The position numbers and the translations under genes were made by a program. A DNA stretch of 5,538 nucleotides from a virus. The notes below the pieces were generated by a model, which saw only the letters and a program-made list of their open reading frames with translations, did no database searches and had not been told where the DNA came from. Where the stretch lies: positions 1 to 5,538 of the IMG/VR virus record IMGVR_UViG_3300045988_000806; one strand, given 5' to 3'. Below, piece by piece: positions 1-5,538 of this stretch; within the stretch, counting starts at the first letter, position 1, and each line of letters opens with the position of its first letter.

Positions 1-77
1 ATCCTGCGTCTTTGTTTCTGTTCACTGTTTTGCCTCCGTTTTTTCTGCCGGTTCAGGCGTTTTTGCTTCGGCTTGCT
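1..77. repeat. Terminal direct repeat, copy 1 (circular-contig overlap)
   Basis: Base-by-base comparison shows 1..77 is identical to 5462..5538. The repeat carries the VP3 stop, the VP1 start and the VP1 RBS, so the genes only join correctly if the molecule is circular. Confidence 0.95.
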
Positions 78-516
78 CTTCTTTGTAGATGCCCAGATTT
101 TTAGCCCATTCGACTGTGCCAAACGATGTGACAAATTTGTCGACGTCGTTGTCAAATTTATACTTTATTTCTTTTGGCACTTCATCCCAGATTTGTTCTG
201 CTCGGATCATGATATTCTGGAGTTCTGCCAGTGTTTTCGGTGCCTCGGTAAAGTCTTGGATACCGCCCCCGAGGTCTGGCGCAATTCGTTCTGCGATTTC
301 TGGGTCGATTGATGCTCTTCGGATAATGTTTTCGATTTTGGTTTCTTCGAGGTAGCTATCGATTTCGGCCTGCTGGTCAATGATTTGGTCGAGCTTCAGC
401 ACCCTTTCGCCTTCTTCGTTACGTTCCCAGAGATATGTTCGCCTTACGCCCTCTCCGGCCTCAGTTGGCCATGCCGCTGCTGTCTCTCGAAAGTTACTTA
501 CTGAGCGATACGCCAT
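22..516 (-). CDS. VP3: Internal scaffolding protein VP3 (164 aa from the preferred start; the ORF can extend to 582)
   Basis: The ORF track gives 22..582 (186 aa). The internal ATG at 514..516 is preceded by AAAGGAGAA with a spacer of about 8 nt, whereas the ATG at 580..582 has no SD. The protein is acidic and helical (..LDQIIDQQAEIDSYLEE.., acidic C-terminal tail), and its size and position immediately upstream of VP1 are typical of gokushovirus VP3. The TGA stop at 22..24 overlaps the VP1 GTG start (GTGA). Confidence 0.8.
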   Translation of the reverse strand: MAYRSVSNFRETAAAWPTEAGEGVRRTYLWERNEEGERVLKLDQIIDQQAEIDSYLEETKIENIIRRASIDPEIAERIAPDLGGGIQDFTEAPKTLAELQNIMIRAEQIWDEVPKEIKYKFDNDVDKFVTSFGTVEWAKNLGIYKEEQAEAKTPEPAEKTEAKQ

Positions 517-733
517 CGTAAATGTTCTCCTTTGCCCATTCGAAGTCGCCGTTCTTCTCATTGAACTTTGCCAGTCTGACAAGTCGGTAGTCGCTCGGCG
601 TCTTGCTCATAATGTTGTTTTCGTCCGTGAGCGCGATCTTAAAATTGCGCTCGGCGACCTTATCGTCTCGCTCGTTAAAGGTGGTGATGTAGCACATAGC
701 ACACTGGTCATAGATACCATACACGTTAATCAT
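494..733 (-). CDS. Small non-structural protein, gokushovirus VP5/ORF5-like (79 aa)
   Basis: The start MINVYGIYDQCAMCY.TTF...DDKVAERNF....D.NN.M...PSDY.L..LA.F.E.NG fits the YxIYDxxAxx(F/Y)...F....DxxAxRxF....PxD(F/Y)xLxxLGxFDxxxG pattern I recall for small conserved gokushovirus non-structural proteins. A GAGGAGG SD lies 9 nt upstream. The ATG (731..733) overlaps the TGA (730..732) of the preceding gene as ATGA. Confidence 0.65.
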   Translation of the reverse strand: MINVYGIYDQCAMCYITTFNERDDKVAERNFKIALTDENNIMSKTPSDYRLVRLAKFNEKNGDFEWAKENIYDGVSLSK

Positions 734-849
734 AATCTAATGCCTCCTCGCATTGCGCCGCTCCCAAGGTTGATAGCTTTGGTTTTTCGTGCGGTCTTGT
801 TGTAGATTTTTGCGTCTTTGGACTTGCGAACTTTACTCCTCTTTCCCAT
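730..849 (-). CDS. Small basic DNA-binding/packaging peptide, J-like (gokushovirus ORF8/VP8-like, 39 aa)
   Basis: This is the C-terminal part of the 730..978 ORF, starting at the internal ATG 847..849: MGKRSKVRKSKDAKIYNKTARKTKAINLGSGAMRGGIRL. It is very Lys/Arg-rich and ends in the MRGGIRL motif characteristic of gokushovirus ORF8 peptides. An AAGGG SD lies about 9 nt upstream. The N-terminal 43 codons of the 82-aa ORF lie wholly inside ORF 833..1060 in another frame and do not look protein-like. Confidence 0.7.
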   Translation of the reverse strand: MGKRSKVRKSKDAKIYNKTARKTKAINLGSGAMRGGIRL

Positions 850-1060
850 GGTTGATTTCCCTTCTGAGGATTTCCACCTCGATTTCGGTTGCTTTTGCTT
901 TTTTTTGGAATGCCATGTCAAGGTAAAATTTTGCGTCGTCGTACTTTGCGGCCTGTCGTAGCAGCTTGTATGCGGCATCGATTCCCTTGTAGGTTTGTGT
1001 CAATTCCTCCATAAGTTTCGTATCGGTCTGATCTCGGACGTTCCATACTTTTCCTTTCAT
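833..1060 (-). CDS. Hypothetical small protein (75 aa, helical, K/E-rich)
   Basis: The ATG at 1058..1060 has a GAGGAG SD 6 nt upstream, formed by the last codons of the preceding ORF. It lies on the same strand as all the other genes. I recognise no motif. Confidence 0.6.
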   Translation of the reverse strand: MKGKVWNVRDQTDTKLMEELTQTYKGIDAAYKLLRQAAKYDDAKFYLDMAFQKKAKATEIEVEILRREINHGKEE

Positions 1061-1063
1061 GGT

Positions 1064-1246
1064 TTACTCCTCGGGCTTGTTGTCCTTTAATGCGTGGTAA
1101 ATCGCGTCCAACTTTTCCAGAATCTCCATCATAATTTTGATGGCTTCCTTGATTTCTTTCATGCTAATGATTGCCATTTGTTCGCTCCATTTCTGCCTTT
1201 TGGCTTTTGTATTTGTAGACTTCTTCGATGATGGCTTTCGCCTCAT
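1064..1246 (-). CDS. Hypothetical small protein (60 aa; alternative 37-aa form starting at 1177)
   Basis: ORF track entry. The ATG at 1244..1246 has only a weak AAGAAG upstream. The internal ATG at 1175..1177 has GGAG (1185..1188) 7 nt upstream and yields MAIISMKEIKEAIKIMMEILEKLDAIYHALKDNKPEE, an amphipathic helix. The N-terminal 23 aa (MRRKPSSKKSTNTKAKRQKWSEQ) may be an out-of-frame reading of the 1164..1397 frame. Confidence 0.5.
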   Translation of the reverse strand: MRRKPSSKKSTNTKAKRQKWSEQMAIISMKEIKEAIKIMMEILEKLDAIYHALKDNKPEE

Positions 1247-1397
1247 CTACAGTATATGCTTCTTTGAGCTGCTTGTAAAGCTTTTTGATGATGTATTCAT
1301 ATTCATCATCTGTTTTTGGTTCTCTGTATTTTCTGGTTATCTCGTAGTATGCGCGGTTATCTATTTTTATCGCCTGCCTTTCTTTGATTGTATTATA
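1164..1397 (-). CDS. Candidate ORF with no canonical start codon (77 sense codons plus TAG)
   Basis: This is my own translation of the minus strand and is not in the ORF track: YNTIKERQAIKIDNRAYYEITRKYREPKTDDEYEYIIKKLYKQLKEAYTVDEAKAIIEEVYKYKSQKAEMERTNGNH*. The frame is open from the TAG at 1398..1400 to the TAG at 1164..1166. There is no ATG, GTG or TTG before codon 70. Its end overlaps the 1177 start of the next ORF by 14 nt, like other junctions in this genome. Confidence 0.3.
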   Translation of the reverse strand, partial: YNTIKERQAIKIDNRAYYEITRKYREPKTDDEYEYIIKKLYKQLKEAYTVDEAKAIIEEVYKYKSQKAEMERTNGNH

Positions 1398-1419
1398 CTA
1401 CATTTTTGAGATTTTTCAA
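1392..1419 (-). promoter_or_regulatory. Sigma70-like promoter reading into the small-ORF/VP3/VP1 gene block
   Basis: On the minus strand: TTGAAA (1419..1414), a 16-nt spacer, then a perfect TATAAT (1397..1392). It sits at the downstream edge of the long non-coding region, just before the first coding-like frame. Confidence 0.45.
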
Positions 1420-1440
1420 TTGTTTTTTTTCGGACTTTTT

Positions 1441-1520
1441 CTGAGAGGTCATGCGCTAGGCGCGGTGCGCCGTACGAAGAGCATGACGCAACTTTTTGGT
1501 TTCGCTTGCCGGACGGCCTT
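1441..1520. other. GC-rich structured island with nested hairpins
   Basis: I count 48 G/C in 80 nt within an otherwise AT-rich intergenic region. GTCATGC (1448..1454) pairs with GCATGAC (1481..1487). Inside that stem, GGCGC (1459..1463) pairs with GCGCC (1467..1471). Confidence 0.5.
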
Positions 1521-1527
1521 TATTTGC

Positions 1528-1630
1528 GTTTTCCACACTTTCAACACTTTCAACAGGTTTTCCACAAAATGTTGCACAAAGGTTTTTGTGCATATTGCTA
1601 CATTCTCAACAATTCAACAAGTTATCCACA
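1528..1630 (+). promoter_or_regulatory. Cluster of DnaA-box matches
   Basis: TTTTCCACA occurs at 1529..1537 and 1558..1566, both within the repeated 10-mer GTTTTCCACA. The perfect consensus TTATCCACA is at 1622..1630. A near match, TGTTGCACA, is at 1570..1578. All share one orientation and fit TTWTNCACA. Confidence 0.5.
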
Positions 1631-1704
1631 AAAGTATCAACATTAAAATTAGCCAAAAAATATCGTTCCAAGGATAAAAATTCATAGTATTCAACATTTC
1701 AACA
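1540..1704 (+). repeat. Seven co-oriented (T/C/A)TCAACA iteron-like repeats in three pairs plus one single copy
   Basis: TTCAACA is at 1540, 1549, 1613, 1690 and 1698. CTCAACA is at 1605 and ATCAACA at 1636. The pairs are spaced 8-9 nt apart; the first pair is a tandem 9-mer CACTTTCAA x2 (1536..1553). The 10-mer CAACAAGTTA recurs at 1615..1624 and 1724..1733. Confidence 0.7.
1573..1592. other. 8-bp hairpin overlapping the DnaA-box-like TGTTGCACA
   Basis: TGCACAAA (1573..1580) is the exact reverse complement of TTTGTGCA (1585..1592). The loop is GGTT. Confidence 0.55.
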
Positions 1705-1709
1705 CTCCC

Positions 1710-1724
1710 TACTACTACTACTAC
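1710..1724. repeat. (TAC)5 trinucleotide microsatellite
   Basis: Five perfect tandem TAC units can be read directly in a non-coding context. Confidence 0.9.
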
Positions 1725-1730
1725 AACAAG

Positions 1731-1755
1731 TTAATAATAAAAATAATAATATAAT
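1731..1755. other. 25-nt pure A/T tract (candidate DNA unwinding element)
   Basis: TTAATAATAAAAATAATAATATAAT contains no G or C. It lies between the iteron/DnaA-box array and the GC-rich block. Confidence 0.5.
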
Positions 1756-1796
1756 GCACGTGCGCGTGCGCGATCACGTGCGCGTGCGCGTGCATT
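1753..1796. repeat. GC-rich alternating purine/pyrimidine block: tandem 16-mer and imperfect palindrome
   Basis: CACGTGCGCGTGCGCG occurs at 1757..1772 and again at 1775..1790, separated by AT. Purine/pyrimidine alternation is perfect over 1754..1772 and 1775..1795. The arms 1753..1772 and 1777..1796 pair as 16 Watson-Crick plus 4 G.T pairs around an ATCA loop. Confidence 0.85.
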
Positions 1797-1824
1797 TAAC
1801 TGAGAATTTTTCTTATTTTTCACG

Positions 1825-1838
1825 TGATAACTGATAAC
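1825..1838. repeat. Tandem TGATAAC x2, abutting a third CACGTG
   Basis: TGATAAC occurs at 1825..1831 and 1832..1838. CACGTG at 1821..1826 is the third copy within 70 nt; the others are at 1757 and 1775. Confidence 0.8.
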
Positions 1839-1857
1839 CATTCGTGTTTAATAAAAT

Positions 1858-1897
1858 ACTCAGCCAAGTAGCTTACTTGATAGTTACTTGGCTGAGT
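1858..1897 (-). terminator. Hairpin 12 nt downstream of the Rep stop; candidate intrinsic terminator
   Basis: ACTCAGCCAAGTA (1858..1870) is the exact reverse complement of TACTTGGCTGAGT (1885..1897), giving a 13-bp stem. On the minus strand it is followed by ATTTTATT. A second 6-bp hairpin (TGACAC 1897..1902 / GTGTCA 1907..1912) covers the Rep stop codon. Confidence 0.5.
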
Positions 1898-1909
1898 GAC
1901 ACCAAAGTG

Positions 1910-2929
1910 TCAAAATATACCTTTGGCTTTGCTCATCTTCTTTGACATGGATGCTTCCTTGTCCTTTAGCTGTTCTGCGTATGACTTATCTGTTTCCGCG
2001 TTTCTTTCGATTAGGGACGCAATGGCTTTTTCTTGCCGATATTGTTTGATCCTCCACGCTTTTTCAGGGTTTTCCGCTTCCAGTTTTCTCCAGTAGTATT
2101 CTGGTATGGCCGCTCTCTTGCCGTTGGTAAGTTGTATGTATCCCTGCTGCCAGAGTCGCTCTTGATGGTCTTGAAACCATTGATCTCCGAGTCCCGGCTT
2201 TCGGCTCATTGTGCAAAATGGAGGTATTAAACCCATTTTTTGGTAACGCTTTTTGTCGTTGCCGTACAGTTTTTTGGTCACATATCCTGCAACATAATTA
2301 TATGTTTCCGGTGTTGCCTGTGCTATGTCTACAGTACCTTGTCCCCAGATTTTGACTAACTTATCGCTTGTATAATGACCGTGCCTTGACAATTTGTGGA
2401 TTGGTTTTAAGTCGTCCGGATGCCATCCGTATAGTATCATGTGATAGTGTGGTCTTGCCGTGTTTTCTCCATACTCTCCGGCTAGAAAGTACCTGAGAGG
2501 CTCTTTAACGGCTTTTCTGAGCCTTTTTATAAATAGCTGGGTATCTTCTACGTTCAGCGTTTGCGCTGTCCTTGGACGCTCTGAGACGCCTTTCCAGATA
2601 TTTATTCCGCCTTTATAGATTTCACCTGTTTCCGTGTCTTGCGTTGGTATATGATCATCGTCATAAGTTAGTGTGATAAACCAGATACTTTCTTTGTTGT
2701 GTCCGTATGCTTCCAGTTCCATTCGCGTTGACCAGTCTTTTCGTTTGCGCAGTCTGCACCCGGTGCATTGTCCGCATGGTATCAACATTACATCTTTTCG
2801 GTACATTAAATTTTCGTAAGTCATTTTGATCTTGTGTATCTCGTTAAAAGAGGCGAGTGAGTATACTCGCCCACTCGCCTCCCTGTTATGAGGTACATAA
2901 AACCGGATTAGTGGTTTATTGCATCCCAT
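1910..2929 (-). CDS. VP4: Replication initiation protein VP4 (HUH rolling-circle endonuclease, 339 aa)
   Basis: RCR motif I is FITLTY (2663..2680). Motif II (HUH) is HYHMILY (2429..2449). Motif III is YVAGYVTK with two Tyr (2273..2296). A Cys cluster, CGQCTGC, is at 2756..2776. The N-terminus MGCNKPL is typical of gokushovirus VP4. The ATG directly follows the VP2 TAA (TAAATG). Confidence 0.95.
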   Translation of the reverse strand: MGCNKPLIRFYVPHNREASGRVYSLASFNEIHKIKMTYENLMYRKDVMLIPCGQCTGCRLRKRKDWSTRMELEAYGHNKESIWFITLTYDDDHIPTQDTETGEIYKGGINIWKGVSERPRTAQTLNVEDTQLFIKRLRKAVKEPLRYFLAGEYGENTARPHYHMILYGWHPDDLKPIHKLSRHGHYTSDKLVKIWGQGTVDIAQATPETYNYVAGYVTKKLYGNDKKRYQKMGLIPPFCTMSRKPGLGDQWFQDHQERLWQQGYIQLTNGKRAAIPEYYWRKLEAENPEKAWRIKQYRQEKAIASLIERNAETDKSYAEQLKDKEASMSKKMSKAKGIF

Positions 2930-3772
2930 TTATTTAAGTTTTCCTTTCCAAAATTCGACGTTTTTGCTTCCTATGAAGTCTCTCCCCGGCTTGTATTCAA
3001 GCTCATTTTTGGTTGGCTTTCTTCCTGCTCCGCCGACTCCGGCGTTTAGGCTTGTTAGATCGTTGAAGACGTCCTTGAATGCGTTGAATGCTTTGTCAGC
3101 ACTTGTATGTTGCCAGCTTGTTGCATCTCCAACTGCTTGTGCTGCGTTGTACCATGCTGATTCTGACTTGCTCCATGTGTTGTTATGGTTTTGGCTCACG
3201 CCCAGAGCACTTGCGCTTGCTGCGCTGCTACTTGCTAACCCCATGCTTGCCCCGCTTATGGTGCCTTGTGCGCCTCCCGGTGTACTCGCTCCACCTTGCT
3301 GGTATGCTAAGATAGGGTTGATTCCCGCTTTTCGCATGTCGGCTACGGCTCTTTGATATGCTGTGTTACTCATTTGCTCTTGCCATGCTCTGTTTTTTGC
3401 GGCTTCGGCGCTGTTGTAGTTCATCGCTGCGTTGTTGCTTATCTGGTTATACACGCCTTGTGTGATCGCCGCCATGGTGTTATAGCCCATTTGCTCAAAC
3501 ATGCTTTTTCGGTTAAACTTTTGCTGACTCTGCATATTTGACTGTATTGCTCCAAGCATGCTATTCCAGTCTTGTAGATTTTGCTCTCTGTTTACGCCGC
3601 TTTGGCTGTTGCTTTGGCCTCCGCCTTGGCTATAGCTTTCGTTGTGCTGTTGGCTTCCTCCGCTGCTTTCGGTCATGCTTCCGCCAAGTAGTTTGTTTAA
3701 ACCCCAGCCTACAACTGTTGGTATTAACTGTTTTCCGATTCCTAGTAATGCGCTTCCAAGTCCTGCTAACAT
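2930..3772 (-). CDS. VP2: DNA pilot / minor capsid protein VP2 (280 aa)
   Basis: The N-terminus is hydrophobic and Gly-rich ([24 protein letters not shown]). A Gln/Ser/Gly-rich linker follows. The hallmark block [28 protein letters not shown] (3302..3385) is characteristic of gokushovirus VP2. Confidence 0.92.
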
Positions 3773-3780
3773 AAATAAAT

Positions 3781-3805
3781 AAGCCCGGGGTTTTGCCCCG
3801 GGCTT
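3781..3805 (-). terminator. GC-rich hairpin between VP1 and VP2 (candidate leaky intrinsic terminator or attenuator)
   Basis: AAGCCCGGGG (3781..3790) pairs perfectly with CCCCGGGCTT (3796..3805), giving a 10-bp stem and a 5-nt loop. On the coding strand it is followed by ATTTATTT and then the VP2 ATG. Confidence 0.5.
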
Positions 3806-3818
3806 CCCCCTTTCGTTT

Positions 3819-5486
3819 TTAGTGGTGATCTACGAGTCCCGGAATGCTGTACATGGGCATCGGTCTGACGCTGGTGTTGTCTATGACAGTGTCCATGATA
3901 AATTGCGGTTCGTTTTCTACTGCGAGAGTTCTCTGGATTTCGGAGTCTCCTTCCTTCATCCATGCTTGACTTAGGTTTGGGATGCTCGTGTAATAGTCGC
4001 CGTAGTGCCAAACATCCAGCGATCCTTTTGCGTTACTGCGGAATTTGCCACAGATACGGTTTGGTTTCATTCTGTATTCGGCCCAACACTCTTGGTAGCC
4101 GAATGCCTGTTCGTCGGTTTCCGTGCCCGTTAAGTAGATTTCCTTCTTGAGGATTGCTTGTTCACCCAGATTTGCGAATACAGGATAGTAAAAGTCGAGG
4201 TTTGTTTTGCGACTCCACATCCTTTCGAGTCCCTGTTGGTAGGTATGATCATGCCGGATGCAGCATACGCCGATAACATAGCCGTGTTCTTCGAAGCTCT
4301 TCGTGAACATGCTGCCGTTGTATGGTGTGACGGACACTGCTGCAGTGTTACCCTGCGGACTCTCTGCGGTCGTGCCGCTGGTCTGAATAACCTGACTCAT
4401 GTTGATGGTGATTCGCGTACCGCCTAGGTACTCCGGAATCTGTACAGTTTTGTCTGAAATCTTCGTATGGAACAAACTGTAAATCATCTCGCGGTATCTG
4501 CTGCCGCCGCGCGCGAGTTGTTCGTAGTATTTTTGTACCTGAAAAGCCTGTCTCAGCTGGTTGATAGTCGTTGCGTTTACTTTGCTCATGTCTGTGTATA
4601 AGTCCATGTTTCCGTAGTAATACGTATCGTCGCTTTTGTACCAACCGTTGATAGTGATTGACGTATCTTCGTTGTTGGAGATATTGCTGCTTTGGCCGTT
4701 TCTGGTAATAAATTCCAGCGTTTCCGGCTCTTTTTCGTCGCTGTTGTATTTGTAACCGTATATTGGTGCTTTACCGCTCAGCGGGATTGTTACCGGTTTT
4801 CCTGTTTTCTGCGCACTTGGTAACGCGCTGGTGAAGTAGTCGTGGAATTTGTTGACCGGCAGCGGTCTGCCGCCTTCGTAAGCGTACTTTAAATTATCTT
4901 CTATGTTTTTGTCGTCTCCGGTGTCTTGATACAGTTCTGTCGCGTCATCGAAGAAATTAATTGCTGGATTGTCTACGTTCTGATCTCTGAACCACTCTTG
5001 CCATATCATTGCGTAGGCTCTGAATGGGAGTGCGTTTACTTCAAATTCTGTATTTTCGTCTTTGCATACTTTCGTCGGAATTCCCATGTAATCCATGAGG
5101 CTTCCTTCCAGCGGCAAGGCATTGCCGCTGGTGCTTGCTTTGACTCTGATTTGTGGTACTGTGTATTCTTGCGTTTGCGCCCACGGCCCGGTGTCGTTTT
5201 CTCCCATAAACCGTTTCCAGTTTTTCCACAAGATGCGGTTCGGTGTGAAAAAGTAGTAGATGTCCATATAACAGTTGTCCATAACTGGGAAGATTGGAGT
5301 TGTCATACGGATAATCGCCGCTTGATCAATACTAAAAGTATCACCCGGTAGGACTTCATCCACGTAAAACGGGATTAGCTGTCCTGCGTTCAGTGTTAAT
5401 TTGACGTCTTGTCGTCTCTTGAAGCGGCTTCGCGTGATGTCCAAGCGTGGGACTTGGTTGAATCCTGCGTCTTTGTTTCTGTTCAC
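3819..5486 (-). CDS. VP1: Major capsid protein VP1 (555 aa, GTG start)
   Basis: Conserved gokushovirus VP1 blocks are present: [60 protein letters not shown], and IPEYLGG. The size is typical. GGAGG (5494..5498) lies 7 nt upstream of the GTG at 5484..5486, and an in-frame TGA lies 27 nt further upstream. Confidence 0.97.
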
Positions 5487-5538
5487 TGTTTTGCCTCCGT
5501 TTTTTCTGCCGGTTCAGGCGTTTTTGCTTCGGCTTGCT
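5462..5538. repeat. Terminal direct repeat, copy 2 (circular-contig overlap)
   Basis: Identical to 1..77. Confidence 0.95.

Follow-up and report, generated by a model that had tools for sequence, protein, structure and literature searches.

The stretch of DNA analysed here (the window; 5,538 nucleotides, IMG/VR record IMGVR_UViG_3300045988_000806) is a circular gokushovirus genome, and positions 1529-1755, together with a G+C clamp that extends to 1796, probably constitute an oriC-type, DnaA-dependent duplex-unwinding module in a phage of probable Oscillospiraceae. We put the probability of this reading at about 0.6. Most likely, the module allows DnaA to open the double-stranded replicative form. 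Our analysis was carried out in silico and concerns the architecture, conservation, orientation independence and thermodynamics of the module, its specificity for real oriCs, and its link to a host. The features suggest that the phage recruits the host initiator DnaA, which would be new for this phage family. A preliminary description of the region had already proposed a DnaA-dependent origin-like module. That proposal is strengthened by a match to the Firmicute basal unwinding system (BUS), by specificity for dnaA-dnaN spacers and by purifying selection, while its iteron and single-strand hairpin components are disfavored.

Phage genome and location of the module

A 77-nt terminal redundancy in the window gives a circle of 5461 nt, in which all genes are encoded on the minus strand. 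Assignment to the Gokushovirinae (Microviridae) was based on characteristic proteins, a circle of approximately 4.5-6 kb and similarity to named gokushoviruses. Pfam domain analysis recognized a Phage_F capsid protein, a scaffold protein of the Chlamydia-phage type, VP5 and an HUH Rep, and Gokushovirus WZ-2015a and related records are 77-83% identical to the window over 81-92% of genome length. The HUH Rep, VP4 (PF23343, phrog_942), is the only replication protein encoded. With this normal Rep and a candidate nick hairpin present, the phage has no obvious need for an additional origin.

The module is located between the hairpin directly downstream of the VP4 gene and the phage promoter (Table 1). 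The hairpin, which may terminate transcription and/or contain the Rep nick site, borders the untranscribed gap that contains the module, and the box cluster is found 110-310 bp upstream of the sole strong promoter. Downstream of this promoter are four small unannotated ORFs or ORF-like frames, whose products gave no domain match, including none to a DNA-binding domain. No tRNAs were found in the window, and a search for RNA elements in Rfam returned a single sub-threshold miRNA match over the purine-pyrimidine block; the reading of the region as an RNA element was dropped on these grounds. A blastn search for plasmid relatives in PLSDB yielded no match.

Table 1. Coordinates of putative sequence features in and around the module (window numbering; a dot marks features without strand).
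Feature	Positions	Strand	Remarks
Predicted sigma-70-type promoter, TTGAAA-16-TATAAT	1392-1419	-	Points into the gene block, away from the module
Putative DnaA box TTTTCCACA	1529-1537	+	1 mismatch to TTATCCACA; TTTTCAACA in most relatives
Two contiguous putative boxes, CTTTCAACA + CTTTCAACA	1538-1555	+	TCAACA type, each with 2 mismatches to TTATCAACA
Putative DnaA box TTTTCCACA	1558-1566	+	Context TTTCAACAGGTTTTCMACA
8-bp palindrome TGCACAAA/TTTGTGCA	1573-1592	.	Variable loop; overlaps weak one-mismatch box TGTTGCACA (1570-1578)
Putative box pair TTCTCAACA / AATTCAACA	1603-1619	+	8-nt register, as in the trio-adjacent pair
Perfect DnaA-box match TTATCCACA	1622-1630	+	TT(A/T)TCCACA in 41/46 close relatives; mostly TTTTCAACA in the distant clade
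Putative box GTATCAACA	1634-1642	+	1 mismatch to TTATCAACA
CRISPR protospacer (1684-1718) with 5'-TTC flank (1681-1683)	1681-1718	+	Spacer in array L243
Upstream box of the unit, TATTCAACA	1688-1696	+	Ends 12 nt before the first trio, the Firmicute norm
Proximal box of the unit, ATTTCAACA	1696-1704	+	TTTTCCACA/T in the distant clade and L085
G+C spacer CTCC, 4 nt	1705-1708	+	Same as the C. acetobutylicum oriC spacer
Putative DnaA-trio array, (CTA)5 CAA CAA G in + strand reading	1709-1730	-	Five 3'-GAT-5' trios on the minus strand
Pure A/T tract, 25 nt, candidate unwinding element	1731-1755	.	Directly beyond the trio array
G+C-rich alternating purine-pyrimidine imperfect palindrome	1756-1796	.	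Most stable duplex of the genome; abuts the A/T tract
Hairpin directly downstream of the Rep (VP4) gene	1858-1897	.	Invariant loop, compensatory stem changes

The array of putative DnaA boxes

The individual motifs listed in the preliminary description are all present in the sequence: three co-oriented matches to the DnaA-box consensus TTWTNCACA, one of them the only perfect TTATCCACA in the window, a one-mismatch box overlapping an 8-bp hairpin, seven co-oriented copies of TCAACA, and a 25-nt pure A/T tract. The proposed comparison with shuffled sequence confirms that the boxes are enriched. TTWTNCACA occurs seven times on both strands of the window (0.42 expected), a count reached in none of 200 dinucleotide shuffles. 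The shorter TCAACA is present in ten copies against 3.8 expected, and seven of the ten are located at 1541-1704, all on the + strand. The 8-mer WWTCMACA is found 12 times against 1.76 expected (12 reached in 0/200 shuffles); nine of these 12 are co-oriented (+) within 1529-1704, where box-like 9-mers number approximately ten in all. The pairs of boxes at 1606/1614 and 1691/1699 share an 8-nt register, and the context of the box at 1558-1566 is similar to the string TTTTCAACA-GGT-TTTTCAACA in the oriC of Ruminococcus albus.

The TCAACA repeats had been described as iterons separate from the DnaA boxes. We consider them most likely to be DnaA boxes of the Clostridia TTATCNACA type and not plasmid-style iterons. 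The DnaA-box consensus of T. tengcongensis is TTATCNACA, and DnaA of this species binds an oligonucleotide with TGTTGATAA and TGTGGATAA; TTTTCAACA/TTTTCGACA boxes are present in the oriCs of R. albus and Oscillospiraceae. CCACA and CAACA interchange at the same box positions among relatives of the phage, and TTWTNCACA is absent from the whole module in 10 of 63 sequences (the window and 62 relatives). For these two reasons we at an early stage took the "DnaA boxes" for C-variants of a TTCAACA iteron unrelated to DnaA. That reading was dropped because TTATCNACA/TTTTCAACA is the form that DnaA boxes take in Clostridia and Oscillospiraceae origins, and because the trios were recognized and canonical boxes were found in distant lineages. 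Two-thirds of the box array is distal to the trios and could have a purpose different from that of the unwinding unit.

The putative unwinding unit

Positions 1688-1755 contain, in this order, a box, a second box, CTCC, (CTA)5 and the 25-nt A/T tract. This arrangement had been overlooked, as had the (CTA)5 run at 1709-1723, the 8-nt register of the boxes and the G+C-rich block at 1756-1796. We compared the unit with the BUS rule, according to which a box with at most two mismatches to the standard motif of the species is found 0-16 bp from the trios (Pelliciari et al. 2021, PMC8287927). The boxes ATTTCAACA and TATTCAACA have two mismatches to the Clostridia-type TTATCAACA and three to the E. 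coli consensus TTATCCACA; they would conform to the two-mismatch rule if TTATCAACA is the standard, but not by the E. coli motif. At the proximal position, a one-mismatch box is present in the distant clade and in L085. The second tandem co-oriented box upstream (at most four mismatches) is provided by 1688-1696/1696-1704 with its 8-nt register, and for the short G+C-rich gap (about 4 bp) and the spacer (at most 16 bp, 12 bp being typical for Firmicutes) we found 4 and 12 nt, respectively. At least three consecutive trios with a central A (consensus 3'-GAT-5') are expected on the 5'-tail strand; there are five exact ones at 1709-1723, in the same orientation as in the B. subtilis scaffold oligonucleotides, and the candidate A/T-rich unwinding element follows beyond them. 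The BUS rule selects one site in the phage genome, and at least one match was obtained in 11 of 1000 shuffles.

Nowhere in the genome is the duplex less stable than in the A/T tract, at window sizes of 20, 30 and 50. The G+C-rich block next to this tract folds into a 20-bp hairpin on the + strand only; its probable role is to limit the bubble or to provide a single-strand signal.

Comparison with known origins

The phage unit reads TATTCAACA, TTTCAACA, CTCC, (CTA)5, A/T tract. The corresponding elements are TTATCCACA, AATCCACA, GGCC, CTA CTA TTA CTT CTA CTA in the BUS of B. subtilis (incC boxes 6/7 and trios), TTATCAACA, AATCCACA, CTCC, CTACTACTATTA... in the predicted oriC of C. acetobutylicum, and ..TATCAACA, AGCC, (CTA)6 in that of C. 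botulinum; the trio sequence of C. difficile oriC2 is CACCTACTACTATTACTACTATGA. The phage module and the Firmicute BUS share two co-oriented tandem boxes in an 8-nt register, a 4-nt G+C spacer, a distance of 12 nt from the upstream box to the trios, at least five 3'-GAT-5' trios on the TGTGGATAA-like strand, an A/T tract beyond the trios, and more boxes upstream. Unlike the BUS, the phage module is not located between dnaA and dnaN but in a 5.5-kb single-stranded DNA phage that also encodes a rolling-circle Rep. Its proximal boxes are of the TCAACA type (three mismatches to the E. coli consensus), all its boxes are co-oriented, and beyond its A/T tract lies a G+C-rich purine-pyrimidine palindrome of a kind not seen in the bacterial matches. 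A chromosomal oriC is found beside dnaA/dnaN on a chromosome; the module is carried by a 5461-nt microvirus genome outside such a neighborhood, and therefore we call it oriC-like and not an oriC.

Oscillospiraceae/Ruminococcaceae oriCs (the R. albus prediction, metagenomic loci L198 and L219, and a Ca. Faeciplasma-type contig, L321) have TTTTCAACA-type boxes like those of the phage. With the string TTTTCAACAGGTTTTCAACA and the unit TTTTCAACATTTCAACA, GCCC, CTACTACTA they resemble the phage module in motif architecture, without extended sequence homology; they differ in being longer, in having boxes in both orientations, and in carrying extra TGTCGAA repeats.

Mobile replicons such as P1 oriR, F oriS, pSC101 and RK2 oriV also place DnaA boxes beside an A/T-rich opening region. 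Each of these origins requires an iteron-binding initiator of its own (RepA, TrfA), which DnaA assists. In contrast, the phage encodes no initiator of the RepA/TrfA/Pi type, its repeats do not co-vary with the HUH Rep, and they resemble DnaA boxes with trios. By its sequence, then, the module is of oriC-type and not of iteron-plasmid design. The pMV158-type double-strand origin, like the phage, combines direct repeats with a hairpin of conserved loop located some way from them; the phage repeats differ in not co-varying with Rep and in being followed by trios and an unwinding tract. The phiX174 PriA primosome site, the G4 primase origin and the ABC-primosome hairpins of plasmids are similar to the module in being intergenic and in containing hairpins. 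However, those signals are strand-specific single-stranded structures, whereas the phage module is orientation-independent and composed of duplex-binding motifs.

Conservation and orientation in relatives

The geometry of the unit is invariant in 55 distinct sequences of relatives, and the 4-nt gap is present in all 55, which bears out the conservation that the preliminary description had proposed to examine; one relative (L124) has a unit 1 nt shorter overall. The trio core (CTA)3-NNN-CTA-CAA-CAA is near-invariant, and its sole length change is a whole triplet (L064). Identity within the module is 73-79%, compared with 39-49% at four-fold sites and 51-58% for Rep in the same comparison. These values indicate that the module is under strong purifying selection and changes far more slowly than synonymous sites. 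It is kept in hundreds of contigs of 5.5-kb genomes.

In L068, L083, L122-L124 and 5 of 57 IMG/VR contigs the module is inverted as a unit, and we therefore propose that it acts as duplex DNA. A strict 27-nt pattern of the module had no match among 185,579 species genomes. A Rep-profile scan for prophage or host copies returned 37 loci, of which only L085 has the module. This 5.8-kb contig was assigned to a Prevotella MAG, probably by mis-binning. The module is absent from the integrated relatives among these loci (Rep at most 42% identical).

Specificity for dnaA-dnaN spacers and occurrence in other lineages

We scanned metagenomes with a pattern derived from the phage and obtained at least 119 matches. 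Among the matches listed, 18 are gokushoviruses, and 93 of the 101 non-phage matches adjoin dnaA and/or dnaN, four of which were verified with Pfam. In IMG/VR, 57 of 58 matches are microvirus contigs bearing VP1. The pattern thus appears to be near-diagnostic for dnaA-dnaN spacers, apart from these phages.

L297, whose Rep is 28% identical, and L305/306/317/319 have canonical TTATCCACA boxes in clusters, with the box-box-spacer-(CTA)n-A/T unit after them. Two very distant microvirus lineages accordingly have versions of the module, which makes three lineages in all. BUS-rule matches in L094 and L119 proved on inspection to be chance matches. BUS-like modules were also seen on 15 large viral contigs, without dnaA or dnaN within the retrieved loci.

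Host prediction

A spacer in a type I-C-like CRISPR array (L243, repeat GTCGCCCTCCTCGCGGAGGGCGTGGATAGAAAT) targets the module, and the PAM is as expected. The spacer differs from the window at one position and from some relatives at none. Its sister spacers match Faecalibacterium phages. Predicted hosts of gut Gokushovirinae are Clostridiales. The host of this phage is probably a member of the Oscillospiraceae (Faecalibacterium-like Clostridia). A locus (L199) picked by G+C content as the Faecalibacterium oriC was rejected as Selenomonas-like.

Proposed mechanism and alternative explanations

From these features we infer DnaA binding, melting, helicase loading and a role in the phage cycle, as follows. 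Host DnaA-ATP would bind approximately ten co-oriented boxes on the replicative form, with TTATCCACA and TTTTCCACA as strong sites and the TTTCAACA boxes as the host-type TTWTCNACA variant. The tandem pair at 1688-1704 would position a DnaA oligomer, which would reach over the CTCC spacer onto the five minus-strand trios (1709-1723) and stretch that strand, so that the adjoining 25-bp A/T tract melts. The G+C block at 1756-1796 would restrict the bubble, and the bubble would admit helicase-loading and priming proteins of the host. Replication of the replicative form might in this way be started or boosted, independently of or before Rep-driven rolling circle. Downstream, the module may serve theta replication, support of Rep or, as the preliminary description also suggested, DnaA titration or plasmid-like maintenance. 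We know of no need for DnaA in microviruses.

The same box evidence would also fit boxes that bind host DnaA without initiating replication, either as a sink, where many copies of the replicative form with about ten boxes each titrate DnaA and host chromosome initiation stalls, or as a switch, where DnaA occupancy tunes the nearby promoter or the timing of Rep. The distance of the cluster from the only strong promoter suits this explanation, and so does orientation independence. We nevertheless consider it unlikely, as boxes alone would suffice for a sink; the invariant spacer, the phased trios and the A/T tract, kept in 55 relatives and two unrelated lineages, are left unexplained, as is the coincidence of this tract with the weakest duplex of the genome. 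In a DnaA-dependent complementary-strand origin, suggested in the preliminary description, the incoming single strand would carry a hairpin whose DnaA box nucleates a DnaA-DnaB-DnaC primosome. The hairpin at 1573-1592 is stable (-7.7 kcal/mol, z = -3.2) and overlaps a one-mismatch box, and the region forms several hairpins. In the proposed fold of the viral strand, however, the region as a whole is unremarkable (z = -1.8) and the strong boxes are outside the stems. An ABC-primosome site has its box in a conserved hairpin stem in fixed orientation; here the only stem box is the one at 1570-1578, and the distant clade has an unrelated palindrome, CGTCAnnnTGACG, in place of the hairpin. Single-stranded origins are strand-specific, yet across relatives the module is found in both orientations with respect to the genes and the packaged strand, which argues against such a signal. 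We regard this explanation as very improbable.

The remaining alternatives dispense with DnaA or with function. If the repeats were iterons for a phage-encoded protein, VP4 Rep or a small ORF product, the similarity to oriC would be coincidental. VP4 would have precedents in the bind locus of rolling-circle plasmids and the iterons of CRESS viruses, the distance from the direct repeats to the candidate nick hairpin is 150-370 nt, relatives exchange CCACA for CAACA and vice versa, and the four small frames after the promoter could supply a product. But iterons specific for a Rep should co-vary with it, and the repeat sequence is constant across Reps only 51-58% identical and becomes canonical TTATCCACA where Rep is 28% identical; the small ORFs lack a DNA-binding domain match, and the pattern is near-diagnostic for dnaA-dnaN spacers. 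All this makes a phage-encoded binder distinctly unlikely. There is a slim chance that the array, upstream of a promoter as it is, serves a different DNA-binding protein of the host, one that regulates phage transcription, such as Spo0A or a direct-repeat response regulator. The 0A box TGTCGAA (reverse complement TTCGACA) is one mismatch from TTCAACA, and one Oscillospiraceae dnaA-dnaN spacer has four exact TGTCGAA repeats together with TTTTCGACA boxes, so that 0A-type and DnaA-type sites overlap there. Against this, no exact 0A box is found among the phage repeats, the trios, spacer and A/T tract have no place in such an array, and canonical TTATCCACA boxes in two other lineages indicate DnaA. 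It is scarcely credible, finally, that a piece of host oriC was gained by recombination and is carried without function. The module does resemble host origins, but it is retained by a 5.5-kb genome in hundreds of contigs, at 73-79% identity while synonymous sites are near saturation, with invariant internal geometry and in three lineages.

Implications for microvirus replication

Microvirus replication is conventionally described as a Rep-driven rolling circle assisted by the host primosome, with no role for DnaA. In a full-text literature search we found no description of a DnaA-type unwinding module in microviruses. A tentative extension of the DnaA-dependent unwinding model, against which we would put the odds, is that gut gokushoviruses are dual-mode replicons. 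Their replicative form would be copied as a mini-chromosome is, from an oriC-type origin fired by DnaA, and would persist like a plasmid in Faecalibacterium-type hosts without integration, with the HUH Rep used only to generate single strands for packaging. At least three microvirus lineages, deeply diverged from one another, would have gained or retained this solution, and many larger phages may have done likewise.

Box type and trio style follow host lineage, so the module can serve as a host marker at the sequence level; here it points to the Oscillospiraceae. It also offers a compact natural test piece of 230 bp for the mechanics of DnaA boxes and trios. The BUS-like modules on large viral contigs indicate that the phenomenon may extend beyond microviruses. 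If our reading is correct, a complete oriC-type unit would add a second, host-initiator-dependent step to microvirus replication, phage replication would be coupled to the growth state of the host, and the module would offer a mechanism by which microviruses that do not integrate persist in the gut over long periods.

Architecture of the intergenic module

The 5,538 bases of the window comprise a circular genome of 5,461 nt (G+C content 45%) and 77 nt of terminal redundancy; the exact repeat at positions 1-77 and 5462-5538 is the assembly signature of a circular genome. All genes are encoded by the minus strand, and the base content of the + strand (T 36%, A 18%) shows the coding strand to be strongly A-rich. 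By family precedent, we take the coding strand to be the packaged strand. The nearest records are gut gokushoviruses of humans, pigs and monkeys (77-83% identical across 81-92% of the genome). The sole large non-coding stretch (1247-1909) contains the module; since the region lies between the hairpin following the Rep gene and an outward promoter, it is probably not transcribed. An open frame of about 68 codons with a protein-like look (1247-1380, minus strand, starting IKIDNRAYYEITRKYREPKTDDEYEYIIKKLYKQLKEAYTVDEAKAIIEEVYKYK) was missed by the ORF listing because it has no ATG, GTG or TTG start; a family search with it gave zero matches.

Coordinates of genes, hairpins and module elements in the window
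Feature	Position	Strand	Remarks
VP3 scaffold	22-582	minus	
VP5	494-733	minus	
Sigma-70-type promoter, strong	1419 to 1392	minus	11/12 consensus positions; points away from non-coding stretch
Nested G+C-rich hairpin	1448-1487		Between box array and promoter
oriC-like module	1529-1755		
8-bp hairpin	1573-1592		
Box pair	1688-1704		
A/T tract	1731-1755		25 nt, pure A/T
G+C block	1756-1796		Alternating purine-pyrimidine (CG/TG) imperfect palindrome; most stable duplex of genome
Hairpin directly after VP4 stop codon	1858-1897		-14 kcal/mol, z = -6 on both strands
VP4 Rep	1910-2929	minus	PF23343, phrog_942
VP2 pilot protein	2930-3772	minus	
VP1 capsid	3819-5486	minus	Pfam Phage_F, E = 7e-143
Several small ORFs		minus	

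A preliminary description had proposed an origin-like combination of DnaA boxes, TCAACA iterons and an A/T tract, and all features that it listed are present and non-random: three co-oriented matches to TTWTNCACA in the module, one of them the sole perfect TTATCCACA, seven co-oriented copies of TCAACA, the 8-bp hairpin and the A/T tract. TTWTNCACA occurs seven times in the window against 0.42 expected. When both repeat types are pooled as WWTCMACA there are 12 copies against 1.76 expected, nine of which are located on the + strand at 1530-1704.

One element had been overlooked. In the interval from the last repeat pair to the A/T tract, the + strand has CTCC (CTA)5 CAA CAA G, which on the minus strand gives five 3'-GAT-5' triplets, the DnaA-trio motif. 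In the papers defining the basal unwinding system (BUS) of Firmicute chromosomal origins, this system comprises a single DnaA box or a pair of them, a gap of some 4 bp (previously termed the GC-rich region) and three or more trios whose middle base is A; the trios are found on the 5'-tail strand, and the box-to-trio spacer is at most 16 bp long (Pelliciari et al. 2021, PMC8287927). Read on the box strand, scaffold oligonucleotides of B. subtilis have the form TTATCCACA-AATCCACA-GGCC-CTA CTA TTA CTT CTA CTA, and the predictions for C. acetobutylicum and C. botulinum are TTATCAACA-AATCCACA-CTCC-CTACTACTATTACTACTT and TTATTAACA-TATCAACA-AGCC-(CTA)6, respectively; the C. difficile trio is CACCTACTACTATTACTACTATGA. 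The window reads TATTCAACA-TTTCAACA-CTCC-(CTA)5, followed by the A/T tract. Its two boxes have the orientation of those in the Firmicute systems and the same 8-nt register, its spacer is likewise 4 nt long and has the C. acetobutylicum sequence, and its first trio lies 12 nt from the upstream box, the usual Firmicute distance. Both proximal boxes differ from the E. coli consensus at three positions, a main weakness of the reading as an unwinding system.

A simplified BUS rule (a box with at most two mismatches to TTATCCACA or TTATCAACA, a spacer of at most 16 and at least three YTA triplets) identifies a single site in the window genome and finds at least one match in 11 of 1000 dinucleotide shuffles. 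Gokushovirus prophage loci without the module, 178 kb in total, gave two further matches, both of them apparently due to chance upon inspection.

By nearest-neighbour calculation, no duplex in the genome is less stable than the A/T tract, whether windows of 20, 30 or 50 are used (at 30 nt, -26.8 kcal/mol; mean -39.7, sd 3.5), and the tract directly adjoins the most stable duplex (1755-1804). The G+C block there consists of a 16-nt sequence in direct repeat (1757-1772 and 1775-1790) and is Z-DNA-prone, and its + strand alone folds into a 20-bp G-C/G-T hairpin (z = -3.75 at -21.8 kcal/mol; minus strand z = -0.6); some distant relatives have another G+C hairpin (GGCGCT...AGCGCC) in its place. The hairpin after the VP4 gene has an invariant loop and compensatory stem changes among relatives. 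On the + strand, antisense to the genes, this loop is CTTACTTGATAG and contains CTTGATA, the nick motif of the phiX174/pC194 type; followed by a T-rich run on the coding strand, the hairpin may also be a terminator. The nested hairpin beside the promoter shows hardly any variation among the close clade of relatives, is swapped for other sequence in the distant clade, and is a candidate single-strand signal, e.g. for complementary-strand priming.

Conservation of the module in microviruses

The non-coding region is kept in 49 phage records and had no match among the plasmids searched. We gathered 80 IMG/VR loci via the Rep protein; the alignment of the module comprises the window and 62 distinct sequences of relatives. 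In it, the sixth base of the three boxes reported preliminarily is either C or A. Of the 46 close-clade sequences, 36 have TTTTCAACA as box 1 and 42 have CCACA in boxes 2 and 3; these two boxes are CAACA in most of the distant clade, whose Rep is only 57% identical and which has TTTTCCACA/T at the repeat adjoining 1704. Ten of the 63 sequences are without any consensus DnaA box, yet they retain seven to nine TCAACA repeats.

The order of elements is fixed in all 55 distinct relatives having three consecutive CTA triplets: box, two bases, box, four bases, (CTA)3, three bases, CTA CAA CAA, A/T tract and G+C-rich block. The sole change in trio length among them is one extra CTA, and the layout is unchanged in a locus with a Rep 51% identical (L085). 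Between the window and the distant clade, the 207-nt segment of boxes and trios is 73-79% identical, against 60% for the Rep gene and 39-49% for four-fold degenerate sites. Strong purifying selection acts on this non-coding DNA.

Canonical boxes in the same architecture are found in unrelated microviruses, which is hard to explain except by DnaA. The 4.6-kb microvirus contig L297 (Rep 28% and capsid 26% identical to those of the window) has, within 3022-3320, eight perfect TTATCCACA/TTATCAACA boxes, seven co-oriented and one inverted, and then a tandem box pair, CCCC and (CTA)4 TTA (reading TTATCAACA-TATCAACA-CCCC-CTACTACTACTATTA), a long A/T tract and CGCGCG. Four contigs of about 4.7 kb from a third lineage (L305, L306, L317 and L319; capsid 35-38% identical) carry on the coding strand four or five TTATCCACA boxes, followed by (A/T)TTTCCACA-TTTCCACA-ATGC-(CTA)5-6 and an A/T-rich stretch (all within about 4110-4320 in L305). 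The region in L297, a very distant and A/T-rich microvirus, is almost textbook oriC-like.

Clusters of TTATCCACA with a box pair, spacer and CTA trios were also observed on 15 large IMG/VR contigs (12-275 kb; L302-L304, L307-L316, L318 and L320), in whose retrieved loci dnaA and dnaN were not detected. The contigs may be fragments of hosts; alternatively, larger phages or phage-plasmids may commonly carry unwinding units of the oriC type.

Similarity to origins of Clostridia and the predicted host

The TCAACA copies described as iterons are genuine repeats, and four lines of evidence suggest that they are probably DnaA boxes of the Clostridia type. The stated box consensus of Thermoanaerobacter tengcongensis (class Clostridia) is TTATCNACA, and its DnaA binds an oligonucleotide with TGTTGATAA and TGTGGATAA at 8 nM. 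The published BUS table gives TTTTCAACA-GGT-TTTTCAACA for Ruminococcus albus, to be compared with TTTCAACAGGTTTTC(C/A)ACA in the phages. Two metagenome loci (L198 and L219) have origins made of TTTTCAACA boxes and terminating in TTTTCAACATTTCAACA-GCCC-CTACTACTA. L219 encodes a DnaA with 74% identity to the one of Ca. Faeciplasma (Oscillospiraceae), and a contig with exactly this Faeciplasma-named DnaA has a dnaA-dnaN spacer with TTTTCAACA and TTTTCGACA boxes and the unit TTTTCGACA-GCCC-CTACTACTAATACTA-A/T-rich. The C/A switching in the phages thus falls within a box family used by such hosts and does not argue against DnaA. Considered alone, this switching had been read as an iteron family with incidental look-alikes of DnaA boxes, a reading dropped after the trios and the Clostridia box forms were found.

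In an Oscillospiraceae dnaA-dnaN spacer (L321, 3098-3143), the TTTTCAACA/TTTTCGACA boxes are preceded by four exact copies of TGTCGAA, the Spo0A-box sequence; sites of the DnaA and 0A types seem to overlap in the family.

A search pattern derived from the phages, TCAACA-NN-TCMACA-NNNN-CTACTACTA, matched at least 119 metagenome loci. Among the matches listed, 18 are gokushoviruses, 93 are beside dnaA and/or dnaN (74 beside both) and eight are beside neither; in four metagenome loci checked by Pfam the match falls exactly between DnaA and the beta clamp. In IMG/VR the pattern retrieved 58 contigs, 57 of them with a microvirus capsid gene.

A CRISPR array (L243, 1-1155) with the type I-C-like repeat GTCGCCCTCCTCGCGGAGGGCGTGGATAGAAAT and 17 complete spacers contains a spacer that is identical to the sequence of some relatives and differs from window positions 1684-1718 at one base. 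Directly 5' of this protospacer is TTC, the type I-C PAM. Other spacers match the Faecalibacterium phages Pioen (34/34 nt) and Roos (93% over 44 nt), and further ones match uncultured human-gut phages. Faecalibacterium and Ca. Faeciplasma both belong to the Oscillospiraceae, and a virome study predicted Clostridiales hosts for gut Gokushovirinae. The predicted host type and the origin type agree, the origins compared being those of R. albus and the Faeciplasma type. A candidate Faecalibacterium origin locus turned out to be Selenomonas-like.

Predicted role of the module

Judging from sequence comparison, the most likely role of the module is to bring host DnaA to the double-stranded replicative form, where the A/T tract would be opened in the manner of a Firmicute oriC. 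We put the probability of DnaA binding at roughly 0.8; unwinding is a somewhat less secure but still favored prediction, and the chances that the module is used as a true replication start appear evenly balanced.

The preliminary description had also considered an origin for complementary-strand synthesis on single-stranded DNA. Relative to the genes, the boxes, trios and A/T tract lie as one unit in the opposite orientation in two relatives (L068 and L083), in the GenBank genomes MG945447, KT264801 and KX513876, and in 5 of 57 IMG/VR contigs. A signal read on the packaged single strand is incompatible with these inversions, while a self-contained origin unit that binds DnaA as a duplex is compatible with them. 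If DnaA does open the tract, the bubble could serve theta-type replication or plasmid-like maintenance. Integrated gokushovirus relatives (L086-L121, in Oscillibacter, Peptostreptococcaceae, Phascolarctobacterium and others) are without the module, and module-bearing genomes were seen as free contigs only (about 4.4-6.2 kb), which fits an episomal lifestyle but is not proof of it. The bubble could also help Rep at the hairpin 100 nt away, and a further candidate role of the module is mainly titration of DnaA.

In full-text searches on origins of gokushoviruses and Microviridae and on the DnaA-trio in bacteriophage, we found no description of such an element. This kind of element is already known, and its presence in Microviridae, beside a rolling-circle Rep, appears to be new.

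Follow-up and report, generated by a model that had tools for sequence, protein, structure and literature searches.

The GC-rich block at positions 1753–1796 of the 5,538-nt stretch of DNA analyzed here (the window) is a conserved DNA hairpin that is fully pairable on one strand only, and comparison with relatives showed that it has evolved through compensatory changes and G.T-neutral transitions. We propose, with a probability of roughly 45%, that the block is a structural element of the replication-origin region, a single-stranded DNA hairpin on the strand bearing the nick motif (+) that serves as a complementary-strand origin and is functionally similar to the sso of rolling-circle (RC) plasmids. 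Its one-strand pairing probably marks the + strand both as the packaged strand and as the site where synthesis of the second strand begins.

The hairpin block and its neighbors

The window is a circular gokushovirus genome in which every gene lies on the – strand. The block is housed in the 530-nt non-coding origin region of this gut gokushovirus, and no ORF of at least 40 aa overlaps positions 1753–1796, in agreement with the initial annotation, which had placed the GC island outside coding features. It reads AATGCACGTGCGCGTGCGCGATCACGTGCGCGTGCGCGTGCATT and forms, on the + strand, an alternating (CG/TG)n imperfect palindrome with arms at 1753–1772 and 1777–1796 and an ATCA loop at 1773–1776. 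The palindrome, the two perfect copies of a 16-mer (CACGTGCGCGTGCGCG; 1757–1772 and 1775–1790) and the purine/pyrimidine alternation described earlier were all confirmed. The alternation is strict in two runs (1754–1772 and 1775–1795), and dinucleotide-preserving shuffles held on average 0.01 matches to the 16-mer repeat, with two matches in 0 of 200 shuffles. GC content rises from about 0.27 to 0.50 at the block and then falls back. Both flanks had been described as pure A/T; this holds for the left flank (about 1731–1755), but the right flank is AT-rich and not pure. The motif CACGTG occurs at 1757, 1775 and 1821, and GATC at 1772–1775.

Folding of both strands reproduced the strand asymmetry that had been reported. 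The hairpin on the + strand, and only there, has 20 pairs, 16 of them Watson-Crick and 4 G.T. As ssDNA the + strand folded to –21.8 kcal/mol (z –4.0) versus –14.9 kcal/mol (z –1.0) for the – strand, and as RNA to –39.2 (z –5.4) versus –23.9 kcal/mol (z –1.8). An Rfam search with the palindrome returned only a meaningless sub-threshold match to mir-297.

The block is located between an oriC-like module, made of DnaA boxes, trios and an AT tract, and the hairpin of the Rep nick site. The module begins with a cluster of co-oriented DnaA-box-like 9-mers on the + strand (1529–1704), which is conserved in relatives and contains exact matches to TTWTNCACA (TTTTCCACA at 1529 and 1558, TTATCCACA at 1622), many TTTCAACA variants and, nearest the trios, TATTCAACA (1688–1696) and ATTTCAACA (1696–1704). 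The segment at 1705–1723, read directly from the + strand, consists of a GC-rich 4-nt spacer, CTCC (1705–1708), and (CTA)5 (1709–1723), which corresponds to DnaA-trios (3'-GAT-5') on the – strand and to TnnT repeats, the DnaD recognition element, on the + strand (PMC8287927, PMC10201434, PMC7561715). An AT-rich tract, CAACAAGTTAATAATAAAAATAATAATATAAT (1724–1755, no strand assigned), follows at the position of a DNA unwinding element, and this position is conserved in relatives. Published oriC criteria place a DnaA box, differing from TTATCCACA at no more than 2 positions, no further than 16 bp from the trios (PMC8287927); the trios themselves, at least 3 of the NAN type with the consensus 3'-GAT-5', precede an AT-rich tract. 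The window contains five trios, as (CTA)5 at 1709–1723, and then the AT tract at 1724–1755; its proximal ATTTCAACA, separated by the 4-nt spacer, has 3 mismatches to TTATCCACA and 2 to TTWTNCACA, and the exact boxes are at least 78 nt upstream. Genomes L011, L013 and L219 have TTTTCCACA, then 4 nt, then CTACTACTAC. Upstream of dnaN, the same layout of box, spacer, trios and AT tract was found in bacterial loci, 72 of 80 with a spacer of exactly 4 nt. A survey of the gokushovirus and Microviridae literature on DnaA, DnaA boxes, origin hairpins and polarity returned no prior description.

On the other side of the block, a stem-loop on the + strand (1858–1897; fold z –5.8) carries the nick-type motif CTTGATAG (1876–1883) and is followed by TGACACC (1897–1903). 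Its CTTGATA core is of the type found at the nick sites of phiX174 and pC194 (PMC10378824, PMC5037232). Read on the gene-antisense strand, this stem-loop is the putative double-strand origin at which VP4/Rep would act, with a nick predicted between G1879 and A1880 by analogy to phiX174 and pC194. The loop of this hairpin is invariant in relatives, and its stems vary in a compensatory manner; their wobble bias is mild (63 G.T versus 24 A.C) and varies with the drawing of the inner stem. An insertion specific to the window (1797–1846, + strand) separates the block from the nick hairpin; it contains the third CACGTG (1821–1826) and two TGATAAC repeats and is missing from the closest relatives. 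The far boundary of the non-coding region is a promoter-like site on the – strand (1392–1419; TTGAAA-16-TATAAT, 11/12 matches) directed towards the small ORFs downstream, VP5 and VP3.

Conservation and covariation among relatives

Comparison of clade-1 relatives revealed an alternating (CG/TG)n hairpin at the equivalent place in 75 of the 76 genomes in which both anchors were present, in 55 distinct versions. Absence or lack of conservation in close relatives would have spoken against the initial annotation and was not observed. A homologous block occupies the same place in many IMG/VR contigs and in GenBank genomes obtained independently from faeces of humans, pigs and monkeys (China and France); therefore the block is not an assembly artefact. 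One relative lacks the block (L091), and another carries a tandem duplication of it (L090). The block lies 5' of the nick motif on the same strand, at a distance of 59–215 nt. It abuts the AT tract in most clade-1 genomes and is apart from it in the L014, L076-type, L219 and L236-type genomes; the idea that the block forms a boundary or clamp of the AT-rich unwinding element was weakened by these cases. Unrelated GC hairpins are inserted at various points of the relatives' regions.

Summed across the 55 versions, pairs on the + strand comprised 821 Watson-Crick, 216 G.T and only 8 A.C, and 54 versions folded better on the nick-motif strand than on its complement, with a mean gain of 5.3 kcal/mol. 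Among 36 distinct versions of 40 nt, all 648 pair cells (100%) were paired on the + strand versus 93.6% in shuffles, none of 500 shuffles equaling this value, and only 76.2% of cells were paired on the reverse strand, leaving about 24% mismatched. Changes on both sides of a pair, that is, compensatory changes, were found at 10 of 18 pairs (68 cells) in this subset. The complete pairing of one strand, the 68 doubly compensated cells and the lack of drift to A.C together argue for purifying selection on structure.

The primary sequence is far less constrained, with only 10 of 40 columns invariant. The perfect 16-mers, the two CACGTG and the central GATC noted at the outset are present in the window genome alone, the third CACGTG being part of its specific insertion, so that readings of the block as an iteron or as another site-specific element fail. 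The loop is ATTA, TTT or CTAY in relatives, with T at different positions, and ATCA in the window. Two G.T pairs recur, T13.G28 in 33 and G16.T25 in 27 of the 36 versions; stability alone does not predict these conserved wobbles. Purine/pyrimidine alternation was held at 97% of steps across the 55 versions. Such strict alternation is not needed for a plain hairpin and may signal an extra or other constraint.

The ratio of TG to CA steps on one strand was 286:76 across versions. Mutational bias from C to T on ssDNA was rejected as the sole source of this TG excess, since the genome-wide spectrum of rare alleles in 30 close genomes was symmetric (C>T 0.129 and G>A 0.122 per base). This spectrum is uninformative on virion polarity.

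Strand polarity and the packaged strand

The second clade, KT264784-like phages, provided a comparison in which the origin region is rearranged. The oriC-like module is inverted in these phages, and the block, present in only 13 of 52 distinct upstream regions, occurs at two or three different positions; KX513876 has no block between the oriC-like module and the nick hairpin. (A query with VP4 of KT264801 yielded three distant loci only and was left out of the comparison.) All non-Watson-Crick pairs of these blocks are A.C on the coding strand, that is, G.T on the nick-motif strand, and the nick hairpin again lies on the G.T strand of the block, antisense to the genes. True terminators of this clade (GGGGGATG..CATCCCCC TTTTTT) served as an internal control and have their G.T pairs on the coding strand. 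The strand polarity of the block is thus constant even where its position has moved or the oriC-like module is flipped, and fixed orientation combined with flexible position is the pattern of an element that acts in ssDNA. On the nick-motif strand of KT264784 the block follows the nick hairpin, about 30 nt to its 3' side, so the rule that an sso is exposed last is not general here.

The coding strand had initially been taken as the virion strand. It is the non-coding + strand, however, that carries the nick motif (CTTGATAG...TGACACC) together with the G.T-tolerant fold and the T>A skew, which suggests that the + strand, the well-folding one, is probably packaged; this assignment is drawn from motif polarity, wobble asymmetry and base skew. 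In Chp2 and L395/L400 a hairpin with CTTGATAG and TGACAC is on the coding strand, and the T>A skew tracks the strand of the nick motif regardless of gene direction. A clear origin hairpin was not found in phiMH2K or SpV4, and the CTTGATA matches in SpV4 were at the level expected by chance for its composition. Counting against the proposed polarity, the phiMH2K coding strand is A-rich in the same way, and no origin hairpin was found there.

In the gut, gokushoviruses rank with the most abundant ssDNA phages, and most of them, this group included, are uncultured. It is possible, if doubtful, that the one-sided G.T tolerance of the hairpin reports virion polarity, that in this large group of gut gokushoviruses the strand antisense to every gene is nicked, displaced and packaged, the group having become negative-sense via inversion of the origin cassette, and that its second strand starts at a mimic of the host oriC with the (CG/TG)n hairpin as a strand-specific structural partner. 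Hairpin polarity, nick motif and base skew all point to the gene-antisense strand as the single-stranded form. If this is true, the assumption that all Microviridae are positive-sense needs revision, and strand-aware virome libraries and the design of primers and probes would be affected.

Proposed role and alternative readings

The + strand, antisense to the genes and carrying the nick motif (CTTG/ATAG), would be nicked and displaced by VP4 and handed to the capsid. On this SSB-coated single strand the stable (CG/TG)n stem with its small T-rich loop may stay duplex and serve as the structural landmark of a complementary-strand origin, at which host priming or helicase-loading proteins would assemble and the ssDNA would be converted to the double-stranded replicative form. 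The neighboring DnaA boxes, DnaA-trios and AT tract make the host initiation machinery (DnaA, and DnaD in Firmicutes) a speculative partner. Among the roles initially listed for the block, a structural origin element fits best, given its place between the oriC-like module and the nick hairpin. The strand-specific hairpin, the host-oriC-like module and the pC194/phiX-type nick hairpin together make a concrete and testable map of the origin region for the start of the second strand.

The sso of RC plasmids, the primosome-assembly hairpin of phiX174 and the minus-strand-origin hairpins of G4 and M13 all do the same job of turning ssDNA into duplex. The block resembles sso elements (ssoA, ssoU, ssoT and ssoW, palA) in being an imperfect hairpin in non-coding DNA near the Rep nick site (dso), on the strand that would be displaced, in the strand- and orientation-specificity of its structure (100% versus 76% of cells paired on the two strands) and in its company with a nick motif of the pC194 type. 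Location of the sso near the dso is known from RC plasmids (PMC5037232), and the block is likewise near CTTGATAG on the putatively displaced strand in clade 1 and in KT264784. Conserved intergenic hairpins, expected for complementary-strand initiation, have been reported in microviruses (PMC9865509). However, an sso spans about 150–200 nt, whereas the block has about 44 nt of alternating CG/TG and in one clade lies 3' of the nick site; CS-6 of ssoA (TAGCGT/A) was sought as TAGCGW and found nowhere in the window. Counting against an sso-like role are this shortness and the absence of the ssoA signature, as well as the dispensability of the block in some lineages (L091, KX513876 and all but 13 of 52 distinct KT264784-like regions) and its resemblance to primosome or primase sites only in being a hairpin. 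The PAS of phiX174 (n'/PriA), ori-c of G4 and the M13/f1 hairpins are SSB-resistant intergenic hairpins of ssDNA phages that direct complementary-strand priming, a role that is putative for the block. They differ from it in that they share no sequence similarity with it and that the host of the present phage is probably a Firmicute, not E. coli; the block also lies on the gene-antisense strand beside DnaA boxes and trios, which are absent from those phages.

Several other readings address parts of these data. The alternation suits a duplex-level non-B structure, a flip to Z-DNA or a cruciform in the supercoiled replicative form, acting as a supercoil switch or sink that tunes opening of the AT tract or the nick hairpin. 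Like known d(CG)n/d(TG)n tracts, the block consists of two CpG-rich alternating runs (19–21 bp); its alternation is retained across 55 versions and two clades, it abuts the AT tract in most clade-1 genomes, and a rough two-state estimate for a 5.46-kb circle placed the B–Z transition of each arm at sigma of about –0.04, easier than cruciform extrusion (about –0.07) or AT-tract melting. The Z-DNA propensity initially suggested is thus physically plausible, but the critical sigma so estimated equals or goes beyond the unconstrained superhelicity that is commonly assumed for living cells, and adjacency to the AT tract is lost in the four genome types named above. A duplex property is strand-symmetric and cannot explain 216 G.T versus 8 A.C or the TG:CA ratio of 286:76. 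The block tolerates G.T and excludes A.C, its palindromic layout and conserved small loop are unneeded for Z-DNA, and neither Z-DNA nor a cruciform looks optimized, given that TG steps make the Z form less favorable and a cruciform is destabilized by A.C mismatches. We consider this reading unlikely. An accessory element for Rep (VP4), either a binding site or a signal for pausing or terminating rolling-circle replication, comparable to the distal 'bind' locus of pMV158 or the iterons of CRESS viruses, would account for the constant presence of the block in the non-coding region of the nick hairpin, on the same strand, and for the two perfect direct repeats of the window; recognition could also involve the two wobble positions conserved close to the loop. 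The blocks, however, differ at many positions under VP4 proteins that are 93–96% identical, distance and side relative to the nick hairpin vary (59–215 nt 5', 30 nt 3', or beyond the box cluster), and many relatives with a similar Rep lack the block, making such a role rather improbable. In its iteron form, this reading was rejected: the perfect 16-mer pair, GATC and CACGTG are unique to the window, and T positions vary in relatives with nearly identical VP4.

The patchiness and variable position of the block in the second clade (13/52), the tandem duplication in L090, the loss in L091 and the other GC hairpins inserted in relatives are what would be expected of a selfish or slippage-born GC hairpin without function for the phage, since (CG)n can expand by replication slippage. 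Such an origin is very unlikely in view of the 75 of 76 clade-1 relatives with the block, its full one-strand pairing, in which 68 cells are doubly compensated and drift to A.C is absent, and its single copy per genome with a polarity fixed relative to the nick motif. A Rho-independent terminator of the VP1-VP2-VP4 unit would require a GC hairpin and a U-rich tail in the sense (– strand) mRNA. The block stands in a fitting place for this, after VP4 and ahead of the next promoter-like site; the sense RNA folds to –23.9 kcal/mol and continues with UAUAUUAUUAUUUUUAUU, and a simple scan flagged a sub-hairpin plus ATTATATTAT on the – strand. This weak match is contradicted by the comparative data: 24% of sense-strand pair cells are mismatched, the fold is no better than in shuffles (z –1.0 as DNA, –1.8 as RNA), L014 and L076-type genomes lack the U-tract after the block, and genuine terminators of sister phages have the opposite wobble polarity. 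Moreover, the nick hairpin with ATTTTATT already stands directly past the VP4 stop. The terminator reading was therefore rejected as highly improbable. Some gokushoviruses integrate at dif, and an imperfect palindrome in a non-coding region could in principle be an att site or a folded-ssDNA, XerCD/dif-like substrate. This integration-site reading, one of those initially listed, was largely refuted and has a minimal probability: a search of one genome from each of 185,579 bacterial and archaeal species turned up no relative of VP4, plasmids searched by blastn with the block matched it only at chance level, in GC-rich genes, a 17-nt core occurred in 36 microvirus-sized and 7 large contigs, approximately at chance level, and the sequence is too variable for the core of a site-specific recombinase.

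The proposed complementary-strand origin hairpin adjoins a module that resembles the basal unwinding system of bacterial oriC, in that co-oriented boxes, a 4-nt spacer, five CTA/GAT trios and an AT tract (1529–1755) are arranged as upstream of dnaN in Clostridia, Streptococcus and others. In contrast to chromosomal origins, where the AT tract is not followed by a (CG/TG)n hairpin, the module here is in a 5.5-kb ssDNA phage, its trio-proximal box is degenerate in the window, and it is turned around relative to the nick strand from one clade to the other. Mimicry of DnaA-trios and the DnaD element suggests that a microvirus may use the chromosomal initiator, and its resemblance to origins of Clostridia and other Firmicutes hints at the host. 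In Clostridia oriC, TTxTCAACA variants also stand beside consensus boxes.

The GC block and its conservation

The window is a complete circular gokushovirus genome, in which positions 1–78 are identical to 5461–5538; identical contig ends are what assembly of a circular genome usually leaves, and removal of this 78-nt terminal repeat gives a true length of 5,460 nt. The − strand carries every recognisable gene: VP1 major capsid (5486..3819; Pfam Phage_F, E 7e-143), VP2 (3772..2930), VP4/Rep (2929..1910; REP_ORF2-G2P), small ORFs, VP5 (733..494) and VP3 scaffold (582..22). In GenBank its nearest relatives, at ~77–83% nucleotide identity, are gut gokushoviruses recovered from the faeces of humans, pigs and monkeys. 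The GC block (1753–1796, AATGCACGTGCGCGTGCGCGATCACGTGCGCGTGCGCGTGCATT) lies inside a ~530-nt non-coding region (~1380–1909) reaching from the VP4 stop to a promoter-like site of the downstream genes, a strong sigma-70-like match (TTGAAA-16-TATAAT, 11/12; 1392–1419, − strand) directed towards the small ORFs, VP5 and VP3. A GC-rich hairpin (GTCATGCGCT...AGAGCATGAC, 1448–1487) adjoins this promoter match at the far end of the region.

The initial annotation had described the block as a tandem repeat and imperfect palindrome with a strand-asymmetric fold, explained by no coding feature, and all of this held. Both 16-nt direct repeats are perfect (chance expectation 0.01 matches; two matches in 0/200 shuffles), and on the + strand the arms (1753–1772 and 1777–1796) make 16 Watson-Crick and 4 G.T pairs. 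Folded as ssDNA, the + strand reached −21.8 kcal/mol (z −4.0) and the − strand −14.9 (z −1.0); no ORF of ≥40 aa overlaps the block, and an Rfam search of it returned no meaningful match.

Comparison with 14 GenBank genomes and 80 IMG/VR loci found via VP4 (56–96% identity) revealed, at the corresponding position, an alternating (CG/TG)n imperfect palindrome in 75 of the 76 sequences having both flanking anchors, as 55 distinct versions; the sole exception was L091, and in another relative, L090, the block is tandemly duplicated. Position, the small T-rich loop, pairing and purine/pyrimidine alternation (1924/1980 steps) are kept across versions, and the primary sequence is variable, with 10 of 40 columns invariant in the 36 versions of equal length. 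The perfect 16-mers, GATC and the CACGTG sites, highlighted at first as features of the element, turned out to be unique to the window among the relatives compared: the window loop reads ATCA, giving GATC, vs ATTA in most relatives, and the third CACGTG falls inside an insertion absent from close relatives.

This insertion of ~50 nt (1797–1846) holds CACGTG (1821) and two TGATAAC repeats. The corresponding spacer contains TGATAG, TGAATAG or TGATAC repeats in distant relatives (e.g. L010, L075) and a palindrome, TTATCACGTGATAA, in the relative L012; these repeats and the palindrome may be Rep-binding repeats. Six relatives (L009, L011, L013, L074, L082 and L219) have extra inserted G-run/C-run hairpins at scattered sites within the origin region, and these non-coding regions often acquire and lose GC hairpins.

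Pairing on one strand and alternative readings

The substitution pattern indicates that pairing of the block is under selection, on one strand only. On the + strand, standard pairing holds in 648/648 pair cells across the 36 versions, vs 93.6% in shuffles (0/500 shuffles equal), and changes on both sides occurred in 10 of the 18 pairs (68 cells); on the reverse strand, 76.2% of cells pair. Over all 55 versions, + strand pairs comprised 821 Watson-Crick, 216 G.T and 8 A.C, the ratio of TG to CA dinucleotides on this strand was 286:76, and the + strand folded better than the − strand in 54 versions, with a mean gain of 5.3 kcal/mol. Strand-biased mutation was rejected as the cause of the asymmetry, since rare-allele rates in 30 close genomes were 0.129 (C>T) vs 0.122 (G>A) per ancestral base. 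Two near-loop wobble pairs are themselves conserved (T13.G28 in 33/36 and G16.T25 in 27/36 versions), which stability alone does not explain.

Formation of Z-DNA, to which the block had been proposed to be prone, is physically reasonable on a rough estimate of the critical sigma (~−0.04 per arm vs ~−0.07 for cruciform) and would explain the strict purine/pyrimidine alternation, but it is unable to yield the strand asymmetry. Passive retention can also account for the alternation, since a stable G.T intermediate exists on transition paths only; none of the 18 pairs showed a Y-R to R-Y swap in the 36 versions. A Rho-independent terminator in sense RNA is possible in this one genome, where the sense RNA hairpin reaches −23.9 kcal/mol and has a U-rich tail; however, this reading fails in the comparison across relatives. 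Rep iterons, an att/dif site and a neutral insert were each contradicted by the data.

The putative nicked strand and the block in a second clade

The nick hairpin (1858–1897, + strand) carries CTTGATAG in its loop and 3′ arm and is followed by TGACACC (to 1903). This motif matches the phiX174 origin CAACTTG/ATATTAATAAC. For pC194-type Rep proteins, CTTGATA is the conserved site of dso nicking (PMC10378824), and the pC194 DSO reads CTTATCTTG/ATA (PMC5037232). In relatives, the loop is invariant and the stems change compensatorily (CTCAGCC/GGCTGAG, CTCCGCC/GGCGGAG, GTGGGCCTAATCC/GGATTAGGCCCAC, TAGCCCAGTACC/GGTACTGGGCTA); in the locus L097 a Rep nick-type hairpin is located at ~2900–2950. Directly after the nick hairpin, a small hairpin (TGACAC-CAAA-GTGTCA, 1897–1913, + strand) overlaps the VP4 stop codon, and its TGACAC half is kept in all relatives.

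The window and 41 further microvirus contigs have the nick hairpin and the longest ORF on opposite strands; the hairpin is on the coding strand in Chlamydia phage Chp2 (stem, TCTACTTGATC, stem, GTGATAGC) and three IMG/VR microviruses (L395, L400 and L394). The T>A skew tracks the strand with the motif, whether antisense (window + strand, T 0.364, A 0.184) or coding (L395/L400 coding strand, T 0.34, A 0.26; L394, T 0.252, A 0.220; Chp2, T 0.304, A 0.286). Because of the nick-motif strand and this skew, we infer that N, the motif-bearing strand (+ in the window), is nicked by VP4 and packaged, antisense to the genes; this suggests that the window's group packages the antisense strand, and points away from the coding strand, which had been assumed to be the virion strand. 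As a caveat, phiMH2K shares an A-rich coding strand with the window, and no origin hairpin was found in it.

In the independent clade of KT264784-like phages, a module of DnaA boxes and trios lies on the coding strand between VP2 and VP4, inverted relative to the window, and the nick hairpin is still on the non-coding strand. An alternating GC block occurred in 13 of 52 distinct upstream regions, between module and nick hairpin or upstream of the box cluster, and its non-Watson-Crick pairs are always A.C on the coding strand, that is, G.T on N. In KT264801 the module is reversed without a change of position and the block lies on its box side, and KX513876 has no block between module and nick hairpin. 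Block polarity thus follows the nick strand and is independent of the genes, of the oriC-like module and of the AT tract; the position of the block is flexible, and its presence is not a general requirement. Other members carry a textbook terminator in the post-VP2 slot (GGGGGATG-GCAAAA-CATCCCCC-TTTTTT) with wobbles on the coding strand, which serves as an internal control for the look of an RNA-level hairpin in these genomes; loci L237–L282 are among those in which extra GC hairpins or this canonical terminator of KT264784-like phages were noted. Compared with the window, L218, L219, L220 and L221–L290 have the module in either orientation relative to genes and nick hairpin, and in differing intergenic slots, following either VP2 or VP4; the origin region is therefore modular and rearranges between clades.

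A putative complementary-strand origin beside an oriC-like module

The block is a real, conserved, strand-specific hairpin of the origin region. It behaves like an element working in the single-stranded form of N, because it is fixed in orientation to the nicked strand, flexible in position and pairable on N only. Hairpins act as complementary-strand origins in the phiX174 primosome-assembly site and in the G4 and M13 minus-strand origins, and serving as such origins is the known role of strand-fixed hairpins in rolling-circle replicons. Plasmid sso elements are strand-specific and near the dso (PMC5037232), and complementary-strand-origin hairpins are expected in all microviruses (PMC9865509). 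By this analogy, we infer that the block functions as a complementary-strand-origin hairpin of an ssDNA replicon, where it would be an SSB-resistant landmark. In the whole-region + strand fold, the box, trio and AT stretch is largely unpaired and bracketed by stable hairpins, the GC block being the strongest. More speculatively, the ssDNA might resemble a pre-opened chromosomal origin, with the single-stranded TnnT/trio stretch recruiting host initiation proteins; suggestively, the block is nearly always present in the clade with CTA on N (the DnaD-element strand) and patchy where N has TAG (the DnaA-trio strand).

More surprising leads are the oriC mimic around the block and a packaging polarity that appears to be antisense. 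From left to right, the + strand of the window presents a DnaA-box cluster, trios and AT tract, the GC block and the nick hairpin. The cluster (1529–1704) contains co-oriented DnaA-box-like 9-mers, with three exact TTWTNCACA matches, including a perfect TTATCCACA at 1622, and many TTTCAACA variants; a 4-nt spacer (CTCC), (CTA)5 (1709–1723) and an AT-rich tract (1724–1755) follow. This arrangement appears to share the architecture of the bacterial basal unwinding system, namely a DnaA box, a short GC spacer, at least three 3′-GAT-5′ trios and an AT-rich element (PMC8287927). In B. subtilis the top strand reads 5′-CTACTATTACTTCTACTA-3′, with TnnT repeats bound by DnaD (PMC10201434), and the C. 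difficile counterpart 5′-CACCTACTACTATTACTACTATGA-3′ (PMC7561715). The trio-proximal box is degenerate in the window; in the relatives L011, L013 and L219 a clean TTTTCCACA precedes CTACTACTAC at a distance of 4 nt. Within the cluster, a conserved 8-bp hairpin (TGCACAAA-GGTT-TTTGTGCA, 1573–1592, + strand), kept in stem and variable in loop in close relatives, has a stem composed of an inverted pair of DnaA-box-like sequences and so presents a double-stranded box on ssDNA, reminiscent of the 'A-site' primosome hairpins that depend on DnaA.

A scan for the pattern GTAGTAGTAG-N2-6-TGTGGAWAA, with each bacterial species represented by one genome, gave at least 120 loci, dominated by Clostridia, Streptococcus, Lachnospira, Ruminococcus and cyanobacteria. 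Among the 80 loci read, the spacer was exactly 4 nt in 72, with tandem boxes before it and an AT tract further downstream, and 50 had an ORF of ~370 aa within 260 nt downstream, which was dnaN in 3/3 tested. None of the chromosomal origins has a (CG/TG)n hairpin after the AT tract. Our literature search found no description of a bacterial-oriC-like basal unwinding module in a microvirus genome. One Ruminococcus sp. MAG contig (L113, 8,186 nt) reads TTTTCCACA-cccc-CTACTACTACAACAATAAATAT, and its continuation, CTACTACAACAA, is nearer to the phage CTACTACAACAAGTTAAT than other bacterial origins are; this contig may hint at the host or may itself be a phage fragment that was binned wrongly.
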